In this document: piece after piece, positions 1 through 27,998 of the stretch
How positions within the stretch are numbered: position 1 is the stretch's first letter
Layout: every line of letters starts with the position of its first letter
Virus record (IMG/VR): IMGVR_UViG_640753024_000003
Coordinates: 1-27,998 of that record
Strand: one strand, 5' to 3'
Source: a virus
Taxonomy: Duplodnaviria; Heunggongvirae; Uroviricota; Caudoviricetes
Length of the DNA stretch: 27,998 bases
Notes under the pieces: generated by a model
What the model was told of the DNA's origin: nothing
Seen by the model: only the letters and a program-made list of their open reading frames with translations
Databases searched by the model: none
Translations under genes and position numbers: made by a program

Positions 1-1284
1 TTACTTCTTCGCCTCTGCAACCACTTTACTACCCACGCCGCGGTTATTGTATTCCCACATGCGGTTGTAGTTAGTGTCATTCAGATTGCGCTGTATTTCG
101 TCGTTATCATCTACGCTGCCGGTATTACCCGCAAACGGACGATTAGAGATCACCGCATCGGCCCACGGTTTAGCCGTGTTAAAACCTTCGTTGATGGCGC
201 TATCACGGATCACCACCTGACCGTTGGTATTGGCATCAACATCCAGCGAGCGGCCCAGTTGCGCCACACCATCACCGAAAGCATTGAAACGGCTGTTTAC
301 GGCGAGGAAACCGTAGTAAATGTTGGACAGCGTAGCCGGTGCAAACACATACGCTTCTTGCTGAGTACGTGAGTTCACCACGCGGAATTCGGTGTTATCG
401 AACACCACTGCGCCGCGACCAGAAACGATATCCACATCCCCTTCAATGTAGCTGTTGGTCACCAGCGTACGCGGCTGACGGTTGGTTTCCAGACGGTTCT
501 GCACACCGCTGTTGGTGACAAAGAAGGTGTTCTGACGACCGAGAATGTTAACGTTGTTAATCTGTACCTGGTCACCATCAGTACGCAGTGCCACCGCCGG
601 ATGGTTACCTGCATCTACGCTATCGCCCAGCGTGTTTTCGATGGTCAGATTTTGCAGTTGCAGGCCATTGTTTTGTGACCAGAAGACCGCAGAGCAGAGA
701 ACACCGATACTGTCGCTGCGTTTGCTCTGGCAGCTATCGTACATATACCACGCTGGTTTACCTGGCATATATTTGCCGCGCGGGTTGACGTCGTGACGCC
801 AGTCGGCAGGGCTCATGCCACCATCAAGGGAAAGCCCAATCTTCACATCAATCGGTTTTTCACCTGTACCGTACAGAGTAATTCCACCCGGAGCGGCAGG
901 GACATATACCGTTCCCTGATACTCACCAGGCATCACGGCAATATACTGGCGCTTGTTGGTACGCTTGATAATTGCCGCATCTACCGCCGCCTGAATCGTG
1001 GTATGCGTTACACCTTGAGTGCCCGCCGGGCCGACAACAAAGTCAGGTTGCGCAGGCAGGGTAATCGGGGAAGGATTCCACGCTGCAGCACCTGGTGTCA
1101 GGGATGCAAAATAGTGTTGAGCATCGAAATTCTGCGCTTCTTTTGCCGACAGAATCGGGCGAGAAGAGGTACCAGGCGCGGTTTGATCAGAAGGACGTTG
1201 ATCGGGCGGGGTTGAGCTACAGGCGGTCAGCGTCACGCCAAAAGCCAATGCCAGCGCCAGACGGGAAACTGAAAATGTGTTCAC
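1..1284 (-). CDS. ybhC: YbhC-type outer-membrane lipoprotein (pectinesterase-like), host gene on the gal side of attB-lambda
   Basis: Full-length 427-aa ORF; N-terminal signal peptide with lipobox (LTAC); recognised as YbhC from the translation; lies immediately outside the att core. Confidence 0.85.
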   Translation of the reverse strand: MNTFSVSRLALALAFGVTLTACSSTPPDQRPSDQTAPGTSSRPILSAKEAQNFDAQHYFASLTPGAAAWNPSPITLPAQPDFVVGPAGTQGVTHTTIQAAVDAAIIKRTNKRQYIAVMPGEYQGTVYVPAAPGGITLYGTGEKPIDVKIGLSLDGGMSPADWRHDVNPRGKYMPGKPAWYMYDSCQSKRSDSIGVLCSAVFWSQNNGLQLQNLTIENTLGDSVDAGNHPAVALRTDGDQVQINNVNILGRQNTFFVTNSGVQNRLETNRQPRTLVTNSYIEGDVDIVSGRGAVVFDNTEFRVVNSRTQQEAYVFAPATLSNIYYGFLAVNSRFNAFGDGVAQLGRSLDVDANTNGQVVIRDSAINEGFNTAKPWADAVISNRPFAGNTGSVDDNDEIQRNLNDTNYNRMWEYNNRGVGSKVVAEAKK

Positions 1285-1330
1285 AGGTTGCTCCGGGCTA
1301 TGAAATAGAAAAATGAATCCGTTGAAGCCT

Positions 1331-1345
1331 GCTTTTTTATACTAA
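1331..1345. other. attL common core of lambda-type site-specific recombination (host arm to the left, phage P' arm 1346-1418 to the right)
   Basis: Exact 15-bp lambda att core GCTTTTTTATACTAA; right flank gttggcattataaaaaagcattgcttatcaatttgttgcaacgaacaggtcactatcagtcaaaataaaatcattatttg matches the lambda P' arm leading into int. Confidence 0.85.
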
Positions 1346-1418
1346 GTTGGCATTATAAAAAAGCATTGCTTATCAATTTGTTGCAACGAACAGGTCACTA
1401 TCAGTCAAAATAAAATCA

Positions 1419-2489
1419 TTATTTGATTTCAATTTTGTCCCACTCCCTGCCTCTGTCATCACGATACTGTGATGCCATGGTGTCCGACTTATGCCCGAGA
1501 AGATGTTGAGCAAACTTATCGCTTATCTGCTTCTCATAGAGTCTTGCAGACAAACTGCGCAACTCGTGAAAGGTAGGCGGATCCCCTTCGAAGGAAAGAC
1601 CTGATGCTTTTCGTGCGCGCATAAAATACCTTGATACTGTGCCGGATGAAAGCGGTTCGCGACGAGTAGATGCAATTATGGTTTCTCCGCCAAGAATCTC
1701 TTTGCATTTATCAAGTGTTTCCTTCATTGATATTCCGAGAGCATCAACATGCAATGCTGTTGGGATGGCAATTTTTACGCCTGTTTTGCTTTGCTCGACA
1801 TAAAGATATCCATCTACGATATCAGACCACTTCATTTCGCATAAATCACCAACTCGTTGCCCGGTAACAACAGCCAGTTCCATTGCAAGTCTGAGCCAAC
1901 ATGGTGATGATTCTGCTGCTTGATAAATTTTCAGGTATTCGTCAGCCGTAAGTCTTGATCTCCTTACCTCTGATTTTGCTGCGCGAGTGGCAGCGACAGG
2001 GTTTGTTGTTATATGGCCTTCAGCTATTGCCTCTCGGAATGCATCGCTCAGTGTTGATCTGATTAACTTGGCTGACGCCGCCTTGCCCTCGTCTATGTAT
2101 CCATTGAGCATTGCCGCAATTTCTTTTGTGGTGATGTCTTCAAGTGGAGCATCAGGCAGACCCCTCCTTATTGCTTTAATTTTGCTCATGTAATTTATGA
2201 GTGTCTTCTGCTTGATTCCTCTGCTGGCCAGGATTTTTTCGTAGCGATCAAGCCATGAATGTAACGTAACGGAATTATCACTGTTGATTCTCGCTGTCAG
2301 AGGCTTGTGTTTGTGTCCTGAAAATAACTCAATGTTGGTCTGTATGGCTTCAGTGATTGCGATTCGCCTGTCTCTGCCTAATCCAAACTCTTTACCCGTC
2401 CTTGGGTCCCTGTAGCAGTAATATCCATTGTTTCTTATATAAAGGTTAGGGGGTAAATCCCGGCGCTCATGACTTCGCCTTCTTCCCAT
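1419..2489 (-). CDS. int: Lambda-type tyrosine integrase Int
   Basis: 356-aa ORF starting MGRRRSHERRDLPPNLYIRNNGYYCYRDPRTGKEFGLG, recognised as lambda Int; adjacent to attL P' arm. Confidence 0.95.
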   Translation of the reverse strand: MGRRRSHERRDLPPNLYIRNNGYYCYRDPRTGKEFGLGRDRRIAITEAIQTNIELFSGHKHKPLTARINSDNSVTLHSWLDRYEKILASRGIKQKTLINYMSKIKAIRRGLPDAPLEDITTKEIAAMLNGYIDEGKAASAKLIRSTLSDAFREAIAEGHITTNPVAATRAAKSEVRRSRLTADEYLKIYQAAESSPCWLRLAMELAVVTGQRVGDLCEMKWSDIVDGYLYVEQSKTGVKIAIPTALHVDALGISMKETLDKCKEILGGETIIASTRREPLSSGTVSRYFMRARKASGLSFEGDPPTFHELRSLSARLYEKQISDKFAQHLLGHKSDTMASQYRDDRGREWDKIEIK

Positions 2490-2685
2490 TTCTGATCCTC
2501 TTCAAAAGGCTACCTGTTACTGGTCGATTTAAGTCAACCTTTACCGCTGATTCGTGGAACAGATACTCTCTTCCATCCTTAACCGGAGGAGGGAATATCC
2601 TGCACTCGCGTACCCATCGACGAACTGTTTCAAGGCTTCTTGGGCGTCGCTGGCGTGCGTTCCACTCCTGAAGTGTCAAGTACAT
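2467..2685 (-). CDS. xis: Excisionase Xis
   Basis: 72-aa ORF MYLTLQEWNARQRRPRSLETVRRWVRECRIFPPPVKDGREYLF, recognised as lambda Xis; 3' end overlaps int start as in lambda. Confidence 0.95.
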   Translation of the reverse strand: MYLTLQEWNARQRRPRSLETVRRWVRECRIFPPPVKDGREYLFHESAVKVDLNRPVTGSLLKRIRNGKKAKS

Positions 2686-2710
2686 CGCAAAGTCTCCGCA
2701 ATTACACGCA

Positions 2711-2732
2711 AGAAAAAACCGCCATCAGGCGG
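2711..2732 (-). terminator. Candidate intrinsic terminator (minus strand) at the end of the orf55-like gene
   Basis: GC stem ccgcc(2719-2723)/ggcgg(2728-2732) with loop atca; on the minus strand the stem is followed by a T6 run (plus-strand A-run 2713-2718). Confidence 0.4.
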
Positions 2733-2892
2733 CTTGGTGTTCTTTCAGTTCTTCAATTCGAATATTGGTTACGTCTGCATGTGCTATCTGCGCCCACAGC
2801 ATCCAGTGGTCATAGCAGTCGCTGATGTTCTCGGCTTCGATAACTCTGTTGAATGGTTCTCCATTCCATTCACCTGTGACTCGGAAGTGCAT
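2725..2892 (-). CDS. Small hypothetical protein in the position of lambda orf55
   Basis: 55-codon ORF (MHFRVTGEWNGEPFNRVIEAENISDCYDHWMLWAQIAHADVTNIRIEELKEHQAA) hand-translated from the minus strand, 39 nt upstream of xis; below the 60-aa cutoff of the ORF track. Confidence 0.55.
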   Translation of the reverse strand: MHFRVTGEWNGEPFNRVIEAENISDCYDHWMLWAQIAHADVTNIRIEELKEHQAA

Positions 2893-3134
2893 TTATCATC
2901 TCCATAAAACAAAACCCGCCGTAGCGAGTTCAGATAAAAGAAATCCTCGTCAGTGCGAGGATGCTGTTCATTGCTGCTATACACTTTTTTGCTCTCAACG
3001 TAAGCGGTAGCCCATTCTGTTGGGTTGGTGCAGTTGCTTTTAGGAAATGCTATTTACCCCTTAAATTTCGGCTGAAAGAGCTAAAATCCATGCAAAAAAT
3101 TTACGCAATTTTGTGTATTATTGTGCAGTAAGTA

Positions 3135-3737
3135 ATGAGCTATTTTCTGCGCAAAAAATGGATGGTAAATTTGTCCGGGTCAGGAAAAATTTTATGGGCG
3201 CTAAACATGAAAAAAGATTCGTATCCTTATTTGATTTGCATGACAGTTTCAGGGCTGATCTTTATTTTCCTTTTCTTCTGGTGGCGGGCAGATATCTACA
3301 GGGTCACGTTTCTTAATCAGAGTATATCCCACTATTACATTCTGTTTAGCATGGGAATAGCTTTTCTGTTATCTCTGTTTTGGGTTAAGAAGGGGATAGT
3401 AAAACAAAGAGGCTGGAAGAGTCTGTCAGCATACCTTAAGGTTTATGCAGGGATGTGCATATTTGCTGGATTTTTTCTGATTATACCCCTTACGACACTA
3501 ACTTATTTTTTGCCTGGAGAGACATCGTCTTATGTTGCACCGTATCGGTATACTTCCGGTAGTTCAAAAAGTTGTTCTGGAGCTGAGGTGGATGACCCCG
3601 AACTACATGAGAATATTCGCATTTGCTATCCGTATGGCAATTATGAGTACGATAATATTATCTATGTTGAAAAGAAAATTAATATATTAGGTGCGGTAGT
3701 GACATATGCACAGACCGCGCGTGATGATACTGAATGA
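3135..3737 (+). CDS. Hypothetical integral membrane protein (about 3 predicted TM helices plus ~70-aa C-terminal soluble tail); AT-rich moron
   Basis: 200-aa ORF, alternative starts at 3162 and 3207; hydrophobic stretches LICMTVSGLIFIFLFFWW, YYILFSMGIAFLLSLFWV, VYAGMCIFAGFFLIIPLTTLTYFL; markedly AT-rich; opposite orientation to flanking lambda-type genes. Confidence 0.5.
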   Translation: MSYFLRKKWMVNLSGSGKILWALNMKKDSYPYLICMTVSGLIFIFLFFWWRADIYRVTFLNQSISHYYILFSMGIAFLLSLFWVKKGIVKQRGWKSLSAYLKVYAGMCIFAGFFLIIPLTTLTYFLPGETSSYVAPYRYTSGSSKSCSGAEVDDPELHENIRICYPYGNYEYDNIIYVEKKINILGAVVTYAQTARDDTE

Positions 3738-3772
3738 TATAGTATATAGCGGGCAAGTTTTAGTTAATTTAT

Positions 3773-3794
3773 CGAGGTAATATAATTTACCTCG
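3773..3794 (+). terminator. Hairpin downstream of the membrane-protein ORF (possible terminator)
   Basis: Perfect 8-bp inverted repeat cgaggtaa/ttacctcg with 6-nt loop, followed by a T-containing tract (actcgtttgttct). Confidence 0.35.
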
Positions 3795-3947
3795 ACTCGT
3801 TTGTTCTGGTATTAATATTTCGCTTTACGACCGATTTTTATCTGATGATATCATGCGGTTTTCATATACTGACTTACTGTCTTTTCTCCGTTAGCGATTT
3901 TCTCCTGCTCAGCGATGATTTTATCTTTGGCTTCTAGTTAATTTCGC

Positions 3948-4169
3948 TCACTTCGAACCTCTCTGTTTACTGATAAGCTCCAGATCCTCCTGGCAACTTG
4001 CACAAGTCCGACAACCCTGAACGACCAGGCGTCTTCGTTCATCTATCGGATCGCCACACTCACAACAATGAGTGGCAGATATAGCCTGGTGGTTCAGGCG
4101 GCGCATTTTTATTGCTGTGTTGCGCTGTAATTCTTCAATTTCTGATGCTGAATCAATGATGTCTGCCAT
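3948..4169 (-). CDS. TraR/DksA-family C4 zinc-finger protein (lambda orf73-like, exo-xis region)
   Basis: 73-aa ORF with CxxC-x17-CxxC zinc-finger motif (CCECGDPIDERRRLVVQGCRTCASC) typical of the TraR/DksA family. Confidence 0.75.
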   Translation of the reverse strand: MADIIDSASEIEELQRNTAIKMRRLNHQAISATHCCECGDPIDERRRLVVQGCRTCASCQEDLELISKQRGSK

Positions 4170-4267
4170 CTTCCATTAATCCCTGAATTGTTGGTTAATA
4201 CGCTTGAGGGTGAATGCGAATAATAAAAAAGGAGCCTGTAGCTCCCTGATGATTTTGCTTTTCATGT

Positions 4268-4579
4268 TCATCGTTCCTTAAAGACGCCGTTTAACATGCC
4301 GATTGCCAGGCTTAAATGAGTCGGTGTGAATCCCATCAGCGTTACCGTTTCGCGGTGCTTCTTCAGTACGCTACGGCAAATGTCATCGACGTTTTTATCC
4401 GGAAACTGCTGTCTGGCTTTTTTGATTTCAGAATTAGCCTGACGGGCAATGCTGCGAAGGGCGTTTTCCTGCTGAGGTGTCATTGAACAAGTCCCATGTC
4501 GGCAAGCATAAGCACACAGAATATGAAGCCCGCTGCCAGAAAAATGCATTCCGTGGTTGTCATACCTGGTCTCTCTCAT
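4268..4579 (-). CDS. Exo-xis region protein in the position of lambda orf61 (here a 103-codon open frame)
   Basis: ORF overlapping the 3' end of the orf63-like gene by 20 nt as in lambda; internal Met at codon 33 (MTPQQENALRSIARQ...) is an alternative start. Confidence 0.55.
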   Translation of the reverse strand: MRETRYDNHGMHFSGSGLHILCAYACRHGTCSMTPQQENALRSIARQANSEIKKARQQFPDKNVDDICRSVLKKHRETVTLMGFTPTHLSLAIGMLNGVFKER

Positions 4580-4751
4580 CTGCTTCTGCTTTCGCCACCA
4601 TCATTTCCAGCTTTTGTGAAAGGGATGCGGCTAACGTATGAAATTCTTCGTCTGTTTCTACTGGTATTGGCACAAACCTGACTCCAATTTGAGCGAGGCT
4701 ATGTGCCATCTCGATACTCGTTCTTAACTCAACGGGAGATGCTTTGTGCAT
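4560..4751 (-). CDS. Exo-xis region protein (lambda orf63-like)
   Basis: 63-aa ORF in the canonical position between orf60a-like and orf61-like genes. Confidence 0.65.
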   Translation of the reverse strand: MHKASPVELRTSIEMAHSLAQIGVRFVPIPVETDEEFHTLAASLSQKLEMMVAKAEADERDQV

Positions 4752-4912
4752 ACAGCTCCCCGTTTATTATTTATCTCCTCAGCCAGCCGCTGTGCTTTCA
4801 GGGGATTTCGGATAACAGAAAGGCCGGGAAATACCCAGCCTCGCTTCGTAACGGAGTAGACGAAAGTGATCGTGCCTACCCGGATATTATCGTGAGGATG
4901 CTTCATCGCCAT
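4724..4912 (-). CDS. Exo-xis region protein (lambda orf60a-like)
   Basis: 62-aa ORF immediately downstream of exo on the minus strand, overlapping exo start by 10 nt. Confidence 0.65.
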
Positions 4913-5583
4913 TGCTCCCCAAATACAAAACCAATTTCAGCCAGTGCCACGTCCATTTTTTCGATGAACTCCGGCACCATCTCGTCAAAATTCGCCATGT
5001 ACTTTTCATTCCGCTCAATCACGACATAATGCAGGCCTTCACGCTTCATACGCGGGTCATAGTTGGCAAAGTACCAGGCATCTTTTCGCGTCACCCACAT
5101 GCTGTACTGCACCTGGGCCATGTAAGCCGATTTTATGGCCTCGAAACCACCGAGCCGGAACTTCATGAAATCCCGGGAGGTAAACGGGCATTTCAGTTCA
5201 AGGCCGTTGCCGTCACTGCATAAACCATCGGGAGAGCAGGCGGTGCGCATACTTTCGTCGCGATAGATGATCGGGGATTCAGTAACATTCACGCCGGAAG
5301 TGAATTCAAACAGGGTTCTGGCGTCGTTCTCGTACTGTTTTCCCCAGGCCAGCGCCTTAGCATTAACTTCCGGAGCCACACCGGTGCAAACCTCAGCCAG
5401 CAGGGTGTGGAAGTAGGACATTTTCATGTCAGGCCACTTCTTTCCTGAGCGGGGCTTTGCTATCACGTTGTGAACTTCTGAAGCGGTGATGACGCCGAGC
5501 CGTAATTTGTGCCATGCATCATCCCCCTGTTCGACAGCTCTCACGTCGATCCCGGTACGCTGCAGGATAATGTCCGGTGTCAT
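4903..5583 (-). CDS. exo: Lambda exonuclease (Red alpha)
   Basis: 226-aa [43 protein letters not shown]..., recognised as lambda Exo; ATGA overlap with bet stop. Confidence 0.95.
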
Positions 5584-6365
5584 GCTGCCACCTTCTGCTC
5601 AGTGGCTTTCTGTTTCAGGAATCCAAGAGCTTTCACTGCTTCGGCCTGTGTCAGTTCTGACGATGCGCGAATGTCGCGGCGAAATATCTGGGAACAGAGC
5701 GGCAATAAGTCGTCATCCCATGTTTTATCCAGGGCGATCAGCAGAGTGTTAATCTCCTGCATGGTTTCATCGTTAACCGGAGTGATGTCGCGTTCTGGCT
5801 GACGTTCTGCAGTGTATGCGGTATTTTCGACAATGCGCTCGGCTTCATCCTTGTCATAGATACCAGCAAATCCGAAGGCCAGACGGGCACACTGAATCAT
5901 GGCTTTATGCCGTAACATCCGTTTGGGATGCGACTGCCACGGCCCCGTGATTTCTCTGCCTTCGCGAGTTTTGAATGGTTCGCGGCGGCATTCATCCATC
6001 CATTCGGTAACGCAGATCGGATGATTACGGTCCTTGCGGTAAATCCGGCATGTACAGGATTCATTGTCCTGCTCAAAGTCCATGCCATCAAACTGCTGGT
6101 TTTCATTGATGATGCGGGACCAGCCATCAACGCCCACCACCGGAACGATGCCGTTCTGCTTATCAGGGAAGGCGTAAATTTCTTTCGTCCACGGATTAAG
6201 GCCGTACTGGTTGGCGACGATCAACAATGCGATGAACTGCGCATCGCTGGCATCACCTTTAAATGCCGTCTGGCGAAGAGTGGTGATCAGTTCCTGTGGG
6301 TCGACAGAATCCATGCCGACACGTTCAGCCAGCTTCCCTGCCAGCGTTGCGAGTGCTGTACTCAT
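5580..6365 (-). CDS. bet: Single-strand annealing protein Beta (Red beta)
   Basis: 261-aa [43 protein letters not shown]..., recognised as lambda Bet. Confidence 0.95.
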
Positions 6366-6370
6366 CCGTT

Positions 6371-6667
6371 TTATACCTCTGAATCAATATCAACCTGGTG
6401 GTGAGCAATGGTTTCAACCATGTACTGGATGTGTTCTGCCATGCGCTCCTGAAACTCAACATCGTCATCAAACGCACGGGTAATGGCTTTTTTGCTGGCC
6501 CCGTGGCGTTGCAAATGATCGATGCATAGCGATTCAAACAGGTGCTGGGGCAGGCCTTTTTCCATGTCGTCTGCCAGTTCTGCCTCTTTCTCTTCACGGG
6601 CGATCTGCTGGTAGTGACGCGCCCAACTCTGAGCCTCAAGACGATCCTGAATGTAATAAGCGTTCAT
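6371..6667 (-). CDS. gam: Gam, RecBCD inhibitor (98-aa short form)
   Basis: 98-aa [59 protein letters not shown]..., recognised as lambda GamS; no in-frame extension corresponding to the long isoform. Confidence 0.9.
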
Positions 6668-6742
6668 GGCTGACCTCCTGAAAATGGCTGTGAAAATATC
6701 GCCCGCGAAATGCCAGGCTGATTAGGAAAACAGGAAAGGGGA

Positions 6743-7033
6743 TTAGTGATTCAGGCCGTTACCGCGTCCGTCGAGAAAAACTTCCACGAGCAAATCACGG
6801 GTATAAGTGCGCTCGATGCCGCGATGCAGATAAAGCCGTCCGCGTAAATTAGCTGATGCAGTCCAGGTACCATCTTTGTGTTTGACCAGCATTCCTGGCA
6901 TGACCGCACCTCGATTAACGGTCTGCGTTCCATAATGTTGATGAACCATAAAAACTCCTGCCCGTAAGCTGGGCTGCTGAACATATAGAGACTTCTGCGC
7001 GTATTCAGGCGGTGGATGGCCGCCGGTTGTCAT
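6743..7033 (-). CDS. Hypothetical protein in the kil/cIII position downstream of pL
   Basis: 96-codon ORF; internal Met at 6949 is preceded by GGAG with 6-nt spacing and may be the true start (68 aa); no recognisable motif; not an N-family sequence. Confidence 0.4.
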
Positions 7034-7234
7034 AACTAAGCCGCCTCGTTGAAGCGACTAAGGTATGAAATGTTGAGTTAATTTCAGCTGGTCACACCGA
7101 CGTTCACGCGTCCGTTTCACCCCTCGCACTCCCCGAAGCCTGCTGAAATTCAAACTGCGGATCTAAGCGGTCATCGCAACGGTGAATCAGGTAGTTGCCG
7201 TATCGTTGTGTTGTTGCGATGAACTTATTTAAAA

Positions 7235-7300
7235 CTATAGTTGTTTTATCGTCAACAACAAAAGTTGTTTTATTGGTTGTTTTAGATATAACTGGTTGTA
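7235..7300 (-). promoter_or_regulatory. Putative OL operators and leftward promoter pL
   Basis: Minus-strand TTGACG-17 nt-TTAAAT promoter-like hexamers; 17-bp element aaaactatagttgtttt and palindrome aacaacaaaagttgtt built from the same AACAAC/GTTGTT half-sites found in OR. Confidence 0.5.
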
Positions 7301-7397
7301 TTTAGGATGGATTTATTTTGTGACTTGAATCGCATAGCGATAACTGAAGCGAGGTTATGGTGGTTTTTTTAACGGTGTGTGTGTGATGAGGGGAGGG

Positions 7398-7425
7398 CAA
7401 AAGAAAACCCGGCACGGTGACCGGG
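7398..7425 (-). terminator. Intrinsic terminator downstream of cI (minus strand)
   Basis: Stem cccgg/ccggg with 8-nt loop; on the minus strand followed by a T-rich tract (plus-strand aaagaaaa 7400-7407). Confidence 0.5.
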
Positions 7426-7546
7426 ATTCTTACGCCGTTAGGTAAAGATATTATTGCGGTGGCTTAATATTACTACCTAGAGCAAAGATAGGAATTAGTT
7501 CTTTACTGAATGAGCACAATGCCCAGTTGATAATTTTTAATTGGTA

Positions 7547-8236
7547 CTACCCATGCTTCCTATATGTCTGCGGCATGCTCCCAATAACCTTACCGAAGAT
7601 GAACACCCGGTTCATCTCGTCTTTCTCGATCGGGTCCCACGGTGAGTAGCTTTTGTTATCAGAGATGACCAGCAGCTTATCCTTCATCATTTGCAGGCGC
7701 TTTACATGGGCTGTGTCGTCGTACAGAAACGCATAGATACCATCACCGTCGAAAGATTTAACTGTGATATCAACGAACAGCAGATCACCTGGTTCGATCG
7801 TTCCTGACATGCTGTCACCACGCACGTTAATGATGCGGATATTTTCCGCCTTCCTACCATCGAACATGTGACGAGCATCGTCAAACGAGTACTCAACCGA
7901 GCGTAGAACTTCTACAAACTCACGGTTGATGACTCCCGGCCCAGCACTGACTTCTATATCAAGAACGTCAATCTTGAAGTATTTGGAATGGCTGACAGTT
8001 GATTGTATTGGTTGCACTGTACTGTCTGACATATTTCCAACGCCAGAAGATAACCATTCTGCGCGCACACCCAATGCGTTCGCGATCTCCACGATTTTAG
8101 TTGTTTGATTAGCTTTCCCTGTTTCGATTTTCTGAATAGCAGCCTGGCTAACCCCGACCAAATCCCCAAGCGCCTTTTGTGTAAGGCCTCGCGCTAATCT
8201 GGCTTCTTTAAGTCTTTCTGAGAGTGTTGTTTTCAT
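7547..8236 (-). CDS. cI: CI-type prophage repressor (N-terminal HTH, C-terminal LexA/S24-like autocleavage domain)
   Basis: Start placed at MKTTLSERLKEARLARGLTQKALGDLVGVSQAAIQKIE (HTH); C-terminal RGDSMSGTIEPGDLLFVD is an S24 peptidase-type motif; divergent from cro across an operator region. Confidence 0.85.
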   Translation of the reverse strand: MKTTLSERLKEARLARGLTQKALGDLVGVSQAAIQKIETGKANQTTKIVEIANALGVRAEWLSSGVGNMSDSTVQPIQSTVSHSKYFKIDVLDIEVSAGPGVINREFVEVLRSVEYSFDDARHMFDGRKAENIRIINVRGDSMSGTIEPGDLLFVDITVKSFDGDGIYAFLYDDTAHVKRLQMMKDKLLVISDNKSYSPWDPIEKDEMNRVFIFGKVIGSMPQTYRKHG

Positions 8237-8269
8237 AGTCCAAATGTACAACCAAGGTTTTATCCCATC

Positions 8270-8325
8270 AAACGAAAATGGTTGTTGACTAAAAACAACC
8301 ATAGTTTTAATCTTGATTCAAATTA
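8270..8325. promoter_or_regulatory. Putative OR operators with pR and pRM
   Basis: Plus-strand TTGACT-17 nt-TAATCT upstream of cro; palindrome ggttgtt-N7-aacaacc and 17-bp element aaaacaaccatagtttt, which is the reverse complement of the OL element apart from one base. Confidence 0.55.
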
Positions 8326-8340
8326 ACCACGGAGGTTGTT

Positions 8341-8571
8341 ATGAACCCAGCTATCAAAACAGCGATCAATATCGTTGGTTCACAAAAGAAACTGGGCGCT
8401 GCTTGCGAAGTTTCACAGCAGGCCGTCTATAAGTGGCTTCACAACAAAGCAAAGGTATCCCCTGAACATGTCGGCAGCATTGTTACGGCTACTGGTGGAG
8501 TAGTGAAGGCATACCAGATTCGCCCGGATCTTCCGAAGTTGTTTCCACACACCGAAAAGAACGCAGCTTAA
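8341..8571 (+). CDS. cro: Cro-type HTH repressor
   Basis: 76-aa ORF with HTH (QKKLGAACEVSQQAVYKW), GGAGG ribosome-binding site, divergent from cI. Confidence 0.75.
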   Translation: MNPAIKTAINIVGSQKKLGAACEVSQQAVYKWLHNKAKVSPEHVGSIVTATGGVVKAYQIRPDLPKLFPHTEKNAA

Positions 8572-8583
8572 ATTTCCATTTCA

Positions 8584-8596
8584 CGCTCTTTAACAA
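8584..8596 (+). promoter_or_regulatory. boxA-like element (nutR position) between cro and cII-like gene
   Basis: CGCTCTTTAACAA matches the boxA consensus (GCTCTTTAACAA) known from rrn/lambdoid antitermination sites; no obvious boxB hairpin follows. Confidence 0.45.
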
Positions 8597-8640
8597 TAAG
8601 CAATCAACTTAACAGTCAATTCAAACTAAAGGAGTCAATT

Positions 8641-9180
8641 ATGCAACCACTTACATACCAACAGACTAGCGGATTTAGCCCGACTGCGGTGATAAATCGT
8701 TCTCAAACAAAACAGGTGCCAGGCCACGAAAAAATCCGTGATGCCGTCCGCGCCTGGTCGGCTGTAGATAATCAGGATGTCGTTGCCACACTCATTGTGA
8801 ATGAGTATCGGGAGCAGGGCGGCGGCACCATCGATTTCCCTGATGATGTCAGCCGTGCACGCCAGAAGCTGTTCCGCTTCCTCGATAACAAATTCGATTC
8901 TGAAAAATACCGAAATAACGTGCGTGAACTGACCCCGGTAATTCTGGCGGTACTACCGCTGGAATATCGCGGTTACCTGGTTGAGCAGGATAGCTTCATG
9001 GCTAGGTTGGCTGAAATGGAAAAGGAACTCAGTGAGGCAAAACAGGCTGTCATTCTCAACGCACCACGCCACCAGAAACTGAAGGAAATTAGTGAAGGTA
9101 TTGTGTCGATGTTTCGTGTGGACCCAGATCTGGCTGGTCCATTGATGGCGATGGTTACTACCATGCTGGGGGCGATATGA
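8641..9180 (+). CDS. CII-like regulatory protein (CP76-type), in the cII position
   Basis: 179-aa ORF between cro and O; family assignment from memory of the phage CII (CP76) family, not verified. Confidence 0.45.
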   Translation: MQPLTYQQTSGFSPTAVINRSQTKQVPGHEKIRDAVRAWSAVDNQDVVATLIVNEYREQGGGTIDFPDDVSRARQKLFRFLDNKFDSEKYRNNVRELTPVILAVLPLEYRGYLVEQDSFMARLAEMEKELSEAKQAVILNAPRHQKLKEISEGIVSMFRVDPDLAGPLMAMVTTMLGAI

Positions 9181-9266
9181 CAGGTTCAGAAATGGCGAAA
9201 GCCGGTCTGCTGGAACAGAACCGACTTTCAGGTGCAAATCGTAACACACTCATTGCGGGAGGAATT

Positions 9267-10196
9267 ATGGCAAACACTGCTGAGATATTCAATTTTCCAG
9301 TGCCGGATGCGGCACAAAAGGAGCCGCGCGTGGCAGATCTCGATGATGGTTATACGCGCATTGCAAATGAGTTGCTGGAAGCTGTGATGCTGGCCGGATT
9401 AACACAGCACCAGCTTCTGGTCTTTCTGGCTGTCATGCGCAAAACATATGGCTTTAATAAAAAACTGGATTGGGTTAGCAACGAGCAACTTTCCGAATTA
9501 ACCGGGATATTGCCGCACAAGTGTTCTGCTGCAAAAAGTGTTCTGGTAAAGCGTGGGATTTTTATTCAGAGCGGGCGGAATACCGGCATTAATAATGTGG
9601 TCAGTGAATGGTCAACATTACCCGAATCAGGTAAGAAAAATAAAGTTTACCTGAAAGAGGTAAATTTACCTGAATCAGGTAAAAAAAGTTTACCCAAATC
9701 AGGTAAAGGCGTTTACCCGAATCAGGTAAACACAAAAGACAAACTAACAAAAGACAATATAAAACCTTTTTCGTCCGAGAATTCTGGCGAATCCTCTGAC
9801 CAACCAGAAAACGATCTTCCTGTGGTGAAACCGGATGCTGCAATTCAGAGCGGCAGCAAGTGGGGGACAGCAGAAGACCTGACCGCCGCAGAGTGGATGT
9901 TTGACATGGTGAAGACCATCGCGCCATCAGCCAGAAAACCGAATTTTGCAGGGTGGGCTAACGATATCCGCCTGATGCGTGAACGTGACGGACGTAACCA
10001 CCGCGACATGTGTGTGCTGTTCCGCTGGGCATGCCAGGACAACTTCTGGTCCGGTAACGTGCTAAGTCCGGCCAAACTCCGCGACAAGTGGACCCAGCTC
10101 GAAATCAACCGAAACAAGCAACAGGCTGGCGTGATAGCCGGCAAACCAAAACTCGACCTGACGAACACTGACTGGATTTACGGGGTGGAGCTATGA
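9267..10196 (+). CDS. O: Replication initiator O (non-lambda N-terminal iteron-binding domain, lambda-like C-terminal P-interaction domain)
   Basis: Start placed at MANTAEIFNF (GGAGG ribosome-binding site; in-frame alternative start at 9177); C-terminal region (SKWGTAEDLTAAEWMFDMVKTIAPSARKPNFAGWANDIRLMRERDGRNHRDMCVLFRWACQDNFWSGNVLSPAKLRDKWTQLEINRNKQQAG) recognised as lambda O; iterons inside the gene. Confidence 0.85.
   Translation: MANTAEIFNFPVPDAAQKEPRVADLDDGYTRIANELLEAVMLAGLTQHQLLVFLAVMRKTYGFNKKLDWVSNEQLSELTGILPHKCSAAKSVLVKRGIFIQSGRNTGINNVVSEWSTLPESGKKNKVYLKEVNLPESGKKSLPKSGKGVYPNQVNTKDKLTKDNIKPFSSENSGESSDQPENDLPVVKPDAAIQSGSKWGTAEDLTAAEWMFDMVKTIAPSARKPNFAGWANDIRLMRERDGRNHRDMCVLFRWACQDNFWSGNVLSPAKLRDKWTQLEINRNKQQAGVIAGKPKLDLTNTDWIYGVEL
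9618..9775 (+). repeat. Replication origin: five ~19-bp iterons (TTTACCYGAATCAGGTAAA-like) followed by an A-rich unwinding region
   Basis: Direct repeats at about 9618, 9647, 9665, 9688 and 9711, each internally palindromic, then A-rich tract 9730-9775; embedded in the O coding region as in lambda ori. Confidence 0.8.
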
Positions 10197-10894
10197 AAAA
10201 CATCGCCGCACAGATGGTTAACTTTGACTGTGAGCAGATGCGCCGGATCGCCAACAACATGCCGGAACAGTACGACGAAAAGCCACAGGTACAGCAGGTA
10301 GCGCAGATCATCAACGGTGTGTTCAGCCAGTTACTGGCAACTTTCCCGGCGAGCCTGGCTAACCGTGACCAGAATGAACTGAACGAAATCCGCCGCCAGT
10401 GGGTTCTGGCTTTCCGGGAAAACGGGATCACCACAATGGAACAGGTTAACGCTGGAATGCGCGTAGCCCGTCGGCAGAATCGACCATTCCTGCCATCACC
10501 CGGGCAGTTTGTCGCCTGGTGCCGGGAAGAAGCATCTGTTAACGCCGGGCTGCCAAACGTCAGCGAGCTGGTTGATATGGTTTACGAGTATTGCCGGAAG
10601 CGTGGCCTGTATCCGGATGCAGAGTCTTATCCGTGGAAATCGAACGCGCATTACTGGTTGGTTACCAACTTGTACCAGAACATGCGGGCCAATGCGCTGA
10701 CTGACGCGGAATTACGGCGCAAGGCTGCCGATGAACTGACCTGTATGACAGCGCGAATTAACCGTGGTGAGACGATACCTGAACCAGTAAAACAACTTCC
10801 TGTTATGGGCGGTAGACCTCTAAATCGTGCACAGGCTCTGGCGAAGATCGCAGAAATTAAAGCTAAGTTCGGACTGAAAGGAGCAAGTGTATGA
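10193..10894 (+). CDS. P: Replication protein P (DnaB helicase loader)
   Basis: 233-aa ORF MKNIAAQMVNFDCEQMRRIANNMPEQYDEKPQVQQVAQIINGVFSQLLATFPASLANRDQ..., recognised as lambda P. Confidence 0.95.
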   Translation: MKNIAAQMVNFDCEQMRRIANNMPEQYDEKPQVQQVAQIINGVFSQLLATFPASLANRDQNELNEIRRQWVLAFRENGITTMEQVNAGMRVARRQNRPFLPSPGQFVAWCREEASVNAGLPNVSELVDMVYEYCRKRGLYPDAESYPWKSNAHYWLVTNLYQNMRANALTDAELRRKAADELTCMTARINRGETIPEPVKQLPVMGGRPLNRAQALAKIAEIKAKFGLKGASV

Positions 10895-11193
10895 CGGGCA
10901 AAGAGGCAATTATTCATTACCTGGGGACGCATAAGAGCTTCTGTGCACAGGACGTTGCCGCGGTAACAGGCGCAACCGTAACCAGCATAAATCAGGCTGC
11001 GGCTAAAATGGCGCGGGCAGGAATCCTGGTCGTTGATGGTAAGGTCTGGCGAACGGTGTATTACCGGTTCGCTACCAGAGAAGAACGGGAAGGAAAGGTG
11101 AGCACGAATCTGATTTTTAAGGAGTGTCGCCAGAGTGCCGCGATGAAACGCGTATTGAGGGTATATAAAAGAACATCAATGGGTACACAATGA
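10891..11193 (+). CDS. ren: Ren (Rex exclusion protection protein)
   Basis: 100-aa ORF MTGKEAIIHYLGTHKSFCAQDVAAVTGATVTSINQAAAKMARAGILVVDGKVWRTVYYRFATREEREGK, recognised as lambda Ren. Confidence 0.9.
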   Translation: MTGKEAIIHYLGTHKSFCAQDVAAVTGATVTSINQAAAKMARAGILVVDGKVWRTVYYRFATREEREGKVSTNLIFKECRQSAAMKRVLRVYKRTSMGTQ

Positions 11194-11260
11194 TGAAACA
11201 GGTGAGTTGATTTCAAACTGTAGTACAATTCTCTCCAGTTTGAACAGGAAAGAATATGCT

Positions 11261-11593
11261 ATGAACCCTTATATTTATCTTGGTGGTGCAATACTTGCAG
11301 AGGTCATTGGTACAACCTTAATGAAGTTTTCAGAAGGTTTTACACGGTTATGGCCATCTGTTGGTACAATTATTTGTTATTGTGCATCATTCTGGTTATT
11401 AGCTCAGACGCTGGCTTATATTCCTACAGGGATTGCTTATGCTATCTGGTCAGGAGTCGGTATTGTCCTGATTAGCTTACTGTCATGGGGATTTTTCGGC
11501 CAACGGCTGGACCTGCCAGCCATTATAGGCATGATGTTGATTTGTGCCGGTGTGTTGGTTATTAATTTATTGTCACGAAGCACACCACATTAA
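11261..11593 (+). CDS. emrE: SMR-family multidrug efflux transporter EmrE
   Basis: 110 aa from MNPYIYLGGAILAEVIGTTLMKFSEGFTRLWPSVGTIICY..., recognised as EmrE; 4 TM helices; AT-rich cargo gene after ren as in DLP12. Confidence 0.95.
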   Translation: MNPYIYLGGAILAEVIGTTLMKFSEGFTRLWPSVGTIICYCASFWLLAQTLAYIPTGIAYAIWSGVGIVLISLLSWGFFGQRLDLPAIIGMMLICAGVLVINLLSRSTPH

Positions 11594-11623
11594 AAATAAT
11601 TTGTTTTTAAACGACTAAAATAT

Positions 11624-11664
11624 GGAGGCTCTTATATTTATATGAGCCTCGTTTTATGCTTTTT
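11624..11664 (+). terminator. Candidate intrinsic terminator after emrE
   Basis: Stem gaggctc/gagcctc with AT-rich loop followed by gttttatgcttttt. Confidence 0.45.
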
Positions 11665-11848
11665 GTTAATGTCTTTATTTTTTATGTATTCTTTTGTGCT
11701 TTCAAGATTATGGCGTGAGAAAATTGCAATACGATTATTGTTGTATATTCAAGATAATGTGACCTTAATTGTCTTTTTAAATAAAAATTAAACAAAAGTT
11801 ATATCTCACCACTAAGGTTTATAAAAGCATACGTTAGCAGGTGTCACC

Positions 11849-13375
11849 ATGAAAAAAGCCATAGCATATATGCGATTTTCATCACCAGGTCAGATGTCTG
11901 GCGACTCATTGAACCGACAGAGAAGACTTATTGCTGAATGGTTAAAGGTAAATAGTAATTATTATCTTGATACCATAACATATGAAGATTTAGGATTAAG
12001 TGCATTCAAAGGAAAGCATGCACAATCAGGAGCTTTTTCGGAATTTTTAGATGCTATAGAGCATGGTTATATATTGCCAGGAACTACATTGTTAGTTGAA
12101 AGTTTGGACAGACTTTCAAGAGAAAAAGTCGGTGAAGCGATTGAGCGTCTGAAATTGATTTTGAATCACGGTATTGATGTTATAACTCTTTGCGATAATA
12201 CAGTCTATAACATTGACTCTTTGAATGATCCATATTCATTAATAAAAGCCATACTTATAGCACAAAGGGCAAATGAAGAAAGCGAGATAAAGTCAAGTCG
12301 GGTTAAATTATCATGGAAGAAAAAACGGCAGGATGCACTGGAGTCAGGCACGATTATGACGGCGTCTTGTCCGAGATGGCTCTCATTGGATGACAAAAGA
12401 ACAGCTTTTATTCCAGACCCCGACAGGGTGAAAACGATTGAGCTAATTTTTAAACTCAGGATGGAAAGGCGATCATTGAATGCAATAGCCAAGTATTTAA
12501 ATGATCATGCTGTAAAAAATTTCTCAGGCAAAGAAAGTGCATGAGGGCCTTCTGTAATTGAAAAATTATTAGCGAATAAAGCTCTGATAGGTATATGCGT
12601 ACCTTCATATCGTGCAAGAGGTAAAGGAATAAGTGAAATCGCTGGCTATTATCCCAGAGTCATATCAGATGATTTGTTTTACGCTGTGCAGGAAATTCGG
12701 TTGGCACCTTTTGGTATTAGCAATAGTAGCAAAAATCCTATGTTGATAAATCTACTTCGAACAGTTATGAAGTGCGAGGCTTGTGGTAATACCATGATTG
12801 TTCATGCGGTATCTGGAAGTTTGCATGGCTATTATGTTTGTCCGATGAGAAGACTGCATCGATGTGACAGGCCATCAATAAAGAGAGATTTGGTTGATTA
12901 TAATATCATTAATGAGTTGCTTTTTAATTGTAGTAAAATCCAACCAGTTGAAAACAAGAAAGATGCTAATGAAACTTTAGAGTTGAAAATTATTGAGCTC
13001 CAGATGAAAATTAATAATTTAATTGCTGCATTATCTGTTGCGCCTGAAGTTACCGCTATAGCAGAAAAAATCAGAGTATTAGATAAGGAATTACGAAGGG
13101 CTTCGGTATCATTAAAAACTTTGAAGAGTAAAGCGGTGAGTTCACTTGGTGATTTTCATGCTATTGACTTAACCAGTAAAAATGGGCGAGAGCTATGTCG
13201 TACACTTGCCTATAAAACATTCGAAAAAATCATAATCAATACAGATAATAAAACCTGTGATATCTATTTTATGAATGGCATTGTTTTTAAACACTATCCT
13301 TTAATGAAAACAATATCCGCCCAGCAGGCGATAAGTACTCTCAAATATATGGTTGATGGTGAGGTTTATTTTTGA
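11849..13375 (+). pseudogene. ybcK: Large serine recombinase (YbcK-like) interrupted by a single in-frame TGA at 12542-12544
   Basis: Two same-frame ORFs (231 aa and 233 aa) separated only by one TGA; N-terminal resolvase/invertase catalytic domain (YMRFSSPGQ...SLNRQ); read-through sequence ...GKESA*GPSVIEKLLANKALIG suggests TGG(Trp) to TGA. Confidence 0.8.
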
Positions 13376-13639
13376 GTAATAATCACTTTTCCAACCGTGC
13401 TATAGTAAGAAAGTTAGGTAAGTACAATAAAAGTATCTATCCTGAACGAAGCGTCCTGAGCTATGGTTTTACTATAGGGACTGCCAATGGATGCTGGCGT
13501 TCCCGTTCTAGCAGTTCAACAATTCCCAATCACAAAACAATTCACTGATAACGAACTTTGCACACTCGCCTGGTTATGGCGAGCAGGGAATGTGATGTTA
13601 ATTGCCTACCAGAACGTTACTCATCTTCTTCAGGATGCG

Positions 13640-13647
13640 GAGCATGG
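13640..13647. repeat. Target-site duplication (left copy) GAGCATGG
   Basis: 8-bp sequence identical to 16090-16097, directly abutting the IS terminal inverted repeat. Confidence 0.85.
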
Positions 13648-13684
13648 GTAAGCGTGCAGCAAGAACCGTATTGACGGGGATGTG

Positions 13685-15223
13685 TTATTCAGTCGGCAGT
13701 GCTACGCGCCAGGGGAGCAGTTCGCCGACCCGGTTTATCGGCCAGTCGGCTATGACGTCAAGGACATAGCGGAGGTAGCTTTCTGGCTCCACTCCGTTCA
13801 GTTTGCACGTCCCGATCAGGCTGTACAGCAGCGCTCCCCGCTCTCCTCCATGATCCGAACCGAAGAACAGGTAGTTTTTGCGGCCCAGACTGACCATCCG
13901 CAACGCATTTTCAGCGATGTTATTGTCCGCCTCAGCCCAGCCATCATCTGCATAGTACGTCAGCGCCGGCCACTGGTTCAGGGCGTATGCGAACGCTTTC
14001 GCCAGTTCTGAGTGTCGCGACAGGGTTTTCATCTTTTCACGCAACCAGCTTTCCAGGGATTTCAACAGCGGTTTCGTTTTTCGCTGACGTTCAGCAAGCC
14101 GCTGCTCTGCCGGCATTCCCCTTATATCCGCCTCTATGGCGTACAACTGACCGATCTGCTCCAGGGCTTCTTCCGTCAGTGCTGACGGGATGCGGACGTG
14201 CACATCGTGGATCTTTCGGCGGGCATGAGCCCAGCAGGCAGCTTCCGTTATCCCACCATTGCGATACAGCTCGTTGAACCCGGCGTACGCATCCGCTTGC
14301 AGCACACCGCTGAAGCAGGCAAGATGAGTCTGCGGATGGATGCCTTTTCTGTCCGGGCTGTAAGCGAACCACACTGCAGGTGCCAACGCTGACCCGGCAT
14401 TGCGGTCATCACGAACATACGCCCACAACCGCCCGGTCTTCGTCTTCTTATTACCCGGCAGCAGTACCTGGACCGGGGTATCATCGGCATGGAGTTTGCC
14501 GTCAGTCATGACATAGCCATGAAGCGCCTCTTCCAGCGGAGACAGCAGCCGGCAGCATGCATCCACCCAGCCCGACAGCAGTGAACGGCTCAGCTCCACA
14601 CCTTGCCGGCCGTATATTTCTGACTGGCGATACAGCGGGGTGTGCTCTGCATACTTCGAGGTCAGCACGCGGGCCAGCAGCCCCGGTCCGGCGATACCCC
14701 GCTCGATGGGCCGCGAAGGTGCAGGTGCCTGCACGATGGCATCGCACTGAGTACAGGCATGTTTTTCCCGTACCGTCCGGATAACCCGGAAGGCACTACG
14801 CATCAACTCCAGCTGTTCGGCGGTATCCTCGCCCAGATAGCTCAGTGAACCGCCGCAGTTCGGGCAGCACGGCGCCGCAGGCAACAGTCGCTTTTCGTCA
14901 CGGGGTAGTGATTCAGGGAACGGCTTACGGGTGCGGGTCTGACGCAACGGACGCTGTACAGCCGGGTCATACACCCTACCAGTCAGCGTATCGCTCTCTT
15001 TCTGAAGCCGGTTCAGATCGGCTTCCATTTGTGCGATACGGCGGGAGACTTTTTCGGAACGACTGCCGAAGTTCATCCGGCGGAGTTTATCCAGCTGCGC
15101 CTGCAGATGGTCTATTTCGCGCTCCCAGTTGCTCAGCTTTTCCTGCAGGGCGTGGATCAGCGCTTCCTGTTCGGCCAGGCGCTGTTTCAGCAGGAAGATG
15201 TCGTCAGAAGAGATGTCGTTCAT
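13685..15223 (-). CDS. tnpC: IS66-family transposase TnpC
   Basis: 512-aa ORF with N-terminal coiled coil/leucine zipper, CxxC...CxxC zinc finger (CCPNCGG...CTQCD) and DDE-type core. Confidence 0.9.
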
Positions 15224-15272
15224 AAGCCCGTATTTTACCGGGCTTATTCTGTGACAACCAGGATAAAGAGAT

Positions 15273-15620
15273 TTACAGCATGGTCAGGGAGGTCAGCAAC
15301 CGCTTGGGCTGTCGCCAGTCGATACCTTCCAGCAGCATCGCCAGCTGCGCCTGCGTAAGGAACACTTTGCCATCACGGGCTGACGGCCAGGCGAAGCGCC
15401 CACGCTCCAGCCGTTTGGTCAGGAGGCACAGTCCGTCACCGGTGGACCACAGCAGTTTAACCTGACTGCCGCTGCGGCCCCGGAAAATGAAAACATGGCC
15501 GGACATGGGATCGTCTTTCAGCGCCGTTTGTACTTTCGCAGCCAGGCCGTTGAAGCCATTTCTCATATCGGTGATACCGGCAACCAGCCAAATTTTGGTC
15601 CCGGAAGGTAACGGGATCAT
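15273..15620 (-). CDS. tnpB: IS66 accessory protein TnpB (Orf2)
   Basis: 115-aa [33 protein letters not shown]... in the middle position of the IS66 operon, overlapping tnpA stop. Confidence 0.85.
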
Positions 15621-16018
15621 CGCTTCAGTTCCTGTATCAGCAGAGTCAGGAGCTTTTCGCTGACATTGCCATTGAAGCGGAGCGTCCCGTGCCGGAACGT
15701 TACCTCACAGCTGATACTGAGGGTTTCCGGGTCCTCTGCGAGCGATTCTGGCTGTTCGGCAGCTGCATCGAGAGTCACAGGAAGTAGCTGGGGGCTCTCT
15801 GAAGAAGGTAATAGCAGCTTTCCCTCGCGCCATTGTTGTCGCCATTTGAACAACAGATTGGCGTTAATGCCATTTTCAAGAGCAAGTTTTGAGATGGATA
15901 TCCCGGGTTCACAGGAGGCAGCAACGAGCTGCTGTTTAAATTCGGGAGGATAATTAGGGCAGCCTTTTCGCCTGCCGGGAGTCACATTTTTCTGCATATC
16001 TGACACTTTGGTTCCCAC
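15617..16018 (-). CDS. tnpA: IS66 accessory protein TnpA (Orf1, HTH)
   Basis: 133-aa ORF in the first position of the IS66 operon; ATGA overlap with tnpB. Confidence 0.8.
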   Translation of the reverse strand: MGTKVSDMQKNVTPGRRKGCPNYPPEFKQQLVAASCEPGISISKLALENGINANLLFKWRQQWREGKLLLPSSESPQLLPVTLDAAAEQPESLAEDPETLSISCEVTFRHGTLRFNGNVSEKLLTLLIQELKR

Positions 16019-16089
16019 TACTTATTTGGTGGACACCACTTTGTCTAATTTGTCAGATTCTGACCAGACGGTTCAGGCTGTACGCTTAC

Positions 16090-16097
16090 GAGCATGG
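16090..16097. repeat. Target-site duplication (right copy) GAGCATGG
   Basis: Identical to 13640-13647. Confidence 0.85.
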
Positions 16098-16278
16098 TGA
16101 GGCTGGTCACTTCACTTCCATCGAGCAAGAATATCCCCAGAGACTCAACAGAGCGCGAGCAATCCTCGCCCGAGAAACGGCACATGTAAAACTTCAGCCG
16201 TGGCAGGATGATAAGTGGAGTCAAGTATTGCCGCATTTACCTCAGAATCTGTTTCAATAAAGGCGCTAGTTAGTAAGG

Positions 16279-16304
16279 CTTCCGTCATTCTGCGATGACG
16301 GAAG
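16279..16304. other. Perfect 10-bp inverted repeat hairpin (cttccgtcat-N6-atgacggaag)
   Basis: Lies 18 nt after the stop of the IS-interrupted small ORF and 130 nt upstream of the HNH-motif gene; no U-tract. Confidence 0.4.
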
Positions 16305-16434
16305 TGCGGGCTGCGTACGGGAGAGCAATTGCATGAATAATATAAATATTCCGCTCACTCCATATAGCGATTTCTGATACAAACTTATCTATTGTGGTAA
16401 AATTATAGAAACAAACTTATAGCGTACTAACCAT

Positions 16435-17217
16435 ATGGACAATATTAATAAACACGGGCTCTCAAGAAGAATACCTGAGACAATAAAACGTCAGATAAGG
16501 CAAAGGTGCGGCTTTGGCTGTGTAATTTGTGGATTTGGATTTTATGATTATGAGCATTTTAAACCTGACTTCGTTGATGCCAAAATACATGATCCGAATG
16601 GAATGACACTTCTTTGCTCCCAATGCAATCAAAAAAGAGCTCGTGGTAGACTTTCAGCACAGACAGTGGAAATAGCTGACAGAAATCCCAAGTGCTTACA
16701 GGCTGGTTTTGCAAATGAAATGTTTGATTTTCATAATGAGCCTATAACAGTAAAATTTGCAGGAGTGACGTTTCATAACTGTCAAAATTTGATTGTAGTC
16801 AACGAACAACCCATTCTTTCTGTGAAACCTTCACCCATACCACATGGACCGATGCTTTTATCAGGAATTTTCTGTAATTCTATTGGTAAGGAGACTTTAC
16901 TGATAGATGAAAATGAATGGAAAGCTAAATCAGACAATTGGGATGTGGAGTGTACCGGCCCGCGTATAACAATACGACGTGGGCCAGGAGAGTTTGCCCT
17001 CGTTCTAAAAATGGAACCTCCAACAGGATTGATTGTTGAGCGTCTTGATATGTTGTATGAAGGGGTCAGGATGAAAGGAGATAAAGATCTGCTGGAAGTT
17101 TCGATTAATGGAGGTCCCTTGCACAGATGGCAATCATGCTCAATGTCAAATTGCCATACAGGGCTTGCGATTCAGGGCGGTATTAGAGCTGCTAATGATC
17201 CTTTGTATTGCGCCTAA
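16435..17217 (+). CDS. Hypothetical protein with N-terminal HNH/His-Me-finger nuclease-like zinc-finger motif and ~190-aa uncharacterised C-terminal domain
   Basis: 260-aa ORF; residues ~25-66 CGFGCVICGFGFYDYEHFKPDFVDAKIHDPNGMTLLCSQCNQ give Cys pairs flanking conserved His and Asn as in HNH nucleases; AT-rich codon usage; occupies the variable cargo slot between the recombinase and ybcN. Confidence 0.55.
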   Translation: MDNINKHGLSRRIPETIKRQIRQRCGFGCVICGFGFYDYEHFKPDFVDAKIHDPNGMTLLCSQCNQKRARGRLSAQTVEIADRNPKCLQAGFANEMFDFHNEPITVKFAGVTFHNCQNLIVVNEQPILSVKPSPIPHGPMLLSGIFCNSIGKETLLIDENEWKAKSDNWDVECTGPRITIRRGPGEFALVLKMEPPTGLIVERLDMLYEGVRMKGDKDLLEVSINGGPLHRWQSCSMSNCHTGLAIQGGIRAANDPLYCA

Positions 17218-17257
17218 ATCCACTAAATTGATTTTCAACAATCAACTTGCCATAATT

Positions 17258-17290
17258 AAGTCACCGGAGTTTGAACTCCTCCGGTGACTT
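17258..17290. other. Perfect 12-bp inverted repeat (aagtcaccggag-N9-ctccggtgactt)
   Basis: Strong hairpin/palindrome 41 nt after the HNH-gene stop; no flanking U-tract on either strand, so terminator versus protein-binding site is unresolved. Confidence 0.4.
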
Positions 17291-17311
17291 CTGCGCTAAA
17301 CGGGGACGTTT

Positions 17312-17413
17312 ATGCGCACATACAATCCAACCTCTCTTCTCCATTCACAGATGCAGAAATGCACCTGCGATATTTTGCATCCAGCGTTTGATCTCTGCGG
17401 AGGTGAAGCGTGA
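17312..17413 (+). CDS. ylcH: Small protein YlcH-like (33 aa)
   Basis: Hand-translated [33 protein letters not shown]; stop overlaps the GTG start of ybcN; position matches DLP12 ylcH-ybcN. Confidence 0.45.
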
Positions 17414-17865
17414 ACCTCCCACAAGATGGTATCAAATTGCATCGCGGTAACTTCACCGCTATCGGTCGGCAGATCCAGCCTTATCTGGAGGACGGCAAAT
17501 GCTTTCGCATGGTGCTTAAACCGTGGCGCGAGAGACGCAGCCTTTCCCAGAATGCACTCAGCCACATGTGGTACAGCGAAATCAGTGAATACCTCATCAG
17601 CAGGGGTAAAACGTTCGCCACTCCAGCTTGGGTAAAAGATGCTCTCAAACACACTTATCTCGGTTATGAAACCAAAGAACTGGTTGATGTCGTAACCGGT
17701 GAAATCACCACCATTCAGTCATTACGTCATACCTCCAATCTTGATACCGGAGAGATGTATGTCTTCCTGTGTAAGGTTGAAGCCTGGGCGATGAATATTG
17801 GCTGCCACCTGACTATTCCGCAGAGCTGCGAGTTCCAGCTGCTGCGCGACAAGCAGGAGGCGTAA
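17410..17865 (+). CDS. ybcN: YbcN-like nin-region protein
   Basis: 151-aa ORF, GTG start, immediately upstream of ninE with TAATG overlap; recognised as DLP12 YbcN-like. Confidence 0.75.
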
Positions 17866-18035
17866 TGGCTACACCGCTTATTCGTGTCATGAACGGACAC
17901 ATCTACAGAGTACCAAATCGTCGTAAGCGTAAGCCTGAGCTGAAACCATCCGAAATACCAACACTGCTCGGATATACCGCCAGCCTGGTTGATAAAAAAT
18001 GGTTGCGACTGGCAGCAAGGAGGAATCATGGCTGA
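17865..18035 (+). CDS. ninE: NinE
   Basis: Hand-translated 56-aa [59 protein letters not shown]; below the ORF-track size cutoff. Confidence 0.8.
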   Translation: MATPLIRVMNGHIYRVPNRRKRKPELKPSEIPTLLGYTASLVDKKWLRLAARRNHG

Positions 18036-18318
18036 TTTGAGAAAAGCAGCGCGTGGTCGGGAATGCCAGGTAAGAATCCCTGGCGTATGTAATGGCAACC
18101 CTGAAACGTCTGTACTGGCACATATCCGGCTGACTGGATTGTGCGGCACCGGTACCAAACCGCCAGACCTGATTGCCACCATTGCATGTTCTGCCTGCCA
18201 CGACGAAATCGACCGCCGCACACATTTTGTCGATGCTGCATATGCAAAAGAATGCGCGCTGGAAGGTATGGCGAGAACACAGGTTATCTGGCTGAAAGAG
18301 GGGGTTATTAAGGCGTGA
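18028..18318 (+). CDS. ybcO: YbcO-like nin-region protein (DUF1364-type, Cys-rich)
   Basis: 96 aa from [23 protein letters not shown]...; start overlaps ninE stop; upstream of rusA as in DLP12. Confidence 0.75.
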
Positions 18319-18677
18319 ATACCTACAGCATCACATTACCCTGGCCTCCGAGCAATAATCGCTATTACCGCCATAATCGCGGGCGCACGCACGTCAGCGC
18401 AGAGGGGCAGGCATACCGCGATAACGTCGCCCGAATCATTAAAAACGCAATGCTGGATATCGGCCTGGCTATGCCTGTGAAAATCCGCATTGAGTGCCAC
18501 ATGCCGGATCGCTGTCGCCGTGACCTGGATAATCTGCAAAAAGCCGCTTTTGACGCACTCACTAAAGCAGGTTTCTGGCTGGATGATGAGCTGGTCGTTG
18601 ATTACCGCGTTGTGAAGATGCCTGTTACCAAAGGTGGGAAGCTGGAACTGACCATCACTGAACTGGGAGATGAATGA
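18315..18677 (+). CDS. rusA: Holliday-junction resolvase RusA
   Basis: 120-aa [54 protein letters not shown]..., recognised as RusA. Confidence 0.95.
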
Positions 18678-18814
18678 TGTTTGAGTCTTATATGGCAGAA
18701 CGTCTTCGCCACCGCTGGATGCGCCTGCGCTTATATCGTTTCCCCGGTTCTGTTTTGACCGATTACCGAATACTGAGGAATTACGCCAAAACCCTGACAG
18801 GAGCAGGAGTATGA
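18674..18814 (+). CDS. ylcG: YlcG-like small protein (46 aa)
   Basis: Hand-translated [46 protein letters not shown]; start overlaps rusA stop. Confidence 0.55.
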
Positions 18815-18899
18815 AGTCAGAGATAACAATCAACTAATACTGTTTTATTGATTTTTGCTTGTAATTGGCGTTCTGGTCTGATTTTTGTGGAGTAAGTTG

Positions 18900-19283
18900 A
18901 TGCGTGATATTCAGATGGTTCTTGAGCGTTGGGGAGCGTGGGCGGCTAATAATCATGAAGATGTGACCTGGTCGTCCATTGCCGCCGGTTTTAAGGGATT
19001 AATTCCTTCAAAAGTAAAATCTCGCCCGCAATGTTGTGACGATGACGCGATGATCATTTGCGGGTGCATGGCCCGTCTGAAAAAGAACAACAGCGATTTG
19101 CACGATTTATTAGTAGATTATTATGTAGTCGGTATGACATTCATGTCACTGGCAGGTAAGCATTGCTGCTCTGATGGTTATATCGGGAAAAGGTTACAGA
19201 AAGCTGAGGGTATAATTGAAGGGATGTTAATGGCATTAGATATCCGGTTAGAGATGGATATCGTTGTTAATAACTCTAATTAA
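18900..19283 (+). CDS. quuD: Q-family late-gene antiterminator (QuuD-like)
   Basis: 127 aa from [22 protein letters not shown]...; Cys-rich zinc-binding region; located between nin genes and the lysis cassette. Confidence 0.85.
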
Positions 19284-19304
19284 TATGCCAATTGTTTACT
19301 AAAA

Positions 19305-19334
19305 ATTATTAAAAATGGGGCGTTGAGACGCCCC
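19305..19334 (-). terminator. Intrinsic terminator (minus strand) for the porin transcript; further hairpins at 19400-19423 and 19431-19447
   Basis: Stem ggggcgt/acgcccc with loop tgag; on the minus strand followed by atttttaataattttt. Confidence 0.45.
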
Positions 19335-19471
19335 CAAAAATAAAGGGTAATATATAACAGAAGGTTTATATAGTTAGAAGCAAGGTTGTGCTCCTAAAGG
19401 AAGTGGCTTGAGGGAGCCACTTATATGTTGGGGAGGCAAAGCCTCCCGCAACATATCTTTTAGTAATCAAA

Positions 19472-20554
19472 TTAGAACTGGTAAACCATACCTACAGCAA
19501 CGATATCATCGGTAGCAACGCCAGATGCTTTCGTGAAATCGCTCTTATCAATCAGGTTGATTTTGTAGTCAACAAAAGTGGACATATTTTTGTTGAAGTA
19601 ATAGGTTGCACCTACATCAACATATTCAACCAGGTCCTGATCACCCCAAACACCCAAGTCTTTTCCTTTAGAATGCAGGTAAGCAACGGATGGACGCAGG
19701 CCGAAGTCGAACTGATATTGTGCAACAGCTTCGAAGTTTTGTGCTTTGTTGGCAATATGGTTATTACCAAAAACAGTCATGTTCTGGGTTTCAGAATAGG
19801 TGGTGGCCAGATAGATGTTGTTCGCATCATATTTCAGACCAGCTGCCCATACTTCAGCATTTTGACCAGAAGCATTCAGACCGTTGTTACCGTAGATAAC
19901 CTGATTATTAGTGCGATCAGATTTAGCATAGGTTGCACCCACGCCGAATCCTTCATACTCATAAGTAGTTGAGAAACCGAAACCATCGCCATTAGCTTCA
20001 GTTACTTCATTTCGGTCATTTTTGCCCTGATACTGAGCTGCAAAGTTCAGGCCATCAACCAGACCAAAGAAGTCGTTGTTACGATAAGTTGCAACACCTG
20101 TGGTGCGACCAGTCATGAATACATCTGTTTGGGTCCAGGTATCGCCACCGAATTCTGGCAGAACGTCAGTCCACGCACCGATGTCGTATGCTACACCGTA
20201 GTTACGGCCGTAATCGATTGAGCCGTAGTCACCGAATTTCAGGCCTGCAAATGCAAGACGGGTTTTGTCTTTGGAGGAACCTTGAGATTCAGCGCGGTTG
20301 CCTTTGAATTCATATTCCCACTGACCGAAACCAGTCAGTTGATCGTTGATTTGGGTTTCACCTTTGAAGCCAAGACGGGCATAAGTAGTATCACCATCAT
20401 CTGCATCATTAGAGGAGAAGTAGTGCTTAGCATTAACTTTCCCGTACAGATCCAGCTTGTTACTGTCTTTATTATAAATTTCAGCTGCCTGAGCAGACAT
20501 CGCCATCAGTACTGATGCAGCTACAGCAGAAATTGCCACTGTTAATTTTTTCAT
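19472..20554 (-). CDS. nmpC: Prophage-encoded general porin of the OmpC/OmpF/NmpC family (intact)
   Basis: 360-aa ORF with signal peptide ([23 protein letters not shown]) and C-terminal VYQF beta-barrel signal; antisense between Q and the lysis genes as in DLP12. Confidence 0.9.
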
Positions 20555-21142
20555 CGTGAGCCCTTTTTTTTGAACTATTATTAAAAAATGATGTCACTGC
20601 GCGATAAATATTCATCTAATCAATGTGATTATTTCAAGATGTAAGTTTTAGTTTCTCATTTAATTTGTGAAGTAGATCTCTATTTTTATCTGAACTTTTT
20701 CTATCGAAACCTATTTATGGCTCTTATTTGAACAAAAATAAACCTATTAGCTAATTTATATTAATGGCTGTTATTTATGGGGGTTCTATAATTCGGCAGT
20801 TTAATTTAAATCAACTAAAAATAACCTCTGAAATTATTTATTGGTTATTTGTTGAGGTTTTCTTATGTATTTGTGGTGGTGTTTTGAACACTCGGTAGCA
20901 TTCTCATAAATATCATTCAGTGGTTTACGTACGTAAAAAATTGGTTATGCTGTTAAGAGTGGTTACTTCGTCACACAGCTTAAACCCGCCGTCGAGCTGG
21001 TTTTTCCATTTTTTGAGTCTCGATATTAGCTGATAACTCAATACCTGAGTTACTCACTGACTCCGAGTCTGTTACGTTTCTGCTTTTTTGCGATACGTTG
21101 TATTCCCTCAATTTACACCCGCTTTGTCTGCGAGGTGGGGTT

Positions 21143-21358
21143 ATGAAATCCATGGATAAGTTAACAACGGGTGTCGCCTATGGCACCTCAGCAGGTAGTG
21201 CCGGTTACTGGTTTTTACAGCTGCTCGATAAAGTCACGCCCTCACAGTGGGCAGCAATAGGTGTGCTGGGTAGCCTGGTATTTGGCCTGCTGACGTACCT
21301 GACAAACCTTTATTTCAAGATTAAAGAAGATAAGCGCAAGGCTGCGAGAGGTGAATAA
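21143..21358 (+). CDS. essD: Class II holin/pinholin of phage-21 S type with dual-start motif (Met1 and Met4)
   Basis: 71 aa from [71 protein letters not shown]; two TM segments; GAGGTGGGG ribosome-binding site. Confidence 0.85.
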
Positions 21359-21855
21359 TGCCTCCATCATTACGAAAAGCCGTTGCTGCTGCTATTGGTG
21401 GCGGAGCAATTGCTATAGCATCAGTGTTAATTACTGGCCCAAGTGGTAACGATGGTCTGGAAGGTGTCAGCTACATACCATACAAAGATATTGTTGGTGT
21501 ATGGACTGTATGTCACGGGCATACAGGAAAAGACATCATGCTCGGTAAAACGTATACCAAAGCAGAATGCAAAGCCCTCCTGAATAAAGACCTTGCCACG
21601 GTCGCCAGACAAATTAACCCGTACATCAAAGTCGATATACCGGAAACAATGCGCGGCGCTCTTTACTCATTCGTTTACAACGTGGGTGCTGGCAATTTCA
21701 GAACATCGACGCTTCTTCGCAAAATAAACCAGGGCGATATCAAAGGCGCATGTGATCAGCTACGTCGCTGGACATATGCTGGCGGTAAGCAATGGAAAGG
21801 TCTCATGGCTCGTCGTGAGATTGAGCGTGAAATCTGTTTGTGGGGTCAGCAATGA
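21358..21855 (+). CDS. rrrD: SAR-type endolysin (lysozyme, phage-21 R type)
   Basis: 165-aa ORF; N-terminal Gly/Ala-rich weakly hydrophobic signal-anchor-release segment ([23 protein letters not shown]) followed by lysozyme domain. Confidence 0.9.
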
Positions 21856-22289
21856 ACAGAGTAACCGCGATTATCTCCGCTCTGGTTATCTGCATCATCG
21901 TCTGCCTGTCATGGGCTGTTAATCATTACCGTGATAACGCCATGACCTACAAAGAACAGCGCGACAAAGCCACATCCATCATCGCTGACATGCAGAAGCG
22001 TCAACGTGACGTAGCAGAACTCGATGCCAGATATACAAAGGAGCTTGCTGATGCTAACGCGACTATCGAAAGTCTCCGTGATGATGTTTCTGCTGGGCGT
22101 AAGCGGCTGCAAGTCGCCGCCTCCTGTGCAAAGTCAAAGACCGGAGCCAGCAGCATGGGCGATGGAGAAAGCCCAAGACTTACAGCAGATGCTGAACTCA
22201 ATTATTACCGTCTCCGAAGTGGAATCGACAGGATAACCGCGCAGGTTAACTACCTGCAGGAGTACATCAGGACGCAATGTCTGAAATAA
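21852..22289 (+). CDS. rzpD: Inner-membrane spanin Rz
   Basis: Start at MNRVTAII overlapping endolysin stop (ATGA); N-terminal TM helix, then coiled-coil periplasmic domain. Confidence 0.8.
22051..22236 (+). CDS. rzoD: Outer-membrane lipoprotein spanin Rz1, embedded in the +1 frame of Rz
   Basis: ORF inside Rz with lipobox LLGVSGC followed by Pro-rich segment ([16 protein letters not shown]); start position approximate. Confidence 0.7.
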
Positions 22290-22321
22290 TTTTTTTGCAA
22301 ATCACAAAGTCCATTTAATGA

Positions 22322-22378
22322 GCCTCGCGATGCGGGGCTTTTTTGCAATAAATGCGTACCGCAACGCATGTTTTTTTT
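22322..22378 (+). terminator. Tandem intrinsic terminators after the lysis cassette
   Basis: Hairpin gcctcgc-gat-gcggggc followed by T6 (22322-22344); hairpin atgcgt-accgca-acgcat followed by T8 (22352-22378). Confidence 0.65.
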
Positions 22379-22493
22379 ACACCGAACCTGCCCCTTTGGA
22401 ATGGGCCTTTGAGGATACCAGTTAGTGCTGGCGAGCCTCGGTGGGCTGGTTTCCTGTGCGGCAAAGGTTCATTTCAAATGGTAGGTAAACGTT

Positions 22494-23015
22494 ATGAATA
22501 TCGTGCCACTTAATTACAAAGGTGAAATTGTCAGTTTCAACACTGATGGTTGGATCAACGTCACAGGTGTTGCTGAGAGATTTGGGAAACGCATTGATAA
22601 CTGGATGCGTTTGGCAGAAACGCTTGAATACGTTCGTGCTTTAGACGAAGCGTTGACCGGGAAAGAATCTCAAATTTTACATCCCTCACAATCGAGGTAT
22701 GTAAAAACCAGCAAGGCACGAAAGGACAGGGGTGGTGGTACGTGGCTACATCCAAAACTTTCAGTTGCATTTGCCCGTTGGTGTGATGCTCGTTTTGCTG
22801 TGTGGTGCGACCTGCACATTGATAGTCTGCTTCGCGGTGAACTGACTGAGCAGCAGAAATATGAGCAAGCATGTCGCATTCGCGATGACCGGAAATCAAA
22901 AGCCAGCAATGGGGCAAGAGAGATGGCTCGCTGGCGATGGGATAAGCCGGTTATTGAAGCAAATGTTGAGTACTGGCGCGAGCAACTGCAGTTGACTCTC
23001 GATATCGCGTGCTGA
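22494..23015 (+). CDS. KilA-N domain protein (anti-repressor/Bro-like)
   Basis: 173-aa ORF; N-terminal region (FNTDGWINVTGVAERFGKRIDNWMRLAET ... WLHPKLSVAFARWCDARF) matches the KilA-N DNA-binding domain pattern. Confidence 0.65.
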   Translation: MNIVPLNYKGEIVSFNTDGWINVTGVAERFGKRIDNWMRLAETLEYVRALDEALTGKESQILHPSQSRYVKTSKARKDRGGGTWLHPKLSVAFARWCDARFAVWCDLHIDSLLRGELTEQQKYEQACRIRDDRKSKASNGAREMARWRWDKPVIEANVEYWREQLQLTLDIAC

Positions 23016-23364
23016 TGGCAAACGCAAAACTGCGTTATCGAAAAAATCAAAGCATTACTAGAACTGAGCAACGGCTATCCATTACAAAGCCCATCTACGG
23101 GTGGGCTTGATAATGGCTTATACCCTGCACGGGATAACTTAACTGATATCCCTTTTAACGGATAAAGGCATTCAAGCCTGACACATCATGCGCTGTATCG
23201 TCGCCGTATTCCCGTATTAACAGAGACCGTAGCCCGACGGGGAACTCCTTCTGCGCGAGTGTGCGGGAATAATCAAAAACGATGCACACCGGGGTTACCG
23301 GGTACACATATTTCATCATGCCAGCGAGTCCGGTTCTGGCACGGAAGAAACCGGACGTTATGAT

Positions 23365-23775
23365 TTAGTGCGGAAATATTTGTGTAGTGTTCTGAATGTT
23401 CTCAGTAAAGAGTAATGAATTATCAAAGGTATAGTAATACCTTTTGTTTTCGTGGATATTTGTAATCCATCTGAAAACCCCTGCTGTAGCAAGATTTTTC
23501 CTGTATTCGTAAAATGATAACTCTCCTGATTTGAATCCTTTTAAGGTGGCTTCTATAAGGCATTTATTTTTTGAAAATCTTACATTTACAACCTTACCCT
23601 GTCCTTTTATTAAAACCGTATTATCGTTTTCAAGAACAAGATGAATATTCTCTGTAGCTAAATAGTAAATGTAATGTGAGACATTGTGACGTTTTAGTTC
23701 AGAATAAAACCAGTGATAGTTTAAATTATTTCGCACTTTATCGAATATTTGTTTAAAAATGGCAACCTGAGCCAT
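23365..23775 (-). CDS. ybcV: YbcV-like protein (DUF1398 type)
   Basis: 136 aa from [58 protein letters not shown]...; recognised as DLP12 YbcV-like. Confidence 0.75.
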
Positions 23776-23831
23776 TGTAGTACCTTCCATGTGATATGAG
23801 GGGCGTAGTCTGCACGATTATCTAAATTGCT

Positions 23832-24065
23832 TCAATCTGGTCTGATCTGTTTTCTGAGCAATTCAGTAATGTCACTCTTTTCTTTGTTTGCTTCAGGAGA
23901 AACTCTTTTTTCTGAGCACAGTCTCCGGCGGCAGGCTTCAATGACCCAGGCTGAGAAATTCCCGGACCCTTTTTGATCAAGAGCGATGTTAATTTGTTCA
24001 ATCATTTGGTTAGGAAAGCGGATGTTGCGGATTGTTGTTCTGCGGGTTCTGTTCTTCGTTGACAT
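23832..24065 (-). CDS. Small protein adjacent to cos, possibly YlcI-like (DUF3950) DNA-binding protein
   Basis: 77-aa ORF MSTKNRTRRTTIRNIRFPNQMIEQINIALDQKGSGNFSAWVIEACRRRL...; assignment from memory, not verified. Confidence 0.45.
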   Translation of the reverse strand: MSTKNRTRRTTIRNIRFPNQMIEQINIALDQKGSGNFSAWVIEACRRRLCSEKRVSPEANKEKSDITELLRKQIRPD

Positions 24066-24264
24066 GAGGTTGTCCCGTATTTAGTGTCGCTGATTTGTAT
24101 TGTCTGAAGTTGTTTTTACGTTAAGTTGATGCAGATCAATTAATATGATACCTGCGTCATAATTGATTATTTGACGTGGTTTGATGGCGTAGATGCACGT
24201 TGTGACATGCAGATGATAATTATTATCATTTTGCGGGTCCTTTCCGGCGATCCGACAGGTTACG

Positions 24265-24276
24265 GGGCGGCGACCT
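24265..24276 (+). other. cosN (12-nt lambda cohesive-end sequence GGGCGGCGACCT) within the cos region (~24180-24453, with cosB before nu1)
   Basis: Exact lambda cohesive-end sequence preceded by acaggttacg (lambda right end) and followed by cgcgggttttcgctatttatgaaaattttccggtttaaggcg (lambda left end). Confidence 0.85.
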
Positions 24277-24453
24277 CGCGGGTTTTCGCTATTTATGAAA
24301 ATTTTCCGGTTTAAGGCGTTTCCGTTCTTCTTCGTCATAACTTAATGTTTTTATTTAAAATACCCTCTGAAAAGAAAGGAAGCGACAGGTGCTGAAAGCG
24401 AGCTTTTTGGCCTCTGTCGTTTCCTTTCTCTGTTTTTGTCCGTGGAATGAACA

Positions 24454-24999
24454 ATGGAAGTCAACAAAAAGCAGCTGGCTGACATTTTCGGTGCGAGTAT
24501 CCGTACCATTCAGAACTGGCAGGAACAGGGAATGCCCGTTCTGCGAGGCGGTGGCAAGGGTAATGAGGTGCTTTATGACTCTGCCGCCGTCATAAAATGG
24601 TATGCCGAAAGGGATGCTGAAATTGAGAACGAAAAGCTGCGCCGGGAGGTTGAAGAACTGCGGCAGGCCAGCGAGGCAGATCTCCAGCCAGGGACTATTG
24701 AGTACGAACGCCATCGACTTACGCGTGCGCAGGCCGACGCACAGGAACTGAAGAATGCCAGAGACTCCGCTGAAGTGGTGGAAACCGCATTCTGTACTTT
24801 CGTGTTGTCGCGGATCGCAGGTGAAATTGCCAGTATTCTCGACGGGATCCCCCTGTCGGTGCAGCGGCGTTTTCCGGAACTGGAAAACCGACATGTTGAT
24901 TTCCTGAAACGGGATATCATCAAAGCCATGAACAAAGCAGCCGCGCTGGATGAACTGATACCGGGGTTGCTGAGTGAATATATCGAACAGTCAGGTTAA
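24454..24999 (+). CDS. nu1: Terminase small subunit Nu1
   Basis: 181-aa ORF MEVNKKQLADIFGASIRTIQNWQEQGMPVLRGGGKGNEVLYDSAAVIKWYAERDAEIENEKLRREVEELR..., recognised as lambda Nu1. Confidence 0.95.
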   Translation: MEVNKKQLADIFGASIRTIQNWQEQGMPVLRGGGKGNEVLYDSAAVIKWYAERDAEIENEKLRREVEELRQASEADLQPGTIEYERHRLTRAQADAQELKNARDSAEVVETAFCTFVLSRIAGEIASILDGIPLSVQRRFPELENRHVDFLKRDIIKAMNKAAALDELIPGLLSEYIEQSG

Positions 25000-26563
25000 C
25001 AGGCTGCGGCATTTTGTCCGCGCCGGGCTTCGCTCACTGTTCAGGCCGGAGCCACAGACCGCCGTTGAATGGGCGGATGCTAATTACTATCTCCCGAAAG
25101 AATCCGCATACCAGGAAGGGCGCTGGGAAACACTGCCCTTTCAGCGGGCCATCATGAATGCGATGGGCAGCGACTACATCCGCGAGGTGAATGTGGTGAA
25201 GTCTGCCCGTGTTGGTTATTCCAAAATGCTGTTGGGTGTTTATGCCTACTTCATAGAGCATAAGCAGCGCAACACACTTATCTGGTTGCCGACGGATGGT
25301 GATGCCGAGAACTTTATGAAAACCCACGTTGAGCCGACCATCCGCGATATTCCGTTGCTGCTGGCGCTGGCTCCGTGGTATGGCAAAAAGCACCGGGATA
25401 ACACGCTCACCATGAAGCGTTTTTCCAATGGTCGTGGCTTCTGGTGCCTGGGCGGTAAAGCGGCAAAAAACTACCGTGAAAAGTCGGTGGATGTGGCGGG
25501 TTATGATGAACTTGCTGCCTTTGATGAGGATATTGAACAGGAAGGCTCTCCGACGTTCCTTGGCGACAAACGTATTGAAGGCTCGGTCTGGCCAAAGTCC
25601 ATCCGTGGCTCCACCCCCAAAGTGAGAGGCACCTGCCAGATTGAGCGTGCAGCCAGTGAATCCCCGCATTTTATGCGTTTTCATGTTGCCTGTCCGCACT
25701 GCGGGGAGGAGCAGTACCTTAAATTTGGCGATAAAGAGACGTCGTTTGGCCTCAAATGGACGCCGGATGATCCCTCCAGCGTGTTTTATCTCTGCGAACA
25801 TAATGCCTGCGTCATCCGCCAGCAGGAACTGGACTTCACTGATGCCCGTTATATCTGCGAAAAGACCGGGATCTGGACCCGTGATGGCATTCTCTGGTTT
25901 TCGTCATCCGGTGAAGAGATTGAGCCGCCGGACAGCGTGACCTTTCACATCTGGACGGCGTACAGCCCGTTCACCACCTGGGTGCAGATTGTCAAAGACT
26001 GGATGAAAACGAAAGGGGATACGGGAAAACGTAAAACCTTCGTAAACACCACGCTCGGTGAGACGTGGGAGGCGAAAATTGGCGAACGTCCGGATGCTGA
26101 AGTGATGGCAGAGCGGAAAGAGCATTATTCAGCGCCCGTTCCTGACCGTGTGGCTTACCTGACCGCCGGTATCGACTCCCAGCTGGATCGCTACGAAATG
26201 CGCGTATGGGGATGGGGGCCGGGTGAGGAAAGCTGGCTGATTGACCGGCAGATTATTATGGGCCGCCACGACGATGAACAGACGCTGCTGCGTGTGGATG
26301 AGGCCATCAATAAAACCTATACCCGCCGGAATGGTGCAGAAATGTCGGTATCCCGTATCTGCTGGGATACTGGCGGGATTGATCCGACCATTGTGTATGA
26401 ACGCTCGAAAAAACATGGGCTGTTCCGGGTGATCCCCATTAAAGGGGCATCCGTCTACGGTAAGCCTGTGGCCAGCATGCCACGTAAGCGAAACAAAAAC
26501 GGGGTTTACCTTACCGAAATCGGTACGGATATCCAACAGCGTATGGAAATATCATTCACCTGA
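24974..26563 (+). pseudogene. A: Terminase large subunit A, 3'-truncated (first ~519 codons lambda-like, then 10 junction-derived codons and a stop)
   Basis: ORF MNISNSQVNRLRHFVRAGLRSLFRPEPQTAVEWADANYYLPKESAYQEG... matches lambda gpA up to ...VYLTEIGTD (about 26531), then diverges ([10 protein letters not shown]); lambda gpA is 641 aa. Confidence 0.85.
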
Positions 26564-27414
26564 AAGGGATGACAGCCGTTGGCGAAGGTGAGTTACTCAT
26601 CGGCTGGAGTGGTACAAGCGGTGCTCATGCTCCGGCATTTATTCGTTCACGACGGGATACGACCGACGCAAACTGGTCGCCGTGGGCGCAGCTTTACACC
26701 TCGGCTCATCCTCCTGCAGAGTTTTATCCAGTCGGTGCACCAATCCCGTGGCCATCAGATACCGTTCCGTCTGGTTATGCCCTGATGCAGGGGCAGACTT
26801 TTGACAAATCTGCTTACCCGAAACTTGCAGTTGCTTATCCGTCAGGCGTGATCCCTGATATGTGTGGCTGGACGATTAAGGGCAAGCCCGCCAGTGGTCG
26901 TGCCGTATTGTCTCAGGAACAGGACGGCATAAAATCGCATACCCACAGCGCCAGCGCATCCAGTACGGATTTGGGGACGAAAACCACATCGTCGTTTGAT
27001 TACGGCACTAAATCCACGAATAACACTGGTGCGCATACCCATAGTTTAAGTGGCAGCACGAATGCAGCTGGTAATCACAGCCATAGAGATGGCCGTCGAT
27101 TTAACCCCAGTGTTTTTAAAGATACTTATCAATATGGTTATACAAGCTCAGGTCAAAATACCTGGGGTGTACAAGGCTCAGTAGGTATGTCTACGGGGGC
27201 GTTAGCTAATACCAGTACAGATGGTAACCATAGCCACTCACTGTCCGGCACAGCAGCATCTGCAGGTGCACACGCACATACTGTCGGTATTGGTGCACAC
27301 ACGCACTCCGTTGCGATTGGTTCACATGGACACACCATCACCGTTAACGCTGCTGGTAACGCGGAAAACACCGTCAAAAACATCGCATTTAACTATATTG
27401 TGAGGCTTGCATAA
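26532..27414 (+). pseudogene. stf: 3' fragment of side tail fibre gene (C-terminal receptor-binding region with His-x-His repeats), fused to truncated A
   Basis: Open frame from the junction; C-terminus ...[31 protein letters not shown] and region [10 protein letters not shown]...PSGY...[56 protein letters not shown] match lambda Stf C-terminal region; N-terminal parts of stf absent. Confidence 0.8.
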
Positions 27415-27998
27415 TGGCATTCAGAATGAGTGAACAACCACGGACCATAAAAATTTATAATCTGCTGGCCGGAACTAATGAATTTATTGGTGAAGGTGAC
27501 GCATATATTCCGCCTCATACAGGTCTGCCAGCAAACAGTACCGATATTGCACCGCCAGATATTCCGGCTGGCTTTGTGGCTGTTTTCAACAGTGATGAGG
27601 CATCGTGGCATCTCGTTGAAGATCATCGGGGAAAAACCGTCTATGACGTGGCTTCCGGCGACGCGTTATTTATTTCTGAACTTGGCTCGTTACCGGAAAA
27701 TGTCACCTGGTTATCGCCGGAAGGGGAATATCAGAAGTGGAACGGCACAGCCTGGGTGAAGGATACGGAAGCAGAAAAACTATTCCGGATCCGGGAGGCG
27801 GAAGAAACAAAAAACAGCCTGATGCAGGTAGCCAGTGAGCATATAGCGCCACTTCAGGATGCTGTAGATCTGGAGATCGCAACGGAGGAAGAAACCTCAT
27901 TGCTGGAAGCCTGGAAAAAATATCGGGTGTTGCTGAACCGTGTTAATACAACAACTGCACCGGATATTGAATGGCCAACAGTACCCATTATCGAATAG
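27414..27998 (+). CDS. tfa: Tail fibre assembly chaperone Tfa
   Basis: 194-aa [94 protein letters not shown]..., recognised as lambda Tfa; ATAATG overlap with stf stop; ends with TAG at 27996-27998. Confidence 0.9.

Follow-up and report, generated by a model that had tools for sequence, protein, structure and literature searches.

A single-gene accessory cassette in the exo-xis region of phage 434-type lambdoid prophages encodes a three-helix inner-membrane protein with a possible role in superinfection exclusion

Organization of the replaced segment

In the window (the whole 27,998-nucleotide stretch of DNA that was analyzed), the lambda genes ea8.5 and ea22 are supplanted by a 973-bp segment with a GC content of 38%, which was delimited by blastn against lambda. 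The features of this segment and of its neighbors are the following:

2725-2892, minus strand: orf55 homologue, neighbor of the segment, 96% identical to that of lambda
2943-2962, minus strand: tL4-type terminator hairpin of the leftward pL transcript (t-L4 is marked at the equivalent position in M60848; terminator scan)
2961-3131, plus strand: ORF of 56 aa (given as a CDS in the entries of 434 and mEp332)
2963-3935, no strand: replacement segment (blastn versus lambda; base composition)
3040-3206, plus strand: upstream control region of the cassette (the P2-like copies are homologous from about 3040-3070 onward)
3097-3128, plus strand: three direct repeats of the TTGTGCA type (TTTACGCA / TTGTGTA / TTGTGCA) with a spacing of about 10 bp (alignment; sequence reading)
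3135-3206, plus strand: in-frame 24-codon extension behind the 200-aa annotation, probably not translated
3163-3171, plus strand: putative extended -10 promoter element TGgTAAATT, 35 nt upstream of the ATG at 3207 (alignment)
3207-3737, plus strand: CDS of 176 aa, three-helix inner-membrane protein with a C-terminal beta-barrel domain (homologue alignment, hydropathy, AlphaFold2)
3772-3795, plus strand: hairpin with a 9-bp stem and a 6-nt loop, followed by CTCGTTTGTT (terminator scan; fold)
3851-3937, minus strand: 3' remnant of a gene of the Ead/Ea22 family, ending …LEAKDKIIAEQEKIANGEKTVSQYMKTA* (translation; blastn)
3934-3951, minus strand: 5' stump of a lambda-type ea22 (GTG-SEIN, then stop), overlapping the stop codon of orf73
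3948-4169, minus strand: TraR/DksA-like orf73, neighbor of the segment

The left flank (1331-2962) is 98.7% identical to lambda 27724-29355 and the right flank (3936-5655) 97.9% identical to lambda 30380-32100, the tL4-type hairpin being the final lambda-homologous element ahead of the junction. The lambda stretch lost (29356-30379) consists of ea8.5 and of ea22 minus its first 16 nt. Strictly speaking, 1,024 bp of lambda have therefore been exchanged for 973 bp of non-lambda DNA, and the event was not a pure insertion. The replacement of ea8.5 and ea22 between the orf55-like gene and the TraR-like orf73, which had been proposed in the initial annotation, is thus established at nucleotide resolution, and so is the strongly AT-rich character of the segment: the GC content ranges from 0.34 to 0.39 over positions 3000-3900, as compared with 0.45-0.55 in the flanks, and that of the gene is 0.39 versus 0.47 in the whole window.

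The segment additionally holds two minus-strand remnants of ea22-type genes. The longer one (3851-3937) is homologous to an Ea22-like fragment found after the P2-like copy of the cassette (positions 3894-3937 are 77% identical to 5521-5564 of the P2-like locus L023), and the neighboring gene in L023 matches the Pfam family Ead_Ea22. The 56-aa ORF at 2961-3131 is probably spurious, since it begins in the tL4 hairpin, spans the recombination junction, crosses the upstream region of the cassette, and matches no family.

Reading frame and selection

The sole plus-strand gene carried by the segment lies in an ORF of 200 codons (3135-3737). The initial annotation had described one plus-strand protein of 176-200 aa: the single gene stands, but the length of 200 aa does not, since the alignment of the homologues places the true start at the ATG at 3207, giving a product of 176 aa. 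The extension at 3135-3206 is probably untranslated, because it overlaps the promoter region, is missing in most of the aligned homologues, and is interrupted in the E. coli P2-like copy by an in-frame stop located 5 codons upstream of its ATG. The annotated starts differ between the records: the product is 188 aa long in 434, where a TTG was chosen, 200 aa in RefSeq and mEp332, and 176 aa in one other RefSeq genome. A 112-aa "truncated" form present on more than 1,000 contigs was considered as a possible pseudogene and rejected: the full 176-codon ORF is intact there, and the short form is a gene-calling artefact.

When the 973-bp segment was shuffled 2,000 times with its dinucleotides preserved, the longest ORF averaged 66.5 ± 18 codons, and a length of 176 codons was reached in only two shuffles. 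The pairwise dN/dS values versus the homologues range from 0.08 to 0.21, and by this measure the gene is under purifying selection. The intact-ORF filter was passed by 71 of the 79 IMG/VR copies; about 75 of the 78 complete copies are counted as intact, four having been flagged solely for a start upstream of the aligned residue. The idea of a chance ORF in AT-rich junk DNA, with no functional gene, might be entertained on the grounds that the annotation has never gone beyond hypothetical and that the gene callers give 200, 188, 176, or 112 aa. Against this stand the significant length of the ORF, dN/dS values of about 0.1, the single architecture common to 61 family representatives, and the confidently predicted fold described below; in the light of these conservation data, this idea has next to no probability and can for practical purposes be regarded as already refuted.

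Control signals

The TTGTGCA-type repeats of the upstream region are kept in the E. coli and Salmonella P2-like copies and may constitute a regulator-binding site. Ogr-type sites (TGT-N12-ACA) were sought by eye in these repeats, and none fits. Within the same region, the annotators of 434 marked positions 3111-3124 as a match to the CII consensus. A -10-like hexamer occurs at the same alignment position as the element at 3163-3171 in all eight of the copies compared; the promoter consensus scan passed over this element because its -35 matches only 3 of 6 positions. Transcription from this extended -10 promoter, which was recognized by its conservation, would run opposite to the pL direction, so that the gene product could be made in a repressed prophage. 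AT-rich DNA of this kind is frequently silenced by H-NS.

The downstream hairpin of the gene, also noted in the initial annotation, was recovered with its 9-bp stem. No other structure appears in the centroid fold, and the hairpin is a plausible but weak intrinsic terminator of the cassette, with a weak U-tract and a z-score of only -1.47 for the whole 93-nt stretch.

Architecture of the protein

The gene encodes a polytopic inner-membrane protein of 176 aa. Kyte-Doolittle hydropathy and the AlphaFold2 model agree on three transmembrane helices (TM1, residues 8-26; TM2, 42-60; TM3, 79-102), in keeping with the approximately three that were expected from the first reading of the sequence. The Tyr/Ser-rich C-terminal tail described in that reading was not recovered: the C-terminal part folds into a highly conserved beta-domain (residues 103-168) in which Cys123 and Cys140 are invariant. 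This domain was modelled by AlphaFold2 as a five-strand beta-barrel of about 70 aa with an OB-like fold, with a pLDDT of 88, that of the full protein being 84. The mean frequency of the top residue is 0.75 in the C-domain, about 0.5 in the transmembrane helices, and 0.48 in the predicted cytoplasmic loop.

This loop (loop 2) carries six K+R residues and no acidic ones, and the C-domain five basic and nine acidic residues; in the AlphaFold2 model, a strand of loop 1 sits directly ahead of TM2. In view of the positive-inside rule, the two invariant cysteines, and this modelled strand, the N-terminus is probably cytoplasmic, while loop 1 and the C-terminal barrel are probably periplasmic. The barrel is also probably disulfide-bonded. 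The predicted cytoplasmic parts amount to only about 7 and about 18 residues.

Accessory nature and distribution of the cassette

The cassette is a single-gene accessory element (moron) fixed in the exo-xis region of phage 434-type lambdoid prophages. Two of the features by which morons are recognized (Juhala/Hendrix) were observed: foreign DNA, here 973 bp unrelated to lambda, is enclosed by flanks of about 98% identity to lambda, and the base composition deviates (0.38-0.39 versus 0.45-0.55). The P2-like copies of the gene likewise have a GC content of 0.39-0.44 within loci of 0.52-0.53. This deviating composition and the occurrence of the same cassette in an unrelated phage family support the earlier proposal of an independently acquired gene, which is oriented against the pL operon.

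The prophage under study is no special case: its version of the region is the allele of phage 434 (98% identity), and the gene is present in 914 of 5,426 complete E. coli genomes (17%), including those of O157:H7 Sakai (ECs_0804) and O104:H4. The phage 434 version of the region was partly sequenced decades ago (M60848). The CPT_434_36 gene of phage 434 ("putative membrane protein", OL657226), the corresponding genes of mEp332 and 2B8, Sakai ECs_0804, and WP_000120064.1 of strain 55989 are the same gene: window 3040-3940 shows 98.4-100% nucleotide identity with these copies, which occupy the same position between orf55 and orf73. Apart from the annotated start, these records show no difference of substance, and none of them gives a function. 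Over its first 7.9 kb, the window is 99.96% identical to E. coli 55989, but the remainder differs. The gene is intact in Sakai Sp3 despite the int and bet pseudogenes of this prophage, and it survives in a prophage remnant beside dsdC/torI. The window was also counted among the decaying prophages that retain the gene: its terminase ORF stops at 26563 and a tail-fibre ORF begins at 26569.

Relatives of the protein and the P2 hotspot

The profile search yielded 61 family representatives with the same architecture. The cassette also occurs in P2-like prophages, with 76.6% nucleotide identity over 761 bp between window 3070-3827 and L023 4672-5427 (blastn). In the loci surveyed from E. coli, Salmonella, and K. 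michiganensis (16 IMG/VR loci together with loci L005-L007 and L016-L023), every phage-borne relative at 47-79% identity sits between the portal gene gpQ and gpA of a P2-like prophage. This locus, which carries old and tin in P2, is an experimentally validated anti-phage hotspot (PMC9122126). System no. 4 of this hotspot, listed as "3 TM" with 470 occurrences (Rousset 2022, Table S5B; PMC9122126), belongs to the same family, its identity with the window protein being 51% over 168 residues (E = 7e-56). It shares the three-helix plus C-domain architecture and the solitary position in an accessory hotspot, but differs in its location between gpQ and gpA of P2-like myoviruses; this listed member is absent from the table of tested systems of that study (PMC9122126). 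The hotspot also bears non-defence cargo such as partition systems and the cytolethal distending toxin (PMC9122126), and in E. coli the P2-like family member often adjoins such a partition system.

The distant homologues are chromosomal genes with native GC content. In at least six species of Enterobacter their position is syntenic, and in the Enterobacter cloacae complex they lie between the GGDEF-EAL/LysR and the HAMP-GGDEF/AI-2E transporter genes, and others occur in Klebsiella, Pseudescherichia, and Citrobacter.

The family is a small, orphan one. Searches of Pfam with the window protein and 20 members returned only a sub-threshold DUF6057, no match was found in NCBIfam or, at E <= 10, among the 5,027 defence-protein models of PADLOC-DB v2, the best E-value in the PDB sequence-profile search was only 0.46, and Foldseek gave no match to BFVD at E <= 1e-3. 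In PHROGs at E <= 0.1, only phrog_1416, the function of which is not annotated, matched the C-terminal half of the protein (E = 1.2e-50), and no family annotated as exclusion was found. A 3,074-aa repeat protein (P0122) was rejected as a relative, as it matches only via ten copies of a short Cys-containing motif. NfeD-like proteins (PF01957) were considered because of their TM-plus-OB architecture and dropped, since neither a Pfam NfeD match, nor a structural match to NfeD C-domains, nor a neighboring SPFH-family (stomatin/flotillin-type) partner gene was found.

Possible function

Literature searches returned no paper on this gene, including its expression in lysogens. The architecture of the protein and its genomic location make a superinfection-exclusion factor acting at the cell envelope the best reading, which we put forward tentatively; the presence of the P2-like copies in the gpQ-gpA defence hotspot supports the guess of a defence role. 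The protein would work as a stand-alone factor, its conserved periplasmic surface hindering an incoming phage in the delivery of its DNA. It could be directed at the conduit formed by the tail-tip, tape-measure, or ejection proteins, or at an inner-membrane component used by this conduit. The incoming genome would then be kept from passing the inner membrane, and the cell would not be killed. Action at entry is favored over abortive infection because the predicted cytoplasmic parts leave no room for an intracellular sensor. The retention of the gene in decaying prophages also speaks for exclusion. Against it weigh the lack of a match in PADLOC and of similarity to SieA of P22, the non-defence cargo of the P2 hotspot, the chromosomal homologues with native GC content, and the frequent silencing of such AT-rich DNA by H-NS.

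A precedent is gp15 of HK97 (YebO family), a small inner-membrane protein encoded by a moron of a lambdoid prophage with its own expression signals. This protein confers superinfection exclusion by blocking genome entry without touching the outer-membrane receptor, and its homologues are confined to Enterobacteriaceae, where most of them are chromosomal (PMC3594210). It differs in its locus, which is the tail operon, and no relationship with it was detected via PHROGs, where phrog_1416 was the only match. SieA of P22 (164 versus 176 aa) is also a polytopic inner-membrane protein expressed from a prophage, and it blocks the passage of DNA through the inner membrane (PMC10883804). Membership of the SieA family was nevertheless rejected (BLASTP E = 12; hhalign probability 0.2%), and by eye SieA has no cysteine-paired C-terminal domain like that of the window protein. 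As regards old and tin of P2, the likeness lies in the locus shared with the P2-like relatives, the orientation on the strand opposite to gpA, and the stand-alone accessory nature of the genes. The difference is that Old is a soluble nuclease-ATPase and Tin a soluble protein acting after entry.

More speculatively still, the protein might represent a new, structurally distinct class of stand-alone exclusion factors, in which a three-helix anchor bears a disulfide-bonded, OB-like periplasmic barrel intercepting genome delivery; the gene would have been recruited from a chromosomal envelope gene of Enterobacteriaceae and moved, along with a piece of ea22, between the lambdoid exo-xis and P2 gpQ-gpA sites, the two accessory hotspots best known from temperate phages of enterobacteria. 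The gene is a common one, as the E. coli genomes, O157:H7, O104:H4, and phage 434 attest, and its family ranks fourth in frequency among the cargo of the P2 defence hotspot, yet it has neither a name nor a domain assignment. The cassette also illustrates cleanly how a single accessory gene travels between the hotspots of temperate phages that are unrelated. If exclusion is its function, a new protein family would join the few exclusion factors known at the envelope level, the resistance of many clinical strains to phages would be explained in part, with a bearing on phage therapy and phage typing, and the classic phage 434 would have held an unrecognized exclusion gene throughout. If it has no anti-phage effect, the gene would be an ordinary conserved hypothetical membrane protein.

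The main competitor to exclusion is a lysogenic-conversion gene borrowed from a chromosomal gene of Enterobacteriaceae, with an envelope function unrelated to phages: the barrel might bind an envelope component or neutralize a toxin acting in the periplasm or on the membrane (for example a colicin, a toxin of contact-dependent inhibition, or an effector of type VI secretion), or the protein might contribute to stress tolerance or colonization. The syntenic, native-GC orthologues of the Enterobacter cloacae complex and those of Klebsiella, Pseudescherichia, and Citrobacter fit a cellular envelope role equally well, the P2 hotspot also holds non-defence cargo, and the elements that host the gene also carry virulence genes, NleC and NleH being encoded both by 434 and by the O157 island OI-36. 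We nevertheless consider this function somewhat less likely than exclusion, as the recurrence at the P2 tin/old and lambdoid accessory sites in three genera better fits genes for competition between phages, and none of 20 members matches the Pfam colicin or other immunity families, or any family; chromosomal homologues are, moreover, compatible with an exclusion role, as the case of HK97 gp15 shows (PMC3594210). Of the two suggestions made in the initial annotation, abortive infection is less likely than exclusion. An effector depolarizing or permeabilizing the membrane upon infection, as RexB or the 2TM/S-2TMbeta effectors do, so that the cell dies before any progeny form, would agree with the fact that membrane proteins of the hotspot are often read as suicide effectors (PMC9122126) and with a very weak BFVD match to the S-2TMbeta effector domain (probability 0.21). 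Such an effector is improbable, given that the gene is always solitary and has no conserved sensor partner, that only about 25 residues are exposed to the cytoplasm, that the conservation lies in the predicted periplasmic domain and not in the helices, that 914 genomes keep the gene stably with no antitoxin-like neighbor, and that PADLOC gave no match.

A role in the life cycle of the phage itself, either as a protein made only during the establishment of lysogeny, from a CII-type promoter (TTGT-N6-TTGT, 3111-3124), or through antisense interference with the pL exo-xis transcript, appears very doubtful. The CII-consensus match marked in 434, the antisense orientation that the transcript would have relative to pL read-through, and the conservation of the TTGTGCA-type repeats are all in line with such a role. 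The CII motif is nevertheless short, so that by our estimate several chance occurrences are to be expected per phage genome, and the repeats lie at about -67 to -54 from the conserved -10, whereas those of pRE and pI overlie the -35. They are also retained in the P2-like copies, although P2-like phages are not known to have a CII. Lastly, it is the protein itself, and not the transcript alone, that is under strong purifying selection, and the gene persists in dead prophages.

Boundaries and Features of the AT-Rich Segment

The initial annotation had placed an AT-rich stretch with a single plus-strand ORF where phage lambda carries ea8.5 and ea22, and both points were borne out. The boundaries were set by blastn comparison of the window with lambda: positions 1331-2962 match lambda 27724-29355 (98.7% identity; attP, int, xis, and orf55) and positions 3936-5655 match lambda 30380-32100 (97.9%; orf73 through exo), and window 2963-3935 therefore replaces 1,024 bp of lambda, namely ea8.5 and nearly all of ea22. 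The ORF (3135..3737, plus strand) contains 200 codons, and its DNA has a GC content of 0.34-0.39 vs. 0.45-0.55 in the flanks. In dinucleotide-preserving shuffles of the 973-bp segment, the longest ORF obtained by chance was 66.5 +/- 18 codons, and a length of at least 176 codons was reached in only 2 of the 2,000 shuffles. The following features were located in and around the segment:

2943-2962, minus: tL4 terminator hairpin, directly left of the junction (annotated in the old phage 434 record M60848)
2961-3131, plus: 56-aa ORF, probably spurious
3163-3171, plus: putative extended -10 element TGgTAAATT, 35 nt before ATG 3207
3772-3795, plus: hairpin with a 9-bp stem, the sole stable element 3' of the gene
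3851-3937, minus: 3' end (coil) of a different Ead/Ea22 allele, adjoining the ea22 stump
3934-3951, minus: lambda-type ea22 stump, first five codons (VSEIN, then stop), from translation and blastn against lambda

In the records of phages 434 and mEp332, the 56-aa ORF is entered as a CDS, either hypothetical or "putative membrane protein." Since it spans the lambda/non-lambda junction and the region upstream of the cassette and had no family match, it is probably an annotation artefact.

The product had been estimated at 176-200 aa, and the shorter form was retained. The Met at residue 25 of the 200-aa ORF is the start in most of the aligned homologues, the N-terminus from this residue onward is conserved (MKKxSYPYL), the E. 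coli P2-like copy has an in-frame stop five codons 5' of the ATG equivalent to 3207, and 176 aa is RefSeq's own call in one genome. Since the 24 extra codons overlap a putative promoter, the product is taken to be 176 aa long (3207-3737). This promoter would be of the extended -10 type: a -10-like hexamer occurs at the same position in all eight upstream regions aligned, and the consensus promoter scan did not flag the site because its -35 is poor. The predicted hairpin was also found, as a plausible but weak terminator. The gene is predicted to be expressed in lysogens. Three TTGTGCA-type direct repeats, about 10 bp apart (3097-3128, plus strand), lie 5' of the -10 element and are kept in the E. 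coli and Salmonella copies of P2-like phages (4700-4745 in locus L023, about 5890-5930 in loci L005 and L006). Their spacing suggests a putative binding site for a regulator recognizing direct repeats; the annotators of phage 434 marked part of them as a CII-consensus match.

Predicted Topology and Conservation of the Protein

Hydropathy and the AlphaFold2 model of the full protein (pLDDT 84) agree on three long helices (residues 8-26, 42-60, and 79-102), in keeping with the three or so transmembrane helices first proposed, whereas the supposed Tyr/Ser-rich tail is a conserved, folded five-strand beta domain (pLDDT 88 when modelled alone). Loop 2 contains six basic and no acidic residues, while the C-domain is net acidic and includes two invariant cysteines, which probably form a disulfide. 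The positive-inside rule would place the N-terminus and loop 2 in the cytoplasm and loop 1 and the C-domain in the periplasm, with only about 25 residues exposed to the cytoplasm. The mean top-residue frequency peaks in the C-domain (0.75) and is lowest (about 0.5) in the helices and the cytoplasmic loop, and the functional surface would therefore face the periplasm.

Family, Distribution, and Probable Transfer

A word-indexed search yielded 74 clusters, exclusively from Enterobacteriaceae, and when 1.84 billion representatives were scanned in full with a HMMER profile, only 61 matched, each about 165-190 aa long and identical in layout; the dN/dS values were 0.08-0.21. The remote homology search initially proposed thus brought out a small orphan family but no functional match: profile searches of Pfam, NCBIfam, PADLOC, and PDB returned nothing for the protein, the sole PHROGs match was the function-unassigned family phrog_1416, and no study dealing with the gene was found in the literature. 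SieA of P22 is alike in size and location but unrelated in sequence.

The segment is a known sequence already present in other phages and is not special to the window prophage. It is 98.4% identical in the classic phage 434, where the annotation reads "putative membrane protein," and 98.6-99.6% identical in phages 2B8 and mEp332. It is carried at 95% identity or more by 914 of the 5,426 complete E. coli genomes, including 55989, O104:H4, and O157:H7 Sakai (gene ECs_0804, prophage Sp3); in EDL933, Sp3 seems to correspond to island OI-36. In the b-region of phage 434 (OL657226 23512-24614; 1-950 of locus L001) there are type III secretion effector genes, for NleC and, as a fragment, for an NleH1-like protein, and OI-36 of O157:H7 has these effectors as well. 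One 3.6-kb contig (JARKOR010000073.1), assigned to a "Candidatus Nanosynbacter" bin, has a 99% identical copy of the gene along with lambdoid orf73 and exo; it almost certainly stems from E. coli prophage DNA contaminating that metagenome-assembled genome.

All 63 IMG/VR copies with at least 96% identity adjoin orf73 and exo of lambdoid phages, while all 16 copies at 47-79% identity occur in P2-like phages between the portal gene gpQ and the replication gene gpA, a placement also observed on contigs of Salmonella, E. coli, and Klebsiella michiganensis. The gpQ-gpA locus is the old/tin hotspot, an experimentally shown reservoir of anti-phage systems (PMC9122126). System 4 of this hotspot, described with 470 occurrences, no Pfam domain, and "3 TM" (PMC9122126), is 51% identical to the window protein; it does not figure in the tested-systems table of that paper. 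Window 3070-3827 shows 76.6% nucleotide identity with the E. coli P2-like copy, behind which lies a frameshifted fragment of the Ea22 family (L023 5477-5812, minus strand) homologous to the window remnant. Since Ea22-type remnants adjoin the cassette in both places, it seems to have been exchanged between lambdoid and P2-like phages together with a piece of lambdoid flank.

More distant relatives (36-48% identity) are chromosomal and native in GC. Six Enterobacter species or more have them at a syntenic site, and others belong to Klebsiella, Pseudescherichia, and Citrobacter. The Enterobacter site is flanked by diguanylate-cyclase/phosphodiesterase genes on one side and an AI-2E transporter gene on the other. 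In several species the homologue begins 16 nt 3' of a same-strand gene for a LysR-type regulator, a gap which suggests that the two may be co-transcribed.

Candidate Function

These data show a real, selected, mobile single-gene cassette encoding a polytopic membrane protein, best classed as a prophage moron and candidate exclusion factor. The gene is also retained in decaying prophages: it is intact in Sakai Sp3, where int and bet are pseudogenes, it persists in a remnant near dsdC/torI, and about 75 of the 78 complete IMG/VR copies are intact. In the window, which has also received an IS66 insertion, the ORF for the terminase large subunit runs to 26563 and the tail-fibre (Collar domain) ORF starts only 6 bp on, at 26569 (24974-27414); given this junction, the head and most tail genes seem to have been deleted and the prophage to be defective, and the three-helix protein gene is intact nonetheless.

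Our best, though tentative, reading is that of an envelope-level superinfection-exclusion factor, the predicted periplasmic domain of which would hinder an incoming phage in delivering its genome. It is based on the recurrent siting in two accessory/defence hotspots, the solitary gene, the conserved surface facing the periplasm with no cytoplasmic sensor, and the retention in dead prophages. HK97 gp15 (PMC3594210) is a fitting precedent: it is an inner-membrane protein encoded by a moron, and most of its homologues are chromosomal. The main rival, an envelope function unrelated to phage, is possible if doubtful; it is favoured by the native-GC clade on chromosomes and by the presence of non-defence cargo in the P2 hotspot as well. 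Abortive infection fits poorly and is improbable, since there is neither a partner gene nor an intracellular domain. A function in the life cycle of the phage itself, via a CII-type promoter, is very improbable: the motif is short and is also retained in P2-like phages. The initial observation holds after correction, notably of the tail, and its interpretation is supported in part, by the cassette character and by the siting of the P2-like relatives in a defence hotspot. The gene is widespread and cheap to test, and hence of moderate interest.

Other Features of the Window Prophage

The prophage of E. coli 55989 is otherwise about 99% identical to that of the window but lacks an IS66-family insertion:

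about 13645-17227: IS66-family insertion
13685-15223: IS66 transposase
15273-15620: IS66 TnpB
15617-16018: IS66 HTH ORF

Beside this element, a serine-recombinase gene of the ybcK type is present as two ORFs (11849-12544 and 12674-13375). A full-length porin gene of the OmpC/NmpC type (19472-20554, minus strand), in opposite orientation and with the Q antiterminator region on one side and the lysis genes on the other, makes a second membrane-protein moron in this prophage. The 55989 prophage also carries emrE 3' of ren. The orf61 homologue (4268-4579, minus strand) is an open 103-codon ORF in the window (71 aa in the RefSeq call), while lambda orf61 ends at 61 aa. As the final nine lambda residues correspond to a different reading frame of the window, the lambda reference apparently carries a frameshift relative to the window allele.

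Follow-up and report, generated by a model that had tools for sequence, protein, structure and literature searches.

The Rac prophage of E. coli K-12 has an immunity region like that of the locus described here, with an S24 or HTH repressor, a YdaS-type Cro and a YdaT-type CII, and it is likewise without N, carrying a KilR-family FtsZ inhibitor in its early-left operon behind a long untranslated stretch. In Rac, kilR is silenced by Rho/NusG termination (PMC5793797). In phage lambda the place right after pL is taken by N with nutL, as it is by gp24 in P22 and by Gp17 in mEp021, and our locus shares with these systems an arginine-rich stretch of similar appearance at that place. Phage HK022, with its putL and putR sites, is a lambdoid phage without N that has a conserved RNA element right after pL, and both of these traits recur in the DNA studied here.

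Here, we analyse positions 7034-7240 of a 27,998-nt stretch of viral DNA, referred to throughout as the window. We consider it likely, with a probability of about 0.7, that 7034-7240 is the 5' part of the non-coding leader of a kil gene in an E. coli prophage lacking N, and that the arginine-rich frame found there and the TAG/CAG variation at its end are incidental. A common E. coli module is thereby documented in which the early-left operon opens with kil behind a long leader, without N, nut or put. How such N-less phages manage early transcription is already recognised as a question, and a literature search yielded no paper dealing with this leader or with their early antitermination.

The early-left operon and its first gene

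The window is a lambda-like prophage that matches E. coli NCCP15648 with 100% identity over the query, and its identity to phages PhiR34_1 and Turner is 99.8% and 98.8%, respectively. The prophage module was found in 2238 of 5426 complete E. coli genomes (~41%), and this commonness is the sole notable aspect of an otherwise ordinary kil leader; a regulatory function of this RNA, if real, would interest phage and transcription biologists to a moderate degree. On the minus strand, cI (8302-7547) is followed by the cI terminator (7425-7408), OL/pL, the region under study, an ORF ending at 6743, gam (6667-6371), bet and exo, and on the plus strand a YdaS-type cro (8341-8571) is followed by a YdaT-type CII analogue, O and P. 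The longest cI ORF encodes 251 aa from ATG 8302 and the PGAP annotation of an identical genome gives 229 aa (690 nt); the shorter call is likely right, since the long ORF reaches with its 5' end into the pR/OR operators.

A predicted pL lies in the OL operator region on the minus strand (7227-7255), composed of a -35 element TTGACG (7255-7250), a 17-nt spacer and a -10 element TTAAAT (7232-7227), and is absent from the output of a stricter promoter scan. We infer that its transcript starts at about 7220. The arrangement of pR is near-identical to that of pL, as reflected in an inverted repeat (7229-7247 / 8292-8310, 95%), and among phages of different immunity types homology begins just downstream of pL. 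Antisense to the start of the leader there is a promoter-like site (7214-7241, plus strand; TTGCGA, 16-nt spacer, TATAGT) pointing into OL and toward cI, which scores 9/12, and such sites occur at chance frequency. At the far end of the window, a full-length Rfam match to IS009 (RF02111; 27757-27955, plus strand) reached 223 bits against a gathering score of 117, and no other family was found in the window at the Rfam gathering threshold.

The preliminary description reported a 96-codon minus-strand ORF from ATG 7033-7031 to 6743, and its coordinates are right. As a gene, however, this ORF is over-extended, as the family profile and Rac KilR both align from ATG 6949, leaving a kil gene of 68 aa (6743-6949, minus strand) with a strong Shine-Dalgarno sequence AGGAG (6959-6955) 5 nt upstream of its ATG. 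The match to the family phrog_294 ("Kil protein for bacterial septation inhibition"; E = 1e-38) is confined to residues 20-96 of the 96-aa ORF. NCBIfam NF008465 ("FtsZ inhibitor protein"; E = 2e-17) aligns residues 1-68 with positions 1-70 of the 73 in its profile, with a score of 63 bits that is under the NCBI cut-off of 92 bits, and on the 128-aa version of PhiR47_2 it matches residues 61-128 only. PF27398 is precomputed on kil homologues. Rac KilR is 36% identical and its Met1 aligns with the Met at 6949. Homologues from Enterobacter, Klebsiella, Kluyvera, Citrobacter and others begin at the corresponding Met and have only the 68-aa core in common, the sequences upstream of it being unrelated, and the PGAP annotation is exactly this 207-nt gene. 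Judged by family membership, the downstream gene is a KilR-type inhibitor of FtsZ and cell division.

Deposited annotations are in conflict over this region (window 6743-7129, minus strand; in relatives, L001 3575-3808 and L002 3377-3763). PhiR47_2 has a 128-aa "Kil" called from the GTG matching 7129 and PhiR34_1 a 77-aa ORF in another frame (window 6984-6751), while 4A7 and PGAP have the 68-aa gene, which is the only call that fits the family profile. Several deposited phage annotations, among them also a 96-aa ORF, thus disagree with the gene that the family supports.

With the true start of kil at 6949, the stretch from about 7220 to 6950 on the minus strand becomes a 5' leader of ~275 nt, most likely untranslated, which holds the reported feature (7034-7240) in full; a protein-family profile search of it gave no match. 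Diversity in the leader is 0.015-0.039 over 7169-6950 and 0.09 in its variable 5' part. At codon position 3 of kil it is 0.056 and at the synonymous sites of kil and gam together 0.043-0.056, so that the leader over 7169-6950 lies slightly under the synonymous sites of these genes and well over their non-synonymous sites. The leader follows six different OL/pL types, with homology common to all of them from ~7186. Since it is both less diverse than synonymous sites and shared across six operator types, the leader is, on this comparative evidence, probably functional but weakly constrained.

A stable interrupted hairpin of ~16 pairs is predicted at 7030-7068 on the minus strand (-16.5 kcal/mol, z = -5.0, with 1 of 200 shuffles as good). 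The T of the TAG discussed below (7060) falls in a predicted 1x1 internal loop, so that T or C would be equal for pairing, and ATG 7033 falls in the 3' arm. All five of the variable paired positions still pair through wobble changes, which is mild support for the hairpin. Regarded as a terminator it has a strong stem and a U-poor tail (UUAGUUAU), and it was not listed by the terminator scan. A second small hairpin (GGCGG-CCATCCA-CCGCC; 7008-7024, minus strand) travels with it, and the two together (7068-7008) reach z = -4.3, with 0 of 200 shuffles as good. The central part of the leader is moderately structured (z = -2.4).

The two-hairpin module of ~60 nt (window 7005-7070, minus strand) recurs in different early-left operons, with copies at L153 2501-2541, at about 490-560 (minus strand) of L158 and at about 2760-2840 of L147. 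In phage HK225 and in L147 the gene that follows it is kil; in both, other genes separate pL from the module, and those of L147 include an N-like gene with a canonical arginine-rich motif (ARM) and boxB. In L158 and L168 the context is a non-kil one, the module being located after an intrinsic terminator and ahead of another gene. The module has the appearance of either a mosaic joint or an autonomous RNA element of small size.

Relatives bearing the leader are all at least ~90% identical, and covariation can therefore not test RNA structure among them: the 62 distinct leaders have one-sided changes only, and in the divergent variants L155, L084 and L157 the stems predicted for the 5' and central parts are disrupted by uncompensated changes. 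A rut-like composition was considered for the leader, whose first 80 nt have a C/G ratio of only ~1.5, which decides nothing, and a permissive Rfam search of 6900-7300 gave hits at chance level only. An AgvB-like anti-sRNA, suggested by the CA-rich 5' end of the leader, was discarded as AgvB-type RNAs sit in the late region, and Pas sRNA was found not to be relevant to the leader.

The arginine-rich frame

A base-by-base check of the minus strand confirmed that a TAG at 7060-7058 is in frame with the ORF at 7033-6743. Upstream of this TAG the frame is open back to TTG 7153, which amounts to 31 codons (7058-7153, minus strand; MNFSRLRGVRGVKRTRERRCDQLKLTQHFIP) with possible starts at TTG 7153, GTG 7129 (7129-7127) and GTG 7120 (7120-7118). 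It reads ...RGVRGVKRTRERRCDQLKLTQHFIP and encodes KRTRERR. The GGAG said to precede the possible GTG starts (7132-7129) is usable for GTG 7120, 8 nt further on, but overlaps GTG 7129 and so has no Shine-Dalgarno role for that codon. The frame begins ~70-100 nt past the predicted pL start and is thereby first downstream of pL, a position that is insufficient on its own to call an N gene.

The likeness of KRTRERR to the RNA-binding motifs of lambdoid N proteins, on which the preliminary description had dwelt, is at chance level. Arginine-rich heptads, defined as having at least four R and at least five R/K, occurred 8 times in the six-frame translation of the window, versus 7.8 on average in shuffles. 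In local alignment to lambda N, 101 of 500 composition-preserving shuffles reached the score of the frame, and alignments to an N-like protein and to Nun were also no better than shuffles. Nor is the length of the frame remarkable, as an open stretch of 57-68 codons in one given frame has a prior of ~4-7% from (61/64)^n. The motif is spelled by a small CG-rich near-palindrome (ACGGACG-CGTGAA-CGTCGGT; 7096-7115, minus strand), in which CGN gives R and ACG gives T; as a hairpin it has -6.9 kcal/mol and z = -1.2, which alone is not significant. Coincidence, one of the options raised at the outset, is favoured by the evidence, and the tempting reading of a lambda-N-like arginine motif at the N position is corrected to that of a chance frame.

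The frame was followed in 116 loci (93 distinct sequences) gathered from viral contigs by an anchor in the leader, and further loci were gathered with two other anchors. Codon 7060-7058 is TAG in 33 and CAG in 60 of the 93 distinct sequences (48 versus 68 when counted by locus). The TAG allele is spread over several haplotype backgrounds, and deposited complete phage genomes carry both alleles, TAG being present in PhiR34_1, for which MG1655 is the listed host, and CAG in Turner. A 125-128-codon ORF is present in CAG variants and has been annotated as a gene in some phages. Several variants have 1-nt indels between the arginine-rich stretch and kil, and in a more divergent lineage (L155, L156) the frame hits a TAA ahead of kil.

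Over the 20 codons after GTG 7120 we counted ~9-10 non-synonymous changes versus 4 synonymous ones, and the replacements in the frame include K->E, Q->H, D->N and an R->C inside KRTRERR, the last being a C->T in the loop of the small hairpin at 7096-7115. Diversity at codon positions 1 and 2 of the frame (0.027 and 0.022) is 4-5 times that of kil (0.0055 for both positions combined). Codon position 3 is the most diverse in the frame (0.068), a value resting on two or three common sites. The relatives aligned at 7034-7240 thus have no conserved reading frame. Neither a decayed or amber-interrupted antiterminator nor a functional ARM peptide, both suggested in the preliminary description, agrees with a frame that is not conserved and whose changes are mostly non-synonymous. 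The TAG/CAG difference is most likely a neutral polymorphism at a predicted unpaired position of the hairpin at 7030-7068, and continuity of the frame with kil in CAG variants is most likely incidental.

Antitermination devices and early transcription

As described previously for this DNA, no N-type gene is found between pL and gam, where Pfam, PHROGs and NCBIfam give only the Kil/FtsZ-inhibitor match. Searches by tblastn with lambda N, HK022 Nun and two N-like proteins found nothing in the whole window, and no N, Nun or gp24 is listed in the annotated genomes of Turner, PhiR34_1, PhiR47_2 and 4A7. Hairpins of boxB type, with at least four perfect pairs and a GNRA-like loop, were not found near pL or pR, and there is no boxA in the pL transcript. 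With neither an N, Nun or gp24 gene nor a nut site of lambda or P22 type, early leftward expression cannot rely on a canonical N, and on this point the initial inference stands. The N-less state is real and an already recognised situation.

Put sites were sought in several ways. Pairwise alignment of the leader to HK022 putL and putR was weak, with 19 and 74 of 500 shuffles, respectively, being as good. Rfam has no put family and leaves the HK022 sites undetected, and 33 put variants were therefore gathered from viral contigs and, as MAFFT misaligned putL with putR, a putL-only model was built from 8 putL variants. In the controls HK022 putL scored 105 bits and putR 39 bits; the best score on the window was 10.8 bits (E = 0.43) at 22517, and none fell in the leader. 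The nut- or put-like elements for which structure prediction was initially proposed in this region were accordingly not recovered, neither as a boxB nor as an HK022-type put. The operators are all that the pL and pR sides have in common, the leader occurring just once in the window and not again downstream of pR, and genomes hold 1-2 leader copies at most. Remnants of an N region were looked for by blastn in "distant" mode among 50,697 phage records, which returned only the same leader family and a 41-nt hairpin of HK225, and by local alignment to the N region of L147, which was at chance level.

On the right side of the window, a perfect rrn-type boxA (CGCTCTTTAACAA; 8584-8596, plus strand) is positioned 13 nt after the cro stop, with no boxB following. 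An rrn boxA, whose consensus is TGCTCTTTAACAA, is a NusB/NusE-dependent element acting against Rho, and the element after cro matches the consensus GCTCTTTAACAA in the nascent RNA close to where the operon begins. Among 145 related loci, 55 have it; it is tied to this cro module alone and is missing from phages of the 4A7 type. It may provide the pR operon with Nus-factor protection against Rho that is independent of protein N.

In a scan of the leftward strand no strong intrinsic-terminator-like site was found before 4247-4229, which is beyond exo; the candidates at 6718-6701 and 6800-6784 are weak. Strong terminator-like sites occur further down the left operon at 4247-4229 and 2735-2716, both ahead of int, and these could limit transcription toward int. 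Since there is no strong terminator before 4247-4229, gam, bet and exo probably need no processive antitermination, as far as this can be inferred where Rho-dependent terminators are beyond prediction with the tools used. The early-right region (8300-22000, plus strand) contains 8 terminator-like sites versus 13.6 +/- 3.2 in dinucleotide shuffles, with no strong one on the plus strand, and this scarcity fits an N-independent layout like that of the lambda nin deletion.

Other readings of 7034-7240 have to be weighed against these observations. An N-type antiterminator, decayed or amber-interrupted, is a very improbable identity for the frame, and so is a minimal ARM peptide binding an RNA hairpin. 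The frame has the position of N in lambda, KRTRERRCDQLK resembles TRRRERRAEKQ of lambda N and GRRRERRAALQ of the N-like protein in L147, and the long ORF of the CAG variants has been taken for a gene in some phages, yet the similarity does not exceed chance and neither early transcript has a boxB hairpin for such a peptide. What follows the ARM on its C-terminal side is the Kil domain, which has no such extension in other genera; amber is a common allele, carried also by a deposited phage genome with MG1655 as listed host; R->C and K->E variants of the motif exist; and blastn against the 50,697 phage records revealed no DNA homology to any N region. By these comparative data the decayed-N idea would seem already largely refuted. 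That a short upstream ORF from the GTG or ATG at 7120, of 20 codons in TAG variants, is translated and acts in cis, shielding the leader from Rho or opening its structure, is less improbable but still unlikely. In such a model the peptide sequence itself would be irrelevant and its lack of conservation allowed, the GGAG has a plausible spacing from GTG 7120, and the first 20 codons are open in all variants seen. Moreover, of 62 distinct leader variants 5 have ATG as the start at 7120, and each of these 5 carries TAG, a pattern that may reflect lineage or may hint that an upstream ORF is translated; the combination of ATG 7120 and TAG makes a clean 20-codon ORF (MKRTRERRCDQLKSTQHFIP). Against translation, however, the Shine-Dalgarno G at 7131 is changed to A in 6 of 62 variants and the end of the frame varies widely, being the TAG at 7058, a TAA near 7005, the kil stop or a frameshift. 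A predicted long-range pairing of 7095-7075 with the kil ribosome-binding site appears in the alignment fold and not in the single-sequence MFE structure, with 86 of 500 shuffles as good, and kil homologues of other genera have short, unrelated leaders.

The remaining alternatives concern the leader RNA. It is doubtful, although about as conceivable as the translated upstream ORF, that the conserved leader core (~7186-7030) is an undescribed cis-acting RNA in a broad sense, either a put-like antiterminator by which N-less lambda-like phages would pass the terminators of the left operon or a Rho-dependent attenuator gating Kil. The narrower proposition, that the core (~7186-7070) is a new cis-acting RNA which modifies RNA polymerase, carrying pL transcripts past downstream terminators, and replaces N and nutL as a functional analogue of putL, is more doubtful again, without being as remote as a decayed N. 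The core is directly downstream of pL, as putL is, the same sequence is found behind six operator/promoter types, its central part is moderately structured, and strong terminator-like sites lie ahead of int in an operon without N. Nevertheless, it resembles put in neither sequence nor structure and is single-copy in the window, with no repeat in the pR transcript; in one lineage variant the main predicted stem is broken with no compensating change; kil operons of other genera that lack N do without the element; and its diversity is just slightly under that of synonymous sites.

Under the preferred reading, that of a non-coding kil leader, an RNA of ~275 nt would extend from the pL start at ~7220 to the kil ATG at 6949, and kil would be the first gene of a kil-gam-bet-exo early-left operon in a lambda-like prophage lacking N. 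Transcription from pL would then serve gam, bet and exo with no processive antitermination. The analogy with Rac kilR suggests that a leader so long, untranslated and in part structured would probably limit or tune the expression of toxic Kil, possibly through attenuation, through the stability of the RNA or through control over the kil ribosome-binding site. Of these, an attenuating role resembling the silencing of kilR is plausible on the same analogy.

Comparison with known systems

The likeness to lambda extends to the right side of the window, where an rrn-type boxA follows cro. In contrast to lambda N/nutL, the window has no homologous sequence, boxB, conserved frame or boxA in the pL transcript. 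The window is also distinct from HK022, in that the put covariance model finds no match, the leader has no pR-side copy and no Nun gene is present. A further arrangement is found in HK225 (L153 1290-1320), in which the pL leader has a boxA-like TGCTTTTTAACAA and is followed by a small basic protein, gp40 (…LPKKRQKPRKQAIKEAQ…), a candidate for an unannotated N analogue.

The comparison with Rac reveals differences as well, as the two leaders are unrelated in sequence and the window has kil as the first gene behind pL and the lambda genes gam, bet and exo where Rac has recET. In Rac a 5'-proximal sRNA, KilS (L152 4406-4503), is annotated in the untranslated stretch upstream of kilR; an sRNA of this type was considered for the leader and rejected, the relative position being the same and the sequences having no similarity. 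In other genera (L129, L130, L133, L142) kil homologues are located directly behind the repressor gene, again without N. Together with Rac, these loci make the N-less architecture of the early-left operon a widespread one.

Follow-up and report, generated by a model that had tools for sequence, protein, structure and literature searches.

The window, by which the whole analysed stretch of 27,998 nt is meant, is a DLP12-type lambdoid prophage. Its genes follow the order int, xis, exo, bet, gam, kil, pL, the cI terminator, cI, oR/pR, cro, a spacer, ydaT and O, after which come P, ren, an SMR transporter gene, an IS-disrupted serine recombinase gene, ninB, rusA, Q, a porin gene and the lysis genes. 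The pL operon includes exo (4903-5583), gam (6371-6667) and, as its first gene and at the position of lambda's N, kil (6743-6949, minus strand; PHROG 294, 1e-38). The start of kil was placed at the ATG of MVHQ..., given the 1-nt deletions present upstream in some copies; phage 4A7 is annotated likewise. Upstream of kil lie the pL leader (7034-7218, minus strand), which is common to phages of the other immunity type, and the putative oL/pL region (7225-7262, minus strand, with a -35 element TTGACG at 7255-7250), which is homologous to pL of Enterobacter (locus L087) and Kosakonia (locus L085). The cI terminator (7425-7408) and the gene of the cI repressor, containing HTH and S24 peptidase domains (7547-8236, minus strand; Pfam PF00717, PF01381), follow. 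The putative oR/pR region (8278-8320, plus strand) contains an inverted repeat, ATGGTTGTTGAC-TAAAAAC-AACCAT, and a -35 element TTGACT; the motif TTGTTGAC...AACAAC found there recurs at pL. The rightward genes begin with cro (8341-8571, plus strand), encoding a 76-aa protein of the YdaS/P22_Cro family (Pfam PF15943, 4e-17; PHROG 35, transcriptional repressor), and a ydaT-family gene (8641-9180, plus strand; Pfam PF06254, 7e-29; PHROG 163, "CII-like transcriptional activator", 2e-66), and continue with O (9177-10196) and, much further, Q (18885-19283). In published work on YdaT, the protein is described as the functional equivalent of CII (PMC9986795). The prophage copy in the window is probably partly defective. 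An IS element at 13685-16018, with a 512-aa transposase ORF and two small ORFs, breaks the ybcK-like serine recombinase gene (11849-12544 and 12674-13375), and an IS009 RNA is recognized by Rfam at the right end of the window (27757-27955, 223 bits).

The spacer between cro and ydaT (8572-8640, plus strand) is 69 nt long, A+T-rich and unstructured when folded. Direct reading reveals in it a boxA, CGCTCTTTAACAA, at 8584-8596 on the plus strand, which starts 12 nt past the cro stop codon and ends 45 nt before the ydaT ATG (8641). The Shine-Dalgarno sequence of ydaT, AAGGAG (8629-8634, plus strand, read directly), is located 6 nt 5' of the ATG and 32 nt 3' of boxA. The original prediction described the motif as a near-consensus boxA in the nutR position, between cro and a cII-like gene. 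The match proved to be even better, since it agrees with the consensus at 13 of 13 positions with no decay visible, and it is the single exact copy in the window when both strands are searched; the position was confirmed by the coordinates and by the Pfam and PHROG assignments. When two to three mismatches are allowed, the window holds nine matches against a shuffle mean of 8.4, which is the chance rate, while by our arithmetic the expectation for an exact 13-mer is about 0.001 per 56 kb of two-strand sequence. The core is the rrn-type GCTCTTTA, not the lambda-type GCTCTTA. The 11 nt at 8585-8595, GCTCTTTAACA, fit perfectly the gamma-proteobacterial consensus GYTCTTTAANA (Baniulyte et al., 2017; PMC5725501).

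The second claim, that boxB is missing, also holds. The 60 nt beginning at boxA fold to -3.6 kcal/mol (z -0.26) and the region 8560-8660 to -5.0 kcal/mol (z +0.45), so that no hairpin is predicted on either measure. There is also no rrn-style hairpin upstream of boxA, where the cro coding sequence lies, and no boxC in the A+T-rich spacer downstream. The boxA core GCUCUUU (8585-8591) is complementary to the Shine-Dalgarno region of ydaT, AAGGAGU (8628-8635), and the two are paired in the minimum free energy fold; the helix is weak (-3.3 kcal/mol, with a 38-nt loop) and not better than in shuffled sequences. The spacer is identical in 75 of the 79 copies in IMG/VR, and in one copy TTTAACAA is changed to TTTGACAA within boxA. 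The copies in E. coli are mostly at least 99% alike, too similar to separate selection from recent ancestry. A spacer variant, found in E. coli E50 (locus L216, 2833-2913) and in locus L291, contains a 12-nt duplication-like insertion, TTAACAGACTGA, downstream of boxA; its Shine-Dalgarno sequence is weakened (GGAATC) and its boxA unchanged.

A lambda-type nut system would require, besides boxB, the N protein and a second site downstream of pL. Between pL (~7250) and gam only kil is found, a scan of all ORFs in the window reveals no arginine-rich N-type N-terminus near pL, and profile searches agree, which bears out the absence of N stated in the original prediction. A hidden N was considered in a 31-aa arginine-rich ORF of the leader (7058-7153, minus strand; VKRTRERRCDQ / VKRTRERRCDQLKL), located in frame with kil. 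It is not an N gene, because its frame is not conserved (the commonest of 33 leader variants has an in-frame TAG, and others have a 5-nt insertion or 1-nt deletions) and it matches neither of the N profiles, Pfam N_peptide (PF25694) and PHROG 271. Although the frame runs on into kil in phage 4A7 (locus L002, 3044-3454), the ORF is probably not a gene at all. A second boxA on the minus strand downstream of pL, for which a search had been suggested, did not appear: the interval 6700-7260 contains no boxA-like sequence at up to three mismatches on that strand, and direct reading of the leader gave the same result; therefore, there is no nutL. The leader thus lacks boxA, boxB, an N ORF and, as described below, a put RNA.

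Lambdoid phages that lack N can use put RNAs, as HK022 and HK639 do, and in HK639 a ydaT-type gene follows cro, as in the window. A covariance model was built from seven put elements (putL and putR of HK022, and those of HK639, CobraSix, S9-5, phiEt88 and UPF_BP1). It scores the known elements at 49-100 bits, whereas the best score in the window is 8.1 bits (E~0.8), within gene O; the window, unlike HK022 and HK639, has no counterpart of the put RNA by this model. The pL leader and the cro-ydaT spacer were likewise rejected as sites of a put-type RNA, as neither aligned with the HK022 or HK639 put elements or matched the model, and Rfam recognizes no family in the immunity region (6600-9300). 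The unrecognised partner of boxA that the original prediction allowed for thus yielded no candidate, either as an N-family protein or as a put-type RNA.

The origin of the motif becomes clearer when the neighbouring cro gene is compared with its relatives. A scan of one genome per species gave 11 diverged Cro relatives with 63-86% identity, none of them in Escherichia. In five of these (Erwinia, Xenorhabdus, Buttiauxella, Photorhabdus and Arsenophonus), boxA is found 7-30 nt past the cro stop codon, and when the window is aligned with them the boxA core, GCTCTTTA.CA, is the sole invariant block. In all five, boxA is followed on its 3' side by a stable hairpin (-9 to -18 kcal/mol). The Arsenophonus nutR reads CGCTCTTTAACAA-cctgg-CCTCCCTGAAATTGGGAG, and its hairpin looks like a classic lambda-type boxB. 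In Photorhabdus, the hairpin TATGCCGCGAGGTGTA follows boxA at nutL and at nutR alike. Three of the five relatives, those in which these features could be seen, also contain a nutL, consisting of boxA and a hairpin, downstream of pL, followed by an N-like ORF that matches PHROG 271, "anti-termination protein N-like" (E 5e-18 to 8e-6), and Pfam N_peptide (E 1e-10 to 6e-6). The presence of boxA with a hairpin after related cro genes argues that the boxA of the window is, as judged from the alignment, the positional homologue of the nutR boxA. No intermediate, in which the window's own cro is followed by boxA and boxB, was found among these sequences. Loss of boxB by a simple internal deletion, which the multiple alignment had hinted at, was not supported by a shuffle test, and the part of the spacer 3' of boxA shows no significant similarity to the cII leaders of the relatives (p 0.2-0.8). 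The neighbours of Cro-family genes vary widely. In some phages these genes adjoin N and nut, in Salmonella phage UPF_BP1 a cro of the same family adjoins putR, and in Enterobacter L087, Kosakonia L085 and HK639 neither nut nor put stands alongside; this is ordinary lambdoid mosaicism.

The boundary at which such exchange occurred can be placed precisely. With the interval 8240-8760 as query, E. coli prophages of other immunity match only from query positions 399-401, which correspond to 8638-8640 of the window, directly before the ydaT ATG. Because the similarity to these prophages starts there, the spacer belongs to the cI/cro module, and in the phage collection it was found with the window's immunity only. 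Phages containing this immunity region are PhiR34_1 (99.8% identical over 6700-9200), PhiR5_1, PhiR47_2, PhiR26_1, IdasGreatGrand and Turner. Phages 4A7 (genus Bievrevirus), 4C10, 1W, 3W, D2 and Perceval have the flanking genes in common with the window but a different cI/cro pair. Among 114 IMG/VR loci with an identical 5' end of ydaT, 52 have the window's spacer with boxA, whereas the other 62 have a 4A7-type cro, a 30-nt spacer and no boxA-like sequence within 450 nt; sequenced phages of this boxA-less type are 4A7, 1W, 3W, D2 and Perceval. Conservation of the motif in related immunity regions, on which the original prediction staked its case, is thus only partly seen: boxA is retained after related cro genes, in 5 of 11 and then always with a hairpin, but the other immunity module, joined to an identical ydaT-O-P operon, lacks it. 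The combination found in the window is common in the host species, since the junction of cro, spacer and ydaT (at least 80% coverage) is present in 1506 of 5426 complete E. coli genomes, ~28%.

A wider survey was made from the side of YdaT. As the window's own Cro and YdaT, used as queries against viral contigs, returned mostly near-identical copies, the diversity came from the genome scan described above and from two divergent YdaT proteins used as queries, which gave 210 loci with 52 upstream classes. Among these classes, boxA is present in the window-type module, with its two spacer variants, and in locus L354, and nowhere else; it is found in none of 29 divergent classes and in one of 20 HK639-type classes. 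That one, L354, is a complete nutR, in which boxA is followed by a GNRA hairpin, GGCTGAgtaaTCAGCC (-10.4 kcal/mol, z -2.8). A boxA without boxB is therefore confined to one cI/cro module among the 52 classes and, as far as these sequences indicate, is not a recurrent design. Since neither the sibling phages nor the other surveyed classes have such a boxA, the ydaT-O-P operon does not need it.

Taken together, these observations suggest that the boxA of the window is probably half of a nutR site, orphaned and of no more than accessory effect. The motif is a genuine boxA, an RNA signal for host NusB-NusE, and it is proposed to be what is left of a lambda-type nutR site carried by the cI-cro immunity module. 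In phages of other Enterobacterales this module is joined to a complete N/nutL/nutR system. In the E. coli lineage (Bievrevirus-like, DLP12-type), its partners are a pL operon without N (pL-leader-kil-gam-bet-exo) and the right operon ydaT-O-P, and this combination would be the reason why the phage has no boxB hairpin, no nutL and no N. The site resembles the nutR of lambda, P22 and 21 in its position after cro and before the equivalent of cII, and in the consensus form of its boxA; it differs from them in the lack of boxB, N and nutL, and in that the next gene is ydaT, not a lambda-type cII. The boxA found here has the rrn-type sequence that is optimal for NusB-NusE binding. NusB/E, followed by NusA/G/SuhB, probably still load on RNA polymerase from pR, because this optimal site, 12 nt after the end of cro, is in RNA that is not translated. 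The loaded factors may then give some resistance to Rho or damp the translation of ydaT, acting as an accessory and not as an essential antitermination device. The pR operon may need little help in any case, since a simple scan reveals no convincing intrinsic terminator on the plus strand between cro and Q.

Some data speak against a mere remnant. The perfect boxA, undecayed over its 13 positions, is compatible with continued selection, and no intermediate, with the same cro followed by both boxA and boxB, was found. Moreover, a lone consensus boxA is active at suhB and at a parE-like gene of C. koseri, where it recruits SuhB and the Nus factors (PMC5725501). Because lone consensus elements of this kind are known to be active, the site should not be assumed to be vestigial, and even a small effect could still matter, given the share of complete E. 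coli genomes that contain the module. Although boxA elements, nut sites and the shuffling of modules are familiar, the present instance, a nutR boxA left behind in a phage that lacks N, is new.

The main alternative is that Nus factors work by themselves on the pR transcript, making the early-right operon resistant to Rho or tuning the translation of YdaT. We regard this as possible but distinctly less probable than an orphaned half-site. Antitermination by Nus factors only, or with an unrecognised partner, was what the original prediction suggested for the locus; its premises (a consensus boxA, with boxB and N absent) stood, but the suggestion found no support in the comparison with other phages. 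The first form of this alternative follows the rrn operons: boxA would load NusB/E, NusA, NusG and SuhB, and the complex would confer resistance to Rho through ydaT-O-P-nin-Q, replacing N. The site has properties that fit such a role, as it is of the rrn-type optimum and not of the weaker lambda type, and it is located in untranslated RNA just 3' of the cro stop codon in a phage without N and without put. The core of the rrn antiterminator (the rrnTAC loading site), GCTCTTTAACAA, is identical to that of the window. In reporter constructs, Nus factors at boxA were shown to block Rho termination (PMC5725501), and rrn antitermination needs no N (PMC3177189, PMC4807359). The lambda boxA9 variant, which is the E. 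coli rrn BoxA, behaves unlike the weaker wild-type lambda boxA (PMC3177189). However, the rrn antiterminator also includes an upstream boxB-like hairpin and boxC, both absent in the window, whose boxA, unlike that of rrn, lies in mRNA between two translated genes and has a putative function. The boxB-like hairpin and boxC of rrn operons are considered less important than boxA. The comparative data also speak against it: sibling phages with an identical operon have no boxA, the arrangement is not repeated among the 52 YdaT upstream classes, and the pL operon has no second boxA despite the terminator-like hairpins found in it after exo. We therefore consider an rrn-like replacement of N unlikely.

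The second form is modelled on suhB. At that gene, Nus factors repress translation and in this way promote Rho termination (PMC5725501). In the window, Nus factors at boxA would tether the RNA to polymerase and hinder the ribosome at the ydaT Shine-Dalgarno sequence downstream; the result would be less YdaT, perhaps with Rho termination within ydaT, and a biased lysis-lysogeny decision. The perfect GYTCTTTAANA at 45 nt from the start codon agrees with the published criterion of less than 50 nt, the mechanism was demonstrated for suhB and the C. koseri toxin gene, and N with Nus factors at nutL of lambda likewise represses the translation of N (PMC5725501). Like the suhB element, the window's boxA lies less than 50 nt from a start codon and is accompanied by neither boxB nor N (PMC5725501). 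However, the boxA of suhB is conserved upstream of suhB across genera, whereas that of the window is not conserved upstream of ydaT orthologues, as the 29 divergent and 20 HK639-type classes indicate, and its ancestry, unlike that of the suhB element, would be a phage nut site. In the available part of the published list of boxA elements, the site of the window is not found (PMC5725501). Termination within ydaT also seems costly, as O, P and Q would no longer be transcribed, and the pairing between boxA and the Shine-Dalgarno sequence is too weak to be significant. Control of the suhB type is thus less probable still than the rrn-like one.

The choice between these readings is of some consequence. 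If the boxA is only a remnant, the locus represents a clean case in which lambdoid mosaicism has cut a bipartite RNA signal where two modules meet, and it warns that an antitermination mechanism should not be deduced from boxA alone. An active boxA, on the other hand, would mean that Nus factors naturally control a phage operon that has no N, in a module found in ~28% of complete E. coli genomes, and it would offer a simple system for the question, raised by the work on suhB, of what makes a lone boxA block or promote Rho termination (PMC5725501). Control by Nus factors only, if true, would be the first natural phage example of such use of boxA.

It is also conceivable that boxA acts with a phage partner, protein or RNA, other than N and put. 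Two features of the pL side could be read in this way. The leader contains a G+C-rich core of ~47 nt (7085-7131, minus strand), GAGTGCGAGGGGTGAAACGGACGCGTGAACGTCGGTGTGACCAGCTG, which is nearly invariant across the 33 leader variants and in both immunity types, while its flanks vary. This core is not coding and not put-like, has no match in Rfam, and its fold is not unusually stable. As N and put are both absent from these phages, the core is a candidate control element of the pL operon. The leaders of the phi80 type, in turn, contain a boxA-like sequence, TGCTTTTTAACAA, followed by TTAGACCCC.AC.CGTAAA and then by CACCGGG.GCGATCCGG, and no N-family protein accompanies these conserved motifs; because of this, non-canonical partners of boxA may exist in this phage group. 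For the window, however, this explanation is very improbable: there is no hairpin or conserved element beside its boxA, the arginine-rich leader ORF offers neither a conserved frame nor a match to N profiles, 4A7-type phages, which lack boxA altogether, have the leader core too, and the similarity between the window's leader and those of the phi80 type is not significant. As for the 13-mer having arisen by chance in an A+T-rich spacer, nothing specific favours it beyond the chance rate of the matches with two to three mismatches, and it is effectively refuted by the very low expectation, the canonical position and the alignment with the boxA of the five diverged relatives.

The phi80-type leaders deserve a brief description of their own. 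On the minus strand they are located at ~1075-1030 in locus L096 (phi80, X13065), ~1039 in L085, ~1153 in L087 and ~669 in the Serratia locus L088, where boxA is CGCTCTTTAACAA. The "N" of phi80 was rejected as an N homologue, as it has no arginine-rich motif, belongs to a PHROG of unknown function and does not match N_peptide. A reading of the window's leader as a phi80-type leader minus its boxA segment, based on a three-block homology seen by eye, was rejected as well, since a shuffle test gave p~0.8; the sequence common to the two is limited to the initial ~25 nt of the transcript plus the kil leader. The phi80-type leader may be a different, uncharacterised element containing boxA. Loci L085 and L087 have the pL and operators of the window, a boxA-like sequence in the leader and no boxA after cro, which makes them a mirror image of the window.

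Two further observations were made. The cro-ydaT spacer contains no YdaT operator. The sole exact match to the published consensus of this operator, TTGATT-N6-AATCAA (TTGATTTTCAACAATCAA), is located at 17228-17245 on the plus strand, in the nin region upstream of ninB and far from cI; a copy with two mismatches lies at 8313-8330, between pR and cro. The interval between cI and pL (~7430-7545 in the window, which itself carries no cargo there) varies in relatives, being annotated with GevT/GevA in PhiR47_2, with HipA/HipD in PhiR5_1, and with an ASCH-domain protein and a hypothetical protein in 4A7 (records PV340567, PV340545 and NC_049946). This interval is a rexAB-like position and a hotspot for accessory or defence genes.

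Follow-up and report, generated by a model that had tools for sequence, protein, structure and literature searches.

Insertion sequences of the IS66 family end in imperfect inverted repeats that measure about 20-30 bp and start with 5'-GTAAGCG, and IS679 is a member of this family from E. coli that has been studied experimentally. The E. coli IS66-family elements (ISEc8/ISEc22-like elements and IS679) share the gene order tnpA-tnpB-tnpC with a 4-nt overlap between tnpA and tnpB, an IS66-type DDE transposase and GTAAGCG repeats; they are about 2.4 kb long and duplicate 8 bp of their target. All these features recur in the element described here, which is located in a window of 27,998 nucleotides (the whole stretch of phage DNA that was analyzed), and no structural difference from the E. 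coli elements was found; the insertion site alone is new to the searched collections.

The DNA that received the element also has described relatives. The nin region of the DLP12 prophage of E. coli K-12 (ren-emrE-ybcK-...-ybcN-ninE-ybcO-rusA-ylcG-quuD) consists of the same backbone genes in the same order but its slot is occupied by ybcL/ybcM/ylcH, and there is no counterpart of the P22AR_C ORF interrupted here; furthermore, the prophage in the window is a fuller lambda-like element located at ybhC, not at argU. The lambdoid Bro-N/P22AR_C genes found between ren and ninB (Ant, Rha and Roi-type) share with the interrupted ORF the C-terminal P22_AR_C domain and the position upstream of ninB/ybcN, whereas the Bro-N domain is missing in our case, and antirepressor activity of the truncated form is putative. 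P22AR_C has been listed among the domain-shuffling modules of the “Bro network” (PMC10111431), and the literature on this domain is sparse. Against this background, the locus very probably represents a recent insertion of an IS66-family element into a truncated P22AR_C ORF of a lambda-like prophage, next to an HNH-like gene that is an independent cargo and not a dedicated partner of this ORF.

The element consists of the following parts:

13648-16089, minus strand: complete IS66-family insertion sequence, 2442 bp (family profiles and 100% identical full-length E. coli copies)
13648-13669, no strand: terminal inverted repeat at the tnpC-proximal end, GTAAGCGTGCAGCAAGAACCGT, 18 of 22 positions matching the other end
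13685-15223, minus strand: tnpC, IS66-family DDE transposase, 512 aa (Pfam and NCBIfam)
15273-15620, minus strand: tnpB, IS66 Orf2 accessory protein, 115 aa (Pfam TnpB_IS66, PF05717, 1.2e-38, 131 bits; NCBIfam NF033819, above the cutoff)
15617-15997, minus strand: tnpA, IS66 accessory HTH protein (Pfam HTH_Tnp_1, PF01527, 47.8 bits; NCBIfam NF047595, 97 bits, cutoff 74)
16068-16089, no strand: terminal inverted repeat at the tnpA-proximal end, GTAAGCGTACAGCCTGAACCGT, 18 of 22 positions matching the other end

TnpC matched DDE_Tnp_IS66 (PF03050; 4.9e-106, 354.7 bits, cutoff 23.1), the additional Pfam domains zf-IS66, LZ_Tnp_IS66 and DDE_Tnp_IS66_C, and the NCBIfam equivalog NF033517 (460 bits, cutoff 180). 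The start of tnpA is that of the RefSeq (PGAP) annotation, mapped from identical copies, and the open frame reaches a GTG at 16018; the end of this gene overlaps tnpB by 4 nt (15617-15620). Both ends of the element begin with GTAAGCGT, and the inverted repeats start with GTAAGCG. Together, the profile matches of the three ORFs, the inverted repeats and the 8-bp duplication bear out the family assignment proposed in an earlier sequence-only reading of the window, and the coordinates of that reading were confirmed. Copies in ETEC H10407 and many other E. coli strains, located in many unrelated loci, match the 2442-bp sequence with 100% identity, and perfect 8-bp duplications (GAGGATAC, CTTCAGAC) were detected at two of the three other 100% identical copies that we checked. 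By these sequence comparisons, the element is an intact IS66-family insertion sequence, as originally suggested, and the identical copies at many unrelated loci point indirectly to an active one. RefSeq gives the label “ISEc22 family” to copies whose matched part, the terminal ~260 bp, is ~98.5% identical. The IS genes lie on the minus strand, opposite to the nin-region genes of the prophage.

The element is bounded by a target-site duplication:

13640-13647, no strand: left copy of the 8-bp duplication, GAGCATGG, present once in empty sites
16090-16097, no strand: right copy of the 8-bp duplication, GAGCATGG, identical to the left copy

By chance, 8 bp would match at two fixed positions with a frequency of 4^-8 (~1.5e-5), and the perfect duplication that the sequence-only reading had reported is proven independently by the empty sites. 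Strains A19 and D2 have the same lambda-like prophage at ybhC in an IS-free form, with a single GAGCATGG, and the alignments of the window with both of these break exactly at the ends of the IS and overlap by exactly 8 bp. The two IS-free alleles are base-identical to the window for more than 1 kb on each side of the site, with zero differences from the A19 prophage over the flanks 12545-13647 and 16098-17540; a search for IS-free relatives that differ in sequence at the junction found none. A search with both IS junctions showed that 0 of the 5426 complete E. coli genomes carry the IS at this site, and the left junction had no match in the GTDB species-representative genomes or the JGI metagenomes. 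Given its absence from all these complete genomes, the insertion is recent and private, and the identity of the flanks to those in A19 also agrees with the earlier suggestion of a recent event. The insertion allele is new to the searched collections; RefSeq genomes already carry annotations of the IS, of the ORF that it interrupts and of the downstream gene. Most likely, the IS66-family element transposed recently into the lambda-like prophage beside ybhC, the lambda attachment site; the TnpC transposase, together with the accessory TnpA and TnpB, would have made a staggered 8-bp cut, the repair of which would produce the GAGCATGG duplication, a chemistry that we infer from knowledge of the IS66 family.

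The insertion splits a single ORF on the plus strand into two parts:

13487-13647, plus strand: 5' part of the 107-codon P22AR_C ORF, codons 1-53 and 2 nt of codon 54 (D2 and A19 have the same CDS intact, WP_000338665.1)
16098-16260, plus strand: 3' part of the ORF, from the last nt of codon 54 to the TAA stop, with no in-frame start codon left upstream

The sequence-only reading had reconstructed a 71-codon ORF split at codon 18. The sequence was restored exactly and an annotated ORF is indeed split, but the real frame, reconstructed by removal of the IS and one copy of GAGCATGG, is open from the ATG at 13487 and encodes 107 aa, of which the 71-aa sequence represents residues 37-107, such that codon 18 becomes codon 54. 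In D2 and A19, the empty site is spanned by the intact CDS WP_000338665.1, and RefSeq annotates the 107-aa ORF as a “P22AR C-terminal domain-containing protein”. In the window, the 5' part now ends at an IS-supplied TAA (13649-13651), resulting in a 54-aa stub. Because only this stub and an untranslatable 3' fragment are left, any residual function of the ORF is gone.

The reconstructed 107-aa protein matches the Pfam domain P22_AR_C (PF10548; 51.1 bits, cutoff 22.4) over residues 15-85 and phrog_7640 over the full length (2.8e-69), whereas an N-terminal Bro-N, ANT, P22_AR_N or KilA-N module was looked for in this ORF and found to be absent. A 202-aa relative in other prophages consists of Bro-N and P22_AR_C, and the DNA homology to this gene, at ~84% identity to its 3' half, begins at window position 13500 (codon 5); the first four codons of the ORF, including the ATG, are unrelated ybcK-side DNA, that is, the 3' flank of ybcK. 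By its homology, the ORF is the N-terminally truncated 3' half of an antirepressor-family (“Bro network”) gene encoding Bro-N and P22AR_C, and hence the “small gene” of the sequence-only reading is an annotated ORF but one that comprises the C-terminal half of a larger gene. The 5' half was lost before the IS insertion, at the junction with the emrE-ylcJ-ybcK module. We also considered emrE-ybcK as a serine-recombinase element inserted into a full-length antirepressor gene, but found no Bro-N half upstream of emrE; ren ends ~70 nt before emrE. Phage records name relatives of the ORF “Rha protein”. No NCBIfam match was obtained for the ORF or the HNH-like protein, PDB sequence searches returned nothing usable, and the PADLOC defense models had no match for the ORF, the 202-aa relative, the HNH-like protein or an alternative 169-aa cargo.

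How much the loss of the ORF matters depends on whether the truncated form was still functional. The chances are about even that the 107-aa ORF was already a non-functional remnant and that the IS insertion is selectively neutral. The missing Bro-N half and the borrowed first four codons fit this possibility, as do the K-12 DLP12 prophage, where the ORF is lacking and the match ends just past ybcK, the unannotated fragments of the ORF carried by lambda-like phages, and the low-confidence helical hairpin (pLDDT 61) predicted as the structure of a 96%-identical relative. In the lineage of the window and D2 alleles, there are 8 nonsynonymous and 5 synonymous specific changes, which do not differ significantly from neutrality; as a test of function, these counts are too small. 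However, the frame is open in every sampled allele, at a near-constant length (99-109 aa, mostly 107) across alleles that are 81-96% identical, with matches in roughly 1700 E. coli genomes, the pairwise dN/dS values among the alleles are 0.12-0.63, although recombination with full-length paralogues could also yield values below 1, and a viable isolated phage, Turner, carries an ORF of the 107-aa type. Considering the open frame, the dN/dS values and phage Turner, the ORF may not be just a dead remnant, and there could be a cost to losing it. The stronger proposition, namely, that the stand-alone P22AR_C ORF is a selectively retained mini-protein whose frame has been kept open in phage Turner and in prophages of the DLP12 and lambda-like types, appears improbable. 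If correct, the mini-protein could, for example, be a decoy or a dominant-negative partner for full-length Bro/Ant antirepressors of co-resident lambdoid prophages, and the knock-out by the IS would change prophage cross-talk or induction in the strain.

Downstream of the ORF, a hairpin is followed by a region of variable content:

16279-16288 / 16295-16304, plus strand: perfect hairpin of 10 bp, its loop 6 nt long, lacking a U-tract; part of the conserved flank that belongs to the ORF module and outside the cargo cassette
16312-17227, plus strand: swappable cargo cassette, an AT-rich leader and the 260-aa HNH-like gene (homology to other prophages stops at ~16311 and resumes at ~17228)
16435-17217, plus strand: 260-aa HNH-like gene, inside the cargo cassette

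The hairpin is located between the ORF and the HNH-like gene, exactly as the sequence-only reading described it; in related alleles, this position is occupied by another stem with T6 after it. We do not regard the hairpin as an intrinsic terminator of the canonical kind: it lacks a U-tract, and the terminator scan made no call.

The 260-aa protein shows a below-threshold match to PF01844 (14.4 bits, cutoff 21.4), weak PHROG matches to HNH families, and fold matches to the HNH domains of Cap5 and McrA with probabilities of 0.8-0.9 but E values above 0.1. The residues C25, C29, C32, E40, H41, H52, C61 and N65 of this protein are invariant, with C64 nearly so. The sequence-only reading proposed that the interrupted ORF was a regulator or partner of this gene, and a small regulator, antitoxin or partner, with the pair deregulated or inactivated by the IS, would be compatible with the arrangement of the two genes, which are adjacent and co-oriented, with the HNH-like gene starting 174 nt past the stop codon of the ORF. 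In complete E. coli genomes, moreover, the HNH-like gene is always found behind the ORF (79 of the 5426 genomes). Nearly all these pairs, however, are at least 99% identical, comprising one near-clonal haplotype, and the pairing therefore reflects linkage rather than independent association. In other prophages and in phage Turner, the same ORF precedes at least four unrelated cargo genes, the alternatives including the 169-aa phrog_1779 and proteins of 309 and 118 aa. Conversely, the Enterobacter homologues of the HNH-like protein (50-79% identity) are encoded directly after gene P or beside an integrase, the Pseudomonas homologue is encoded in the early region of a prophage, on the opposite strand, and no P22AR_C neighbor was found at any of these Enterobacter and Pseudomonas prophage loci. 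Given that the ORF meets other cargoes and that homologues of the HNH-like gene exist without the ORF, there is no support for a specific role as regulator or partner; the cassette boundary at ~16311, which separates the two genes, and the origin of the ORF, which derives from part of an antirepressor-family gene rather than being a dedicated small gene, also argue against such a role, which we regard as very unlikely. Within the 79-genome haplotype, a functional link may exist. Most likely, the HNH-like gene, which has its own leader, is independent of the ORF and constitutes a single-gene cargo in a variable slot.

A different consequence of the insertion would be polar: an IS of 2.4 kb that separates the nin/Q genes from the early promoter region, and is inserted in reverse orientation, could cut read-through to the Q antiterminator (quuD). 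The position of the element is suitable, between P/ren and ybcN-ninE-ybcO-rusA-quuD, all on the plus strand, and there is a weak terminator-like hairpin on the plus strand inside the IS (15917-15933). Furthermore, no N-like ORF was identified between kil and cI, and therefore suppression of the IS polarity of the protein N type may be unavailable. The gene for the CI-type repressor of the prophage is located at 7547-8302 on the minus strand. Promoter-like sites downstream of the IS were no more common in our scan than in shuffled sequence, which weighs against polarity, and polarity could in any case be an added effect compatible with the main explanation. That polarity is the main consequence of the insertion is possible but rather doubtful; if so, late-gene expression would be crippled, helping the prophage to stay locked in place.

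Thus, the reading that we favor remains a recent insertion into a truncated ORF, and we expect its phenotypic effect to be small or limited to the possible polarity on the downstream nin/Q genes. The landing of an IS in a prophage antirepressor remnant is an ordinary event, and the insertion carries little weight beyond annotation. It can serve as a strain marker and, thanks to the existence of the isogenic IS-free prophages in A19 and D2, as a natural knock-out of the P22AR_C ORF; comparison with these strains could show whether prophage induction responds to the truncated antirepressor-type ORF or to transcription across this interval. Of more interest, although a separate question, are two neighbors of the insertion: the cargo slot with its variable content and the 260-aa HNH-like gene, which is widely distributed.

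The window holds a lambda-like prophage adjoining ybhC, the lambda attachment site, with the gene order int, xis, exo, bet, gam, kil, a CI-type S24 repressor gene, a cro-like gene, O, P, ren, emrE, ylcJ, ybcK, the interrupted ORF, the 260-aa HNH-like gene, ybcN, ninE, ybcO, rusA, ylcG, quuD, a porin gene, lysis genes and terminase. Between kil and cI, there is no sign of a lambda N-like antiterminator gene, and the ~600 bp from the kil-like gene to the CI-type repressor gene (6950-7546) contain no ORF longer than 37 aa. An overlapping palindromic, iteron-like repeat, TTTACCTGAAAGAGGTAAATTTACCTGAATCAGGTAAA (9646-9683), lies within the O-like replication gene (9177-10196) and probably represents the origin repeats. 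The SMR efflux gene emrE (11207-11593) and an OmpC/NmpC-like porin gene downstream of quuD (19472-20554, minus strand) are host-type cargo; DLP12 likewise carries emrE and a porin gene downstream of quuD.

The element interrupting the ORF comprises the following features:

13648-16089: IS66-family element, 2442 bp, between two copies of GAGCATGG
13640-13647 and 16090-16097: target duplication GAGCATGG, 8 bp
minus strand: TnpC-type ORF, 512 aa, with domains DDE_Tnp_IS66, zf-IS66, LZ_Tnp_IS66 and DDE_Tnp_IS66_C
minus strand: TnpB (IS66 Orf2), 115 aa
minus strand: TnpA, HTH, 126/133 aa

All three minus-strand ORFs exceed the curated cutoffs of Pfam and NCBIfam, tnpA shares 4 nt with tnpB, and the termini are imperfect inverted repeats (GTAAGCGTGCAGCAAGAACCGT / GTAAGCGTACAGCCTGAACCGT, 18 of 22 positions matching). 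The element thus has all the sequence-readable defining features of the IS66 family, and its domains, gene order, 4-nt overlap, inverted repeats and 8-bp duplication bear out the family assignment made in the sequence-only reading. Many E. coli, ETEC H10407 among them, carry full-length copies, 100% identical over 2442 bp, in their chromosomes or on plasmids. Two of the three identical copies inspected have perfect 8-bp duplications of their own (GAGGATAC and CTTCAGAC), and the third adjoins another IS66 element.

Using as an empty-site query the window sequence minus the element and one duplication copy, we found a 100% match over 1151 bp in strain D2 and matches over at least 80% of the query length in 78 genomes. 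The window is collinear with the prophage of strain A19: the 13,647 bp on the left side of the element contain 9 mismatches, and the right side shows no differences up to 17540, 4 between 17540 and 24,000, and 40 in the whole 10.4-kb alignment. For both strains, the alignments of the two flanks share exactly 8 bp, in agreement with the GAGCATGG copies on both sides and the recent insertion proposed from them, and A19 and D2 both carry an intact CDS across the insertion point. Neither junction of the element with its flanks was detected in any of 5426 complete E. coli genomes, and the left junction had no match in GTDB species representatives or JGI metagenome contigs. Given the identical copies, the near-identical empty sites, the 8-bp overlap and junctions found nowhere else, the insertion is clean, recent and private to the source strain.

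The 71-codon ORF reconstructed from sequence alone was correct as far as it went, and this version is also reported by some gene callers (protein sequences P0017 and P0018), but the real frame is open further upstream, to an ATG at 13487, and encodes 107 aa. In IS-free genomes, the RefSeq CDS for this frame is WP_000338665.1, “P22AR C-terminal domain-containing protein”. Homology searches recovered a conserved ORF: residues 15-85 match Pfam P22_AR_C with 51 bits (cutoff 22.4), phrog_7640 spans the entire protein, and the C-termini of “anti-repressor Ant” PHROGs match more weakly. The domain-shuffling modules of the “Bro network” include P22_AR_C (PMC10111431). The homologous gene of other lambdoid prophages is longer, at 202 aa, and has a Bro-N domain N-terminal to P22_AR_C. 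Because DNA homology to this gene begins at 13500, in the fifth codon of the 107-aa frame, and continues past the stop to ~16311, the ORF is the remaining 3' half of an antirepressor-family gene of the Bro network. The 5' half was lost where the ORF meets the emrE-ylcJ-ybcK module, and the ATG derives from the ybcK side.

Evidence on whether the ORF was functional before the insertion points both ways. The “MDAGV...” form falls into seven 90%-identity clusters (107 aa in six of them, 109 aa in the seventh) that share 81-96% identity with the reconstruction, and in every one the frame stays open; pairwise dN/dS is 0.12-0.63 among alleles and 0.17-0.30 against the full-length gene; and the viable, isolated phage Turner has the same ren-emrE-ybcK-107-aa arrangement. 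However, the alleles appear to be mosaics with full-length paralogues, from which the constraint may have been inherited, and the changes specific to the window/D2 lineage (8 nonsynonymous, 5 synonymous) are not distinguishable from neutrality. The ORF is also absent from K-12 DLP12 and occurs as unannotated fragments in lambda-like phages. In phage records H177-H184 (e.g. NC_049946.1, 41451-41612), an unannotated stretch has a translation ~52% identical to ORF residues 1-54, which suggests that decayed remnants of this antirepressor-type gene are common in these phages.

Between the P22AR_C ORF and the short ylcH-like ORF/ybcN lies a slot with swappable cargo:

window ~16312 to ~17227, also D2 and A19: cassette with the 260-aa HNH-like gene
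L002 4547-5056, L003 3950-4456, also L006 (other prophages): 168/169-aa protein, matching phrog_1779 as tested for the L002 copy
L004 3910-4839 (another prophage): 309-aa protein
L005 4173-4529 (another prophage), also phage Turner: 118-aa protein
L014 3786-4142: further cargo-slot interval

In K-12 (DLP12), the slot contains ybcL/ybcM. The slot is a hot spot for single-gene swaps, with at least five unrelated alternatives (260, 169, 309 and 118 aa, and K-12 ybcL/ybcM). No PADLOC match was found among the slot cargoes tested; the slot is a candidate site for accessory or defence genes of lambdoid prophages.

The 260-aa protein, encoded at 16435-17217 on the plus strand, matches no family above threshold in Pfam, NCBIfam or PADLOC, and phrog_6544 (unknown function) covers its full length. 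It has an N-terminal Cys4/His/Asn HNH-like module in which, among 36 homologues, C25, C29, C32, E40, H41, H52, C61 and N65 are invariant and C64 nearly so. In the AlphaFold model (pLDDT 80), the N-terminal part may resemble the HNH domains of CBASS Cap5 and McrA (weak local matches, ~85-140 aligned residues), and the C-terminal all-beta domain had no PDB match. Relatives of 50-79% identity are widespread, occurring in Enterobacter, Klebsiella, Burkholderia, Comamonas, Pseudomonas and Vibrio; the Enterobacter and Pseudomonas relatives with a checked genomic context are located in the early regions of prophages.

The proposal that the ORF is a regulator or partner of the HNH-like gene is unsupported, given that other cargoes follow the ORF and the homologues in Enterobacter and Pseudomonas prophages lack a P22AR_C neighbour. 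The 260-aa gene is found in 79 of the 5426 genomes, where it amounts to essentially a single haplotype (≥99% identity). Its homologue lies directly after gene P or beside an integrase in Enterobacter prophages and, in a Pseudomonas prophage, within the early region but on the opposite strand, with no P22AR_C gene nearby in those examined. The association is one-sided and bound to one haplotype, and therefore is what linkage, rather than a functional pair, would produce.

The 10-bp perfect hairpin noted between the two genes is present at 16279-16304, without a U-tract; the 91-nt stretch containing it (16255-16345) folds at -27.4 kcal/mol (z = -2.35), and a terminator scan did not call it. In L002, L003 and L006, the same ~45-bp stretch after the ORF stop forms an 8-bp stem, TGCCAGCA/TGCTGGCA, followed by T6, a canonical intrinsic terminator. 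Because these alleles fold the stretch into a different stem, the window hairpin is a variant of the 3' end of the ORF module and not a regulatory element conserved with the HNH-like gene. The cassette boundary lies immediately 3' of this stretch.

The element interrupts codon 54 of the 107-aa frame, predicted to be the end of the first long helix (the structure model is of low confidence, pLDDT 61). It leaves a 54-aa stub with a TAA supplied by the element and a 3' fragment without an in-frame start codon; the ORF is knocked out. A second recent inactivating change in this prophage affects the ybcK serine recombinase gene (11849-13375), an intact 508-aa CDS in A19 and D2: a single TGG-to-TGA substitution (stop codon at 12542-12544; position 12544 is A in the window and G in A19) divides it into ORFs of 231 and 233 aa. 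Since the element lies upstream of quuD, in reverse orientation within the rightward early/nin transcription unit, it could conceivably have some polar effect on Q. Overall, the insertion is an ordinary event, correctly observed from the sequence, and annotations of the IS66 element, the ORF family and the adjacent 260-aa gene already exist in public genomes.

Follow-up and report, generated by a model that had tools for sequence, protein, structure and literature searches.

The variable cargo slot in the nin region of DLP12-type prophages raises the question of what a gene without an assigned function does there, and whether it could protect its carrier against other phages, as the earlier note had suggested. 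The stretch of viral DNA analysed here (27,998 nucleotides, hereafter the window) holds such a gene, the product of which joins a predicted HNH domain to an all-beta domain (referred to below as HNH-beta). The coordinates of the gene, its domains and its surroundings are collected in Table 1.

Table 1. Features of the HNH-beta gene and its cargo slot (positions in the window).
Feature	Position	Strand	Details
Complete ORF, predicted HNH domain plus all-beta domain	16435..17217	+	ATG, 260 aa plus stop; identical to WP_001301145.1
N-terminal basic domain, predicted HNH/His-Me finger	16435..16686	+	residues 1-84, pI 9.2
C-terminal acidic all-beta domain	16687..17214	+	residues 85-260, pI 5.7, ordered to ~246
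Variable cargo slot, DLP12-type nin region	13385..17227		P22AR C-terminal fragment, IS66-family element and HNH gene
IS66-family insertion sequence, tnpA/B/C	13648..16089	-	8-bp target duplication GAGCATGG at 13640-13647 and 16090-16097
Upstream intergenic region	16261..16434	+	one weak sigma-70-like site, extended -10, at 16374-16403
Last 50 bp of the HNH-beta gene	17168..17217	+	kept as a backbone-joined relic in 26 SIR2-allele E. coli genomes
Inverted repeat	17258..17290		12-nt arms, 9-nt spacer, no T-run after; upstream of ylcH/ybcN

The ORF has exactly the borders that the earlier note gave it, and the string quoted there, CGFGCVICGFGFYDYEHFKPDFVDAKIHDPNGMTLLCSQCNQ, corresponds to residues 25-66 of the product. 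The RefSeq entry that is 100% identical to this 260-aa product is labelled "hypothetical protein", the exact protein is found on 985 contigs, and full-length homologs with E-values of 1e-85 to 1e-180 occur in Proteobacteria and further. Therefore, the gene is not a chance ORF. The AF2 model of the protein has a pLDDT of 88.6 and a pTM of 0.74. The orphan family to which it belongs corresponds to PHROG 6544 and has no NCBIfam match, and literature searches on WP_001301145, A0A377E6L8 and phrog_6544, as well as on HNH domains with SEC-C, DLP12, integron cassettes and single-gene systems, returned no description of it. Likewise, comparison of the proposed anti-phage nuclease with PADLOC-DB v2.0.0 (5,027 models) assigned no known defence system to it and gave no significant match, the marginal one being to the PtuB HNH model (E 0.04).

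The N-terminal domain shows the beta-beta-alpha-metal fold, with C29, C32, C61 and C64 as predicted zinc ligands and E40-H41, H52 and N65 as predicted catalytic residues. In an alignment of 102 diverse family members, the cysteines form a CxxC...CxxC treble-clef zinc site (C29 conserved in 97/97, C32 in 97/98 and C61 in 101/101, position 64 being Cys in 84 and His in 17 of the 102 members). Of the Cys-x3-Cys-x2-Cys arrangement read earlier, the conserved part is thus C29-x2-C32, together with C61-x2-C64, whereas C25 is a feature of the close clade only (53/102 diverse members). Both histidines are similarly maintained among the diverse members (H41 in 97/98, H52 in 100/100), and position 65, which is His in 91 of the 102 relatives and Asn in three, is Asn in the protein's own clade, making it an HNN variant. 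The putative catalytic His, the Glu preceding it and the putative metal-binding Asn are all present and align with the YHHI...CPKCH stretch of IscB. At the profile level, the family N-domain matches the IscB HNH domain with an E-value of 0.0037, the CxxC, (E/H)H and CxxCH elements being aligned, and 22 of 38 family N-domains match Pfam HNH at E <= 0.01 (best 1e-6). The protein itself scores 14.4 bits against a Pfam HNH cut-off of 21.4 (E 0.043), which relatives exceed (P0185, for example, with 25 bits), and PDB searches with the whole protein (phmmer) and with the family profile found nothing meaningful, the HNH match coming from the N-domain profile only. The Pfam and IscB matches of the family nevertheless support the N-terminal HNH nuclease-type domain of the earlier note. 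Judged from these sequences, the N-domain is an HNH domain with an intact zinc-stabilised active site, from which we infer nuclease activity.

Profile and structure comparisons assigned nothing to the remaining ~190 residues, in which no motif had been recognised before either. The beta-domain (model pLDDT 85) has a fold without a solved relative in our structure comparison, bears no structural similarity to SRA, EVE/PUA, SBD, McrA N-terminal or SAVED domains, and showed no internal duplication when its halves were compared by hhalign. Its hallmark is the motif NEW...NWDVE...R, and both N160 and D170 are invariant (102/102), while W169 is found in 97 of the 102 relatives. The net charge is about -7 for the beta-domain and about +4 for the N-domain, and in the close family the beta-domain keeps a median charge of -7 and a pI of about 5.

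One possible reading of this domain is that of a new reader of modified phage DNA (for example, of hydroxymethylated, glucosylated or hypermodified bases) which would steer the HNH domain in a Type IV-like modification-dependent restriction enzyme, so that defence would depend on direct DNA recognition and not on a gated effector. Unmodified host DNA would be spared by such an enzyme, and no methyltransferase or immunity gene would therefore be needed, in line with the lack of a conserved partner or methyltransferase in the 85 loci compared. Its cluster of invariant Asn/Asp plus Trp also recalls the chemistry of flipped-base pockets such as those of SRA and McrB-N. In addition, Type IV enzymes are neighbours of the gene in some genomes (GmrSD three times, and mREase_IV), and McrA itself is prophage-borne, on the e14 element. 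However, an acidic domain would be unusual in a DNA-binding reader, neither a recognisable reader (SRA, EVE/PUA, SBD or McrA-N) nor a PADLOC mREase_IV match was found, and the nuclease-first order is the opposite of that in McrA-type enzymes. We consider this reading unlikely.

The two domains are always paired: in 1,548 representatives retrieved at E <= 1e-3 the beta-domain starts at about residue 83-87 (the family size of >1,500 refers to protein clusters at 50% identity). Library proteins that seemed to consist of the beta-domain only have their first residue either at an internal Met or within the HNH motif, and were taken as truncated gene calls and not as an architecture of their own. 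Members are distributed over many bacterial phyla, including chromosomes of Cyanobacteria, Planctomycetes and Streptomyces, and are also found in at least one archaeon and on plasmids. Some relatives carry extra tails (TPR, SEC-C or CxxCxxCC), and added tail domains are frequent in sensor-effector proteins. Most family members lie outside phages, with one of 50,697 phage records carrying the gene, and genomes have one copy or at most two. Across 85 loci, no neighbour gene is conserved and no neighbouring family is common to more than six of them, suggesting that the gene acts as a self-contained single unit. Comparison of enterobacterial homolog loci for a co-travelling promoter or terminator showed that neither the upstream nor the downstream DNA is conserved. 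Indeed, the homology between loci starts and stops at the ORF borders.

Homology bounded in this way, in an HNH gene that is sporadic in mobile DNA, could also point to a free-standing homing endonuclease or another selfish nuclease gene spreading by cutting gene-less alleles, and the 50-bp 3' relic in another allele of the slot (Table 1) indicates turnover at the site. However, neither NUMOD, IENR1 nor HTH-type DNA-binding modules were found in the protein, no intron or intein surrounds the gene, and both its rarity in phage records and its low copy number per genome speak against such an element. In addition, the beta-domain, with its invariant polar residues, is strongly conserved over many phyla, unlike the fast-evolving target-recognition domains of homing enzymes, the insertion contexts are unrelated, and the alleles of the slot swap whole cargo instead of differing by the presence or absence of the gene. 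Given the lack of DNA-binding modules, the near absence from phages and the spread over phyla, homing, which had been put forward as the main alternative, is disfavoured and in our opinion very improbable.

The joining of a basic nuclease domain to an acidic one, without a separate immunity gene, is also what might be expected of a toxin neutralised in cis by an antitoxin fused to it (a fused TA or addiction module), with stabilisation of the mobile element as its main effect, and RelE/XRE genes adjoin a homolog at one locus. In contrast, the protein gives no sign of a proteolytically labile domain, and we attribute a similarly slight probability to this idea. The context cannot distinguish TA from defence because genes of both kinds are found in integron cassettes and in prophage hotspots, and since numerous fused TA systems also act in defence, the idea overlaps with the explanation that we prefer. 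As for HNH toxins of the colicin or CDI type, no conserved neighbour that could serve as an immunity gene was found in the 85 loci, nor any delivery domain in the 260 aa of the protein.

Between ybcK and ybcN, DLP12-type lambdoid prophages have a multi-allelic cargo slot. Homology to K-12 DLP12 ends together with ybcK, at 13384, and restarts at 17228, 11 bp past the stop codon, and K-12 has ybcL-ybcM in place of the HNH-beta gene, so the variable slot recognised in the earlier note is real. Besides the K-12 allele, E. coli genomes contain the HNH-beta gene (79 genomes) or a defence-type SIR2 protein (26 genomes) in this slot, the latter matching the PADLOC models for pAgo-associated SIR2 and PDC-S65. 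The elements that were thought to bracket the cargo do not do so: the IS66-family element, which sits inside the gene of the upstream P22AR C-terminal fragment, 345 bp before the HNH-beta ATG, is strain-specific, does not belong to the system and is missing from the genomes closest to this one, and the 12-bp perfect palindrome, which is really an inverted repeat with a spacer between its arms (Table 1), is backbone DNA common to K-12 DLP12, outside the cargo. With a GC content of 0.407, the gene is indeed AT-rich in comparison with the downstream nin genes (0.50-0.52), but not in comparison with the upstream cargo gene ybcK (0.36). Finally, the idea that the gene has its own promoter finds little backing, as the sigma-70-like site is a single 9/12 consensus match and the sequence upstream of the gene shows no conservation from one homologous locus to the next. 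The upstream region has six promoter-like sites, against 3.0 +/- 1.4 expected, and no clear Shine-Dalgarno sequence.

In the lambdoid prophages of E. coli, Enterobacter and Klebsiella, the gene always has the replication genes on one side and NinG/RusA/Q on the other, and its strand is that of the early-right operon. This co-orientation with the early-right operon, in the interval from the replication genes to Q and among recombination nucleases such as RusA, YbcO and NinG, is an observation that speaks against defence, since the gene would be expressed also during the phage's own lytic growth. The weak evidence for a promoter active in the lysogen counts against defence as well.

Such a position would suit a nuclease of phage DNA metabolism, either a structure-specific or recombination/replication endonuclease (as NinG/Rap, YbcO or RusA) or an early function degrading host DNA. 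Indeed, the nin region already has the His-Me finger nucleases YbcO and NinG, for which recombination roles are presumed (PMC5714182). However, the HNH-beta gene co-occurs with NinG within the same nin region and with RusA and YbcO in the window, and therefore does not substitute for them. It is also dispensable, being carried by 1.5% of E. coli genomes and replaced by other cargo in the slot, and the copies in P2-like and Pseudomonas prophages occupy accessory or antisense positions. Moreover, most members are not from phages, the gene being found in an integron cassette, on plasmids and on chromosomes of several phyla. A role in phage DNA metabolism thus seems distinctly unlikely to us.

Outside lambdoid prophages, the neighbourhoods of the homologs are of a different kind. 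In a P2-like prophage, the homolog has gpA on one side and the portal gene on the other, in the old/tin hotspot of P2 that was shown to house anti-phage systems (PMC9122126), and the P. luteola homolog also adjoins a P2-type portal gene. The V. cholerae homolog is a single-gene integron cassette, and the one in a Pseudomonas prophage is antisense to its neighbours. The Alcaligenes homolog lies at a prophage end, next to an mREase_IV-like HNH gene and a DUF4238 gene, DUF4238 by itself protecting against T7. The 245-aa HNH neighbour at this Alcaligenes locus was considered as a possible paralog and rejected; it is Type IV-like. Immediate neighbours at other loci include GmrSD, Schlafen/AlbA_2, NsnA, HEC-05/06 and ApeA, and many loci have housekeeping neighbours. 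When scored with PADLOC, strong matches were found for ~12 of 147 immediate-neighbour genes and for 4 of 105 genes located 7-10 kb away, which is not significantly higher, generic ATPase, UvrA-like and methylase models matching often. The location of homologs where phages keep their anti-phage genes makes the HNH-beta gene a candidate defence gene.

Taking these observations together, the explanation that we prefer, with a probability of roughly 0.45, is that the gene encodes a single-polypeptide HNH DNA nuclease, gated by its beta-domain, the most probable role of which would be to guard the lysogen, and with it the prophage, against rival phages or other invading DNA. Temperate phages, integrons and genomic islands would carry the gene as accessory cargo, without companion genes. 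At rest, the beta-domain would keep the nuclease inactive, or away from host DNA, by means of the N160/W169/D170 site. An infection cue (for example, a protein of the phage, some feature of a nucleic acid or a small molecule) would then cause the beta-domain to free or direct the nuclease, and DNA would be cut by the HNH domain, with H41 as the general base and E40 and N65 holding the metal. The observations themselves comprise the ORF, the HNH fold with its catalytic residues, the constant pairing of the two domains, the lack of a partner gene, the mobile-element and hotspot settings and the multi-allelic slot. Nuclease activity, a plausible anti-phage role and gating are proposed on top of these, and it is the charge and conservation of the beta-domain, together with analogy, that suggest gating. 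The broader proposal that HNH-beta proteins form an unreported and widespread family of single-protein immune nucleases, with the present protein as its founding member, acting without a partner and detecting the cue through N160/W169/D170 in a new sensor fold, is more tentative, and we would sooner doubt it than assume it.

If the gene does serve in defence, the anti-phage repertoire would gain a nuclease system that is compact (0.8 kb), consists of a single gene and has a sensor or regulatory domain whose fold is unrecognised, and the orphan PHROG 6544 family found across many phyla would be explained. Like the P2 and P4 hotspots before it, the ybcK-ybcN slot could be mined for more systems. 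The hypothesis is directly testable owing to the small size of the gene, its clear active-site residues and its native E. coli host.

Among known systems, EcoKMcrA, ScoMcrA, TagI and VcaM4I are also single-chain HNH enzymes, of Type IV, but their domain order is reversed with respect to HNH-beta, where the HNH domain comes first. EcoKMcrA-type enzymes have known readers, whereas the second domain of HNH-beta resembles none of these, is acidic and has no mREase_IV match. In CBASS Cap5 (HNH-SAVED), the nuclease is coupled to a SAVED domain and a CD-NTase operon, while HNH-beta has neither the SAVED fold nor a cyclase or conserved partner. Similarly, Septu PtuB and the retron HNH proteins (TIGR02646) need an ATPase or retron partner, in contrast to HNH-beta, which has none and does not match the NCBIfam model TIGR02646. 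NinG/Rap and YbcO (DUF1364) have the superfamily and the lambdoid neighbourhood in common with HNH-beta but represent a different family: the protein has no Pfam match to PF05766 or PF07102/DUF1364 and reaches an E-value of 0.52 with the PHROG NinG profile, its additional beta-domain comprises 175 residues, and it is mostly found outside phages. Homing endonucleases of the I-HmuI type likewise have an HNH core in mobile DNA, yet they possess DNA-binding modules and an intron or intein context, both missing from HNH-beta, which is conserved across phyla and nearly absent from phages. Shedu, a PD-(D/E)xK nuclease, and CapRel-SJ46, a pyrophosphokinase, have no sequence or fold kinship with HNH-beta, for which gating is what we infer. 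Nevertheless, both follow the logic proposed here for HNH-beta, in which a single protein has its effector domain restrained by a linked sensor domain, and such defences are often prophage-encoded, with sensor parts that differ between relatives.

Homology to K-12 DLP12 ends at 13384, the end of ybcK, and restarts at 17228, 11 bp past the stop codon of the HNH gene, and the same interval is occupied in K-12 DLP12 by ybcL-ybcM. Therefore, the variable cargo slot proposed in the earlier note is genuine and the HNH gene lies at its right edge. The ORF itself exists just as that note described it, the quoted Cys/His-rich string corresponding to residues 25-66. The window is a lambdoid prophage whose integration site adjoins ybhC and whose early-right region is of the DLP12 type (P, ren, emrE, ylcJ, ybcK, then ybcN, ninE, ybcO, rusA, ylcG and quuD). 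The exact protein sequence was found on 985 contigs and, at ≥99% identity, the gene is present in 79-81 of the 5,426 complete E. coli genomes, in every case on the chromosome and as a rule in single copy. It occupies at least two prophage contexts in this species, the argU DLP12 remnant (strain D2) and the ybhC prophage (ST866 and others). Elsewhere in the window, an intact ompC/nmpC-like gene (19472-20554, minus strand) encodes the 360-aa prophage porin, in contrast to K-12 nmpC, which IS5 interrupts. The gam-like gene (6371-6667, minus strand) has only 98 codons, and in the ST866 prophage, which is nearly identical, its annotation is that of a pseudogene with an internal stop, so the Red/Gam module may have decayed in part.

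The slot also carries a "P22AR C-terminal domain" gene fragment (13487-13647 / 16090-16260), which in the window alone is split by an IS66-family element that is absent from the 49 closest E. coli genomes; this insertion may cut the HNH gene off from transcription reading through from the early-right operon. A third slot allele was found in 26 E. coli genomes, where a 643-aa SIR2-family protein, matching the PADLOC models of pAgo-associated SIR2 (4.8e-63) and of PDC-S65, a single-gene candidate (4.3e-33), is encoded between P and ylcH/ybcN. In this allele a decayed P22AR fragment lies behind the SIR2 gene, and after it come the 3'-terminal 50 bp of the HNH gene, fused to the backbone. Thus, the slot is multi-allelic, and its cargo turns over by recombination, as this 3' relic shows, one alternative occupant being of a defence-associated type. 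The 12-bp palindrome formerly taken as a bracket of the cargo is backbone DNA common to the window and K-12.

Features of the cargo slot, its right flank and the SIR2 allele (window positions unless a locus is named)
Feature	Position	Strand	Remarks
HNH gene	16435..17217	+	260-aa ORF; identical to RefSeq WP_001301145.1 ("hypothetical protein")
IS66-family element	13648-16089	-	complete (tnpA, tnpB, tnpC); terminal repeats start GTAAGCGT; 8-bp target duplication GAGCATGG
Inverted repeat, the 12-bp palindrome	17258-17290		12-nt arms, 9-nt loop; no T-run after it
Second perfect inverted repeat	16279-16304		10-nt arms, 6-nt loop; ~20 bp past the stop of the P22AR fragment; no T-run
SIR2 allele	L101 1080-3550		comparison locus from E. 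coli Res13-Lact-PER12-33-A; set against window 17168-17217

The 174-bp spacer upstream of the HNH gene contains one site that resembles a promoter at 9/12 positions and has an extended -10 (16374-16403); promoter-like sites in the region number 6, with 3.0 ± 1.4 expected by chance. No clear ribosome-binding site was seen upstream, and the non-coding DNA on both sides is not conserved across homologous enterobacterial loci, where similarity runs from ATG to stop. Therefore, the gene's own promoter, as claimed previously, is unproven. The reported AT-richness of the gene (GC 0.407) holds in comparison with the nin genes downstream (0.50-0.52), whereas ybcK (0.36) is richer still in AT.

The N-terminal region can be read as an HNH nuclease, as first suggested, and this assignment is firm at the family level. 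Alone, the window protein scores 14.4 bits against Pfam HNH, below the 21.4 threshold (E 0.043; residues 29-68 on profile positions 1-44), and it matches HNH PHROGs weakly (6.4e-4 and weaker). Pfam HNH is matched by 22 of 38 diverse N-domains of the family, and the profile of these 38 matches the HNH domain of IscB (E 0.0037), with CxxC, Y(E/H)H and LCxxCH aligned. Similarly, a Foldseek search of BFVD with an AlphaFold2 model built from 42 homologs (pLDDT 88.6) returned HNH proteins alone. Across 102 relatives aligned at ≤50% pairwise identity, C29, C32, C61, H41 and H52 are essentially invariant and position 64 is Cys or His. The window protein is an HNN-type variant whose active site is complete, since position 65 is His in 91 of these relatives and Asn in its own clade. 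A homing endonuclease, another reading of such an HNH protein, seems to us highly improbable.

The C-terminal domain is predicted to form ~16 consecutive beta-strands (residues 85-246 of the AlphaFold2 model), with no detectable internal repeat. Pfam, NCBIfam and BFVD searches gave no known fold or family for it, in agreement with the earlier statement that these residues bear no recognisable motif. Its hallmark is NEW-x(5-7)-NWD(V/I)E, in which N160 and D170 are invariant (102/102 relatives), W169 being kept in 97 and W162 in 89, as is R181 in 87. Because this conservation is on a par with that of the catalytic residues, it points to a functional site rather than to a scaffold alone. The domain is acidic (pI 5.7 in the window protein), its median net charge in the close family being -7, compared with +4 for the HNH domain. 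A Type IV-like enzyme, recognizing modified DNA directly, would be in line with an HNH domain like those of McrA, TagI and ScoMcrA and with the lack of a methyltransferase accompanying the family gene, and we regard this mechanism, one of the two between which a defence role divides, as unlikely.

When the C-domain profile was searched against 1.84 billion representatives, it retrieved 1,548 proteins (E ≤ 1e-3), of which 808 reached E ≤ 1e-10, and in nearly all full-length matches the domain begins at residue 83-87, right behind the HNH domain. Shorter matches, considered as a separate architecture, were rejected as truncated gene calls that start at an internal Met or within the HNH motif. 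Some distant relatives (P0151, P0160, P0180, P0183, P0216, P0225, P0229, P0152, P0199, P0169 and P0181) bear extra C-terminal tails of TPR repeats, a CxxCxxCC domain or a SEC-C motif (CPCGSGxKYKxCCG). When one genome per species was scanned, 214 carriers were recovered, among them Proteobacteria, Cyanobacteria, Planctomycetes, Acidobacteria, Verrucomicrobia, Chlamydiae, Bacteroidota, Deinococcus and Streptomyces, together with one metagenome-assembled Methanothrix genome. Such a sparse, patchy distribution is expected of accessory genes that move horizontally. Among the protein families encoded within 5 kb of the homologs, none recurs in more than 6 of 85 loci from different species, and the V. 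cholerae homolog is a single-gene superintegron cassette with flanking VCR/attC repeats (L010 600-1620), located between an acetyltransferase and a glyoxalase cassette. Therefore, the HNH-beta protein acts without a dedicated partner, which excludes membership in Septu, retron, CBASS or toxin-immunity systems. That it is a pure addiction module is very improbable.

In lambdoid prophages of E. coli, Enterobacter and Klebsiella, the family gene lies between replication genes and NinG/RusA/Q. There it runs in the same direction as the early operon and is surrounded by nin-region nucleases, YbcO and NinG for example (PMC5714182). This arrangement would suit a function in the DNA metabolism of the phage itself, which we consider quite unlikely; in a Pseudomonas prophage the gene is antisense to every neighbour. 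In a P2-like prophage of Buttiauxella brennerae (L015 7508-13121), a 62%-identical homolog sits between gpA and the portal gene. This position is that of the cos-proximal old/tin locus, which has been shown by experiment to be a store of anti-phage systems in P2-like phages (Rousset et al., 2022; PMC9122126). In P. luteola, the gene comes after a P2-type portal gene and a RelE/XRE pair. At an Alcaligenes faecalis prophage end (L097 6151-10338), an accessory cluster oriented opposite to the lysis and tail genes has, in succession, a family member, a 67-aa ORF, a Type IV-like HNH protein (245 aa) and a DUF4238 protein. DUF4238 by itself protects against T7. Other immediate neighbours include GmrSD (three loci), Schlafen/AlbA_2, NsnA, HEC-05/06, mREase_IV, ApeA and PD-T4-2, and the gene also occurs on seven plasmids. 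Enrichment of defence genes near the homologs is not formally shown, strong PADLOC matches amounting to ~12/147 immediate neighbours versus ~4/105 control genes 7-10 kb away at the same loci, which also match DarT, DrmC, Old, a Type I restriction enzyme and many generic ATPase models. In Paraburkholderia (L005 1527-7490), the gene next upstream codes for a UvrA-like protein of 1,987 aa that comprises several ABC-ATPase modules and may be a defence-related giant ATPase; it matches PADLOC mad3 (6e-154), a model family that gave many generic matches in the control set.

It is firmly established that an intact HNH nuclease domain and a conserved domain of unrecognised fold form a one-gene unit in mobile DNA, and that several elements keep this unit at sites known, or likely, to be defence hotspots. 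The most likely function is defence in general, as an anti-phage or anti-MGE nuclease (probability roughly 0.65). The family, whose PHROG (phrog_6544) is labelled "unknown function", has no description in the PADLOC v2 models, NCBIfam models, named PHROGs or literature searched, newer defence catalogues being outside this scope. The window protein is a candidate single-protein nuclease defence with a structurally novel second domain, well supported and easily tested, and any mechanistic surprise hinges on the role of the beta-domain. Tentatively, and at just short of an even chance, we favour a gated mechanism in which the beta-domain would act as sensor and the HNH domain as effector, because the former is acidic and non-DNA-like, because relatives have TPR and SEC-C additions, and because Cap5 is the best structural match with an identical domain order.

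Follow-up and report, generated by a model that had tools for sequence, protein, structure and literature searches.

The KilA-N gene at 22494-23015 of the window (by which we mean the whole stretch of 27,998 nucleotides analysed) is, on sequence grounds, most likely an allele at the 'rha locus' of lambdoid phages, a hypervariable slot that follows the Rz/Rz1 spanin genes where the lysis cassette ends on its promoter-distal side, and that precedes cos and the packaging genes. A conserved leader of ~170 nt forms the entry to the slot: first the intrinsic terminator T1, then a short motif and a small hairpin, and last a hairpin of ~100 nt whose base pairs with the Shine-Dalgarno sequence. The cargo proteins encoded behind it have swapped N-terminal domains, usually of DNA-binding type (Phage_pRha, KilA-N) and sometimes T5orf172; many have in common a helical C-terminal domain, ORF11CD3, and the version in the window joins KilA-N to ORF11CD3. 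We put at roughly 0.6 the probability that this is a late-operon gene of the rha locus, read through by Q-modified polymerase, restrained in translation, and encoding a DNA-binding accessory regulator.

The gene itself is already known and annotated, and there is no novelty in it; as an annotated accessory gene whose copy in the window is not distinctive, it carries little weight. The interest lies in its leader: post-lysis KilA-N genes, the classical rha genes of P22 and phi80, and the small RNA P22F are usually annotated apart, and one leader joins them. The same leader provides a testable model for silencing of the slot, by a terminator together with a locked ribosome-binding site.

The gene, its protein and its prophage

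The window holds a lambda/DLP12-type prophage adjoining ybhC, with genes for a lambda-type integrase, an S24 CI-like repressor and Q, an intact porin gene and S-R-Rz, then the KilA-N gene; after it come ybcV-type and ylcI-type genes on the minus strand, then Nu1. The gene for the large terminase is cut short and continues directly into a tail-fibre gene, and an IS66-family element is inserted at ~13.7-16.0 kb of the window. The prophage is therefore defective, and so late expression may rarely occur here. The features of the gene and its downstream neighbours are as follows.

22494-23015, + strand: KilA-N coding sequence, ATG to TGA, 173 amino acids
22512-22835, + strand: KilA-N domain, residues 7-114, APSES-like DNA-binding fold
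22857-23000, + strand: C-terminal ORF11CD3-like domain, residues ~122-169, two long helices
Between the KilA-N gene and the ybcV-type gene, - strand: open reading frame of 54 amino acids
23365-23775/23790, - strand: DUF1398 (ybcV-type) gene, converging with the KilA-N gene
Starting at 24454: Nu1/nohD

The initial annotation had placed the gene between the lysis cassette and cos, converging on ybcV, and had named bor as the gene at this position in DLP12. Each of these points holds: the gene comes after Rz and ahead of Nu1, the gene facing it is of the ybcV type, and DLP12 of K-12 carries borD, on the minus strand, between rzpD/rzoD and ybcV. Homology of the window to DLP12 is lost from 22111 to 23189. 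The further claim, of different cargo at this position in DLP12-type prophages, is likewise correct: the slot has borD in DLP12, and rha in P22. In being an extra gene in a variably filled interval the KilA-N gene resembles a moron.

The protein had been assigned a KilA-N domain from its sequence, with Pfam proposed as the check, and the profile search bears this out: PF04383 matches with E 8.2e-22 and 77.5 bits, well above the cut-off of 23.8 bits, residues 7-114 aligning to profile positions 4-106 of 107. PHROG 129, 'transcriptional regulator', extends over all 173 residues, and PHROG 518, 'Rha-like transcriptional regulator', matches residues 118-170 (E 4e-9). As a single sequence the protein matches Pfam ORF11CD3 (PF10549) weakly over residues 122-169, its 16.2 bits (E 0.013) falling below the curated cut-off of 25 bits. 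When its C-terminus is compared by hhalign with the C-termini of P22-type Rha proteins, which score 91 bits on PF10549, the probability of the match is 95.8% (E 8e-9); BLASTP aligns the protein to a KilA-N plus ORF11CD3 protein that passes the Pfam cut-off (E 6e-11), and PF10549 is precomputed on its close homologues. Judged by these comparisons, the C-terminal domain and the ORF11CD3 domain with which P22 Rha ends are homologous.

An AlphaFold model built with 35 homologues (pLDDT 93, pTM 0.83) predicts for the KilA-N domain an APSES-like alpha/beta DNA-binding fold, and folds the C-terminus into two long helices, 118-137 and 141-172, arranged as a hairpin. Foldseek against the PDB gave no significant match, APSES domains being top-ranked; sequence searches of the PDB and of NCBIfam gave no match. 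Nor does the protein match the Phage_pRha domain (PF09669) in Pfam at E <= 0.1, and its similarity to P22 Rha by BLASTP is not significant, so it is an allele of the locus, not a protein of the Rha family.

The protein is 100% identical to RefSeq WP_001028465.1, 'KilA-N domain-containing protein', and E. coli O104:H4, like many other strains, matches the 1111 bp around the gene at 100% identity. The same protein is gp62 of HK544 and is present in phages Emek and ev099 (gp69), with the same flanks; the gene is thus the same in these phages and the window, whereas the backbone in the window is different, being that of a defective DLP12/lambda-like element beside ybhC. A variant of 85% identity is found in the P22-like phages SE1, SPN3UB and E212. 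In all, 154 of 5426 complete E. coli genomes have the gene, and we found 704 homologues of the protein, most of them with the two-domain architecture; those of Pseudomonas reach 50-60% identity.

One leader ahead of varying cargo

In all the enterobacterial phages examined, siphoviruses and podoviruses alike, the gene immediately follows Rz/Rz1 and is on the late strand, ahead of the packaging genes (ev099, HK544, Emek, SE1, SPN3UB, E212, BIS08P22 and O157:H7). The rha genes of P22 (orf201) and phi80 occupy the identical slot; the phi80 record marks a 'putative rightward terminator' between Rz and rha and notes 'DNA synthesis inhibition in IHF- hosts'. In the window, 204 nt separate the Rz stop at 22289 from the ATG at 22494, and this region contains these elements.

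22320-22344, + strand: T1, intrinsic terminator directly after Rz; stem 22322-22328/22332-22338, loop GAU, U6 at 22339-22344
22345-22353, + strand: short motif GCAATAAAT, between T1 and hairpin 2; GCAGTAAAY in most relatives
22352-22378, + strand: hairpin 2 (T2); 6-bp stem 22352-22357/22364-22369, loop ACCGCA, T8 at 22371-22378
22386-22486, + strand: long imperfect hairpin of ~40 bp, with a conserved internal loop of 6-7 nt on its 3' side
22480-22486, + strand: Shine-Dalgarno sequence GGUAGGU, 7 nt before the ATG, pairing with ACCUGCC at 22386-22392 at the base of the long hairpin

T1 has a GC-rich stem (dG -14.1 kcal/mol) and, like the long hairpin, forms part of the MFE fold. It is kept in all leader variants, with compensatory changes from CG to GC in 6 sequences and from GC to AU in 5, and HK544 and phi80 have a rho-independent terminator annotated at its position. 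T2, from the terminator scan, is weaker (dG -6.9): every variant has its small GC-rich hairpin, but the T-run that follows is found only in the lineage of the window and HK544. The two tandem intrinsic terminators that had been noted ahead of the gene are thus both there in the window, each a hairpin with a T-run, but as a pair they are specific to this lineage.

The upstream 200 nt of 80 IMG/VR loci encoding relatives of the protein fall into about a dozen diverged versions, and all of these retain T1, the short motif with the small hairpin, and the hairpin of ~100 nt. Each variant, folded singly, yields the same architecture despite widely differing sequences; since these independent folds agree, we take the leader structure to be real. 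In other variants the Shine-Dalgarno sequence is AAAGG(U) and pairs with (G)CCUUU. The hairpin contains G-U pairs, which identify the structure as one of + strand RNA. RNAalifold missed the long hairpin when the leaders had been aligned plainly with MAFFT, owing to misalignment of the variants; single-sequence folds and alignment by covariance model are required. A search of Rfam gave no family match in 21800-24500, even at E <= 1.

A covariance model, R1, built on the window-type hairpin detects the hairpin before every KilA-N homologue examined, and scores 108 bits on the P22 leader and 48 bits (E 7e-11) on that of phi80. The P22 leader agrees with the window type as far as 16 nt ahead of the ATG, and then gives way to a pRha-type reading frame. 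Pairing was assessed in two alignments fitted to the model, and hence with inflated values: 91.5% of cells are paired in the one whose loci were reached via the protein (A5), with changes on both sides in 25 of 40 pairs, and 86.8% in the one whose loci were reached via the T1 and motif DNA pattern (A9), with such changes in 28 of 40. The covariation scores of A5 and A9 are 0.432 and 0.398, the best slid controls being <=0.097 and <=0.072 respectively, and in neither case did any of 500 shuffles reach the observed score.

At least 120 viral contigs were recovered with that DNA pattern, GGGGCTTTTTT-N4-10-GCAGTAAAY. Among 80 loci chosen by it alone, 65 have the hairpin at E <= 0.001, and an ATG ~155-170 nt downstream opens proteins of 161-251 amino acids; two additional downstream reading frames are truncated at ~74 amino acids. 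The downstream proteins of the 73 loci that were classified are distributed as follows.

Phage_pRha plus ORF11CD3: 26/73
Phage_pRha plus another C-terminus: 16/73
KilA-N, various types: 26/73
T5orf172/MUG113: 4/73
Without Pfam match: 1/73

In E. coli, 835 genomes carry the window-type leader, often ahead of genes annotated as 'Rha family transcriptional regulator', and in O157:H7 it precedes a different KilA-N protein. One locus has a second copy, ahead of an HNH-like reading frame. With cargo as varied as this, regulation by the leader is unlikely to be autoregulation by the product, given the unrelated domains of the proteins found behind the same leader. A second candidate feature was also rejected. 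The internal loop contains a GUG, AUG or UUG triplet in 51 of 56 distinct leaders, and in the window this triplet opens a reading frame of 10 codons (22456-22488), which stops 5 nt short of the ATG; among the variants, however, such mini-ORFs run from 1 to 10 codons and may be in or out of frame, and are therefore not a conserved coding feature.

An RNA corresponding to the hairpin has been found in P22. A 2026 study of P22-infected Salmonella reported ten phage small RNAs, among them P22F, of 89 nt, on the + strand, whose 3' end is 6 nt short of the rha ATG; RT-PCR confirmed it, and its level was 2054 RPM in infected cells and 926 RPM in outer-membrane vesicles (PMC13397905). Its accumulation is shown in P22-infected Salmonella only (PMC13397905). 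Its first 79 nt are identical at 79/79 positions to window 22400-22478, the upper part of the long hairpin; its remaining 10 nt are not the same, since another gene follows. P22F and the hairpin of the window are placed alike with respect to the ATG downstream. The authors of that study place the start of rha at the ATG (PMC13397905). The rha starts of P22 and phi80 in RefSeq are GTG codons inside the hairpin and are for that reason probably wrong, which suggests, as far as sequence comparison can tell, that several database start codons for rha are in error.

Transcription of the locus and the role of its leader RNA

The initial annotation took the KilA-N gene for an independent transcription unit with its own upstream region. 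An upstream region of 204 nt does exist, but it is a conserved structured leader common to rha rather than a promoter region. The notion of an independent unit found no support: no promoter-like site was found upstream and no U-tailed terminator downstream, and the gene is co-oriented with S-R-Rz, exactly at the late-operon position that rha has in P22 and phi80. PMC4936722, summing up older genetics, describes rha as a gene of the late operon whose product is detrimental to lytic growth without IHF. The elements following the gene, on the + strand, are these.

23021-23036, + strand: small hairpin AACGCA/TGCGTT without U tail, just after the stop codon
23045-23057, + strand: perfect match (AATCAAAGCATTA) to the IHF consensus WATCARNNNNTTR, preceded by an A-tract and conserved in the cassette
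23080-23115, + strand: strong hairpin (dG -20.4) without U tail, at the right-hand end of the mobile cassette

The first of these hairpins accompanies the gene in all the phages, and homology to HK544 and the P22-like phages stops at the last; P22 has an analogous hairpin, then the same GATAATGGCTTATACC. No U-tailed terminator was found on the + strand between the gene and ybcV.

In lambda, polymerase modified by Q ignores downstream terminators. Taken together, the lack of a promoter-like site upstream and of a U-tailed terminator downstream, and the late-operon orientation, argue for transcription of the KilA-N gene by Q-modified polymerase passing through T1 and T2. The gene would then have no promoter of its own and be transcribed within the late operon; at other times T1 and T2 would keep it silent by blocking the entry of any other transcription. 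Translation would be held down by the locking of the ribosome-binding site in the long hairpin, and the hairpin would survive as a stable RNA, that which accumulates in P22 as P22F. From the predicted structure we infer that sequestration of the Shine-Dalgarno sequence limits translation.

The scan for sigma-70-like promoters on which part of this argument relies found none between T1 and the ATG in the window, SE1-type or P22 leaders, and is an insensitive one: it also found nothing in 19200-21150, a stretch that must include a porin promoter and probably the late promoter. Between T1 and the ATG there may be a promoter that departs from the consensus. With such a promoter, weak or non-consensus, the gene could be an autonomous moron, expressed in the repressed prophage as bor is and insulated from the lysis genes by the terminators, a reading that we consider unlikely. 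It would make sense of the strong terminators immediately upstream and of a 204-nt region ahead of the ATG, but what is conserved in that region is accounted for by RNA pairing, not by hexamers, and three diverged versions of it lack any promoter-like match. The slot does hold a lysogen-expressed gene, bor, in DLP12, and the KilA-N gene has been retained in a defective prophage; its orientation and place, however, are those of late-operon rha, and there is no terminator of its own behind it such as a moron is expected to have. The 5' end of P22F, moreover, lies inside a hairpin arm and no -10-like element precedes it. A point against the late-operon reading is that P22F could be a primary transcript rather than a product of processing.

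Another reading gives the leader RNA the principal part: the main product of the locus would be a trans-acting small RNA like P22F, by analogy with IsrK of Gifsy-1, and the KilA-N reading frame mere cargo. An IsrK-like role was proposed by the authors of the P22 study (PMC13397905). P22F is as abundant in infected cells as sar and oop, but a stable hairpin can be a mere intermediate of decay; the structure of the hairpin is far more conserved than the type of gene downstream, but the hairpin pairs with the Shine-Dalgarno sequence of that very gene, at a fixed distance from the ATG. This conserved pairing and fixed spacing indicate a role in cis. No trans target is known or predicted, and we regard a primarily trans-acting RNA as quite improbable.

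The product and its relatives

In the late-operon reading the product would be a dimerising DNA-binding protein, an accessory regulator rather than an enzyme. The closest comparison is with the rha genes of P22 and phi80, which have the same slot, the same leader and a homologous ORF11CD3-type C-terminal domain. The proteins are alike in size, 173 amino acids for the KilA-N protein and about 178 for Rha, and differ in the N-terminal domain, which is KilA-N in the one and Phage_pRha, a winged helix, in the other. By analogy with Rha, the product may be dispensable, and may harm phage or host when over-expressed or when the host is without IHF. The Rha phenotype was defined for pRha-type proteins, and its transfer to the KilA-N protein would rest on locus, leader and C-terminal domain.

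It has also to be asked whether the protein acts at the lytic switch, binding or displacing a CI-type repressor or acting like Cro, and so affecting induction of this prophage or of co-resident ones. Two names point that way, 'anti-repressor' as the RefSeq label of P22 rha and 'transcriptional regulator' for PHROG 129; the former, however, is based on homology and not on experiment, and none of the antirepressor domains ANT/KilAC, AntA and P22_AR (N/C) was found in the 173-residue protein by Pfam at E <= 0.1. At the late locus, expression follows commitment to lysis, which would make antirepression of its own prophage pointless. Also in favour is the situation in prophages of P. aeruginosa, where a full-length homologue of 54% identity stands second in the early-right operon. 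There it overlaps the stop codon that closes a Cro-like reading frame, and it is divergent from the neighbouring gene for a cI-like repressor of the S24 type. In another phage a full-length homologue lies between tail genes. The protein is therefore not tied to late expression, and these contexts, seen from sequence, keep open a lytic-switch or antirepressor-like role for it; for the gene in the window we think this role doubtful.

A part in anti-phage defence or superinfection exclusion, with expression by the prophage, is very improbable. PADLOC gave a weak match (E 1.2e-5) to the candidate system PDC-S22, but it is confined to the KilA-N domain, a generic domain of a candidate that is unvalidated, and no partner genes are present. 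The slot adjoins other lysogenic-conversion cargo; the leader, however, is one common to genes known to harm the phage itself.

KilA of P1, from which a killing activity might be expected, has the same arrangement as the protein in the window, a KilA-N N-terminal module with a swappable C-terminal module. In P1 KilA the latter is a domain of KilA-C/ANT type, which the window protein lacks, and the lethality of P1 KilA cannot be transferred to it. The name 'KilA-N' should not be taken to mean 'killer' or 'antirepressor' without experiments. A network of domain-swapping phage DNA-binding proteins that takes in Bro, KilA-N and Rha was reportedly described by Iyer, Koonin and Aravind in 2002. KilA-N, ORF11CD3 and Phage_pRha are all included in this 'Bro network' (PMC10111431). 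The APSES DNA-binding domain of yeast Mbp1, a eukaryotic transcription factor, shows 11% sequence identity, and there is no common C-terminal part. The bor gene of lambda and borD of DLP12 are accessory cargo in the same Rz-cos interval as the KilA-N gene but are otherwise unlike it: bor is a lipoprotein gene on the opposite strand, expressed in the lysogen from its own promoter, and has no similarity to the KilA-N gene in sequence or regulation.

We suggest, tentatively, that T1 and the hairpin that sequesters the Shine-Dalgarno sequence, the equivalent of P22F, make up an undescribed family of cis-regulatory RNA that gates the slot whichever protein of the Bro network it holds, and that its control by a host factor (such as RNase III or IHF), not by the cargo protein, could explain the Rha phenotype. 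If this were true, host-factor control of the hairpin might be the missing mechanism of a phenotype now 40 years old. As to IHF, no site matching the consensus with <= 1 mismatch is found in the leader; the perfect match beyond the gene, at 23045-23057, is one of 7 in the 28-kb window.

A conserved leader before differing genes

A conserved structured leader occupies the entire region upstream of the KilA-N gene, its elements running in the order terminator, motif, small hairpin and a hairpin of about 100 nt, the last of which is predicted from its pairing to sequester the Shine-Dalgarno sequence. The pairing is backed by strong covariation. Rfam contains no family for window 22320-22493, and window 22400-22478 matches the published P22 small RNA P22F (PMC13397905) without a single difference.

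Positions of the leader
Window 22320-22493, +: conserved structured leader
P22 (L209) 1427-1647: shared leader
phi80 (L216) 43609-43777: shared leader
O157:H7 (L215) 2501-2678: shared leader

Comparison of P22, phi80 and O157:H7 with 80 IMG/VR loci (L089-L168), the latter chosen solely by the DNA pattern of terminator plus motif, showed that the N-terminal domains encoded behind this one leader vary: Phage_pRha, several KilA-N types and T5orf172/MUG113 are all found. Because the same leader stands before such differing domains, the slot after Rz appears, from the sequences compared, to behave as a hypervariable cargo site under constant regulation. Further matches occur elsewhere: in one viral contig the hairpin recurs (L070 4108-4223, +; 93 bits) ahead of an HNH/AP2-like ORF, which lacks an ATG at the expected position, and phi80 has a second, weak match (L216 45263-45354, +; 25 bits) before ORF x171.28, near cos.

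Start codons and small ORFs within the leader

In the RefSeq records NC_002371 of P22 and NC_021190 of phi80, rha starts at GTG codons lying within the conserved leader hairpin (L209 1576 and L216 43739); downstream of each is an ATG (1645 and 43775, respectively) with a Shine-Dalgarno sequence ahead of it. On this sequence evidence, the downstream ATG is more likely than the annotated GTG to be the start in both phages. Many 'Rha family' annotations in E. coli likewise overlap the leader.

Small ORFs across the leader
Window 22456-22488, +: 10-codon mini-ORF, opened by a GUG in the hairpin internal loop
Window 22315-22464, -: 49-aa ORF across the leader

Between the end of the mini-ORF and the start codon of the KilA-N gene lie 5 nt. 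Of the 56 leader variants, 51 carry a start-like triplet in the internal loop, which is probably an RNA motif rather than a coding feature; the mini-ORF itself is disfavoured as coding, neither its frame nor its length being conserved among the variants. Counterparts of the 49-aa ORF are labelled 'hypothetical protein' in SPN3UB and SE1; this ORF is probably spurious, since the RNA covariation is on the plus strand.

Homologues and the downstream flank

Full-length homologues of the KilA-N protein (54-64% identity) occupy quite different genomic positions, as seen in P. aeruginosa loci L210-L212 (4645-5522) and in L213 (5001-5528). One is the second gene of an early-right operon: it overlaps a Cro-like ORF at the latter's stop codon, and an S24 cI-like repressor gene is transcribed divergently from it. 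Another sits between the tail-terminator and major-tail genes.

Features downstream of the KilA-N gene
Window 23045-23057, +: perfect IHF consensus AATCAAAGCATTA, with an A-tract upstream
Window 23155-23319, -: 54-aa ORF between the KilA-N cassette and ybcV

The IHF consensus lies a short way past the KilA-N stop codon and is kept along with the cassette, which is intriguing in view of the IHF link of rha, though a chance match is expected, at one perfect match per 4 kb. The 54-aa ORF, hypothetical in the ev099 annotation, has no Pfam or PHROG match.

State of the prophage

Other features of the window
13685-16018, -: IS66-family element of three ORFs (HTH transposase, TnpB_IS66, DDE_Tnp_IS66)
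19472-20554, -: intact OmpC/NmpC-type porin gene, between Q and the holin gene
22051-22236, +: Rz1-type o-spanin frame with lipobox LGVSGC, embedded in Rz (21852-22289)
24974-27414, +: truncated large terminase and tail gene

The prophage is interrupted by the IS66-family element, and this insertion probably accounts for the roughly 10% of the query missing from the closest genomes. The large terminase (gpA type) stops after 529 aa, and a tail-collar/tail-fibre gene begins 6 nt later. Since the head genes and most tail genes are deleted, the prophage is defective, as is DLP12. In the O104:H4 RefSeq locus, identical in sequence, the Rz1-type frame is unannotated. Whereas the DLP12 porin copy of K-12 (nmpC) is disrupted by IS5, that of the window is intact.
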